Below, one piece after another: positions 1 to 64,000 of a DNA stretch of 64,000 nucleotides. Numbering within the stretch: position 1 is the stretch's first letter; each line of letters starts with the position of its first letter. Under the pieces are notes generated by a model. That model saw only the letters and a list, made by a program, of their open reading frames with translations. It searched no databases and was not told the DNA's origin. This stretch comes from Octopus vulgaris. Taxonomy: Eukaryota. The stretch spans positions 171,926,001 to 171,990,000 of the forward strand of contig OX597815.1 of assembly GCA_951406725.2 (NCBI GenBank), read 5' to 3'. The position numbers and the translations under genes are program-made.

Positions 1-733
1 TTGATTACCTCCTTTAATTAATTATGGTCATGGTTTCCTTGGCAGTAGTAATGATTTTTTTTCCTCATTTTTTTCTGGGCACTTGGCCAATTTTCTAAGC
101 AAGGGGCTATATTTCATTTAATTGATCACACTTCATTTGTGCATATGAAAGACAATCACGGCTTTGGCAAGATTTGAACATGAAACATTGATTTACTAAG
201 GTGGTCTACTTTAAAGAATTCAAACCTGTGCTATGTTACCTTGTGAGTGTTCTGCTTCCAACACAGTTAACATGATATCTTACTTCAATGTGAGGTCAGA
301 TATCTTTTTAAAAGAGGAAATGAATACTGCATATACAGTATCCATAATTTTCATAAATTTTTCAATTATGGTATCTGCATAAGGGAAGTTGTTTAATTTC
401 AGCTTGGAATTGAAACCAGTTCACTGCCAAGGTCTTGTCTCATATTCTATACTGTTTACTACAAGTGGTTAGCTATAATAATTATTTCTTATAGAGGCAC
501 AAGGGATAGATAAAGGTTTTAATTGGTTTTAAATTTCTGAAAATTATTGTACCTTAATCACTGCTGATCCTTTACTATTACTAATAAAAATAAAGTTTGA
601 GTATGGTAAAACTACTCTGTGGTATCTTTCCTTGTATAGTTAAATAAATTACTGGTGTGTTTTTTTTCTTCTTCCACCTCATCCCTCTTTTTTTCCTGAA
701 ATGTTAGAGGCTGACGATTGTGTTGTAGAAAGT

Positions 734-953
734 TTAACCTTTTAGCAGCCAGATTACTTTGTCAAGTGTATTGCTTATTTATTCACATTGTTATGAATTA
801 ATCATTCATTATCTCATAGCTTGAGATTTCAATGATGTAATTGTTTATTTTTAGAATCACCTAGCTGGATGCGTCTGAGAAGCCAGATTTGGCCTGTTTC
901 AACATAAAACAGGTAGAATATTTGGGGCAGATAAGGCTAGTCTAAAGGGTTAA
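734..953. mobile_element. piggyBac-like MITE, decayed (same family as 61470-61690)
   Basis: Ends TTAACCTTTTAG...CTAAAGGGTTAA. Internal sequence resembles 61470-61690. Confidence 0.6.
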
Positions 954-1489
954 TAATTATATGGGCTAAATGACCATTTCTGCATCTGTGGGAATAGTGT
1001 ATGAGCAGTAGTGTATGAGGAAGGGGAAGAGGAGGAGCTGGATAATGAATGGCAGCAATACTGGTAACAGCCCTTTACAAGCTATAGCAGGGTGGGATGG
1101 AAACATTTAACTATTTCAACCTTGGTACTTCAATAGTACTTTTCTATCTTCTTTAAAAGGATGAAAAACAAAGTTAACCTTGATATGCTTTAAACTAAGA
1201 TGCCCCACATTGGCACTGAATCCAGGCCCTCTTGATTGCAAATCAAAATTCTTGACTATTCTACCTTTACACAGAGTATAGTTAATTATCTGAAATTTCG
1301 ATGCATGATTTGGTATTTATTTTGTTGATTCCAGAAGAGCAAAAGGTGCAGTTAAGATCAGGGAAATTTGAAATCAGATTGTAGAAGGATGAAACTAAAT
1401 GATTCTCTCTGATTTTGTAACAAAGCCAGCAATTTTGAAGGGAAGAGAACTGGATCACATTGACCCCCACCCATCCACCCATTGTTCAA

Positions 1490-1876
1490 CTCTTTACTCT
1501 TTTACTTGTTTCAGTCATTTGACTGTGGCCATGCTGGAGCACCGCCTTTAGTCGAGCAAATCGACCCCCAGGACTTATTCTTTGTAAGCCTAGTACTTAT
1601 TCTATCGGTCTCTTTTGCTGAACCACTAAGTTATGGGGACGTAAACACACCAGCATCGGTTGTCAAGCGATGTTGGGGGGACAAACACACACACACATAT
1701 ATATATATACATATATACGACGGGCTTCTTTCAGTTTCCGTCTACCAAATCCACCCACAAGGCTTTGGTCGGCCCGAGGCTATAGTAGAAGACACTTGCC
1801 CAAGGTGCCATGCAGTGGGACTGAACCCAAAACCATGTGGTTGGTAAGCAAGCTACTTGCCACACAGCCACTCCTG
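1490..1876 (-). mobile_element. tRNA-derived SINE, near full length
   Basis: Near-identical to 41810-42250 and to partial copies at 4500-4891, 10830-10990, 14900-15062 and 29890-30055. tRNA-like head on the minus strand and an internal CA/TA tract. Confidence 0.85.
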
Positions 1877-2353
1877 CCAAATCTGAAAGGATGACAAACA
1901 ACATTGACCTTGGTGGCATTTGAACTCAGAATGTAAAGAGATAGAAGAAATGCTGCTAAGCATTTTATTCAGTAATGATTCTACCAGCTATTTTCCCCGT
2001 TACTTGACTTCTTTCCTTTTAGCTATAATAATGATTTCTTACTTTTGCACATGACTGCAAATTATTTTGAGAAGCTGTAGTCAAATTGACTTTGCTACTT
2101 GAATGATACTTATTTTATCAACTTTGAAAAGATGAAAATAAAGTTTGACTAGCAGGATTGGAACCCTGAACTAAATATTTCAAGGCTTTTGCCTGATGTT
2201 CTACTAAGTCTGCCACCCACTGCTGTTCACTCTTAACTTTGATATTAACAGCAAAAACTTAATTTACTAAAATCTTGTTATTTTAAACTAAGTTGCTTCA
2301 CTAAAAATCTCACATTAATCTATGTCACAAAAAAAAAAGACAACAAAAGTAAC

Positions 2354-2753
2354 TACAAGGTGCATTCCAGAAATTTTCAAACTTTTTCAGGAGTCATGTA
2401 TTAATTTCAAAGAGTACAGAATTCTGATCTTCAAAATAGGATCCTCTTATTTCATTATTGTAACACTCCAACCACTTTGTGAAGGCCCTTCTCACAGCAT
2501 CTTTCATCTTCAAAACGATTGCCCTCGAGGTTCTCATTCAGCTTGGGTAACAACCAAAAGTCACAGAGAACAAGGTTTAGCCTGTAGGGAGGGTGAAGAA
2601 GAGTTTTGATGCCCACCTCTGTCTATTAGTTTGTTATAAGTTGCATAATGTTTATTGTATAGTAATAATATATGTACTAAAATTACAATAATCTAGAACA
2701 GTTGTAACTGCCTCCCCTAAACAAGTCTCAAAACTTCTGAAATGCACCTTGTA
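2354..2753. mobile_element. Tc1/mariner-type MITE
   Basis: TIRs TACAAGGTGCATTCCAGAAATTTT / AAACTTCTGAAATGCACCTTGTA with flanking TA. Confidence 0.8.
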
Positions 2754-3115
2754 TTTTGCTAGTTCATATTATTTGTTTATTTTTACTCACCTATGTATAC
2801 CTACTTATTAGTTTATCTGTAAATAAACTCAGTGCTTTACTTTATAGTTAGTATACACTATCTTCAAGCTCATGTTTGTACAAGAATTTGCTGGTAACTA
2901 TTTACAGTAAAATGGACAGGGTTGTTAAGAGTTAAGACTTATTTTTCAGTCTTTTCATAAATTTGTATATCTAGAAATATATTTATCATTTATAATAAAA
3001 AAAAATGTTGTTTAAACTTAGTCAAAGATAGTGAGACGATTTTTAATAAACATGTCTCAAGTATTAAAAAAAGACAGCCTTAATAATGTTTTTAAGTTTA
3101 AAACCCATTACCTAC

Positions 3116-3149
3116 TATGTATGTATGTATGTATGTATGTATGTATGTA

Positions 3150-3180
<31 letters not shown>

Positions 3181-3390
3181 ACGTGTGTATGTATGTGTAT
3201 GTATGTATGTGTGTGTGTGTATATAAATGTATGTGTGTATGTATGTATGTGTGTATATATACATATATATTTATGTGTGTATGTATATATGTGTGTGTAT
3301 GTATGTATGTGTGTGTATGTATGTATGTATGTGTGTATGTTTGTATATGTATGTATGTTTATGTGTACACACACAAACAAACACACACAC
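3116..3390. repeat. (TATG)n/(TG)n compound microsatellite
   Basis: Direct reading. It explains the spurious MYVC/HTYI ORFs. Confidence 0.95.
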
Positions 3391-4422
3391 ATGTGGTGGA
3401 GGTAGGGGATTTAACCTCTGCATAAGATCTAGGAAGAAAGAAACACATAAGCAATTAAAATATTTTGAAGGGAATGTGTGCATGTGTGTGTGTGGTGGGG
3501 AGAAAGCTGATTATAAGTTTATTAGAAATCAATAGCTAAGCACTCGTTACGCAGGTTCAAGTCTTAAATAGAAGTTCATGTTTATCACATTATATAGAAC
3601 TTATAACAGATTATGTTCTCTCTTCGTACACACGTACACACACACACACATATATATTCTCTCTTCACATACCCACACACACAAATTACTTCATTGACTG
3701 CTATGCATCCTGAAACTAATGAGACTGTGTTGCAGCAATACTGTGCTTGAAGTGTGCACCCTGGGTAGCATCATAGTTCTTTCTGATACTCTTTTGAACA
3801 GCATTCTTACACAATTTATTTTTATACAATTCATCTGAAAATATGTTTATTGTTGTGAAACCAGGTTGATACCTACAAAAAACTTGATACACAAACGCAG
3901 GAACCAGTAAAGGAGCCTTTTTGTGATAGCTTAATATAGTATATATAGTAACCAATATCCCCTCAAATCACAGCCTAATTTCTTAAAGGAAGTTTACGTT
4001 AGGTAATATTTTCCTTGATATACAAAAAGCTGAGATGATCTTTGATCTTAAGTCTTAGGGATGACCTGAAGGCTAAACAACAAATATGTTGTTGTTATTA
4101 TTTAACAAAACCAAACACAGCACAAAAGCACACATGTTAACAGATAGGAATAGATATTTTATATACATGCATCATCATCATCCTTTTTCATGCTTGCATG
4201 GGTCAGACTGTTTTGCAACAGATTTTTCTATGGCGAGATGCCCTTCCTGTCACCTACCCTCACCTGTTTCCCAAAAAAGATAATATTTTCCATAACCAGA
4301 CATTTCCACAGAGTAGTGGAATTGGTTGACATTTCTCCTGTGACAGTGACACTCATTTACTTGTTTACAACTTTCAAGTAATGTCAAGACAGGAAAGCAC
4401 AAACATGCATGTGTATACAAAC

Positions 4423-4453
<31 letters not shown>

Positions 4454-4499
4454 CACATATATAGATAGACAGACAGACAGACAGATAGATATCTCCTTT

Positions 4500-4891
4500 T
4501 TTTTTATCGGTTACTTGCTTTAGTCATTAGACTGGATCTCTGTATTGAAGAATTTTTCATTGCACTAATCAGCCCTTGCACCTTTCTCAAAGCCTGGCAC
4601 TTACTCTATCCATCTCTTTTGCCAAACCATTAAGTTACAGGAACGAAAACATACAAACGCTGGTTGTCAAGCACTGGTGGGGGACAAATACAGATGTAAG
4701 CATGCACACATGTGCACATGCACACACACACGCACGCGTGCACACTCGTATGATAGGCTTCTTTCAGTTTCTGTCTAGCAAATCCATTCACAAGGCTTTG
4801 GTCAGTCCAAGGCTATAGTATTGGTCAGTCCAAAGCTATGTGCCATGCAGTTGGGAAGCAAACTTCTGACCATACAGCCACTCCTGCACCT
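4500..4891 (-). mobile_element. tRNA-derived SINE, diverged copy
   Basis: Similar to 1490-1876. Confidence 0.7.
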
Positions 4892-7496
4892 ATACACACA
4901 TATTCAACTAGCTTCTTTCAGTTCCTACTTACTTAAATCCACTTGTGAGGCTTTGGTCAGCTATAACAGAAAACACTGAACTTGAACTATATGGTTGGAA
5001 GGAAACTTATAAACCATACAGCTGTACTTCCAAGCATTTAATAACACATGATTATTAAAAATAAAATCACCGTCTCTACAATTAACAGGGTTTTAATAAA
5101 ATTGGGAAAGTTAAATTCCCAAATTTAAGCCCCCTCTTTTCTTTTAAACTGGTTTCAATATCTTGGCAATCTTCAGATTTTCTGCTCTCAAATTGGTTCT
5201 CTTGACATACTAAAATCTCTTTTTCTTTATCATTTTAACTGTTTTTCTATAATATTTACTGTGTATGAAGATTATTATAAACAAAAAAACGTTATAAATC
5301 CTTATGAATATCTTGCTTTTCTTCTTTATCAATTACTGATAGACACTAGAGATCAACACATCCCTCTGACCTGTTGGAAGCTATCAGACTGTTCAACCAA
5401 TGCGAGTATGGAATACAGACTCTATATGATAATGATGAAGATGATGGCAGATGTTTTGAAAAGCCAGACTCATTGGTTGTTTGTTTTCCAGGGTACAAGT
5501 CATAAACTTTACCCTATTTCTTCATAGAGTTTCAATAAAGATAGCAGTCATTGCCCTAAATAGTAGCAAAATCATTATCTGTGACATATATGAAAAACTA
5601 CTGGTGAACATATTTGCATATTGACCACACCTTAACCCACTTACTTACTCGTATTGATTGCTTAATCATTGGCCTATCAATAGGAGCAAATGTGAATATA
5701 GTTCATTTTTATTCCATCCTCAAGCCAAGCTTTATTTGAGGATCTGTTATCTCCCCTACCCCTTCTTGCTTTACATTATACTACAACTTCCAACTAAATT
5801 ATTACATATGCTGCCAGCAGCTTAGCCATTATCCTCTCTATTTTTAATTGCCTATTTCATCATCATCATTGTTATCACCATCACCTTCATGATTATCTGT
5901 CCATTTCCCATAAAGTATGGTCTGAACAAGTCTGTTCCAACATCTTGCCATTTGTTGTGTACTCTTCATCATCTGATGTACTCAACAATAGGGAAAATCT
6001 TAAAACTTTGTCATTATGTATACCCCTTTTTTCTTATATACATTTAAATTCTAAATAGCTCTTGACTCATATATACTTCTCTAAAACACTAGAATTCTCA
6101 CAATGTAGTAAAGTCAACATCAAAATCCAATTATTACATTTTTTCTTAAAAGATATTTTATCATTTATCTTCAGGCCATAATTTCTATTCATGTAACATT
6201 AACTATCATCATGATTCCTTCTAAGAAATGATACTGTATCTCACTGATTGTGCATAATTTTGATAAATGGCAGATCACAGCCCAAAATTACTTTGCTGAT
6301 GACCAGTCTCTCTCAGGTTCTTTATTAAGGGCCAAACTTATTCAATTGTAAAATATTTCTGTACTGCTCCTATAAAGACATCTGATTTTGTATATCTTAC
6401 TTTCCTCTCACTTTCTCTGAATTCATACACCCTTCTATGATCATGTGTATTTTTGTTGCATATTACACTTCTGAATTCCTAAACACTTTGCCCAGTTTTC
6501 CTTTCCTTGGATCACATTACTCTGCAAGTATCAAGAAGCTATTTAAAAACAATGAGAAGTTAACCGCACTAACTTCATCTTGTTATTCCTAGCTTCCACT
6601 TTGTGAGTGCTTATAAAGATTAAGAACATTTCATCTATCATCAGAAGTAGAAAACAATATTTCTAATAGTACACTTCCCTCAGGCAACAAAATATTGGAC
6701 TGCATCTATCATCCATCTATTGCAAATTGTTGGCAGTTACTGACCCACTATTGATTTCTGAATATATTTTCTTTCTCATACTAACACAATGATGCCAGCT
6801 ATTTTTATGAATGTTTTTACCTAATATATTTGTTTGAACATACCTGTCACATTTGATGTACATTTTGTATCTGCAAATTTTACGTCCCAAACAACTTCCT
6901 AGTTTAGGTTTATAATTTTGCACTGTGCATCTCATTGCTTATACAGTTATGTATCCAACTTTTTCTGTCAGCTCATTTGTACTTCATCATTCATGCACAC
7001 TAACATTTCCTATTCAAGAGTACATATTGACTTCATTTCTGTCAAGTTTTTCAAATCCTACACATTAAAGACCCATGTCTCATTATAATGTAGCAATGTG
7101 CATTATATACAGGCATTATATATTATCTTCGCTATAAGAGAGAAATCCTTTATAAGCAGCAGAGATGACTGTTTGCTGAACTTTTTTTCACCCCATTTTA
7201 ACTTTGGTTGCTATGATTCCAGAACACCTGCCTTACCACCCTTCAAAACCTATTCACTCATCTAGATAGCAAATACACACGTGTGTGTGTGTGTGTGAGT
7301 GTGTGTATGTGTATGCATGTGCATGCATGCATGTGTGTGTGTGTGTAAATATACATAGTTATATGTTTCATTGTTAAGTATGATGGTGTGTTGGTTGGGT
7401 AGTGAATTATGCCTGGATGCTCTTCTGGTTATTATGCCTTTTGAGTTATCTGTTACAGTAAGAAGGAATATGTGTGTGTATGTATGTGTGTGTGTT

Positions 7497-7532
<36 letters not shown>

Positions 7533-7537
7533 TTTTG

Positions 7538-7578
<41 letters not shown>

Positions 7579-7678
7579 TTTTGTTATATATCATCATCAT
7601 CATCATCATCATTTAGCGTCCGTTTTCCATGCTAGCATGGGTTGGACTATATATATATATATATATATGTTTTTTTGT

Positions 7679-7715
<37 letters not shown>

Positions 7716-8458
7716 GTATATATATGTATACGCATACACACACACATTGTATATATTTCTGTGTGTCCATTTGAATGTTTACATCCTGTACTTCTCCAAA
7801 ACATCACATACCTATGAGCAGAGATGTTTGTTGATATTTACCCTGTCAACAAATTGCCTGCTATCTCTGTGCTTTCAAAGATGAGTGGAACAAGAAAAAT
7901 TTCCTTACTTGAAAAACAACAGGAAAACCATCTGACAGTAAAAACAACGTCTCCGTAATATGTATTTATCTAAGACTTGCAAGTATGGAAAATGGATGTA
8001 AAACAATATATCCTCCTTGTCGTCATCATCATCATCAGCACCATCATCATCATCATCAAACGTTTGTTTTCTATATTAGCATTGTTTGGACAGTTTTACT
8101 GTTTTGGTATGATTTCTACAACTGGATGTCCTTCCTAATTTCAACTGCTTTACAGAGTGTACTGGGTGGTATTTTTTGTTGTATTGCCATCAGTTAGGTC
8201 ATCAAGTGTGTATGTGTGTGTGTGTGAAGGCAGATAATGTGATCTCTAGGGTATTGCACTGATAATTACAAGATTGTGCTTTTGATTCACTGAGCAGTGG
8301 TGCATTGTGTTCTTGAGCAAAACACCTCATATATATACATACACCAGAGTATCTCTGTAAGTTTGAAATGTCAAAGACTTCTTCCATTTTTCCTCAGCAC
8401 CAAACTAATACACCTTGTTTGTTGTTCCCTCACCTGTCTCAGTATTTTGTTTTTGTAT

Positions 8459-8588
8459 TGGCATCCAGCTGTAGAAACTGCCAGATCAGGTTGGAGCCTG
8501 TTGCAGCCATCTGGTTCGCCAGTCCTCAGTCAAATCGTCTAACCCATGCCAGCATGGAAAGTGGACGTTAAACGATGATGATGATGAT
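8459..8588 (+). mobile_element. RTE-associated SINE 3' part with (GAT)n tail
   Basis: GGCATCCAGCTGTAGAAAC...AACCCATGCCAGCATGGAAAGTGGACGTTAAACGATGATG, with many copies in the window. Confidence 0.8.
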
Positions 8589-9479
8589 ATATTCTCTCAT
8601 TCATTTGTACTTTGTCAATTATACTAACATTACATTTTCAACAAAGCTTGCTCACTTCATTTCTTTCTAGTCTTCACATATCCTCTGCAAGTCCAAATCT
8701 CACTACTATGTTGCATTGCATTTTCCACACAACCACTATATAATTAACCCTTTACTCTGATAGTGAGGCCCTTTGCCAGTAGGGGTAGCAGTGACTTGAA
8801 CTTTTTCTAACCTTTCTTATTCTGGCTGTTATACTTTCAGAGCATTTTTTTCTATTGATAATTAGACTGCTTACATAACAGAAACTATTGCCTAATTGTT
8901 GGGAATCTTATTAACAATCGAAAGAAATGGTTCTCTGAGTTCTCTTTGTACTTAATGACCCTGTCTTTCTGCCACATATGAATGTACTTTTACTATTAGC
9001 CTACCTGTGATCCCATCCATTGTTTACACTGGATTTGTTGTATGGAATTTCTACCAATTCCTTTTCTGAATGCTGAGCACAGTCATTTCCCTAATGGCAG
9101 CAGAATATCTTCTTTTCAACTTAGCAAAACATTAGCCATGACTAAGTTTACTCTCACCATTCAAGACAAACCCAGAAACAAACAGTTCAGTTAAAGCTCA
9201 GTTCATATCCCTTCCTTAACAATTGCTCTCTTGACTAAAAATGATCATGGATTTGAAACATCATCACTGAACCAATGAAAGTGTCATTGTTTCACAAAAT
9301 GACAAAAAAAAAGGAAATATGCATTTTTTTTAATGAGAATAACAATGAAATCAACCAGGTCATTGATGAAAAGTGAATTACTCAGATGTAATACAAGCAT
9401 AACCCAAGATTAAGATTTAGAAAAACTCCCCCTAAAAATTTCAGACATCAATTTCATATCCAGTTTAGAGAAACACAGA

Positions 9480-9930
9480 ACAACTCATGGCAACAATAAA
9501 CAATTGAGTTTCAAAACTATGCAAATGTCTGTGATCTTAGAAACTTCTTTGCTGGAATAAAGCAGCAAATGTCTGATCCAGTACAGACATCAGTGGGCAA
9601 CTTTCTAGCTACAGGCAACACCAAAATTCTGATAGAGCCACAAAGTATCCTTGAATGCTGGAAAGAAGTGCTTTTCTTCACTGCTGAATCAAGATTCAAC
9701 AACAGGTTTCTTGAGACATGTCTCATATCACCCTGAGCAACTATAGATGAGTGTGCAATCATCACACCAAGATTTTGAAAATACCACCATATGAAACCAC
9801 CAACATCCCCCGGTTCAGACAACATTTTCCTTGAATTATAAAACCATGGAGGGCTAACTCTCAAAAGCAGGCTTTTTCAATATCCTGAAAGAATGAGAAG
9901 ACCACCAAATCCCAGACAATTATTATCACC
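9480..9930 (+). pseudogene. Decayed RTE-type LINE fragment (region just upstream of RT)
   Basis: Interrupted translation ...SPGSDNIFLEL*NHGGLTLKSRL resembles the RTE motif PGxDxIPAELxKxGG. Confidence 0.6.
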
Positions 9931-12900
9931 AATGTAATCAGTGTAAACTTGATAGTACCATCAGAATTTAAATTTTGACAGTTAAATTTATATGTCATCA
10001 GTCAAGTGTTTATTTTTGTGTGTGATTAACGTACATTGTCCCTGTATTTATTCTAGTACTGCACTATGCTATGAGTATTACTTCCAGCAGATAACTTATT
10101 ATCTACCATAAGATATCTTACTGAATCCCCTTCAGATTCTTCATTTGTCAAATACTTTATTGTTTCAACCTTTGATTTGTCATAACATGCTATCTTAACC
10201 ATGTTTCTCTTGGTTTTTCTCCTTATCATACTTTCTACATATTTTTTGTTATGTATAAGTTTCTTCCCCCACCCCCACCAATCTCTTATCTGTTTTTCAA
10301 TTTTCCTGATCATATCTTCACAAATTTGTACTTTTGTGTATTTCCTACTCCTAACAATCTTCTCACCACTTCTAATTTTTCTAATTTTATATCGATTATC
10401 TTTATGAAAATGTATCACTTTCATGATCACCTTTCCTTCAATATCAGTATTTGAAATATACATACTTCTCCATCAGTTCATTTCAAAGAGGTTATTGTTG
10501 TATTGGAGAATGAGCATGGAATATAAAACTGAACTCCTTCAGTACTTGCAACAACAAGAAATCACTTCTGAGAGATGACTGGAGGCCAAATATAGGCACT
10601 TTTGTCTGGAGATTTGTGTGCCAAACATGCTTGATAGCTTTACTGCCGGCAATGTCACTGCTTTCACCAAAATTCCTCAAGGGTGAAAGCCTACTACTGA
10701 GTAATATAGAAGAATAGCTCTCCAGTGGCTCTGACTTTCTGAAATCTGGACTGGTTGTCATTAAGGAGATGGAAAGATTCAAAGTTTTAGAGAGAGAGAG
10801 ATGCACATACATATACACACGTGCACATATGACAAGCTTCTTTCAGTTTCTGTTTATCAAATCCACTCACAAGGCTTTGGTTGGAGCGGGGCTGTAGCGG
10901 AAGATACTTGACCAAGGTGCCATGCAACAGGATTGAATGCAAAATCACATGGTTGAGAATCAAGTTTCTTACCACACAGCCACACCTGCAATATGTATGT
11001 ATGTAAGCAAGCATGCATGCACATAACTATGTAGGGAAAACTATGTACCAGTAGCTCTCAGACAGAGGATTCAATACATTTATTGACTAAAAATTATTTG
11101 TGGCAGTTGAAACTCTCAGTGTTTAACATTGGCCAGTTGTTTCATCCCACATTAGATGAAACCACTGGTCACCATTTGATAACCAAAAAAAGGGACAAGC
11201 AATAAATATGTTTGTGCATTCATAAATATATATAGGTATTTGGCAAGAAATGTAGGTGTTTGTTGTCTTATCTTTCTACTATCAGGTCAGTCTTATTAAA
11301 TAAAGAATGGAATACACCTGAAACTAAACACTATTCAGTAGGCCAGTATCATATCACTTTTGTCCTAATTGTGTTGTATTCCCTAGATTGATTCACTTTT
11401 GCCCTACTTGAGTTTTTTTATTCCCTAGACTTGTTCAAAATGATCTGGTTCAGTATTTTTACAACAGTTTTCCTTATATGATATCCCAACACAAACAGCT
11501 GTCTTTCTTCCCATTACAAACTATTTCTATTCTATAGCTCTTTCTTCTTGTTAGTTTTTCTTTCTTTTCATTTTTTGTTTTCTTTTATTTGTATTTTTCC
11601 TCATCTTTCTTTCATCTTTTGTTTCTAATTTCCTCTTATTTCTTTTTCTTTCTGTTCTATTTATTCTATACTATTTACCATCTCATTTACTTTTCTTTCT
11701 TATCTTCTTTCTCCCTTTTTTCTTCTATTTTTATTTTTATTTCTTCCACTATCTACGCAATTGTTAACTATTTTCCATTCATTAGCTCATCTTGTTACTC
11801 ATTATGTAATTGCATGTGAATTACTGAATTGCAAAAGAAATATTCAAAAAGAAATCTACGTACAAACTTACGTGCATCCTACCACGTACGTATGTGCTAA
11901 GGGCTATATGCCAAAAATCTGATATAGTGTGTGTACATGTGCACTCAAATGGAAATATTTATTACTTCCCATATAGCTTTCAAAACAATATAGTATTTTA
12001 AATTTTGTTCTATTTCAACAAGACAGCATTGGAAATTTTTTAAAATTGAACCACTTTTTGAAATCAAAACTAAAATATATTTAATATAAATGTACTGTCT
12101 CACTTACATAATTGCAAACCTAAAACACCAAGTCTGCTTTGTAAGATTTTTCTGATGTTGAGAATATAAAGTTCTGTGAAGTGATTGCAGGAAATAACAA
12201 GTCCTAGCATGTTTAATGAACATTGTCCTGAATATGAAATTTGAGGAGGTGGGGAACAGTTCTGTTTGCAGAATGAAGTAAACTGATGTTTTAAAGTCAG
12301 TAAATATTTCTAACTTATCAATGTCCATTAGAAGATGTGGCAAAAATCTTTATTGATAGATGTATCAAGTGATAGACAATATATTGTCTTTAAAAGGAAA
12401 GTAAATAACTTTAGTAAGTAAATAAAAGAACTTCTTAATGAAAAGGTCCATAGAAGAATTTATAAAAGAATCTGATAAGTTCAGTTATTGTGAAAAGTGA
12501 AGAATCTAGTGTGTTGACCTTTTGCTTGACAGAGAAGAAAGAAAGTTGTGTTGTTTGAGTTATGGACAATAAAATAATTGATTGGCCAGGTAATTTAAAT
12601 AATTATTTTGGAGGTGTAAGTTATAGAATAGAGGTCTGAATGTTTAAAATGCTTCCAAAACACTCATCCTGTATAGGAGCCTTGCAGTTTGCCTATTGCT
12701 CCATGAAGGTATATAAATTAAACAGTTACATTTGAACTGGGCTCTTAGCATGAGGATAAATCAATCTCTCAACACATTGTTTTTAACAGCATATTCATTT
12801 ATTTAGTTCTTCAGCCTGTCTGAGAAACAAACCAACAATATGATTGCTATATCTGTTAGAAATAATAGACAAGTCCACCCAAATTAGACCCTACCACTCA

Positions 12901-14279
12901 GAAAAGCAAGAGACATTGATCAACATAATCCTTGATGCATAATACTTGGGAATGTGGGGAGATGATCATGGCTGGAATGCCTTTGATCAAAGGTCTGCTC
13001 AGTTTGGTGCAGGCCTGTTTCCAGATCAAACAGAGGTATGAACCCTATCATCTGGAACATAATCCTGTTACCCCTTCTTCCTCAGATCATAACCGGCATC
13101 ATAGAAGACTACCTATAACTAATTGACTTTCATCTGGGGTACTTACAGTGGCTGAGATAAGAGTGAGTAATAACTCATCACTTGTGGTTTTCTTTTCTCC
13201 TTCCACCATCAAAACAATCTAGAACCTAAAACTGTAACTAAGTCAAAAACCCAAAAAAGAATTAATTCACTGGATAACTAATCATTCTTTTTCTAAATTG
13301 GATCCCACTCAGCACATGCTTTTCGTACATAAGTACTACTTCCAGTTCTCCTATAAATAATATTTCTCTTGCTCTTTAATGCTCTACCTCTAACATGACA
13401 CCTTGAGGAAATGTCTTCTATTATAGCCATGGGTTGATTAATGTTATGGGAAGGAATTTAGTAGACAGAAACCACAGAACAGTAGTTGTGTGTGTGAGTA
13501 TGTGTGTGTGTGTGTGTACATGCATGTGTGTATGCATATGTTGTGTGCATGTGTAGACAAATGTACATGAAGGTTGATATTCCACATTTATCACTGTCTA
13601 AAACAAGAATGGTGATGCTGATATTTCCTATTAGTCTACGCATTCAAAGACTTCTGGAATGAAAATTCCTTACTTGAAAAAAAAAACAGGTAAGGGTTAG
13701 TGACTGGAAGAGCATTTGGCTATGAAATCCTTCTTCAAGTAATTCACCTTCCAAATGTCTGCTACGATGGAAAAATGGTTAAAATTAATGAATGATTGAA
13801 TATATGTTTTTCTCACTCTTCTGCCTGTTTCTCTTCCACTTTTCTTGATACTTTTTGCCCAACTGTCATCCTTTAAATGAATCAATCATATGACATACCA
13901 GTGCAGTCTCCTATTTCTACTAATTTTCCTTTCACTCTATACTTTTTCTTTCAGGTATTTTATAATCTAATATTCATGTATACCGACATTACATAAGGCA
14001 GAGCATACCCCCATTGTTTTCAGCCTTTGTAAATTCTCCACAAATATTAGACTTCATACACAAACATGACATTACTTCATCACTTTTGGAGGATATTTTT
14101 GTTGCAAACAAACTTAATACTTCCTTGATCTTTCCCCTACCTTCTATTCTTGTTCTTGTCTTGTGACTTTGAAACCATATTGTTCATATCTTGATGACAC
14201 TAATCACTAGTCTAATTAAGTCTAATTAAATACATTCTTCAACAAAGAAAAAGCATAGTATTCAGCTAACTACCTTTTC

Positions 14280-14480
14280 TGAAAGTTTGAACTCTAACAG
14301 CAAGAGGAGCAGTATTGCACGTCATACACAAGCATCATACAGTTTTCCTTGTACTCAGAGAGAGGAACTTTTTATTACCAACAGAAGTACTTACACCTGA
14401 ACTTTTTCCACCCCACTATTGTTCTGGCTATGATGCTTTTGGAACATCAACCTTCACTGCTGATTAGATTACCTAGGTAA
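14280..14480 (-). pseudogene. RTE LINE RT C-terminal fragment
   Basis: Minus translation YYLGNLISSEG*CSKSIIART..GWKKF...GKLYDACV. Confidence 0.65.
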
Positions 14481-15681
14481 TAGCAGCTTAGTAGCAAGTG
14501 ATCAGGTGACGTCTGGTTTTCTAAAGTTAGTGTTGCAAATGATTAAGTCATTTGCATCACAGAACGTCAAGAGCATTGGTTCTTCTTCATTCCTTGTATG
14601 ATATCAATGATCTTTATGTACACTAGAATAACCATTAAAGTGTTGCCCAGTATGTCCATTAAAGCCGTTAGTCAAGTAGGTCTTCAAATGAAAACTTAGA
14701 GAAATTATCCTTCTGCTCAAATGTCATTTCTGACTGTAGTTGATGTGCCAAAATCACTGTAGCTGACAATATGTATAGTCTTAACCACCTGCCAACAATA
14801 TGCTTCTCCCACCCACTCCAGAACAGTTACCCATCCAGAATAATTTTTAACCTGTGTATATAAAAATACACACGCACACACACCACAAATATACATATAT
14901 ACAACAGGCTTCTTTCAGTTTTCATCTACTAAATCCACTCGCAAGGCTTTGATCAGCCTGAAGCTATAGTTGAAGACACTTGCCCAAGATGCCACACAGT
15001 GGGATTGAACCCAGAACCATGTGATTGGGAAGCAAGCTTCTTAGCACAGAGCCACACCTGCGTCTATATATAAATTTTGTAATTGCTTGTAATTTATATT
15101 TTTCATTTTTTACTACCATTGCTTTATTTGGAATTTTTTATGAGTTATGTCTATTAGAATCTATAAGTTAATCAATATATGCTAAAAATACAATGGGATA
15201 TAAAACAATGTGAAACTTAACATGATCCAGCGGTGCTATCAAAGCTACTCACCTGATGACATATTGGCATACAGCTACTGTTGGATTATATTCATTTATA
15301 ATTATTTATATAATATTTTATGTAATAATATATGGAAAACTCATAAATAACAGTTGTTACCATTGCACAGAAACAATTGTTGTGATTGTGATTAAAGCCT
15401 TTTCATTCCATCTTTTTGTCTTATAAATTTTTTTAATAAATTCTGCATATACTAACAGAGTCCCACATGTGTATCCATTAAAAGCAGTAATCCTGCTATA
15501 TGATGGCATATGATTGCTGATAACTATGTAGGAATTTTGAAATGCATGTTATAATGTTATTATTCAGATTATATTAAATATATATATATTGGCTGAGGCA
15601 TTTCGATGCTAATAACCTGACATTAGAACTCAGTTTACATATGCTTCAGATTGAAGCATGAGTCAAGTACAGAATAGTAAT

Positions 15682-16222
15682 ATGAAATTGGGATGACAAA
15701 GAAATTAATAATTATGTTATGAACTTCATTAGCTTATGGCTGTTTCAGCTATAAGATGCAATGCACACATAATTGAGTGTTTGAGTGACACCCTCTAGCT
15801 TCATCAGAGCATTTGACATGAAGTGCAATTTATTTGAGAAAACATTTACAATTAATTAAATACACAGCAAGGCATTACCAATGAAAAATGCCTACACATA
15901 TCTAAGAAATGAAATTTAGGAGACTGAAGGAGAAGTATAGGTATGCACCTATCCTTATACACTTTTAAAAATTTATATTCTTATAATTCTGATAGGGGCC
16001 ACCCCATCAATTTTCTGAATTTCATTTCCTACATATCTGTATGCTTTTTCATTTTATAATGCTTTTCTGTGTATATACACATAAATGTAAATATTTTCCC
16101 AAATAAATTGCACTTCATATTTGAAGCTCCAATGCATTCAACTATGAGAGTGTTGCAGAAACAACTGTAAGCTCATGAAGTTCATAATATAATTGTTAAT
16201 TCCTTTGTAATCCTAACTTTAT
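15682..16222. mobile_element. Fold-back element (diverged inverted arms), Penelope-like relic
   Basis: About 15682-15845 is a diverged reverse complement of about 16090-16222. Contains a hammerhead motif. Confidence 0.7.
15732..15810 (-). ncRNA. Type I hammerhead ribozyme motif (stem III partly decayed)
   Basis: GCU CUGAUGA AGCUA...UAGCU GAAA CAGCCA UA AGC. The sister arm reads GAAACAACUGUAAGC. Confidence 0.7.
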
Positions 16223-16579
16223 GTATATCCACATATATATTGATGGTAGATTCTTGAATCCAAGAAAGATTGTTCTGCAATTTCTTGCTGAACTACCTAT
16301 ACAGATGATTTGTTTAAAGTTTACATTGTTGTACAGTTGCATGGTATGCCACTTAGCAGATGTCAAAGTGATCATAGAGCAATCTGAGATGAAGAACTTT
16401 CTTAAAAAACACAATTACCACTCTGTTTAAAAATAAAACCCACAATCTTGTAACCATGAGTACAACACTCTAACCTTTAGGTCACATCACCCTCACTATA
16501 CACACATACATACAAGCATTAAATTGGTTCACACACACATACATTCATTCATACTTACATTCATTCATACATACATTCA

Positions 16580-17555
16580 TAAAGAGAAACTGTGTACAGT
16601 TGTAGAAATTAGTTGCCCAGCAGATGTTAACATAAAGCCGAAGATCAGTGAAAAAGAGAATATCAGCACTGAACTATTGAGAAATCTGCAGTTGCTCTAT
16701 CCAGATTACAAATTCAGGTTTATAACTATAATTATTGGGGCCCTGGGATATGTAACACTGCCTAAATACCAATCTTGAGAAATTAGGTTTCTCAAAACCA
16801 GAAAAGAAGAAGCTGATTTGAAGACTATAGACCCAATCTCTCACTTGAACTAAAAATCTGTAAAACTTTCCAGAGGCTTACATTATTTACATTTGACGGA
16901 TATTTGTCCTCATCTTGTTTGTTGTTAACACGTTTCAGCTGATATACCCTCCAGCTTTCATCAGGTGTCTTGGGGAAATTTCATACCTGTGTTCTCATTC
17001 ATAAGGTATTTTTCGATGCTGTTGTTGTTGTTATAAGCCCTAAAGTTCTCTCCATAATTGCCCATGGGCATATGGCATAATGGTAAAGAGCACGGGCTCT
17101 TGTATAGTTTTACTGTTCAACTCTATAATATAATAATAATAATAACATTGAAAAATACCTTAGGAATGAGAACCCAGGTTTGAAATTTCCCCAAGACACC
17201 TGATAAAGGTTGAAGGGTATATCACCTAAAACGTGTTAACAACAAACAAGATGAGGACAAAGATCCATCAAATGTAAATAATGTACATAATTCCTCATCT
17301 CTTAAATATAGAACTGTATTTCCAGAGGTTTATCATTTAAATATATATGAGCATGTCTAGATATGCAACAATATTCATATGAATACATACATAAAACAAA
17401 GCATACAAATCTGCACATATATATATACATACATACATACAAAAAATTACCCTGTTGTTGATGCTGAAATTCCAATGAAGGAGCCTTGAATCTAGGTTAG
17501 AAACTGGCTCTTTCTCTATTGGCAAGAAATCTTGAAATAAAACTGAACAATGATA
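16580..17555 (+). pseudogene. 3' end of an RLE-type (R2/R4/NeSL-like) non-LTR retrotransposon, interrupted by a fold-back insertion
   Basis: KEKLCTVVEISCPADVNI..KISEKEN..LLRNLQLLYPDYKFRFITIIIGALGYV is a restriction-like endonuclease tail. Sequence resumes at about 17320. Confidence 0.75.
16880..17318. mobile_element. Fold-back Penelope-like relic with defective hammerhead
   Basis: Arms at about 16884-17015 and 17148-17283 are reverse complements. TTTCCAGAGG is duplicated on both flanks. CTGATGA-AGCTG..CAGCT-GAAAC on the minus strand at 16927-16968. Confidence 0.75.
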
Positions 17556-19749
17556 TACATACATAAATTTGTTCTCTCTCAGTTTTGTAAGTAAATACAT
17601 AACAGTCAGTCTGGATAAATTTTCAGAGAAAGAAATCAATCAACTGACTTGCACATCACAAATACATTTTATAAGTGGAACAGTAAAACTATACAAGACT
17701 TTTCTCAGGTTTAAAATGTGACATTATTTTCATTATCTACATTTCAACAGTGGAGCTTTGTATCTTTGTTAGAAACTAACTCCTTCTTCAAAGGAAGAAT
17801 TTAAATAATGAAAAGCAAAAGAACATGCATGCACACATGCACACAAAAATGCATATAAATGAATGAGTGTTACACTATGGAAGGGTAGCTAGAATTCTTA
17901 AGTAAGCTTATAAGCATGTGTTTTAATAAGCATGCTTGTTAAGGTCACTGTGAAAAGTGGATATCACAGGTTTTGTTTATTTTTTTCCCTCTGTTGCTAG
18001 GAATAAAAGTCCATAAGACTAGTTACCTTTGAAAAAAACCTGCTGTAAGTGATCCACTCTTTTCAAACAATTGCCATATTTTGGGAGGCATAGAGGTTGT
18101 TTATTTTCTGAATCCATAGAAAGCTTTAGGGTCAGACATACATTTCTTTTAACCTGACTTTTTCCTGTACTTCTCTCTGATTTTCTGAAAGGCACCTTAT
18201 TTTATTTTAAGTGTCCATGAGAGACATTTTTAACTGGTTCTTTTCTCTCTCACTCTTTTACTTATTAGGAAATTCCTTGGTTTATGACCTTTGTTCTTCA
18301 TCCTATGTGAATATTCCTGTCAATGTGTATGTCAGCCTCATTCATTGGGATGTGTTTATTGGACATGATAAAGAGAACACAACATACTTGTCTATTCACC
18401 ATTTTTGTTTGTAACAGACTGATTTGTATTTCAGATTTTCAGCTGTGGGTGTCATTTCTAGTTGTTAGGTCCTTTGGGTTGTTTTCAGTAGGTTGTAGGT
18501 TTGATTCTTGAATTGCATGATGTGTTAGAGCCTTCAGCAAATCACTTCATTTCATTTCATAGTTCTCCAGTTCACCTAGTTGAAAACATGTACCAGTTGT
18601 AGTTGGGGTTAACTCTATGGCAAAATGGCTTCTGGTTTAAAGAGGAGTCTTGTATTCTCAGTTAACTAAACACCTCAAAAAAAATCAGTTAAGCCCTGGC
18701 TTCATGAGACTGTAGGCATTATTAGAAATTAAAGTTTCCAATTTTGTTACTCCAAACTGATTTTCTAGTTTGTGTTTTATTTGTTTCTAATATTTGTATT
18801 ATATTTCATAACTGTGATATAATCTGTGAAATGTTTCTTCAATGAAATAAAAATATCTTTTTTAATAAACATATTTTTACAATCTAGTTCAAAATGTATG
18901 CTTGTATTTTGACAGTGTTGTTGGAGCCGCTTGCAAGAATTAGGGATGTGGTTGCTGTCACGTACATAGAGATTTAGAGTCTTGTATGATATTTTTATGA
19001 CCTTGGTGCTGCTTCTTTTTCTTTTGTATTGATCCTCTTAAGAGGATCTAATTTCAGAGAATGTATGTATATGTGTAAGTGAATGGAAGGATCTGTGTGT
19101 TGAATCAGTAATCATAGAAATGGTGTTCCAGTCAATATTGATGTAATGGCAGGGTTTTCCAACTTTGTGTTACATATCTGTCATTGAAACTCAATGATTG
19201 AGCAGGGACTTGAGTTTGACTGCATCATGCAACCTTGATTCCTATGAGCACAGATCGGTAGACAGTCAAATCAATACTAATATTTGGTTGGTACTTTATT
19301 TTATCAACCCTGGAAAGATGAAAAGCAAAATCAATCACAGTGGGATTTGAGCTTCTTAACCACTCAGCCATGCTCAAACCTTTGCTGATTTCATGTGTAC
19401 AAAAAAACACACAATGTTATGCTAATGTTGAACAAAGTATTATCTGATAAAGAACTCAATAGGAAAAGTAAAGCCAAATATAGAAATCTTTTATATCATC
19501 TTAAATTTTGACATTTATAAGATTTGTGGTGTGTCCTGGTTCATTCGGGTGAATTTGAAAGGTTAAGAGATAGGGCAAGTAGCTGATTACTCTTATAGAC
19601 TGTTAAAGAAATTCTGAGAGTGGTGGATAGGGGAAGTGAGGTATAACAAAAAGATAAGGAAAGGGAGGTTAAAGTTGATTGACTAAATAAGAAAGCTCAT
19701 TTCACCCTTTTATCGGCAAAATCAAATATCATGGTTATTCCAGTACTCA

Positions 19750-20470
19750 TCATCATTTAACGTCCATTGTCCATGTTGACAAGTCAGAAGGCTGCACCAG
19801 ACTCCAGTCTGATTTGGCATGGTTTCTATCACTGGATGTCCTTTCTAATGCCAACCACTCTGAGAGTGTAATGGTTGCTTTTACGTCCCACCAGCATGGG
19901 AATTATTTGTGACACCAGTATCTGCCATGACTGTGATTTTACTTGACTTGATGAGTCTTCTTTTCAAGCACAATATAATGCCAAAGGTCACAGTCATTGC
20001 CTCCATTAGGCCCAACACTCAAAAGGAGCTCAAACATTTTGCCTCTGTGAGACCCAATGCTTGAAAGGTGCTTTTTACATGCCATCAGCACAGGTGCCAG
20101 TTACATGATACCAGCATCAGCCATGAATACAATGTCACTTGGCTTGATGGGTCTTCTCAAGCACAGCTTTTCACCAAAGGTCTTGGTCACTAGTCATTGC
20201 CTCTGTGAGGCCCAAAGTTAGAAGATCATGCTTCACTACCTTGTCCCATGTCTTCCTGGGTCTACATCTATCACAGATTCCTTCCACAGTTAGAGATCAG
20301 CACTTTTTTACACAGCTGACCTCATCCATACACACCACATGACCATACCAGCACAGTCATCTCTCTTGCACACCACATCTGATGCCTCTTATGCCCAACT
20401 TTTCTTTCAAGATGCTTACACTCTGTCAAGCATGCACACTGACATTGCACATCCAGCAAAGCATACTGGC
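19750..20470 (-). mobile_element. RTE LINE 3' end with RTE-SINE-like tail
   Basis: Minus strand encodes LCWYGHVVCMDEVSCVKKC*SLTVEGICDR..PRKTWD. Same family as 63185-63750. Confidence 0.8.
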
Positions 20471-21268
20471 TCCATAAATTTAACCAAGACATAGAATTGG
20501 TATTTTCTGCAAGTCATGTTGCCTCAATAAACTAGACGGGTCTCAACAAAGAATAGTTTTAAACATGACATTCTTCATCAAAAGCTAGATTGGTATTTAA
20601 AACTGCTTTCCACAGTTATGAGTAATGAAATTTTAGTGAATATATGCATATTCATGTGTCACTGAATTTTAAAATTGGTCAACAAATGGTTCTGGGCTTA
20701 ATTAAAAACCAAAATTGTTTTTAGACCAAAAGGTAGATGTTGCCTGTCAGTCACTTGAGTTAGATTTTATGTTATTTATATTTTTTATAAAAGAAAAATG
20801 GCAAAGGTTGAAGTATTTTATCCTGACAAGTGACAAGCAGAATAAAAGCATTTGAGGAAATAATTTATGTAAAGTACATATGAAATTGATAATAGAGGTG
20901 ATTTGTTTGAACTACTAGTGTTATTATAGCAAGTTGATTATCAGTAATGTATGTTTTATTTTTTGGAAAATATTATAAGAATATAAGTTTATAGACTGAT
21001 GGCATAAAATGATAATTGAGTTTAATATAATAATGATTAGTTTGAAGTAAATTAATGGAGGCGGATGTTTAGAATTAGAATTATTACTAAATTATAAGAT
21101 TAAGCTAAGTTGTGTCGTAGTAACATTTGCTTCATAAGTACACAGTTTCAGGTTCCATTTTACTGTGTGGCACCTTGAGCAAGTGTCTTCTACTACAGCC
21201 TTGGGGTGATGAATGCTTTATGAGTGAACTTGGTTGATGGTAATAGAGAAAAAAATGCATGTAGGAGC

Positions 21269-21299
<31 letters not shown>

Positions 21300-21724
21300 G
21301 ATAGATAGATAGGTAGATAGATAGATATTAATTTGTTCATTTTACATTCATTTTTCCACCATGGGTTAGATGAATATGTTATTGAGACATTGCTTTATAG
21401 CTAGATGCTCTCCCTCTCACTGTCTTAGCTGTTTTTCAAGGAATCTCTCATTCCACATGGTTTGAAAGCCATGACATAAGTGGATGATATGTTCATAGAA
21501 CTGACAGCATCTTCATTCATATGCCAACTTTTGCAGGATCAAGTGCAAACATTAACACTCTGATACAGACATTCATGCACACATGTACATATACATACAT
21601 ACATACATACATACATGCATGCATGCATACATATACTATATGTAAATAATCAAGAAGTTCGCTTCCATTTGTGGTCCCTTTTGTTTTACTTGTAAATTTT
21701 TTGGTACCACCTTTTTCAATATAC

Positions 21725-22095
21725 TAGCCAATGCCACCTAACTGACACCCAAGCCAGTGGCATGTAAAAAGCACCATTTGATCATGGCTGTAAAAAGCAT
21801 CATTTGAGCATGGTCGGTGCCAGTGCCACCTGACTGGATCCCATGCTAGTGGCACGAAAAAGGCACATTTTGAGTGTGGTCGATGCCAATGCTGCTTGAC
21901 TGGCTCCCATACTGGTGGCCTGTAAATAGTACCTTTCGAGCATGGTCAATGCCAGTGCTGCCTGACTGGCCCCTGTACTTGTGGCATGTAAAAAGCACCC
22001 ACTAAATTCTTAGGGTGGTTGGCATTAGGAAGCCTTGCCAGATCACAAATCCATGCCAGCATGGAAAGTGAACATTAAACGATAATGATGATGAT
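21725..22095 (+). mobile_element. RTE-associated SINE with internal tandem units
   Basis: Repeated GTGGCATGTAAAAAGCACC units and a (GAT)n tail. Confidence 0.7.
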
Positions 22096-22149
22096 GCTTT
22101 ACACACACACACACATTAGGAAGAGAGAATGAACAAGCAAAATGTATCA

Positions 22150-22710
22150 TTTTAGAGTATGTAATTTATGATTCAAACATAATTGCAGAATAGTTATAGG
22201 GATTAAGAAATAATACATTAAAGTCTCTTACAGCTGTTTCTAGACTAGCTGAAGATGTGAAGCATGTGTCATTGAGTAAAGATTTCCATGTAAGCCAACT
22301 ATCCGTCTTCAGAGAGGGAACTAGTAACTAACTTCTATCTTTTATCAAGAATATTCCTTGGTTCGTCAACAATGGAACTGCTAACTGCTATTATCGTTTA
22401 CTAGAAATTTACTAGATTTTAATTTTTCAGTCATGTAACTGATAACCACTATTAATTTTCTCTAAGGATGTTTCTTAATTCTTCACTGAACTGGTAACCA
22501 CTAATGTCCTTATTAAAGATATTCAGTGATCCTTTCACTCCAAAGATGGAATAATTGACTTGCATGGAAACCTTTGCTCTATGACATATGTTCCACATGC
22601 TCAGCTATTCTAGAAACACTAGTAAGAGACTTTATTCAGTATTTCTTAATCTTTTATTTACTATAACCACTCTACAGTTATGTTTGAATGATAAATCACA
22701 TGCACTAAAG
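22150..22710. mobile_element. Fold-back element, Penelope-like relic
   Basis: About 22150-22320 is a diverged reverse complement of about 22530-22710. Confidence 0.75.
22225..22316 (-). ncRNA. Type I hammerhead ribozyme motif
   Basis: CUCU CUGAAGA [CGGAUAGUUG...CAGCUAGUCUA] GAAA CAGCUG UA AGAG. Palindromic stem III and a GUA site. Confidence 0.8.
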
Positions 22711-24439
22711 AAGCACTTTTAAAACTTTTTTCATCCCATTTGACCCCATTTTTCATCATGAGTTTTTGCAACCCCAGGTATTAAATATGCATTTGTGAAA
22801 TAACATATAAACTAAAATTCAAGTGTTTGAATTTAATTTTTGCGACCCATAGTTTAAGAAGCGCTGCTCTAAAGTAATACCACATCTTTTGCTTGTTCAT
22901 TCTCTCTTCCTAATATATATTTACCCACTCAATGATGAACCACTTATAGCCATCTTTCATAGGCAGCTAAAACACCACTATGGTTTTAGTTGCAGTTCAA
23001 ACTGGAATTTTAATGATAAACCAACCCAAGCACTTATAGTACATACCTATTACATTATGTCATTAGATAAAATTTTTTATATTATGTACTCTCTCTCTCT
23101 TTCTCTCCCTCCCCTCTCTCCCCTACTCTCTCTTTACCTGTCTATCTATTTATCTATCTATCTCTATATCTGTCCATATGTATGCATGCATGTATGTATG
23201 TATGTATGCATGCATGCACATATATATATATATATATATCCAGTTGAAAGGATTCATTAAGAATCAAGGCATATTAATATGTTGAATGTCACTGATTGGC
23301 TGGAAAGATCAAGCAGAGCAGACAGTGAAATAATCCATCATTGCACATACCAATTATTAAAAAATGGATACTGTTTTTGGGTAGTTCTCAATTCTACTTA
23401 GTTACCAATGATGCTGTTAATAGGGGAACTGTTGGTGTGACACAAATATAATGAATAATAGATGAAGGAAGTTTAAATCTATGACAATTGTTTCAATGGA
23501 AATCTCTATTTAATTTAGTCCATATAAATTATGATGTAATCTGTTATGATTGCATGAAAAACGATTTTTAGCAAAACAGTTGTCACACATTGAAACTCCA
23601 TTCTTCTGTTATTTATTTTGTGTATATACATATGTATATATCACCATCATCATCATTGTTTAACATCCCCTTTTCCCATGCTGATGTAGGTTGAACAGTG
23701 AAATGATCTGATGAGATAGAAGGCTGTGCTGTGTGCTATGTGCCATTGTCTGCTTTGGTATGGTGTCTATAGCTTGATGCACTTCCAAATGCCAACTGTT
23801 TCACTGAATATACTGGGTGCTTTTTTTTCATGGCACAAGCACAAGTGAGGTCATCAAGTACGTACAAGACCCCCACAAGTGAGTGGGGTATAATATTGAG
23901 GGATATGAAAGTAAAATAGGGAGACAAGAGCAGGTATCTTGCTGAAAAGGTGAATACATGGCTTCCCCATATATATGATATTATATAATTGTAGATTTTC
24001 CATGACTTTCAGCTGTGAAACCAGAATCAGTGTGTAGTGAAAACAGAAACTGAGGAGTTGGAACTGGGACCAGGGGGACTATCACACAAGTTCTGAAGAG
24101 CCACTGTATGTGTATTCGGTGTTAAAGGAGAATGGAGGACCTGGAAAATATATTAATGTGATTGTATATTTTCTTCTTATATTAGGGTATTTCATGGCAA
24201 ATGCAGAAGAGATGTGTGCCCTGGCAAGACGTATGATTCGTCTTTATCAAGTAAACGGCTAAAAGTGAGAGTAAGGGTCAAAGAGAGAGGGGTGGAGAGA
24301 GAAATAACTGTACAGAGTAGCTGTTCTTTACATGGCAGCACAACCATGTGAAATATAGTCAAGTAGAGTAGTAGTGGCATTTAAAAATAAATTCACTAAA
24401 CACATATTTTTATTGTCAAGTAATGTTTTATTCAGTTGC

Positions 24440-25570
24440 CAGCAGTTTCATATTTTTTGCTTCAAGCTATTTTCCTAAGAAACTCATTGTTAATTTAAAT
24501 TTTGTCATAGCATTCTGTGCAGTTTAGTGAGATCATCATCATCATCACCGTTTAACGTCCGCTTTCCATCCTGGCATGGGTTGGACGATTTTGACTGAGG
24601 GCTGGCAAACCAGATGGCTGCACCAGGCTCCAATCTTGATCTGGCAGAGTTTCTACTGATGGATGCCCTTCCTAATGCCAACCACTCTGAGAGTGTAGTG
24701 GGTGCTTTTTGCATGTCACCGGCACGGGGGCCAGTCAGGCGATACTGGCAATGACCTCGCTTGAATCTTTTTACACATGCCACCGGCACAGGTGCCAGTA
24801 AGGCAATGCTTGTAAGGATCACGCTTGAATGGTGCCCTTTTACATGCCAGTTAGCCGCTCTGGCAATGATCACGCTTGGATGGTGCTCTTGGCACCCTAC
24901 AAGCACGGGCACAAGTGCCAGTAAGGTGACGCTGGTAATGATCACACTCGAATGGTGCCTTTTATGTGCCACTGGCATAGAAGCCGGTTAGCCGCTCTGT
25001 CAACGACCACACTCGTATGGTGCTCTTTGCACCCCGCTAGCACAGATGCCAGTCATCAAATTTGATTTTGATTGAGATGTTTATTTTAATCGTGAGAAGA
25101 CCCCCAACTGCAGCTTCTACTATATTTCCCACCTTTACTGACCACATATAATATCATTAAAGAAAACACTCCTTCAACCTATACAGAAGTACCAAGAAGA
25201 CAGATTTTGTTTATATTAGCATGTGCTTTGCCTTGCAATGAGCAAATATGCCACTTTTCCTCAAAGTTTAAGTCTAGTGTAAACTCAAATTTATGCCTTA
25301 GAAAGCAAAAAGCTCTTTGCTATAACGACCTCATCAAATAATTGATCGATGTTTGCTACTTGTTTCCTATGCTTAATTGCAAACTGCTTAACACAACACC
25401 AAAATATTTCCAGAAAATAAATACAATCTTCTGCATGTTCAAAGTTCTTTTTCCACAGATTTTGATATAAGAGACATGTCTCATAAAAATAAAAAAAATT
25501 TTTTCCTCTTTTTAATTCTTTCACAATTTTCTACAAGTTTTTTCAGCAAGACCTTTGCACATTCAGGTAC
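24440..25570 (-). pseudogene. Decayed hAT-type transposase C-terminus, split by a SINE
   Basis: NIDQLFDEVVIAKSFL...EEKW...CLLGTSV*VEGVF matches the hAT dimerisation motif LPGTSAxVERxFS. It continues past the SINE as LNCTECYDKI*INNEFLRKIA*SKKY. Confidence 0.6.
24530..25075 (-). mobile_element. RTE-associated SINE with internal tandem units
   Basis: (CAT)n tail, about five GCCAGT..GGC..GCT units, and TGAGAT on both flanks. Confidence 0.85.
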
Positions 25571-25652
25571 TAATTCACATTTTCTTTTCACTGTTTTGCA
25601 CATAGATATATTTGTGTGTGTGTCAGATTTCTGTAACAGAATGCAATAAAGT

Positions 25653-25750
25653 GTTCCCCTGATGATAATTTGTGGTTAGACGTATGAATGCACTTTGAAC
25701 ATCCAACGATGAGTTCCAATTAACTGCAATGATGAAATGTATGTAGGAAC
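25653..25750 (+). ncRNA. Type I hammerhead ribozyme motif, partly decayed
   Basis: GUUCCC CUGAUGA ...GUGGUUA...UAACUGC... GAAA UGUAUG UA GGAAC. Confidence 0.6.
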
Positions 25751-26086
25751 TAATATTAAATACAAGTTTGTGTTTATCTTAATTCTCCCCTACATATACT
25801 CTGTATATCATAATTAGTAACACTGCTAAATACAGTGGTAGATCAACTGCTATGCTTAAGCTGACTGGTTAATGATAATCTACATACAACACTTAGAGTA
25901 GTAGTTCTAACACTTAGAGTAGTAGTACATCTAACTGTGCAAACAATGTGTGTGTGTGTGTACACGCGCATGCATGTGTTTGTGTATATGTTTGTATGTG
26001 TATATATGTGTGTAAATTTTGAGGGTAAAAAATTAAAATAATTTATTACCAGTGGTTCGCATCCTTAATAAAAGTCATAACATATT

Positions 26087-26860
26087 TTTATATATAAGAG
26101 TGTATAAAGATTTATACACAGAGAAGACCCTTAACAGGACTTCTTACATGCTAAAAAGGGCAGTTAAACCTAAACCATGAAAAAATAATTCTTAAGGCAC
26201 GCTGTTAAATGGCACTAGAATGAACAAAATAAAAAAAATTAGTTAATCCTCTACTTGAGTTTCGCTATTAATGACCAAAATAAATTAATTTGGCATTTGT
26301 ACTTCTTCAGTGGGATCACTAAAGAATGCATAATTATGTAGCTTTTAATACGTACCAAAAACGCATGCACAAGACAGCTCCATCTTTATACATTATAGAT
26401 TCAAATTTAGTGTGCTAGCATAGTCAGATAGCCCAGCAATAAATAAATTTAAACTGTGAACTATATACATTATTTACATTATTTACATTTGACGGATATT
26501 TGTCCTCATCTTGTTTGTTGTTAACATGTCCTCATCTTTGTTGCTAATATGGCCTCAGAATTGGAATGTATAAAGATGGAGCTGTCTTGCACACATGTTT
26601 TTGGTACATATTAATGCTACATAATTATACATTTTTTAGCAATCCCACTAAAGAAGAACTACAGATGCCAAATTAATTTATTTTGGTCATTAATAGCAAA
26701 ACTCGTATGGGGTTAACTAATTTTTTATTTTGTTCATTCTAGTGCCATTTAACAGCATGCATTCAAAATAATCTTTTCATGGTCTACGTTTAACTGCCCT
26801 TTTTAGTATGTAAGAAGTCCTATCAAGGGTTTTCTCTCTGTGTATAAATCTTTATACACT

Positions 26861-26870
<10 letters not shown>
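26087..26870. mobile_element. Large fold-back element (arms about 310 bp), Penelope-like relic
   Basis: About 26087-26395 is the reverse complement of about 26565-26870. The spacer holds a piece of the 16880 family. Confidence 0.85.
26246..26316 (-). ncRNA. Type I hammerhead ribozyme motif (both arms carry mutations)
   Basis: AUCCCA CUGAAGA...UAGC GAAA CUCAAG UA GAGGAU. The other arm (26642-26714, +) ends CUCG UA UGGGGU. Confidence 0.65.
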
Positions 26871-26901
<31 letters not shown>

Positions 26902-26963
26902 GTGTGTGTGTATGTGTGTGCATATATGTATGCATGTTTGTATGCATATTAATATATATGTAT

Positions 26964-27002
<39 letters not shown>

Positions 27003-29559
27003 GTATATATAATCATCATCATGATCATCAATTAATGTCTGTTGTCCATGATAGCATGAGTTGGATGGCTTGACTAGAGCTGGCAAGCCAGAGAGCTGCA
27101 CCAGACTCCAGTCTGATTTGGCATGGTTTCTACAAATAAATATAACCTGAAAGCATGTACCATGCTTTTGCTAATTGCTTTAAGTGCCTATGTAGTCATG
27201 AGTTAGCACAGACTCTCCCAACCTTAAACCAATCAGTAATCAAGAATGTAACAACTGGAAGAAGAAAGTGCTGCACTAGGACTAGGCTTGTGCTCACTTT
27301 CAGCTGAATAGACTAGAGCAGTATGAAATGAAGCACCTTGCTCAAGGACATGACAGACTGCTTGCCTGCCTGGTCCAGAAATCAAACCGAAAATATTATG
27401 AGTGTGTGTGTGTGTGATTTTTATACAGTTACTTTGCTGTACAGATGCACTGCTTAAATAGTGAAGAATTTTTAGTTTTACTGAGTACAAGGCAACCTCA
27501 CTAGAGCTAGAACCACAATAAAATGCACCCAGTGCATTTAGTAAAGTGGTTGGTGAATGAGTGGAGATAATGTAAGATGGGGAAGACCTTTTAGATTTGT
27601 ACACACATGGCCTAGTCTTTAGGGTGTTGGGCTCATGTACACTATTTAAGCATGCAGCTGAGATTCTGGAAGCATAATGGGTATACACACAATATACACA
27701 TAACTGGGGCCCTCTCTTAATATCCACATTTACAACTGTTGCTTGCTCCTCTTTCCCCCTACACAGACAACTAGGTCCCTCCTCTGAACCACTTCTGATT
27801 GACATACACCCTTCATTCTTACTATTGCCATACCCTACTCATTTTCACCATCATATTTACCATTATTCATCCCATTTTTGTTTAAATCCATATGTCACCT
27901 GCCTCCTCATACTCTTGCAGTCTTATCCCCACTTCTCATCTGTCTATCCCTCCATCACTCTTCTATCAACTGTATTATTCTGCTGCTGTAAGTAATGAAA
28001 GCAAAATCTGTTACTACATACGATATTATATTACCATTCCTGTATTCTGTCTATTCCTCACTCTTGAACCTTATCCACCCTTCCATTCCCAATTCTTTTG
28101 CCTCCATGCTCCTTTCTGTTCATCTTCTTGGACAATGGCCTTAGAGTATATTCTGATGTCTCAAAATCACCATAATTTTCTCCCTTTCTGGCACCACTGC
28201 AGCCACTATTATCCACCTACGTAAAATACAAAATAGCCATGAATCCCCTCCACAACAATAGAGATGTGTCTGCTCCTCCAATCATATTTTAACATTTTAA
28301 CACCTTGCATAAAGTGACCTGTCTCCTATCCTCCTATCCTTCTTACAGCTGAGGGGGCTTTTTCATCTTGTGAGTTACAAGACAACCTCACAAGTGAAAA
28401 AAAAAAAGAATACGACCAGTGCTTTCTGTAAAATGGTCAGCAATAGGTAGGGCATCCAGTCATTGAAACTATGCCAAAACTGAGACACTGTTGTACTTTT
28501 CCAACCTATGAATCCAGTCAAAATGTTTAACACATGTTAGCATAGAAAGCAGATGTAAAAATGAAGTTGTTGATGATGATGGTGGTGGTGGTCGTCGTGG
28601 TGGTGGGGTGGTCATGGTGGTGTGTGTGTGTGTGTATGTGCATCGTTTTATATACATATATGCACATGTACATGTGAATGTGTGTGGGTGTATGACTTGA
28701 AGAAGTGAACACAGACCTCTTAAATATTGCTACTGAAAAGATCTATTTGTGCTTACCTGTAATAATCTGAGAAATGTTTTAAGAACATTCATATCAAAAG
28801 ATTGTAGTAGTATTTCCTTCATATTATCAGCCTGTAGATGATTAAAATCCTGTCTTATAGTATAGCCCAACTACTTTTGGCATTCATTTCATGATAAGGG
28901 TATGTTGTGTGCTACGTTTGCTCACTATTGAATTCAACTACATTTTTTTCTTTTTGTAGTTGTGTTTGCCACGTTATTAATTCTAATAAGAACTTGGTGA
29001 TGAGCTACTTATGTCATGTAACCTAATGAAAATTAGAAGGATGTTAATTTTTCTTATCAAATATCTTTATTTCCTTTTGTGAGTTATTCGATGAGATCAC
29101 AGTTAATTGATTTGCTTATTATTCTTAATCATCTGTGTTAGTATAAATGCTACATCTTTATATGGTAATACGATACCTGTAGTTAAACCATGAGTGTACT
29201 GAATAAAATGGCATGTACAGATGAAAGAACACATGGGGGAAAATAGCAAGCAATAGCTTTTTACTTATTTGTTTTTTTTTAATTTCTTTCATTGTTTGGA
29301 CTGCAGCCATGCTGAGGTATTGCCATGAAGGGCCCAGTCAAATAATTGAACCCCGGTACTTATTTTTGACCCTCATACTTATTCTGTTTGTCTCTTTTGT
29401 GAAATCACTAAGTGATTGGGGTATAAGCAAACCAACTCTGGTTCTCAGTCAATGTGAGGAGGGACAAACACAAAATCACAGATATATACGTACATTTCTT
29501 ATATATATAGATTCAGATGAATATGGTACTTAAGTTGAGGCACCAGAATCTTCTTGGAG

Positions 29560-29890
29560 ATCTTAGGTGTAATTATACTAATGTGTCCATCTGTTCTAAT
29601 TTAATTCAATTCTATGTCTTTGTGCAGTAAAAGATTGCTCTACATTTTAAATTGATGTAATGATTGCATTGCTCAATTATATGGAGTTGCGTGAAACGAT
29701 CATACTGCATTACCTCTGGATATCCTTCTTTGCTTATTTTGATATATATATCAAGGAAGGAAACTGGGTAGTTATATATCAAGGAAGGTATATATATCAA
29801 GGAAGGAAACAGAAGGAAACTGGGTATGTTTTCTCTGAAGAGTAATTTACAAAATGTGAAACAGTCCATCAGGAGACTCCTTCCCACTTT
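29560..29890 (-). pseudogene. Probable Penelope-type RT C-terminal fragment
   Basis: PVSFLDIYIKISKEG..V..Y...H...K.RAIFY resembles the PLE motif xFLDxxIxxxxGxLxTxxY..H....K.xI.Y. Confidence 0.5.
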
Positions 29891-30259
29891 TTTAGTCCCC
29901 GTAACTTAGCGGTTCGGCAAAAGAGACCGATAGAATAAGTACTGGGCTTACAAAAGAATAAGTCCCGGGGTCGATTTGCTCGACTAAAGGCGGTGCTCCA
30001 GCATGGCCGCAGTCAAATGACTGAAACATGTAAAAGAGTAAAAGAGTAAAGAGTATATACACACACACACATATATATATACACACACATATACGCACAC
30101 ACACACACATATATATACACACATACATATATATATGCATATATATATATATCATCATCATCATCATTTAGCGTCCGTTCTCCATGCTAGCATGGGTTGG
30201 ACGGTTCAACTGGGGTCTGTGAAGCTGGAAGGCTTCATCAGGCCCAGTCAGATCTGGCA

Positions 30260-30314
<55 letters not shown>

Positions 30315-30399
30315 CACACACACATACATATGTATATATCTATATATGTACATACATAGGTATATATCTATATATGTACACACACATATATCCACTTTT

Positions 30400-31810
30400 G
30401 TGGATAGGACATATAATACCTTCTTTTAGCTTTTTAGGAAGTATACCACTTGCAAGGAAACTTTGGGAAAGATTTTTTTGTCCCTGGGAATCTTGTTTGA
30501 CAGTGTGCTGGCCTTTCTTTCTGGGACATATTTAGTGCATATAGCTTGCACTATTGACAGATCAATGTCTTGCATACACAGAATGTTGAACCAGTTTTGT
30601 TTGAGGATTTATCTCTTTGCAGATCAATTCCCACTTCGCTTTATGGAAATTCAGGTTGGATAAGACTCAAGTTCTGATAGGATAGATACCAGCAGTTTGC
30701 ACAGGACCATACATAGTTAGTTCAACAATGTTGTGGTCTGAGAGTGCCATTGGTGTAACCTTCCCTTTATTTGTGAAGCATAGGTCCAATATGTTGTTTC
30801 CCCCTGGTTGGCCTGAGTATCACATGCTCCATGGACAGCTTATTAGTAAGTTCAAATAATGACTGTACATGCTTTTGTTCATGCAGTGACATCCCAGAGA
30901 GGATGTGGCCTTCTGACCATTTGACATATGGGTTGTTGAAATCACCCAGGAATCTAGGTTTGTTAATACCTCTTTAATGTATTTGAGGCTATCCTCAAAT
31001 TTTCTATCATATTTTGTGGTATTTGGCGAACGATATATTGTGCATATAGCTACATCAGCTTGCTTTACATGTATTATTAAGGTGTCACAAACTGAGTTTG
31101 AATGTGACAGAGATACAAGAGGTATGATGTCTTCACAGATGTACATAGCAGCTCCACCTTGGCTTTTTTATCTTCTGTCTGTACGAAATACAGCGTACCC
31201 TGGCATGTGCACTACCACATCTGTTACATCAAGAACTAGATGCGTTTCAGTGAGTGCCATACATATTGCTTGATTGCATGTAGCAAGTGTTTTTAGATAG
31301 AGAATTTTACCTCTGCTGCTGAGTTGTAGCAAACCCCCAATATTCAGTAGGAATATGGGTGCGATATCGGGGTAGGTGTTAGTGGTGGCATCCTGGGCCT
31401 CTCACGGTTTCATGCATTGGAATGCATGGCTTTGAGTTTGCATCCTATGCATCCATGTCAGCTGCTGTACTATCTTCTGGGCCATGTTCAAAAAAGACTT
31501 GTTCGATTGCTGCAGTTCATACAGCCTCTGCATATTGCCTTTTGAGGGGTGCAGAATGCATGTGGTGATCTCTTTTCTTGCTCTTTTCAGGGGGGTTTCT
31601 TCCAGCTGGTGCAGTATTTTTCTGCAGATCCATGTTTGATGATTTCCCTCTATATTTTTTCTGATTTTGTTTCAAGTTTCCTTGCTTGTTTTTCTCATAA
31701 GTTTGGTAAGTTTTGGGATGTGCAAAGCTGCAGCCCTTTCCTGTTTCTCCATGCCAGCAGGTACCATTTAGGTAAAATTTACATCCAACCTAGGCTCTGT
31801 CCATTTCTAT
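30400..31810 (-). pseudogene. LINE (CR1/L2-like) 5' part: ORF1 Cys/His knuckle plus APE endonuclease
   Basis: CKFYLNGTCWHGETGKGCSFAHPK, then IFLLNIGGL..MALTETHL..PGYAVFRTDR..GGAAMYI..ICTIYRSPN..NILDLCF, with stops and frameshifts. Confidence 0.8.
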
Positions 31811-32099
31811 CCTTATGTTTCTTCGTTCATACACACGTCTATATGAACTTTTTTGTGTACGCGTGTGTGTGCATATATAGATGTGTGCAGGTATGCACAT
31901 ATGTCGACATGTATATGTGTGTGTGTGTGTGTGTGCATATGGAAATGTGCGTATATAGACGTGTTATACTCTTATTGCTTATTTTTTTAATACTTCTTTA
32001 CACTTCTTGTATTGTTGCCCTCAGCCCTGTTTTTTTCTTGTACTTGTGCGTATATAGACATGTATATGAAACTTTTTGGTGTGCATGTGTGTGTGGGAT

Positions 32100-32144
<45 letters not shown>

Positions 32145-32471
32145 TTACAAATTGTGTGGGTGAGAATGTGTATGTTTCACGTGAGGGTGGATGAGTGTAT
32201 ACTTATAGGTGCACGTATGTGCATGTGTAGGTATGGACATGCGTGCTTACATGAATACTATGTACATTTTTACCCCTTTACTTTTACTCCCTCCCCTCAC
32301 TTAGCAGTCATTCAAATAGCTCTTTTGCCTTAATAACGGTCAATCACACAGTAATTTCCCTTTGTTTAATGGTCATTTCCATAGCATTTTTTCCGATGGC
32401 CGGATATATGCACATATATATGTGTATATAGATATATATGCATACATATCATCTTCATCATCATCGTTTAA

Positions 32472-32669
32472 CTCTTTCATTACTGTATTTCTTTTGAGAT
32501 GCTCTGTGTTTCTTTCAATAATTTTAAATATAACAAAGAATTTAGTAAAATGTCTTAGTTATCATTAAGCTAGTGTTAGGAACATAAATTGTAAATGGTG
32601 GAGGATTTTAATTCAAAACTTATGAAAACAAGACATTTGTACTACAGAGCCAGGTTGGTAACAAAAGGG
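32472..32669. mobile_element. piggyBac-like MITE inserted in a SINE tail
   Basis: TTAA-CTCTTTCATTAC...GTAACAAAAGGG-TTAA. Confidence 0.6.
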
Positions 32670-33139
32670 TTAATCATCCGTTTTCCATGCTAGCATGGGT
32701 TGGATGGTTCGACCAGGGTCTGGGAAGCCAGGAGAATGCACCAGGCTCCAGTGTGATCTGGCAGTGTTTCTACAACTGGATGCCCTTCTTTACACCAACC
32801 ACTCCATGAGTGTAGTGGGTACTTTTTACGTACCACTGGCACAGGAACCATCCAAGATGGCACGCATTGGCCATGTTCAGATGATGCATTTTACGTGCCA
32901 CTGGCATGGATATCACAACTACAATTTCTATTTGATATTTTTATTTTGATGTTGATATAACTGACTAAATATGTCTCCTCAATCACAGCAGGTCACCCCA
33001 TGATCCAAAGTACTTTGAATGGGCTGGGGCTGGTTGTGTGAAGCTGGTGTAGGATTCAGCCATGAACTCACTTTATTTGTTGGGTCTTTGCAGTCACAGC
33101 ATGTCTTCAGAGGTCTCGGTCTTTTGTCATTGCCTCTGG

Positions 33140-33643
33140 TATATGCATATTTATATGCATATATATATGTGTGTATATATATATATATACATATACATAC
33201 ATATGCATATATATATTTATATATGCATATACATATATATGCATATGTATATATATATGAATATGTATATATGCATATATATGTTTATATATGAATATAT
33301 ATATATATATGCATATATATATGTATATATGCATATATATATATATGCATATATACGTATATATGCATTTATATATATATACACATATATATGCATATAT
33401 ATACACATATATATATGCATATATATATATATGCATATATATATACACATATATATATGCATATATATATATACACATATATATATGCATATATATATAT
33501 GCATATATATGCATATATATATATATATATATGCATATATATATATACACACATATATATATGCATATATATATATGCATATGTATAAACATATACATAT
33601 TTGTTAATGAATATATAAATATGCATATATATATATATATATA
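33140..33643. repeat. (TA)n-GCA compound microsatellite
   Basis: Direct reading. Confidence 0.95.
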
Positions 33644-33844
33644 TTGGCGTTAGGAAGGGCATCCAGCCGTAGAAACACTGCCAGATCTGACTAGGCCTGA
33701 TGAAGCCTTCCGGCTTCACAGACCCCAGTTGAACCGTCCAACCCATGCTAGCATGGAAAACGGATGCTAAACGATGATGATGATGATGATGATATACAAA
33801 TGCATATATATATATATATGCATATATATATAAATCATATATAT

Positions 33845-34830
33845 ATTAGGTTGGCAACTATGTTCCCACCGTTTTTTTAGATTTTTAGAAATCACCCGAT
33901 TTCAACTCAAAAAATTGATCCAACCAAGCTCTCAATTCTGCATCAGTATAGAGCAAAACTCCATGTATTGCATTTGAAATATATCAAAAGACGTGTAAAT
34001 CCGTTGGTGCCAAATCAGGAGACTACAGCAGGTGTGGCAAGCAATTCGTAATGGATAATCCCTTCCCAGTCCCACCATACACACAACACCGTTTTACGCA
34101 GATGAAGATCTTGTTTCACGCACGGTGTCACTTGTTTACCATGGCTAAACCATTCCTTACGCTGCTTAATGTTGATGTACAGACACCATTTTTTGTCGCC
34201 AGTAATGATTCAGTAAAGAAATTGTTGCTTGTGTTCATGAGTTGAGTGGTGAGGAGCAAGCAAACCAGTGGAGATTGTGGCTTGTTGATTTTTTTTGTTG
34301 TCACTTAAAGCATGTGGAACCCATGCTCCATACTTCTGAACCTTTCACATCGAATGAAGATGCTTCTCTATAGCAGTGTGGGAGCATTCCATTTTCTCTG
34401 CCAGTTCCCTTGTCATTTGACAAGAATTTTCATGCAAAAGTTGGTTTAATCGTTCTTCATTGAACTCAAGTGGACGGCCAGAATGAAGTGTATCTTTGAG
34501 ATCAAAATTTCCATTTTTGAACTTGGCATACCAGTCACGAGCAGTTCTTTCAGCTATGGCACCCTTTCCGTACACAGCACAAATGTCGTAAGCAGCTTTT
34601 GCAGCCTTGGAACCTTGATTAAAAGGAAAAACAAGGAGGTGTTGAAAATGCTCGTTTTTCTTAACTTGACATTCCATTTTAATAATCTGAAAATAAATGA
34701 AAATTAACTAGAAAAAAAATCAGAATAGATTCCAAAATTATTCAAAAATGGAATTCTCAAAAAAATAGATTCCGAAATTTAAAAATGCAATAAATTCCAA
34801 AATTAAAAAAACAACGGCGGGAACTTAGCT
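33845..34830 (-). mobile_element. mariner element with pseudogenised transposase
   Basis: TIRs TAGGTTGGCAACTATGTTCCCACCG / CGGCGGGAACTTAGC. HTH region ICAVYG..ERTARDWYAKFKNGNFDLKD..SGRP, plus AWVPHAL-like and VATKNGV/TGDEKW-like regions. Confidence 0.9.
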
Positions 34831-35169
34831 TAATTTAAGTATATGATTTATTTTAAGTATTTTTATTTTAATTAATTAAAGTCTTATATCTTTCCAATAA
34901 AGATATTCTATAGTTTGTTAATATTATTCTCAAAGCTAAAATATATCTTCACAGATAAAATACATTTTTCTATTTACTCTATTTTTTTTACCTTAGGTTT
35001 TTAACATGATAAATGTATTATAGACACCTGGTCCTACTTTTTAAATTTCAAATTTAGTTAACGGAGTTTCTTCTATAAGAAGAATCATGTTATTATTTCT
35101 TTAATATTGTTTAATTCTATTTGACTATTAAAAATATGTATTTATTTAACTATTATTCTTATCATTGTT

Positions 35170-35271
35170 GACCTGAGGAGTGACTATACTTTTAAATTGA
35201 ATTGTTTTTGGATTAAATTAAAATTTAATGGTAATTTGAATTGAAGTTATAGCCACAAAACATACGTAGTC
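35170..35271 (+). ncRNA. Type I hammerhead ribozyme motif, core G mutated to A
   Basis: GAC CUGAGGA GUGACUAUA...UAUAGCCAC AAAA CAUACG UA GUC. Confidence 0.65.
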
Positions 35272-35432
35272 TTTTTACTTATTATATAATGTTTATTCAT
35301 CTTTTTGTACTTTTTGTGATCTAGTTATATGTTTTATAATATATTTTATTTTTTCTATATGATATGGTTTATGTCTATCATTGTTTGAATTACATAATAG
35401 TGTTTTTTTCTCTAATTTATATATATTATATA

Positions 35433-35462
<30 letters not shown>

Positions 35463-35467
<5 letters not shown>

Positions 35468-36556
35468 GGTCCATAAGATATTTGAGGACAGGTTTATGAC
35501 TCTAAAGTATCAGATATATAATTTAATCACTTTATTTATCAAAAAATGGTATGAGGATAAAAATAAACTTTGTTTTCTATAATGTTATTCAATAAAGCCA
35601 CATTCAGCTTCAAGAACTGCTTCTATATGAGATCTAAACCATCTCTATGTGTGAATTAAATGGTTCTGGTTTATTTTGGACATTACTCTGACTATGGCAG
35701 CTTTCAAATACTCTTTGTTGTTGTGGGCTTGTTCATTGACCTCTCTCTTAACAACACTCCACATGTAATAGTTGAATGGATTGAGATTTGGGTAATTAGG
35801 AGGGCAAATGTGATCATGAAAAGTTTCAGCCATTCGATGCTGTGTTACTAGAACCATATGTGATAGTGCAGAATCTTACTGAAACACATATGGCCTTCCA
35901 TTGCATGCACTGTCTATCCAGGGCTTACCAAATATTTCCAGGACTTCAATGTGGGTGGCAAAGTTAACTCTAAGTCCTTGTGGAAAAAAGTAAGGTGGCA
36001 TCACATGTCCTTCATTGCTGACAAGCCCTAAAACCATGACAGTTGCATGAGCCTTTAAGCTCTGATGTAGTGATCTTTTGCTTTTTCTAACAAATTGACC
36101 TTTCTTCATCATATAAGACTTATGTCTGGTGTCTTCATGGACAACATTTCTGCCTGTTCCTTCTGACACATGGAAATCTTTTGCAATTGACCTCAAGGCC
36201 TTTCTAGGATTGTAATCAATGGTCTGTTGAACCTGTTGGATAAATTCATGTGTTCTGATAATTTCAGAGTGTTTAGAATGCTTTTTATGCTTTGATACTA
36301 GTGATTCATTTCCATCTTCAGTCTCTACCTTCTTCCAAATTTTGTAGACAATAGATCTGGTAACTTTTATAAATCAAGATATTTCTAAATTGTGATGGTC
36401 AACCTTTATAGCTACCATAACAGCATGCCTGTTCATTTCTTCAGTAAGCTGAGAGTCAGCTATTATTATTTTCTGAAACAAAGATTATACAGAGTTAGCA
36501 TATAGTGCAGCAGTGACTCAAAATGGTATTTCTTCAAATACCTTGTGCACCCTGTA
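35463..36556 (-). mobile_element. Tc1/mariner (maT/DD37D-like) element, decayed
   Basis: TIRs TACATGGTCCATAAGATATTTGA / TCAAATACCTTGTGCACCCTGTA. VMVLGLVSNEGHVMPPYFF..PYVFQ and PPNYPNLNPFNYYMW. Confidence 0.85.
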
Positions 36557-36567
36557 CATATATATAC

Positions 36568-36624
<57 letters not shown>

Positions 36625-37671
36625 GTTGCCTAGAAAGTTTGTGTCACATGTTAGTCCAGGGCTAAAGCAGAAGACATTTGCCCAAAGTATTATACAGTAC
36701 GACTGAACTAAGTTTCTCAACCACACACCTATGCCTCATGATCAACATCATCATTTTAACGTCCAATTTTCTGTGCCTGCAATTGGAGAGAATTCATTAA
36801 AGCAGAATTTTTATAACTGGATGCTTTTCCTGTCACCGACACATACCTGTTTCCAGGCAAGTTGATATTTCTTCATGACTGGACATGTTTCATGAAAGAT
36901 TAGAAATGAATGACACCACTTGTATGATGGTGACATTCATTCACAAGTATCATGTGATGTCAAGTCAAGAAGGCACAAGCACCCACACATATGCACACAT
37001 ATTCATCCATACATACAAACAAACATACATACGTGCATCATCATCATCATTTAACATCTGCTTTCCATGCTGGCATGAATGAGACAATTTGACTGGAGCT
37101 GGTAAGCCTACAAGCTACATCAGACACCAGTCTGTTTTGGTTTACTCACACACACACATTACCCTCTCCATCTATGCACTCATGCAAACACATGTACACA
37201 CACACAGCCACACTCACCCATTCACACCTTTCACAACTGCTACTGACCTGTTCTCAGAACAACTCTAACACACACACAGACCCTACCAAACATACACACA
37301 CAACTCACACAAATACAAACACAGTTACCACCACACCTACACACACTCACATGCACACACACACACACACACACACATACACACACAAATTCACCTGTCC
37401 CAAAAAACCATTTTCTCTATCTCTTTCTACTTTTGGTTACTTCAGCAATGCAACTACACATGGGCTGTTGGCAATTTCCTCTTCTCCTTTCTCTTTTCCG
37501 ATGAAGAGCTATGCTCAAAACATTTAATTTGCTCTTTTTAGCAAACGTCAAGCTAATACACTTCTTGTGCATCTCCTCACATTTGTTGTTTTTCTGTTTT
37601 TTTCATTTTTTATTAGTTTATTTGAATTGATTGTGTATTTGTATTGACTGCATATATATATATATATATAT

Positions 37672-38394
37672 ATCTCTTATTATAAAAGGCAGATTTTATC
37701 TGCCTCCCTTTGGGAGTTATACAAATCTACAATATAGGATTTCTTCAATTACAATTTACCTAGCATTTTTGAGAGTACAATGCATCGCGTCATGCCAGGT
37801 CCAGTTTTTAAAATTTAAACTCCAATTAAGCAAAATTTACAGAAAACTAACATTCTGGTGTGTGTGTCAAATGCTTTTCTTAGTCTGGTTTACACCACAC
37901 GCAAACGCACACACACAGTGGGCAACGAATAAAATGAAAGTAAATAGACAGTGATTTGAGGAAGACTAAAGTGAAAGTATTCTGTCTATGACGATGATAG
38001 ATACATGAGTAAAATGTATGGGAAGCTAAGAGCTAAGAGTGAGTGAAAATGTTCTTGGAAGAGAGTAATTAGTAATAAAGTAAACATACACTCATACATA
38101 CATACATACACTACATACATACATACATACATACATACATACATACATACATACATACATACATACATACATACATACATACATACACACACACATACAC
38201 ACACACATACATACATACACACATACATACATACACACATATACATACATACATACATATACATACATACATACACACATACACACACACACAGTATTGA
38301 AGCTTGAGAACAATCAGATACATTTGCAACACGTCTGTTGAAAATATTATTGTTCACACACATACATATATACATACAGACAGACAGACAGATA

Positions 38395-38428
<34 letters not shown>

Positions 38429-38850
38429 ATCCAGCATGGCCACAACCTCAAGGCTGAAACATATAAAAGAATAACAGAATATAAATGTGTGCAAAGTACA
38501 AGAAATATTAATGCAGTATATGGGGATTGGACAATAAGCGTAAGGCAGTGTCAATGGTGGTTCCAGAAATCCCGAGCCATAAACTACAGCCTAGAAGACG
38601 AGCCTCATCCTGAAAGATCTGTAGAACTCGACAAGGACATCCTGAAAACCCTGGTGGAACAAAATATCATCGTAACTGTTGAGGAACTAGCAGAGAAGCT
38701 TGGATTTGGTCATTCAACCATTCATTGACACCTGTGTGCTATCGGAAAAGTCAGCAAATTGGGTCAATGGGTTCCTCACGAACTTTCCGAGTCTAATTGC
38801 ATGCAGAGAGTGAATGTATGCTTTTCTTTGCTGTCATATCTCACCACTAC
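37672..38850 (+). mobile_element. Helitron-like 5' end followed by microsatellite, SINE scrap and mariner transposase fragment
   Basis: A|TCTCTTATTATAAAAGG start. 38426-38830 encodes RNINAVYG..SVRQCQWWFQK..SLEDEPHPER and GQWVPHEL. Confidence 0.55.
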
Positions 38851-38863
38851 TGCGCTATGTATA

Positions 38864-39497
38864 TCTATATATATAAAACTGTAGTTGTGTGAGTGTCTGT
38901 CCTCTTCGATTTAGATTCCTAACTACTCCCACATTTTGCGGTACAGTTTAACCAAATTCGGGTAGCTTATAGTCGTGATTCATATCGAGCCCGTCTGAAT
39001 ATTAGCGCGCGTCTACGATGAGTCTACGATTTTAAAAATAATTTAACATCATTTTTTATTCCATTTTAATGCATAATTTTTCGTGTGTCGATGGCGGCGG
39101 AGTTGGCGTCCACGCTCACACCTGCACCTGTGGGGAAGGGAGTGTAAGGAAATCAACGTCGTAATGCGTTGTCAAGGAGACCAGTGTTCTTTTAGAACAA
39201 CGACTTCATGGCTTGAAGACACCAAAACAGAAATGGCTAAGAAAGCGTCTACATGAGTCTACGATTTAAAAAAAAATTTACCATCGTTTTTTTTCCATTT
39301 TAATGCATTTTTTCGCTATTATATAAGGGAAGTAACTCTCTAAAAATGTCTACGATGAGTCAACGATTTAAAAAAATTTACCATCATATTTTTTCCATTT
39401 TTAATGCATTTTTTGCTATTTTTTGGCTATAACTCTCTAAAAATGCTTATATAGTTATTTCCCTTACAAACCCGAGCAACGCCGGGCGATACTGCTA

Positions 39498-39498
<1 letters not shown>
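38864..39498 (+). mobile_element. Non-autonomous Helitron
   Basis: 5' A|TCTATATATATAAAA, 3' hairpin CCCGAGCAACGCCGGG then CTAG|T, and three internal repeats of GTCTACGATGAGTCTACGATTT. Confidence 0.85.
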
Positions 39499-39535
<37 letters not shown>

Positions 39536-39538
<3 letters not shown>

Positions 39539-39761
39539 GGAGTAAACGCATAAATGTGAAACAAGGTGGAAAAAAGAGTACTCAAATACCAGTGGTAGAG
39601 TAATATGCTTTATTTTAAGCAGCAGAAAATTCAACAAAATCTGTTACTCTGAGTTTCTCGTTGCCGTTCATCAGACAGTTTTTGCAAAAACTGTCTGATG
39701 AACGGCAACGAGAAACTCAGAGTAACAGATTTTGTTGAATTTTCTGCTGCTTAAAATAAAG
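39536..39761. mobile_element. Fold-back element with a perfect 154-bp palindrome (39608-39761)
   Basis: Spacer-less inverted repeat centred on TTTTTG|CAAAAA, inserted in (TA)n. Confidence 0.9.
39691..39728 (+). ncRNA. Minimal type I hammerhead ribozyme (mirror copy at 39641-39678, minus strand)
   Basis: CUGU CUGAUGA A-CG-GCAA-CG-A GAAA CUCAGAG UA ACAG. Confidence 0.8.
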
Positions 39762-40014
39762 TATATATATATATAAAGTGGGCTTCTTTCAATTTCTGTC
39801 TGCTAAATTGACTCACAAGGCTTTGCTTAGCCCTGGGCTATAGTATGATTATGAAGCAGTCATCCTGCATCTGTATCAGTGTTAAGAAATCAGTTGTGTT
39901 TTGAGATTTTTTTTCTTCTCCTCAGTATTTAAAGAATTACAGTTCAATTAGAAAATTATTAATTATTAATTTACACCTTTCATGTTTTTAGAAAATGTAT
40001 TGATGTCAAAAATA

Positions 40015-40232
40015 TTGGTTTCAAATTTTGGCACAAAGCCAGCAGGTTTGGGGTGGGTAGAGCCAAGTCAGTTAAATCAATCCCAGTGTTTAACTGGTAC
40101 TTACTTTATTGACTCTGAAAAGATGAAAGATAAAGTCAACCCCAGCAGATTTTGAACTCAGAACATAAAGATAGACAAAATGCTGCTAAGCATTTCACCC
40201 AGAATGTTAACGATTCTGCCAGCTCGCCATCT
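40015..40232 (-). mobile_element. Second SINE family (also at 43770-43985, 44000-44220 and about 2040-2220)
   Basis: Shared ACTGGTACTTATTTTATCGACCCC.AAAGGATGAAAGG.AAAGTCGACCTC..GAATTTGAACTCAG core. Confidence 0.7.
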
Positions 40233-40816
40233 TATTGACATCTAAAAAACTATCAATAAATATTTAAAATTCACCTTACAATAGAATATAAAAAATAGTA
40301 TTCCTTCAAATTTTCATAAATATATTGTAAAGTATGTCTCTGTCATATGTATGAATAAAGGCAATCACCAAATACTTAATTGCCAGTAAAATTAAACTAT
40401 TATCAGAAGTTCTTTTAAATTCTCAAACGCAGTATAATGCTAATAATATAGCCTGAACAGGATAAGCTACCACTATTTTGCAGAAAAAAGTGTTGAATTT
40501 AAACTATTATAGTTTTGAATGTAACAGATCAGTACATCATGCTCAAATTTTGGCATCTATATTGTGGGTTATTTTTCTATTAAACCTTTCACTGTGAAAT
40601 TAAATTTCATGGGTATTCCAATAACGATGTTAAATATCTACCAAAAAATAGAATTGGTTTTTTTCTGCAAGTCATGTTTCTTCAATAAACTTGACATATC
40701 TCAACAAGAAAGTTCAATGATTTTCTTCAACAAAAGATAGATTGATATATAAAACTGCTTTCCACCATTAAGAGTAGTGAAATTTTGAGTAGATATATCT
40801 GACTTCTGCCATAAAA

Positions 40817-41184
40817 TCTCTATATATATAAACGGCAAAATGTCTGTCTGTCTGTGTGTCCTTTATACAAATCCACAATTTTTCAGTTAGAGGGCTCGCA
40901 CTTTCTATGATCATTCAAAACCGTCCAAGGGTGGTCGTGCACATCTTTACATTTCCCCAGTCACCACGCAAAGCCATTAAAAAATCAATAGAAGTGACTT
41001 TTTTGTGAATTTTCTATCCAAAACCCAATCAAAATGCCCAAAACTTCATACGTCAATTGAATGCCAGCTAGCTGTATGTGATTGGTGGGAGATTTGGACA
41101 GTACTCATGTGTATGTGTGCACACACACAGCTGTATATGCATGCACTAGCATTATGACCCGGCGTTGCCGGGTCATAGTGCTAG
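40817..41184 (+). mobile_element. Non-autonomous Helitron
   Basis: A|TCTCTATATATATAAACGG start, 3' hairpin TATGACCCGGC-GTT-GCCGGGTCATA, then CTAG|T. Confidence 0.9.
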
Positions 41185-41809
41185 TGGTTAATAATTTGTT
41201 ATGAAAAGTGTCAGGGATTGCTTATGACAGTTGTAATATAGATAACACTTTATAACAGCTGTAGGTTTTATGAATAATGTTTAGGATCAAATTTTATATA
41301 TTATCATATACATTTCCTTACTCCTTTCTTGTATTTTGTTCTTTTTCTGTCTAATAAACAGACAATTTTGACAACAATTCAATAGAATCAAAAATTCATC
41401 ATCTACTGTAGTCATAGGCCAGCCAATTCCTTGTGGGTGAATTTGATACACAGAAACAGTGTGGGAGAATATCATATATATATGTGTGTGTGCATGCACG
41501 CACACACACAAACACACATACATGTATAAATATATATGTATGTGTGTGTATATTTGTCATCTCCACCCACCAATGCTTGACAACCAATGCAAGGTTGTTT
41601 CCATTCCCATAAATTAACAGTTTGACATAGGAGACCAACAGAATAAGTTGCATACTTAAAGCAACTAAATACTGGTGTTGATTTGTTTGATTAAATCCTT
41701 CCTGTTCAATGACTGAAACGAGTCAGAGAAAAATTTTAAGTTAAAGTGACTTATAAGTACTTTTGTTCATTATTGGAAACTCCAGCTTCTTTTGATCGCT
41801 ATTTAATTT

Positions 41810-42026
41810 TTACTCTTTTACTAGTTTCAGTCATTTGACTGTGGCCATGCTGGAGCACTGCCTTTAGTCGAGCAAATTGACCCCTGGACTTATTCTTTGT
41901 AAGCCTAGTACTTATTCTATTGGTCTCTTTTGTCGAACCACTAAGTTACAGGGACGTAAACACACCACCATCAGTTGTCAAGCAATGTTGGGGGAACAAA
42001 CATAGACACAGAAACATATACACACG

Positions 42027-42078
<52 letters not shown>

Positions 42079-42250
42079 TACATATATACAACAGGCTTCT
42101 TTCAGTTTCCATCTACCAAATCCACTCACAAGGCTTTGGTCAGCCTGAGGCTATAATAGAAAACACTTGCCCAAGGTGCCATGCATTGGGACTGAATCCG
42201 GAACCATGTGGTTGATAAATAAGCTACTTACCACACAGCCACTCCTATGC
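41810..42250 (-). mobile_element. tRNA-derived SINE, near full length
   Basis: Near-identical to 1490-1876. Confidence 0.85.
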
Positions 42251-43104
42251 CTGGTAACAAACTCAAGGAAGCTAATAATATGGGTACAAATACAAACCTA
42301 TAATTACAGCTTAGAAATTATAGATTCTAAGGCAACTATCCCCAAATATTTTCTTTGCATTGTATTATCATATATCATTGAATTTTACTGAAGAAGACCA
42401 CTGTTAACATTTTATCTATTTTTCTCAGAAGACTGTATTTGGATTTATCACACACACAGTACATACTGTAATGCGGTTGGTATTAAGGAAGGGCATCCAG
42501 CAGTAGAAACCATGCCAAAGCAGACTAAAACTGGAGTATGATGTTGTCCTAGGACCCATCGGATCCTGTCAATCTTCCCAGTCCATGTCAGCATGGAAAA
42601 AAGGATATTAGATGAGGATGATGGGAAAAAAGCATTAGAAGGAGATGATGACAATAATGGTGATGAAGCAACAGCAGCAGCAGCAGCATTTGATGGAAAT
42701 TTAATTAGTTGGCTCTATTAAAATTGCTTAGTTTGATAATGAGTATAATTTTGATTGAGGATGCATTTCTCTAATATTTGTAATTCTCTCACTAGAAGAG
42801 TTCTTCAAACAGACAGTTTTATGTATGCTATCATGATATCATTGTAACTCAAAAGAAGATAATATTTTGATGACATTTTAGAGCACAGATTCTAATCTGT
42901 CTTATACAAGTCAACATTTTGTTTCATAGTCAAGTCTTATATCTTCTATATCTCGTTTGTTTCAAAAGTATTTTATAGTTATCTCTAGTTCATAGATAAC
43001 CTTTAAAGTGTGACGTGTTGCAGTGAAAGCTTAGTCTCCTTGTTAATGTTTGTTTCATTTTTCAAGCTTACATACGTGTATGTGTATGTGAATGTTTATA
43101 TGTG

Positions 43105-43137
<33 letters not shown>

Positions 43138-44240
43138 GTGCAGGTGTGACTGTGTGCTTAAGAAACTTGTTTCTTAACCCTTTGATCTCAGATTCAATCT
43201 CATTGTATAGCATCTTAGGCATGTGTCATCTACTGTAGCCGTGGGCTGACCAATGGCTTCTAAGTGGATTTGGTAGGCAGAAACTGAAAGAAACAAGAAG
43301 GCAGGAAAGAAAAAAATCAACCAAATAGATAACAACACACTTACATTACTATTACTACTATTCACCAATGTTTATCATTCATTCATTCACTTCTCCTCAT
43401 GAGTCCTCATGTAAGTCCTCGGGCTACCAAAAGCAATATAGATGAGAGCACGAGCATGACTTATTAAACTAGCATGTGATCTAGCTGATAAATCACAATG
43501 TGGACAATATATTATATATATATATATATATATGCATGTGTGTGTTTGTTTGTACCCTTGCCTTGAGATCATGTGATGGATGTGAAGAAGCATTACCATC
43601 ATACCAGTGATGATCACTTCAAGTCTTCTGTGAAAAACATAAGTGGCTATAATATTGTGCTTGGAAACCGATGAGGATTGTTGAGAGGAAAGGCACCCTG
43701 CTATAGAAAGGCTGCCTTAACAAATTTTTTCTGACCTATGCGAGCACTGATGGGCTTTAGAACCAACCTTATTCATTTTGGGACGAGGCCTGCACATTTT
43801 TAGGGGAGGGATAAGTTGATTATATTGACCTCAGTATTTTACTGGTATTTCATTTTATCATCCTCAGAAGGGCGAAAGGTGAAGCTGACCTCAGCTAAAT
43901 TTGAGCTCAGAATATAAAGACCTGAAAGAAATACTGTTAAGCATTTTCTCCAATGTGCTAATAATTCTGCCAGTTTACAACTTTAATAACAATAATAACA
44001 ATCCTTTCTACTATAGGTACAAGGAATTTTTTTTTTTTTTGAAGGTGGGGGCTAGTTGATTACATCAACCGCAGTATTTGACTGGTATTTATTTTATCAA
44101 CCCCAAAAGGATGAAAGGTAAAGTCGACCTCAGCAGAATTTGAACTCAGAACTTAAAGCCCAAAAAATAGCTGCTAAGCATTTTGTCCAATGCAGTAGCA
44201 ATTCTACCAGCTTACTGCCTCAATAATAATAAAAATGATG

Positions 44241-44276
<36 letters not shown>

Positions 44277-44279
<3 letters not shown>

Positions 44280-44835
44280 GCCCTGATGCAGTACCAGGCA
44301 GCAGCTCTCATGGCTTCTGATCTTAACTGATTGGAAGTGTTATCATGTACATTGTTTTGTCTTGGTATAAAAGATGGGCTACAGCAAATATTCTGCTCAA
44401 TACCACAGATTTGCTTGTCAGTTGTTTGACCTTAACCAGTTGAGCATGTCCCTTGGTGGCTGACGATATGTGCATCTCTGATCACGAGCAGAAGTAGTGG
44501 GGGAGCATCATAGTCACATGTTGAGAGGAATTCTTTGGGGTTTGGATAATTCACCTCTGGAAACATGGGTGGTTCTTTCAACATCCTTAAACAACCCTTA
44601 TTCAGGGACCTTTTGAGTGGAATGGGCTACTCAACCTGAAGAATATTCTAACTGGGCCCCACCTGCAAGGTCATGCGCTGTTTATCTTGATATGAGATCA
44701 CCATGTTGTGCACATATGGTTGTGGTGCATGTGCCTAGTGTACCCTTATCAGACGGGTAGTCATGATGGGTATGCTGGGCTTCGTATATTTGTACCCTAG
44801 TGTCACTTTGATGGCATGCACTGCTCTCTCACTCA
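44277..44835. mobile_element. Interspersed element inserted in an (AAT)n tract
   Basis: About 560 bp of higher-GC sequence flanked on both sides by (AAT)n. Family not assigned. Confidence 0.55.
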
Positions 44836-44861
44836 ATAATAATAATAATAATAATAATAAA

Positions 44862-45445
44862 ACTGAGTTCCTTTCGAGTGTTGGGCCTGGGCTTCGTGGA
44901 GACAAAGTGGCTTGAGTTCCTTTCAAGCCTTGGGCCTCATGGAGGCAAGTGCTGAATTGCTTTTGAGCATTGGGCCTCACATAGGTAAGTGGCTTAGTTC
45001 CTTTCGAGTGTTGGACTCCATGGAGGCAAGTGACTGAGTTCCTTTCAAGTGTTGGGTCCCATGGAAGCAAGGTCGCTGAGTTCCTTTGAGCATTGGACCT
45101 CAGGAAGGCAAGTGGCTGAGTTCCTTTCAAGTGTTGGGCCTTACAGAGGCAATGACCAAGACTTTCAATATTATGTCGTGCTTGAGAAGAAGACCCATGA
45201 AGCTGAGCAAGATCTGTCATGGCAGATACCAACGTCATGCAAATGGCACCCTTGCTGGTGGCACATAAAAACAGCCATTACACTCTCAGAATGGTTGGCA
45301 TTAGGAAGGACATCTAGCCATAGAAAACTATGCCAAATCAGACTGGAGCCTGGTGCTGCTTTCCAGTATGGCAGCTTGGTCAAACCGTCCAACCCATGCC
45401 AGCATGGACAATGGATGTTAAATGGTGATGATGATGATGATGATG
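44862..45445 (+). mobile_element. RTE-associated SINE with about seven copies of a ~37-bp tandem unit
   Basis: CTGAGTTCCTTTCGAGTGTTGGGCCTCATGGAGGCAAGTG-like units and a (GAT)n tail. Confidence 0.8.
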
Positions 45446-46249
45446 AAACTATGCAATATTCTGTTATCCATCCACAGAAATATTGAGTTAGTGGTTTATT
45501 TAGCTTGGTTGCAAATAATGCTTGTTAAAGCTGTTTAGTAGTCTAAGTAGCATAGAGTATGATACTTTTGAAGCCAAGACTCCTACACACTGTTCTAACT
45601 TGACATGGTAACTGAAATCTTGATAAAAGCATGGGTACATGTGTTTTAAATCAGAATGGATTTTCACAGTTGTAGTATATAGATGCAGTTTATTTGTTTA
45701 ACATTTCTTTTAGATAAAACTAAATTCACTACATGTTGACATGGTTCAATTTTTGGGCTTACCTGTTTACATTTGGAGTTAATGTAAACTCTACTCTTGT
45801 TATTTAATGGTGAAAAAGTTCCAGAATTCCTACTTCAGCATTTTATGTCTAACCTGTATCATCATCTTCATCATTGACACTGTCATCATTGCCATCATCA
45901 CTGCTGCTGCTGTCATTTTAGCATCCACCTTTCCATATTTGCATTGATCAGACAGAGTTTATTGATGCTGATTTTTATACTTTTCTTGTTGTCAACCTTC
46001 ACCTGTTCCCTGACAAGGTATCATTTCCTCATAGCCCGACCCATTTCCACCAAAGATTGAAAACAAATTACTGTTTACAACTATTGTGCAATGTCAAGGA
46101 CAAGAGGACTCAAGCACACACACACTCATATGTATTATTGATTGCACATACTGAATGTGTGTGTGTGTGCTTTATTAACCAGTTCACTGTAATATAGCAC
46201 TTATGGGATGACTTCCTCATAATGCTGTGTGTGTGTGTGTGTGTGTATG

Positions 46250-46302
<53 letters not shown>

Positions 46303-46336
46303 GTTTGGAGATGATGTACAGGTATTATATATTAGA

Positions 46337-46494
46337 GGAAATAAGGTACTCAGAAATCTGGATGGTTTTATATTTACAGATATTTATTAATATGTTACAT
46401 GTTTTTATAAATCATATATTAGCGCTTGCATCCACTCTAGTGGAGTCATCAGATTCAACATAAAACCATCCAGATTTCTGAGTACCTTATTTCT
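46337..46494. mobile_element. Small fold-back element with decayed hammerhead in the loop
   Basis: About 34-bp perfect IR GAAATAAGGTACTCAGAAATCTGGATGGTTTTAT. Minus strand reads CUGAUGA CUCCAC UAGA GUGGAU GCAA GCGC UA. Confidence 0.7.
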
Positions 46495-47865
46495 TTTAAC
46501 ATATATATATATATATATATATGTTAGTGCAAACAGGAAAAATAGATCTCAGAATATGAGTAAATGTATATTTTTATTAATATTTAGCAGAAGCAACAGA
46601 GTGGCTGCCAACGCACGAAATTCTTGAACCTTGAGTCACTTTGTTACTTCTGCTAAATATTAATGTGTGTGTGTGTGTGAGATGGGCTTCTTTCAGGTAT
46701 TGTCACCCAAATCCTCCCACAATGTTTTGGTTGGCCTGGAGCTATAGTGAAAGACACTTGCCCAAGGTGCCACACATTCAAAATGACACTGAATCCACTA
46801 GGCTCTTAACCATATTTCTTCAGCATACAAAATTACAGTATACCTTAAATATTCTCTTTACATGTTTTGATATTGAATGATGAATCAATTAATTTTCAGT
46901 GTGCATGGCCTTGCAAAACAATGTTCTTGCACTGCAGCAAAAGAGACACTTCAGACTGAGAGCTTGTGAATTTAGTATTCAGGGTATAAATAGTTGACAA
47001 AAAGGGACCGTATAAGTATGTGATTGATTTGTTGAGATAGAAAATAAGAGAGCAAAACAAATGGTAAATATATTGTTGGGGCTGTTATTGTTTAAATCTA
47101 GGTCCACACTGATCAAGCAGGCCTATGATCAAAGATATTCTTGTAATAAATAATTTTATCTTTTTTACAAGTAAAATGGAGTACATTATTCACTGCAATG
47201 TTTTCATTTTAAAGAAGTTCAAATGATTTAAGGAAAATTTGGTAGTTATTTCTAACAGGTCAAGTGACCATACAGAGTAACCATTTCTTTGTTTGTGCTA
47301 AATTTCTGAACCCATTGTTGATAGAGGTCTTAGAAATCAGGCACATAAACTGTCCTCATCAAGATGTGTAAAAAGAAAAGATTCCAGCTTACATATGTAA
47401 CTATTATTCATACAGTTTCATGAATACTCATTAAAATGCAGACCCACACAATTTTGTTTTTGCTATTATGTGAAAAGTAAACACAAGTTTGCAGAAGTTA
47501 ATTGAATTGAAAAAATTTATTTATTAACCGCTAACAAATATTTCCTTAAACCTCTTGTTAGCATAATCCTGTTGAAATAAACTACTTTTGGTTCCACTGG
47601 TTTTGACATGAAGAATGTAGTAAAATAATTTTAATGACTTGTAGAGACACCATATTCCGTTATGCAATAATGATATATTACGAACTATATTAAATGCATT
47701 ATAAGTCAATACTGTGTTCTACTGTGTTAGCAGTGCTATTGAATCACTTTTGAATCACTACAGGTTTTCTTCATGATATCAGCATTTCCAAAAAGTATGC
47801 ATGGTTATACACAAGCCATCACCATTGAAAACAAATCATCAGTATGGGTAGACCAACACTTATGA

Positions 47866-47913
<48 letters not shown>

Positions 47914-48107
47914 TATACATATAAAAATAGATAAGTAGTACATCAAAGCACCAATATTTACTGAAAAATAGCAATCAATACAAATATGACGCTATTGTAT
48001 AGCTTCACTGCATATTTACTAGCAAAGATGTGTGTGTGCAACAAAAATGAAAAATTTGTCTTACCTCTAGGAAGAACATTCAATAGATGGACAACCTAGA
48101 ATCAGAT

Positions 48108-48180
48108 AATGCAGGACTGGTTTCTAACTCTTCAAATACGTTTGACACCGAAAAATTGATTAGTCTTCATCAGCTGCATT
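48108..48180 (-). ncRNA. Type I hammerhead ribozyme motif
   Basis: AAUGCAG CUGAUGA AGACU...AGUUA GAAA CCAG UC CUGCAUU. 7-bp stem I and a GUC site. Confidence 0.8.
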
Positions 48181-48477
48181 TACCTAGACAATATTTCAAA
48201 TGTTACCACATCAATGCCAGTATACTCACCTGAACGCCTAGCCGTTAACAGAACGAGAACAGTGAAAGAATTTTCAAAGAAAATAATAATGCAATACAAA
48301 TGTATTACTTTCCAGTAAAATAAAGCCTCATAAGGGTATATATATATATATATGTACACACACGCATACATATCTACACACACACACATATATATATGCA
48401 CACACATATATATACACACACACATATATATATACATACATACACACACACACATATATATATACACACACACACAT

Positions 48478-48515
<38 letters not shown>

Positions 48516-48534
48516 TACTTGCCTCAACAGGTCT

Positions 48535-48740
48535 TCGCAAGCAGAGTTTAGTGACCAATGTAGGAAAGGTATGCACCAGATAAGGGATCGGGGGACCATC
48601 TCAAAGGCTTTCTCCATATCAGCGAAAGCCAGGTACAGAGGTTTATCTTTGGCTAGATATTTCTCCTGCAGCTGTCTTACCAGAAATATAGCATCAGTGG
48701 TGCTTTTCCCTGGCACGAACCCAAACTGCATCTCATCTAA
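48535..48740 (-). pseudogene. RTE LINE reverse transcriptase fragment
   Basis: LDEMQFGFVPGKSTTDAIFLVRQLQEKYLAKDKPLYLAFADMEKAF. Confidence 0.9.
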
Positions 48741-49204
48741 ACTCAAAAATCGACACACATTAAGAAGTATTCTCAAAGATTCCACTTCACATGAGGATTC
48801 TAAGATACCTAATGGGGGCCTTAACTCCCAAATTTTAGTCATTTCTTTTATGATCCAAAACTAGGTCAAAAGTATTGAATGGACTTTTACAAAATTTGGA
48901 AATTATAGTCTATGCATAAGGGCCATAACCCCCGTGACAATTCATATATTTTTGCTGTTGATGAAATTTTAACCATAGATATTAGACACAAATGAAGTAA
49001 TATTTATAAAATTTCATCTTGTTAGAAGTTAGAAAGACCCCTTCATGGGGACTTAACACCCACAATTCCATTCCATATCAGCTACCTCTGATAAGTGCAG
49101 AGTTACATAATTGGATTGTTACCTAACACTCCATTGAATCCCTATCATGAAACTGATTGGTAAAATCAGCTGTAATGTATATATAATACTGTACACTTCA
49201 GATA

Positions 49205-49706
49205 AAATACCCTCTTCATTCATGGGAGTTATTCATTTTTGTAACAAGGAAAAATAGCAACATCGTATTGCCAGGAAATTCATTGTATGCATGAGTATTT
49301 GAAAAAGAAGCAACCCAGACTAGTGAATAGAGATGGCCCAATCTTGCCCCACAACAATGTACATATTCACACTTCTCAAGCTACAGCCCAAAAGTTGCAA
49401 AGCCTGAATTATGAGATTTTGCATCATCCTCCCTATTCCCCTGATATCTCTCCTACTGATCACCCCTTATTAAAGCATTTTGAGCTTTTCATAAGCAATA
49501 AAACCTTCTTAAATAGAGAAGAGGTAATTGAAGCATTCGGACAGTTTATCACAGCTAAAGGTGAATTTATTTTTAAAGATGAAATATACGACATAGAGAA
49601 ATGTTGGGTAAACATAAATGAACATGGATCAATCAGTTCTCAACACCTCTGGAACATTTTATTGTTACCTTTCAAATATGACATTTCATGTGAAACAACC
49701 TAATAT
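49205..49706 (+). pseudogene. mariner transposase C-terminal fragment
   Basis: LVNRDGPILPHNN..H...LNYEILHHPPYSPDISPTD. TIR-like end CAACCTAATA. Confidence 0.85.
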
Positions 49707-50659
49707 ATTGGCTCAGTTGACATGACTGTTATGAATATCTACAAGATACACAAGGGGTCACGTATGACAGGCTAGCATCCTGTTCAAGGTGGATAGGGTA
49801 TCTTACATTCATTTAATTTCATAAAACCAATTCATCGAAAGCTCACATGTTTTATGAGTAACTTGAATTTATATGACATGGTTTATTAGTTATTAGCATT
49901 TGTGACTTCATTCAGCTGTATGGATTACAATCCTGTTGGACATCTGTTATCACTGTTTCATCATCCTCAGCTTTCGTAAAAATAGAACTAAAAATTAAAT
50001 AATATACAGAAGCAAATAATAGACTACCAGTAAATTTTAATGCATTTATTGATACCATTATTTAAATGTCTGTATTTCATCATCCTATAAGTTTCATTGA
50101 TCGCCATCTATATGATTTAATTTGTGAGATCTAATCTTCTTTGATATGTCCTAATAACTTCGCTGCAGGATTTTCTTTGTTTCTAATTAGGTATCATTCA
50201 CATTTTATCCGTGATTCATTTTTTAAAACCATAATATATCAGTCATGCTCAAATTAGTGTTGTTGCATTCTGTGTGGGCATTGGACAATGTATCTCCTCC
50301 CAGTTGCATTCTCCATTTATTTGTGTTAAATGTTACTCCAAAATAAACCTTGAACACCCATCAGATGGATATATTCATAACTTTTTCCTTATCAATCATT
50401 TTAAAATTTTTTGCATTCACCACCTGTATTTCAATACACATCACACTTTTTTACATATACAGTCTAGACTTTTTACTTGTACAATCATAAGGCAGTAAAT
50501 TGGCCAAATTTATAAAGCTCCAGATAAATTGCCTTGTGGTAGTTGCTCTAGTTCTCTGAACTTTTCATGGAAGTACCATCAAAATGAGCTTTGATTTTCA
50601 TCTATTTTTTAGGATTGATAAATAAAATACCAGTCTTGTAATAGGGTGATTCTTCTTTC

Positions 50660-51100
50660 TGTTTTTCTTAAACAAATTAGTCATCTCCATAGCACACATG
50701 TTACAGCTACCCATAACCCTTTGTATGGAAGTGCAGTACACTACTAACTTACTAATAATCCTCATTTTGAGGTCCTAAAGAAATTTAGCTTGTAATATGG
50801 TAAGTGCTTTTGTTTTTGAATGGAATGTACACGATTATGTTATCTGAACTTAAATTTGATTACAATAGCGCTTATATAGCACTGTAATTTATCTGGAGTC
50901 ATAAATGAACATTTATATACTACATTAGTTCTAAAACACTGGTTATTTAAAAGGCACTTATTTGGATCCCTAAAGTTACACATGCTATTTGGAATATTAT
51001 TAGAAAAGTCAGTATTTATTGTATCTATATTATTACTACTATTAGAAAGAGACACAATTGTCATAGTATTATCTTAATAGCTTAAGACATAACATTCACA
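50660..51100 (-). pseudogene. Penelope-type GIY-YIG endonuclease fragment
   Basis: CNFRDPNKCLLNNQCFRTNVVYKC....YISA...FKFR*HN, then ALPYKG..GSCNMCAME. This fits the PLE pattern CNCR..CPL...C...VVY...YIG.T..FK.R..H...PY...C.LC..E. Confidence 0.75.
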
Positions 51101-51934
51101 ATATAATATTTACGTGTATAAGTAAAGGCATGTTCCTCATTACTATTACTATTCAATTTTTTATTGTTAATTGTTACTACATTGTTGGATGGATTTGGTG
51201 TAGTGGAGTACACACATTCTACTGTATGTCTATTAAAGATTTTTTTCTATATCTATGAGGAAAGTGTTTCTCCAGTGCCTTCAATAAGATTCAGGAAATC
51301 TGTGGCTACTTGAATTCAGAAAATGGAGTGGATTGAACTGCATAATATTTCTTTTGTGTAACCTGTTTCCACATGTGTTTTTGCTATTTTGTGTGTGCGT
51401 GCCTGCCTGCGTGCTATCAGTAACAAATTACAATCAAAACAGGATGAATTTAAGGGACAGAATGTTGATTGTCTTTAGATGTTTGCTGACTATTGTTTTC
51501 ATCCAAGAGTTTTGTTCCCTTTTTTTTTTCTTCCTTTTTATTTTTTTACATCTCTGAGATCCATGAACCAGAAATGGTGGTTTCAGACCTGCAGTAATAA
51601 AGATTCCATGTTATACTCTTCCATTCAACCATTTCCAATGATTTTTAATTTACCATTTCACACTTGCAAGGTTCTTAAACTTGAAATTGTTTGGCAACAT
51701 GTATTGGTTGTTATGAGATTGTAGGTGTGTGTGTGTTAGTTTTCACCTTCACTTTGAACAATGTAGTTTGTGCATCCAACAAAATGAATAACTGATCCTA
51801 ATTTTTGTAAAGTACAAAAGCATCTCTAATTTAAGTGAAATTATGAATTAAAATCAGAAATCAATATGTATTTATACTTTGCACTATCTTGTTTATCTTT
51901 GTAGCATTATCATATTTATAATGTTAATTCTATT

Positions 51935-51952
51935 CCCTTGTATCTTTTTCAG
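51935..51952 (+). promoter_or_regulatory. Splice acceptor ahead of the large coding exon
   Basis: Polypyrimidine tract TCCCTTGTATCTTTTTCAG|. Confidence 0.65.
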
Positions 51953-52069
51953 ATGCCGTAATCAATTTTTATATGCTACAGTTCTTCAATGGAAGCTCTC
52001 CCTTGACTATCCAGTATCTCAGATAGAAAACAAAAACAGCATAGAAAAAACGCTTATCGTTCTTTCCTA

Positions 52070-53449
52070 ATGTTTACAATGACATCTCCTCTTGATAAAA
52101 ATCTTTCTGCAGTCTCATCACCAGACTCTGCATTCAGTGAAGGTTCTATGAATGATTTTGATTTTGAAGACAATTCCCAATTTGAAACTTTGATAAGTCA
52201 AATAATGTACAATTCCGAAGATGTACAGAATGATATGATGAGTTATTTTCAGTCAGAAACACCCTCAAGTGAAGAGATTGCTTCATTTGACGTTGATAAC
52301 TTCTTCAAATCTGATCTCATCAATGATGACTTCTTTTCAGGTGATCCAAACACATCTATTTGCACCTCTGTATACCATGAAAATCCCAGTGTATTTGAAA
52401 ACAAATTAAAACCTGTTTTTGATGACATTGCCTTCTCTTCCCGAAACATTTCAGATGCCACTGATAATCAATTATCACTAGGTGAAATAAACAATGCATT
52501 TGATCAGGCTTTTGATCATGCATTTGATCAGCCATTATTCGGTAATCAATCTGAACTAATTGAATCAAATTACTTTAATGACAAAGATGATCCAGTTTCT
52601 GTATTTTCTGATAATCAGAAGAATCCTGAACCAACTTATTTGTTTCCAAATTCCTCCCTTTCCACTTCTATATCTTCCAGTTTACCGTCATATCACACAA
52701 AATGTCAAAAGCTAAATAACTGCTTTCAAGAATGTGAAAATAAATTTTGTAGCGAGCCTAATTTAGGGAAATATGCAGCAAAATGTAATTCAGTTCATGC
52801 AAATCTCCATGGATATTTTAGTGAGAAGCAAGGGGATAATTGTTCCTCTGCTCAAATGCATTTGTTGTCTCCATCTGACTCATCTTACGGCATTGATAAT
52901 TCATTCAACTACAATCAAACCAAAAGTTCAAAAACCTTTAAAAAGAAGGACGTGTTTGCAATACCTAAATCCCCAAATGTTATTTCAAAGACAAGCTGTC
53001 TGCAAAAAGTTCTAACAGGTCATTTGTCATGTGCATTGTCACCTTCTTCTTTCAATTTTCCACAGCATCAGCCAAGAAATTTGCAATCAGGTGCATTCCC
53101 AAACAAACCTGATAGCCGATATTTCAGCTATATGCAGAGTTTAAAACATAAACAAAGTGATAAACAGCTACACATTTCCAATTCGAAAAAGAATGCTTCC
53201 AACAATGGAAATTCTCCTAAAAGAGAGAATGTCTCTGAATTAGAGAAATATTTACGCGGAATTATCCCAATGGGTAAAGACAGTACTGGTTTGTCTTATT
53301 TGAGTGATGCCTCATCAAAATTAAACCATATGAAAAAAAGCAAATCTACATTTCTGTATAAACTTTTGACAGGTGAAATATCTCAAGAACTATATAGTGA
53401 GATTGATTACAAGCTCCGAGAAACAGAGAGAGCAAATCTAGCCTCCTGA
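52070..53449 (+). CDS. Uncharacterised 459-aa acidic/Ser-rich protein with LxxLL-like boxes (possible transcriptional coregulator)
   Basis: Uninterrupted non-repetitive 1.38-kb ORF in AT-rich DNA. Acidic-hydrophobic N-terminus and motifs LQKVLTG, LEKYLRG, LYKLLTG. No TE domain recognised. Confidence 0.85.
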   Translation: MFTMTSPLDKNLSAVSSPDSAFSEGSMNDFDFEDNSQFETLISQIMYNSEDVQNDMMSYFQSETPSSEEIASFDVDNFFKSDLINDDFFSGDPNTSICTSVYHENPSVFENKLKPVFDDIAFSSRNISDATDNQLSLGEINNAFDQAFDHAFDQPLFGNQSELIESNYFNDKDDPVSVFSDNQKNPEPTYLFPNSSLSTSISSSLPSYHTKCQKLNNCFQECENKFCSEPNLGKYAAKCNSVHANLHGYFSEKQGDNCSSAQMHLLSPSDSSYGIDNSFNYNQTKSSKTFKKKDVFAIPKSPNVISKTSCLQKVLTGHLSCALSPSSFNFPQHQPRNLQSGAFPNKPDSRYFSYMQSLKHKQSDKQLHISNSKKNASNNGNSPKRENVSELEKYLRGIIPMGKDSTGLSYLSDASSKLNHMKKSKSTFLYKLLTGEISQELYSEIDYKLRETERANLAS

Positions 53450-53601
53450 TAAAAGCTTTGATATACAAATTTGCATATATGTATGACTGTATGTGTATGT
53501 GTGTGCATATGTATGTGTGTGTGTGTCTATCAATATATCTATCTATATATATGTGTCTATCTATCCATATATACACACACACACATACATACACACACAC
53601 T

Positions 53602-53840
53602 CACAGGTATCTCAAAAGTAAATAGACACCATAATTAAAAAAAAATTTTTTTATTTTATTGAAAGAAATATTTCTAGAAACAAAATGTCATTTGATGCAT
53701 TTAAATAATTGATCTAGTAATTAGTAGTCATGGCTTGTGCAGTTTTTAACGATTTAACTCATTTGGGCATCATATTAATGAGCAGTGTCCACACAGGTAT
53801 AACAGTACAATGAGAGGAGTCTATTTACTTTTGAGACACT

Positions 53841-53842
<2 letters not shown>
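53602..53842. mobile_element. Tc1-like MITE
   Basis: TIRs GTATCTCAAAAGTAAATAGACACC / GGAGTCTATTTACTTTTGAGACAC. Confidence 0.75.
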
Positions 53843-53890
<48 letters not shown>

Positions 53891-54482
53891 AAGTAGAGCT
53901 ACATTTACTAAAGAAAAGCTGGTGTGATAATTTTCATGATAATATAATGAAAAATAGTAAATTTGGGATTTATATTTTGTTTATATTTGTTGGTAGGTAG
54001 ATTAAAAATTACTTGAGTGAATAAACGAGAATTATTTATTTGGATTTGAACAAAATTATGCATTTTCAAAGAAAATTATCAAGCTTTCTTCCTTCAGATT
54101 AGTAGTTTACTATGTAGTGCTAGTATTTTGGAGTGAAATTTTTGTAGAATGTTAGTGTTTTGGACTTGAAGTTTTAATACTTAGAAACATGCATTTACAC
54201 AGATAAGTATGTCTGTATTTGTGAATGTTGTGTATGTGTGTACATGTGCATATATGAACGTGTATATACATCTATGTGTGTACATTTATATATATGTGTA
54301 TGTGTGTATACATACACATATATAGAGACATTCACACACACACATGCAGATAAGTTCATATTATGTTGCATGTGTACATATGTTTATATATATAAATCTG
54401 TATGTGCATATTTACATATATATATTTATGTATGTATATATGCACATACAGAAGCACACACACACACACACACACATATCTA

Positions 54483-55703
54483 TTCAAGGGTTGGACCAAA
54501 AGTATAGCAAAATAGAATATTTTTATTAATTGACATAGATCATTCAAATTGCACATGCTGGTAGAATAACTTTTCTACACAAAGGTACTTCTCAACATAG
54601 TCTCCACCACAGGAAATACAGTTGTGCATTTCTTGGACCCAACTTTCAAATCCTCTTTGAAAATATTTGTATGTTGTACCCCACTTATGCACCTTGTTAG
54701 TATTAGCAAATCACTCTCCTGTTGGCTGGCACTCAGTCTAGGCTGTAAAGTTAATGGGTTACCACTGACCAGTCTAATTTTCTCATTTGCTGCCAAGGAT
54801 GTATGTGGTGGCTCATTGTCAAGTTGGATATAGATTGTTTATAGATTCTTCCTTGACTTCTTCTTTCTAATAGCTTCTCTAAGCTTTTTAAGTGTTTCAA
54901 TATACTGCTTTCTGTTCATGTTACAGCTATATTCTAGAAATTGACAGAGTATTATACCTTTGTCATCTCAATTAACAGTTCCCATGACTTTCTCTGACAA
55001 TCACTGACTTTTGAACTTCATAAGCTTTGGAGAAGAGGTGTAACGCCGTTCCATTGACTGAATCTTTGTTTCTATATCATAAAGATATGGCCATGTTTCA
55101 TTCCTTGTCATCAGACTTGACAAAAATGTTTTAATTGGCTTCTGATGCTTCTTTTAATCAGAGCAGTCTTCTCTTCCCTCCACTTCTTCAAATTGGGTTG
55201 CCAGCTCCCGAGGTATCCATTTTGCGTACACTTTCGAATACCCAAAGTCTTCCACCATCTTCTCTAGTGCTGTGTGACTACAGTCCAATTGTGCAGCAAG
55301 ATCACAGATTGTGTCTCATCTGCTCACATGAATCAGTTCATCCACCCAGTGGTTTCATATCAGTGGTTTCATATCAGTGGTTACAGATGAAAGTCTTCCA
55401 CTGCATTGTTTATCTTCTGTGTTAGTTTCCCTAGGCACATTGCTCTTGTCAATGGATTCATCTTTTTAAAAAATTTATAGTGTTCTGTAGGTGTGGAACA
55501 TCCTGCAACACACCTTTGTCAACAACTCTATGGTGACACATTGTTTCTGATTGGATCCCACAATTTGCTTGTGATGAACAAGAACAGGAACAATATTTAT
55601 TATGGGAAAAGAGTTACTACCAACACATGCAATTTCATTGGCTTATGTCTGTTAATAAAAATGTTATGACTACTTTTACACTACTTTTCAGACAACCCTC
55701 AGA
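54483..55703 (-). mobile_element. Decayed mariner element
   Basis: TIR-like CAAGGGTTGGACCAAAAGTA / TACTTTTCAGACAACCCTC. Remnants of TGDETW, QSMEWR.TSSPK.KFK and PYSPDLAP-like motifs. Confidence 0.7.
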
Positions 55704-55968
55704 TATATGTATGTATTTATTTACATGTGTGTGTTTGTGTATATGTATGTGTGTGTATATGTATACGTGTGTGCTTATTTATATATATGTGTGTGTGAAT
55801 GTACATATATATGTATATAAGTATGCATACAAGCTTATGTGCATATATATGTGTATATATGTGTGCGTGTGTGTGTAGCTATATAGGTATATATTTACAT
55901 AGATACATGTATACCTATATGCATGCATGTATATATGTATGTATGTAAGTATGTATGTATGTATGTAA

Positions 55969-56011
<43 letters not shown>

Positions 56012-59000
56012 TACACACACATATACATATACATATTTACATTTTTGTCGGTGAAATTTTAGAGAATAAAAGACAGCATTCTGCTGCACTTGATTATATA
56101 TAGCCTATAGTATAGTAAATGCTCTGCCATAACCTATATTCCACAATCCAGTTGAAAACTACAAACACCGATTATTGGTTCATTGAAACTGATACAAAAT
56201 TTCCGTTTATTAACTAATTTATTTATTAATGATAGTGGTGCTAGTTATGCTATACCCCTCTGTGGTCTATAGATGCATGCTTAAGTTTCAAGATGAAAAT
56301 TGTTTCTTATTTACTTAATGTTTTTGTAGAAATAAAATATTATCTAAGAACTGCAGTGAATCGTAGTTTGTAAACATAGATTTGAAAAGATTAGATAAGA
56401 ATTAGATAATAAACAGGCATTATTGTGAGCTGGATATGTTCACTTTGCAACAAAGAGGTTTCATGTTCAATCCCTCTATGTGACATCTTGGCTGTGTGTG
56501 TTTTATCATCATCTTGGGTTTACTATTGGCCTGTGAGTGAAATTTGCTTGAAAGGAATTGTGCAGAAGCCCATTGTGTGCATGTATACATATGTATGTAT
56601 GTGTGTATATATATGGGTGTATGTATGTAGTATATGTGTGTACATATAAATGTGTGTGTGTGCAGGTGTGTGCATGTTTATGCATTGACAAAACACATAT
56701 TGGCCAAAAATAAGCTGCTGATAATATGCGCTAAAATTCTGCTCAAGCTGTACAGATACTTCTTTGATGCTCTCACCGTCAGAACAACAGTGATGCAGCA
56801 ATTGCCCCATTGGAAACCTATAATTTATGTTGCTAATATTCATAAAATGCCTTACATATAATATATAAAAATATAAGTAGGTAAAATCTGTTAGATATGC
56901 AATGTCAAACTGAAAACATACGCAAAATCCAGTTTCAAAAGTAACTGGGAAATACTTGTTGATTGTTAAAACAGAAGCTCAGGGCTGTATGTATGTGGTA
57001 GTAATTGAGAATGTGGATTAATTGGGTGACAAATAGTTGTTTGGTGATAGTAATTATATAGGTAGACGAACCAAGGAACGTGTGAAACTCAGTAATTCAA
57101 ACAGTTCCCTGGCTCATAACCAGGAAAATCTAAGCTGAAGCCATCCAATCTATGCAAGCATGAGATAAATATTGTGAAAATTTGAATGATAATGATTTTA
57201 TTTTATTCTCTCAAATATTTTATTTATTTACATTTTTATCTCCTGTGATATCTTTCAAGAAGCACAAACTTAAAAGATTTAAGTTTATGTATCAATGAAT
57301 GAAAATAATAAAATTGTAACAATTATACATCATGTATGAACAATTCTCCCATTAAAAGTGTATTACATAATACATTCATAAAGTAATTTCATTTTATGGA
57401 GAATACGAAAAAAATATAATTTCCTGTGTCAATGTGGAATCAGAGGCAGCAAAGCTAAATTGTAAATTTTGATAGTTTTTATACTTTTTTTATTATTATT
57501 ATTAATTTGTTTCTTTCTTCATTTTTTTTTTTATTTTTATTTTTTTTTACATTTGACAGATAGACATTCAGTTATTTATTTTTAATAACTAATAAGGAAA
57601 CCAATGATTGAAATTGGCAGGGCCTTCAAAGAAACTTGGCAAGGCAGTGCAAGACTGCTTTCAGGCCCTGAGAGGTGGGATCCTCTCAGAATTCAAGGGG
57701 ATTATGTTTCCTTTTCCTTTTCTTTTTTTCCAGGGCCCAGTAGATTGTCATGGCCTCATTCCTTGGCTCTCTGGGCCCTTGAATCTTCCCTTTTACAAAC
57801 CCTGAAAACTATATTATGCATTTTGTTGTCAAAAAGCAGAAGATATAAATTTCAGAAATTATTGTAATGGTTTACAATGTGTTTTTCTGTTTATTGTTTA
57901 TGGATAGAAAGTGGAAGCTAGTTTAGAGATTGTTATTAATTCAACTTAATATTAAAAAAGGAGGGAAATAACCTCAATGATGAATTTGGCTGACTAATTC
58001 AGTGGTTTTCAATTCAGATGCTGCACTATTCTGGTATGATATGGCAAGCTGCTACATGTGCTGAAATGCTTTCCAGAAGTATCTCAAATATTTTAATTTT
58101 GAAAAGCAATCCTTGCTACTGCATAATATTTCCCTCCAAATTAAACTTGCTAATTAAAAGAGATGGTTGGAAACCACTGAGAGTAGTACAAAAATATCAC
58201 AATTGAGTAGTACAAGAATATCACATTTCTGAGCACTTTTTACTAGAATCAGCCTGCTCCCAGGGAGCTCAGCCTTCGATATAGTTTTAGTTCCCCAGTT
58301 GTAGCTATTTCACTTTACTTGTATGTTACTAATCCTCTAGAGAAAGGCATGAATGTTGCATAATCTAATTATCTCCCAACTGTAAATCTATGAAATTATG
58401 GTTATTTCAGAAAGGCATATTTCTGAGTGCCATAGTCCAGTTGTGCACTATAGTCCAACTGTGCACTATATAGTCCAGTTTAGCCCAGTTTGATAGGCCT
58501 GAATGCAAAGAAACAAAGCCTCTTCCTAAGACGACATGACTAATTACAATAAAAATATAAACATTATCATAATCTTTCTCATCTGCATATTCATCATCAC
58601 CATCTCCACTATCATCTTCATCATCATTGTTATCAACTCCCTCACTCCTACCACTACTGCTGTTACCGAATCAGCTTTGGTTGGAGGTAGAGTTCCATGT
58701 TATGTTAAGCAGTTGAATCCTTGATCTTCCCCTGACACATGAAGTTTTGGCATCAAGTGATTGAATTTCATAAATGAATAAATCAATGAATTGGCCCCTT
58801 TAATAAACAATTACATTTCTCCCTACAGTTTATTTGTAATCTCTACGGAATTCCACTGAGTGCCTTCTTGTAGAAGGTTGGCCTCTGAAAAGTGTGCAGT
58901 GATCTAATAGGTCAACTGTTTATAAATAAAGTTTACAATTTAAACATTTTAATGTATTGTCTTGTTTATTTCTATCTGCTTTTCTCTCTTCATATTATTT

Positions 59001-59432
59001 TTGTTACACTTTTTATTTTGTTTTTTTTTTCAGTCATTGGACTGTGACCATGCTGGGGCACCACCTTGAAAAGTTTAGTTGAACACACCAACTCCGGTTG
59101 TCAAGCACACACACACACACACACACAACAGGCTTCCACACAATTTCCATCTACCAAATTCACTCACATAGCTGGGGCTATAGCAGAATATACTTGCCCA
59201 AGATGCCATGCAGTGTAACTGAACATGAAACATGGATTTTGTCATGGATGATTGTTTAGTAATAACATGACACAAGTCAAACTATCTACAAGGAATTTAT
59301 CTAGAATGGATTTATATGAATCCTGTAAACCACAATCATTTTCATACATCTTTATTCCATTAGTTCATAGAAATAGTTGGGAAGCACTTTTTGTTGTATA
59401 TCACCTGGCCAGTCCTAATGGTATAGACTTGT

Positions 59433-59730
59433 GGAGGCACATGGACTAGTGGTTAGAGCAGCGGACTCGCGGTCGAGGGCTCACGGGTTTGAATCTCAGA
59501 CTGGGTGATTTGTGTGTTTATGAGTGAAAAAAACCTAAGCTCTACACGGCTCCAGCAGAAGGTAATGGCAAACTTCTGCTAACTCTTTCGCCACAACTTT
59601 CTTTCACTCTTTCCTTCTGCATCTAGCAGCTCACTTGCGACGGACTGACGTCCCATCCAGGTAGGGAACCTATACGCCAAGGAAACCGGGAAACCAGCCC
59701 TTATGAGCCAGGCATGGCTCGAGAAGGAAC
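59433..59730 (+). mobile_element. Full-length tRNA-derived SINE with 16-bp TSD
   Basis: A box TGGACTAGTGG, B box GGTTTGAATC, and TSD AATG(G/A)TATAGACTTGT at 59417-59432 and 59731-59746. Confidence 0.9.
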
Positions 59731-60289
59731 AATGATATAGACTTGTAGTCAAATGTATTCCAACTATGACTACCTTATCACATTCTCAGGCATAGTGCAC
59801 CCAAAGCCACATCATACAGTGTTATTTATTCTAAGGTTTACAAGTTATGTGTTTGTAAATAGTTAGAGAAAGTGTTCATGTGCTGATGAAAATTCCAACA
59901 AGAATTAACATAGATTTAAATGTTCCCTCTTTTTCTGTTCACAAACATACTGTATTGACATATTGTTTACATTCATCATAATACACTGTATTGGCTATTA
60001 AATCTATTGATATATTCTATAGTACATTATATAGTATTATATCAACGAAATGAAACTGGCTATCAAGAGAAATGTTAAATATCCAAATTGGTCAATTCAC
60101 TTTGCTTTAACCCCTAATATTAGAGAAGATTTATTAGCAGTATCTTTGTGGATAGCTAGAGAGAATGTGTAGTTACTGAGGAAAACTTCAACAAGAATTG
60201 AAACATACAATCATCAGTTCCATCTTTTTCTATCCATAAACATAGTTTATAGATATAGTGCTAACATTTATCATAACACAATATTAGAT

Positions 60290-60474
60290 ATTGGCACGTA
60301 AAAAGCACCCACAACACTCTCAGAGTGGTTGGCGTTAGGAAGGGAATCCAGCTGTAGAAACTCTGCCAGATCAAGATTGGAGCCTGGTGCAGCCATCTGG
60401 TTCGCCAGCCCTCAGTCAAAATCGTCGTCCAACCCATGCTAGTATGGAAAGCGGACGTTAAATGATGATGATGA
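60290..60474 (+). mobile_element. RTE-associated SINE 3' part
   Basis: Same family as 24530-25075. Confidence 0.85.
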
Positions 60475-61212
60475 AATCTATAGATATGTTGTATAATATA
60501 TTATAGTAATAAAATGAAACACTGTTAACACACCAGTAATTTTATATGATATATAGTTTGAAAACATAACCTGATACTTAAACACTTCTGGTTTTGATAA
60601 GTAACTTTGTAGTTAGTTTTAATGTATTACCACTTATACAATTACAGTACAATATTTTATTACAATGTTGCTGATCCTCTGTATCAGGTGTTTCAAGTAA
60701 GTGAATGTACATATTGCAAATTTATATCCATACTTTCAGGTCACACAGCATGAATAAAAACATTACTATACAGTGAACTTAATATTTTTTAAATATAATT
60801 TCACATTGCAGTTGTTTCTAATTCAGTAGCAGAGTTTTCCAACCAATTCTTGATTTATTAAAAAAATATCTCCACCTCTCAAGAATGTATCATAATCACA
60901 AAATGGCAATTGAGACCGTAACCATATTAGGAGGGGAGATAATCTCAATAAGAATTCTTCAAAGTTAACATGTTATAAAAGGAAAAGGACAGGTTTACTG
61001 TCTGGTGATAAGAGGACAATCATAAACATGTGTTTCTGTTTCAGCAGGCGTCATCAACACAAAAATTGTCCTACCCTTCCACCTGTAGCCATAGGATTTA
61101 GACTTCCACAAAAGAAGTAGAACAAGGTAATTTGTATAAATTAAACAAAAATGACTTAAGAGAAATAATTCAGAAAGGCTAGTGACATACATGCACATAT
61201 ATACAAGTACAG

Positions 61213-61800
61213 TGGAGGCACAATGGCCCAGTGGTTCGGGCAGTGGACTCGCTGTTGTAGGATCACGGTTTTGATTCCCAGACCGGGCATTGTGAGTGTT
61301 TATTAAGCAAAAACATCTAAAGCTCCACAAGGCTCCAGCAGGGGGTAGTGGTGAACCCTGCTGTACTCTTTCACCACAACTTTCTCTCACTCTTTCTTCC
61401 TGTTTCTGTTGTAGCTGTATTTTAAAGGGCCAGCCTTGTCATGCTGAATCTCCCCGAGAACTATGTTAACCCTTTAGTGTTCAGATTACTCTGTTAAATG
61501 TAATACTTTTTCACTCAAATTGTTTTGAATTAATCCTGGATCATCTTACAGCTCTGAGGTTTCAATGATGTGATTACTTATTTTTAGAATGGCATTGTAG
61601 GTTAGGTGTGAGAGGCTAGACATCGCCAGTTTGAATATAAAATATGTAGAATATATTGGGCCGGATTTGGCCAGTTTAAACACTAAAGGGTTAAGGGTAC
61701 ACGTGTCTGTGAAATGCTCGGCCACTTGCACATTAATAAATGAGCTGCGACATCACTGGTGCCAAGCTGTATCGGCCTTTGCCTTTCCTTTGGATAACAT
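61213..61800 (+). mobile_element. tRNA-derived SINE interrupted by a MITE
   Basis: Head GGAGGCACAATGGCCCAGTGGTT resembles 59433. The body resumes after 61694. Confidence 0.8.
61470..61690. mobile_element. piggyBac-like MITE with TTAA TSD
   Basis: TTAA-CCCTTTAGTGTT...AACACTAAAGGG-TTAA. Confidence 0.85.
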
Positions 61801-62374
61801 CGATACAAGTACATCATATAGATATGCTTGTATACACACATACTTACAAGCATACATTTGCACAGATACATATGTAGAAATATACATAAACACATACACC
61901 TACATACATAGCTTATGAGTTGCTGCATTAGGAAACAGTGCATCAAAATACTGCATTATCTTCAGACTGAAATCTTGTTAAAATACCTGCAACAGAATTG
62001 ACTCCAGTTTAGGTACTAAAGTAATGTAAAATGAAATGACTGGATTCCACACAGTTTCCAACTATCAATTTCTTCCACAGGCTTGGGTTCATTTCAGACT
62101 CCATCAGTAGCCATTTGTATTGTGCAGTGAGGTCAAACTGAAAAAAGGAACTTCTTGAATATATATACATGCATATGTACAAACATAAATATATATGAGG
62201 TACAGGTATAGTTGTGTGGTTAAGAGATTTACTTTGCAACCATAGGTTTTCAAATTTGATCATACTTCTTGATACTTCGAGCAAATGTCTTCTACTATTG
62301 TTTGGATTGGCCAATTCCTTGTGAGTGTAAAATTTGGTATACAGAAGTCTGTTGTATATATATACATATCTATC

Positions 62375-62415
<41 letters not shown>

Positions 62416-62676
62416 ATGGTGGTGGTGGCTGTTGATTCAGGTGAGTGTCAAGGGTTTTAAGTCAAGTGTAACTTACACAACACCACAATGACTCACTAGC
62501 AATACCAAGGATCTCGTAGACAAGCAAAACAAAATATCAGGGTCAGCAGCAGGTTGCATAAACGAGTTAGCCTTCTCTTTGAAGAATATCTTAACAAAGA
62601 ACAGGAGTCCTTCACTGCCAGTAGGTTTACTGCAACCTCAGACACCAGCCCAAGTATTTCTACACACATACATATG

Positions 62677-62712
<36 letters not shown>

Positions 62713-62870
62713 TATACATATGTGAAATAGAAAGATGAATAATCTTGTTGCAGATTAATCAAAAGTTTAACCGATACCTTGGTAGCAAAAATCACAGCAG
62801 AAGACAGCACGGTTGGAGGTACAACCATATGGTGTTGCAACCGTGCGTTGGTGCAGATAATTGAATTTTA

Positions 62871-63163
62871 ATATTATTAGTGAATTGAAGAAATGGAGTT
62901 GAACGAAGATTGAACAGAAATCGTTTTATTTCATTCTACACGTGTTTCGAAAGGCACAATTTACCAAATTCCGATTGAATAATGAGACCATATTGTGTCT
63001 TTCTCTTCTATTCCTATTTCTTCCTGAAGAGAAAGACACAATATGGTCTTATTATTCAATCGGAATTTGGTAAATTGTGCCTTTCGAAACACGTGTAGAA
63101 TGAAATAAAACGATTTCTGTTCAATCTTCGTTCAACTCCATTTCTTCAATTCACTAATAATAT
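62871..63163. mobile_element. Young fold-back element (arms about 138 bp), Penelope-like relic
   Basis: 62871-63008 is a near-perfect reverse complement of 63026-63163. Confidence 0.9.
63015..63107 (+). ncRNA. Intact type I hammerhead ribozyme motif
   Basis: UAUUUC-UUC CUGAAGA GAAAGACACAAU...AUUGUGCCUUUC GAAA CACGUG UA GAA-U-GAAAUA. Predicted cleavage after 63097. Confidence 0.88.
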
Positions 63164-63184
63164 ATATATACATATATATATATA

Positions 63185-63750
63185 TCATCATTTAATGTCT
63201 GTTGTCCATGCTGGCATAGGTTGGATGGTTTGACCAGGCTGGCACACTGGAAGGTTGCCCCAGACTTCAGTTTGATTTGACATGGTTTTCTATGGCTGAA
63301 TGCCCTTCCTAACATCAACTACTCTGAAAGTGTAATGTGTGCTTTTATGTGACACCGATATCTGTCACAACTGTGATTTTGCTTGGCTTGATGGGTCTTC
63401 TCAAGCATGACATAATGCCAAAGATCTCAGATATTACCTCCATGAGGCCCAACACTCGAAAGGAACTCAGCCACTTTGCCTCCGTGAGGCCCAATGCTTG
63501 AAAGGTGTTCTTTATGTGCCACCAGCATGGGTGCCAGTTACCATGATTATGATTTCACTAGGTTTGATGGGTCCTCTGAAGCACAGTACATTGCCAAATG
63601 TCCCAGTCACTAGTTACTGCCTCTATGAGGCTCAAAGTTCGAAGATCATGCTTCACCACCTCATCCCATGTCTTCCTGGGTTTACCTCTTCCACAAGTTC
63701 CCTCCACAGTTAGAGATTGGCACTTCTTTACACAGCTGTCCTGGTCCATA
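63185..63750 (-). mobile_element. RTE LINE 3' end with SINE-like tail
   Basis: MDQDSCVKKCQSLTVEGTCGRGKPRKTWDEVVKHDL. Confidence 0.85.
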
Positions 63751-63883
63751 TGCCCCACCTTTTCCCCAAAATTTCAGGCCTTGTGCCTATAGTAGAAAGG
63801 GATATGTAACATGATTTGAAAAGTTATTGAAAAATTAAAGAATTATAAGCCACAAAAGTTATTTTAACTCAAAATACAAATAT

Positions 63884-63917
<34 letters not shown>

Positions 63918-64000
63918 ATCAATAATTGAGGGTAAAATTAATTAGTTATTAATTAATTTCACCAAGTAGTGTTCAGTATGTAAAAGGACCATTTAAGGCG

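Follow-up and report, generated by a model that had tools for sequence, protein, structure and literature searches.

The inverted repeat near the end of the window (the whole stretch of 64,000 nucleotides of Octopus vulgaris DNA analyzed here) is one 5'-truncated, head-to-head insertion of a Penelope-like element (PLE) stub. A young, endonuclease-bearing (EN+) PLE very probably entered a TA microsatellite in this truncated, head-to-head form, with both strands of the cut target likely priming reverse transcription on the same sense RNA. The observed parts of this account are the family membership, the (TA)n ends, the presence of one short and one long arm in each pair, the spread of 5' ends, and the covarying hammerhead. 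Positions in the element are counted from the C of the core box CUGAAGA (e0), which places the predicted ribozyme cut between e73 and e74. The features of the insertion were as follows, in window coordinates.

62660..62722, no strand: left part of the (TA)n-rich target microsatellite (sequence; 120 of 121 arm ends in the sample of sister insertions abut (TA)n)
62719..63008, minus strand: long (L) arm, e2 to about e291, cut short at its 5' end within the hammerhead core (differs from the single copy L089 at 4 of 286 nt)
62719..62870, minus strand: tail of about 150 nt, in the long arm only, corresponding to the following unit's 5' UTR in a tandem copy and ending about 55 nt before the ATG (L085 junction)
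62871..63163, no strand: 138-bp fold-back from the overlap of both arms (self-comparison, folding)
63009..63010, no strand: 2-nt filler at the head-to-head joint (window arms end at e2 and e-13, with an insert of 2)
63011..63163, plus strand: short (S) arm, e-13 to e139, with the whole hammerhead (2 mismatches in 153 nt to L089)
63015..63107, plus strand: type I hammerhead of the PLE pseudo-LTR (motif reading, folding, covariation in related families; cleavage predicted)
63164..63186, no strand: right part of the (TA)n target (sequence)

The inverted arms were identical at 137 of 138 positions and folded into a hairpin of -233.5 kcal/mol (z = -31.7), whose 17-nt loop is composed of the 2-nt filler and 15 nt of the element. 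No palindrome was found at the joint. As an earlier note on this DNA had read from the sequence, the left arm stops at GAAGA, and only the plus strand carries a whole core because the left arm lacks C3-U4. The note had also taken the arm pair to span 62871 to 63163. This holds for the fold-back, but the full extent is larger: the left arm continues for about 150 nt on the minus strand to approximately 62719-62723, where the insertion (about 62720-63163) meets a second (TA)n tract.

A Pfam search for a host gene, which covered 150 open frames (from 222 in the window, 149 of the longest, with one added), gave nothing near the insertion site. A 480-codon open frame about 9 kb upstream (52007-53446, plus strand), possibly a large exon of the host, is Ser/Asn-rich with LxxLL-like motifs near its end and matched nothing in Pfam. 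Pieces of a mariner-type transposase were found at 34348-34707 (minus) and 49245-49700 (plus) (HTH_48, E 9e-18; weak DDE_3), and a weak CCCH zinc-finger match occurred at 31520-31789 (minus) in a short frame that then stops.

The short arm contains the CUGANGA, GAAA, and NUH core together with three helices. The core boxes were located at 63024-63030 (CUGAAGA) and 63086-63089 (GAAA). Stem II pairs 63031-63042 with 63074-63085 over 12 bp with one A-C mismatch, a bulged U separates 3 bp from 6 bp in stem I (63015-63023 with 63098-63107), and helix III is formed by the palindrome ACACGUGU at 63089-63096, which provides only 2 bp in a monomer. A GUA site is present, with cleavage predicted after 63097. 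The complete core, 12-bp stem II with one mismatch, palindromic stem III, GUA site, and extended stem I that the earlier note had described were each located where it had placed them. In 91 of 202 full arms, a variant disrupts a single base pair in the extension of stem I.

The folding stability of the isolated motif was ordinary (z = -0.27), with a stem II pair probability of about 0.05. In the folding model, the active fold of the monomer was disfavored by 4.5 kcal/mol (63009-63115), and by 10.4 kcal/mol when the rest of the arm was included. This fits the published PLE hammerheads, as a lone metazoan example did not cleave as a monomer (PMC4209133) and the green anole example required its protein (PMC11167929). 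Rfam at its gathering score gave no match anywhere in the window. An alignment of five sequences from three related families, a set both small and interrelated, revealed changes on both sides in six of the 12 stem II pairs, while 88% of the cells were paired. The core boxes were kept in all sequences, and the helix III palindrome was retained through a swap of CG to UA. The covariation score was reached by none of 500 shuffles. By this comparison, the hammerhead, whose cleavage is predicted, belongs to the element itself, and related families carry compensatory changes in it.

The motif shares a long helix II, a short palindromic helix III suited to dimers, and G10.1-C11.1 with the minimal type I hammerheads of metazoan PLEs (PMC4209133). 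It differs from them in its 12-bp helix II with a 31-nt loop and, in the present reading, in lacking an extra base between positions 9 and 10.1. The minus strand of the window carries two further hammerhead-like motifs from different families, with cores at 48173, where the helix III palindrome is broken, and at 22312, where a CAGCTG palindrome is intact.

A first look at the genome (G000) gave 1086 candidate matches to the arm and 992 exact matches to one 33-mer of it. The family is young as judged from divergence, since the window arms differ from L089 at only 4 of 286 and 2 of 153 bases. Assembled contigs guessed to be RNA cover the region of the family, and contigs cannot show RNA ends. 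In longer copies (L089 and L095), the arm is preceded by a 3' UTR of about 700 nt and, further upstream, by an open frame of 908 codons. This single ORF carries RT motifs followed by C-terminal GIY-YIG-type motifs, and included SDKT, FDIASFYPSI, GLYRDD, plus a GIY-YIG-type domain at the C terminus with CNLC and CPH. The motifs were read by eye against a published alignment of the Hydra clade because Pfam gave no match on either the ORF or its 3' part. A PDB sequence search with the protein returned nothing meaningful, and its Atlas look-alikes included GIY-YIG and RT clusters. In the tandem copy L085, whose unit is 3675 bp, the 3' UTR, hammerhead, and tail lead into the next ATG, and the arm region is therefore a pseudo-LTR (pLTR).

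The element is, by its sequence features, an EN+ PLE: it combines RT and GIY-YIG in a single ORF with a partial tandem pLTR, an inverted 5'-truncated copy with a one-ended tail, and a hammerhead motif in the pLTR. Judged by motifs read by eye, it is closest to the Hydra clade, and it was filed as Hydra-like and not as a member. In common with Hydra clade PLEs, including Hydra-1_Obim (PMC8557442), it has a C-terminal endonuclease, DKT in place of DKG (SDKT in the protein P0001), GLYRDD, CxxC and CxH around conserved E and N (by eye, CNLC..E..N..CPH in most copies), a (TA)n target (120 of 121 arm ends), and a hammerhead of the same build. In contrast, the RWK position reads RIRWL, where RW is kept and K is absent, and the CxCX5C linker is absent from P0001, which has a long Ser/Asn-rich stretch instead. 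The unit is also longer (3.68 kb, compared with less than about 3 kb in that clade), the protein exceeds most of its top relatives by about 200 amino acids, and the hammerhead sequence differs from that of Hydra-1_Obim.

The Ser/Asn-rich stretch recalls the asparagine-rich inserts of rotifer Penelopes (PMC3846280). In P0001 (L089:4401-7112), long in-frame stretches rich in Ser/Asn/Gly follow the RT and also occupy the RT-EN linker, in place of the zinc-finger linker of Hydra elements. That linker was proposed to guide (TA)n-type targeting (PMC8557442), and the P0001 family keeps (TA)n targeting despite the replacement. A non-LTR retrozyme, which consists of non-coding, head-to-tail monomers bounded by hammerheads, was considered and rejected, as the parent element is coding and the window copy is head-to-head. 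Other PLEs were also encountered. These included related families with diverged, covarying hammerheads, often beside copies of the window's family (L085:1-1660 on the minus strand, L245, L254, and L251-L253), another family with the RWK motif in tandem (L093:4608-6788, minus strand), and a Naiad- or Neptune-like fragment (L031:4383-5300).

Sister insertions were surveyed in an unselected sample, the first 100 listed places among the 992 33-mer matches, which represented 70 insertions. Of these, 48 were clean head-to-head pairs, 20 had one arm only within the fetched DNA, and two were complex. Every one of the 48 pairs joined one short arm (3' end at e127-142, mostly e139) to one long arm (about e287-291), a strictness with a P of about 2e-12, and all but one of the 121 arm ends abutted (TA)n. 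The same rule held in a separate set of short pairs found by gapped patterns, at least 86 among the matches listed (90 in total) and with a few loci also among the 48: all 86 were short plus long, 84 by script and two by inspection. The complex locus L063 contained a short plus short pair and an extra arm in an adjacent TA tract.

The 5' ends varied widely. Whole hammerheads were found in both arms of 19 of the 48 pairs, in one arm of 15, and in neither arm of 14, while an arm ended inside CUGAAGA in three. The truncation inside CUGAAGA in the window is not special, since truncation points are so widely spread; it is one draw from this range. In 10 pairs the long arm ended within the tail and had hardly any sequence in common with the short arm. 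In 22 pairs the short arm extended further 5' than the long arm. The 5' ends of the two arms lay within 5 nt of each other in 10 pairs, compared with a shuffled mean of 1.8. Both arms also carried the same subfamily allele in 116 of 117 cases at e79, 160 of 161 at e111, 126 of 126 at e131, and 51 of 54 at e27, where independent arms would be expected to differ in about 58, 69, and 51 cases at e79, e111, and e131, respectively. These counts came from 169 pairs of mixed and partly selected sets in which residual duplicates are possible. In the short-pair set, 11 of 86 joints fell on the palindrome TTTCGAAA and three of 86 on ACACGTGT. At one locus (L113), the arms both start at e73, and between them lies about 550 bp of GC-rich inverted sequence foreign to the element, which may reflect a template switch at the cut site.

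A preferred 5' end pointed to the nature of the template. In the unselected sample, 17 of 121 5' ends fell at e-99 to e-85, and 67 copies genome-wide begin at e-93 after a non-reference base; 29 of 30 inspected e-93 matches were true 5' ends. A tally of the listing placed a G before e-93 in 41 of the 67 copies, compared with six of 48 control ends (P = 1e-7). Copying of a 5' cap is known from LINE-1 work to leave an extra G. The e-93 ends and the extra G suggest a likely main template: a capped sense RNA, left uncut by the ribozyme, whose start lies 93 nt ahead of the core, with the start site and the cap origin of the G both inferred from DNA only. Such a template agrees with findings for the anole element (PMC11167929) and goes against an antisense model (PMC3846280). 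Among the titles and abstracts found, none reported a cap-derived G or run-off at the cut site in PLE insertions, a weak negative in a search that covered few subscription papers.

Two priming events on the RNA are needed to explain short arms that reach further 5' and long arms that stop in the tail. The RT-GIY-YIG protein would nick both strands of the (TA)n tract. On a capped transcript with its start at e-93, one strand would then prime at the proximal site, and priming from the second would fall about 150 nt further toward the 3' end. The two cDNAs would stop independently of each other or run off the 5' end of the RNA, and would be joined by microhomology or short filler. In the window, the long cDNA would have stopped at e2, inside the core, and the short cDNA at e-13. 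In LINE-1 twin priming, two target strands likewise prime on one RNA and a 5' inversion results. The present case differs in that the second site is fixed and the cDNAs usually overlap, leaving an inverted duplication.

One RNA copied twice best explains the allele sharing and the correlated 5' ends, although the shared alleles could alternatively reflect one subfamily active at a time or conversion between arms. The 20 one-arm insertions among the 70, together with the two complex loci, one of which has the short plus short pair, count against two priming events. The palindromic joints and the shared alleles would also be expected if one cDNA or an antisense template folded back on a palindrome and copied itself, as in a published self-priming model (PMC3846280). 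A copy made in this way cannot hold sequence that is missing from the first arm, yet nearly half of the short arms extend further 5' than their partners and 10 of the 48 long arms end within the tail. The extra G at e-93 speaks for a capped sense template, and the window joint has no palindrome. The data therefore disfavor self-priming, the antisense model included, which fails for about half of the pairs and is unlikely as the general explanation, while it could still have made some of the symmetric palindromic joints. Less probable still, at only a slim chance, is the meeting of two independent insertions, or of two different RNAs, at one TA tract. The strong preference of the family for (TA)n and the extra arm in the tract adjacent to L063 would allow it, but the strict short plus long pairing, the direct joints with no target DNA between the arms, the correlated 5' ends, and the shared alleles refute its independent version. 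A protein dimer carrying two RNAs of one source locus could still give such pairs.

The two-priming account may extend to the ribozyme itself. Fifteen arms in 14 insertions start exactly at e74 (L179 and L180 counted as one insertion), after four substitutions and four deletion-like cases were dropped from 23 rows. No general excess of 5' ends was seen at the cut, where the count of 15 at e74 compares with seven at e71, 11 at e78, and 15 at e62 (30 inspected of 38, with L339 dropped for a 1-nt deletion). In eight of the 14 e74 insertions, all with different flanks, the partner arm ended at e72-76 without microhomology, compared with none of 33 at the three control positions, where e62 cannot see its palindromic partner. 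A second symmetric cluster of ends, with eight 81/81 joints, was present at e79-82. Because only partner symmetry distinguishes e74 and this second cluster is symmetric as well, trimming or stalling within stem I is a live alternative source of the symmetry. The eight symmetric insertions give a weak hint of cleavage in vivo and not a demonstration. It is plausible, at somewhat less than even chances, that the hammerhead cleaves the element's RNA in vivo and that each insertion arises from a single RNA molecule copied two times. Most pairs would then derive from RNA that is capped and uncut, with run-off at e-93 and a G left by the cap, and the 3' product of the ribozyme would be the source of a minority, both cDNAs running off at the cut.

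The earlier note had suggested that the upstream antisense arm sequesters the ribozyme as a built-in off switch, which could let such insertions persist in genes. The physical part of this idea stands: in the folding model, the active fold lies about 116 kcal/mol above the ensemble when the upstream arm is present, so a read-through RNA would be predicted to bury the ribozyme in the 138-bp duplex. That the truncated arm is a selected switch is very doubtful. Sequestration is overwhelming in the model, and exactly one whole hammerhead remains in 15 of the 48 pairs, as a switch would have it, but the truncation points are spread widely and hit the core in only three. The layout is general to PLEs, including Naiads without canonical hammerheads (PMC8557442), and copies that have one arm and an unpaired hammerhead persist as well. 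Lone PLE hammerheads are nearly inactive in vitro, being inactive as monomers (PMC4209133) or dependent on the protein (PMC11167929), so a switch is probably unnecessary for a solitary copy. Nothing shows selection for a switch; the antisense arm with its broken ribozyme, and the silencing of the ribozyme in read-through RNA, are likely by-products of copying and not a designed switch.

The inverted arm is the standard layout of PLE insertions (PMC8557442, PMC3846280, PMC4209133). Inverted pLTRs (PMC8557442, PMC3846280) and opposite-strand hammerhead pairs 100-700 bp apart in metazoan PLEs (PMC4209133) are already in print. The insertions described here share with those of other EN+ PLEs (PMC8557442, PMC3846280) the partial-tandem pLTR with its hammerhead, the head-to-head inverted 5'-truncated copy, the tail on one end only, and palindromes or microhomology at the joints. 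They differ in a tail of about 150 nt, compared with 30-40 nt, and the short plus long rule, the allele sharing, and the extra G were counted here. The anole Poseidon element in vitro (PMC11167929) likewise uses two internal RT start sites that bound the tail, an AT-rich target, both strands cut and extended, and uncleaved RNA as the main template. In the octopus family, by comparison, about 150 nt separate the start sites, which lie upstream of the ATG, with one of each used in every pair. Run-off at the ribozyme cut, which was not seen in the anole RNA-seq, is also possible.

The window locus itself is ordinary, and the significance is carried by the mechanism at the level of the family. Three papers (PMC8557442, PMC3846280, PMC4209133) state as open both what PLE hammerheads do in vivo and how the head-to-head inversions arise. 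The sister copies offer a hint about the copying of these elements. With insertions in the hundreds that are nearly identical, this young family yields predictions at the level of single bases, namely a capped start at e-93, a single use of each of two priming sites per insertion, and a minor template that would end at e74.
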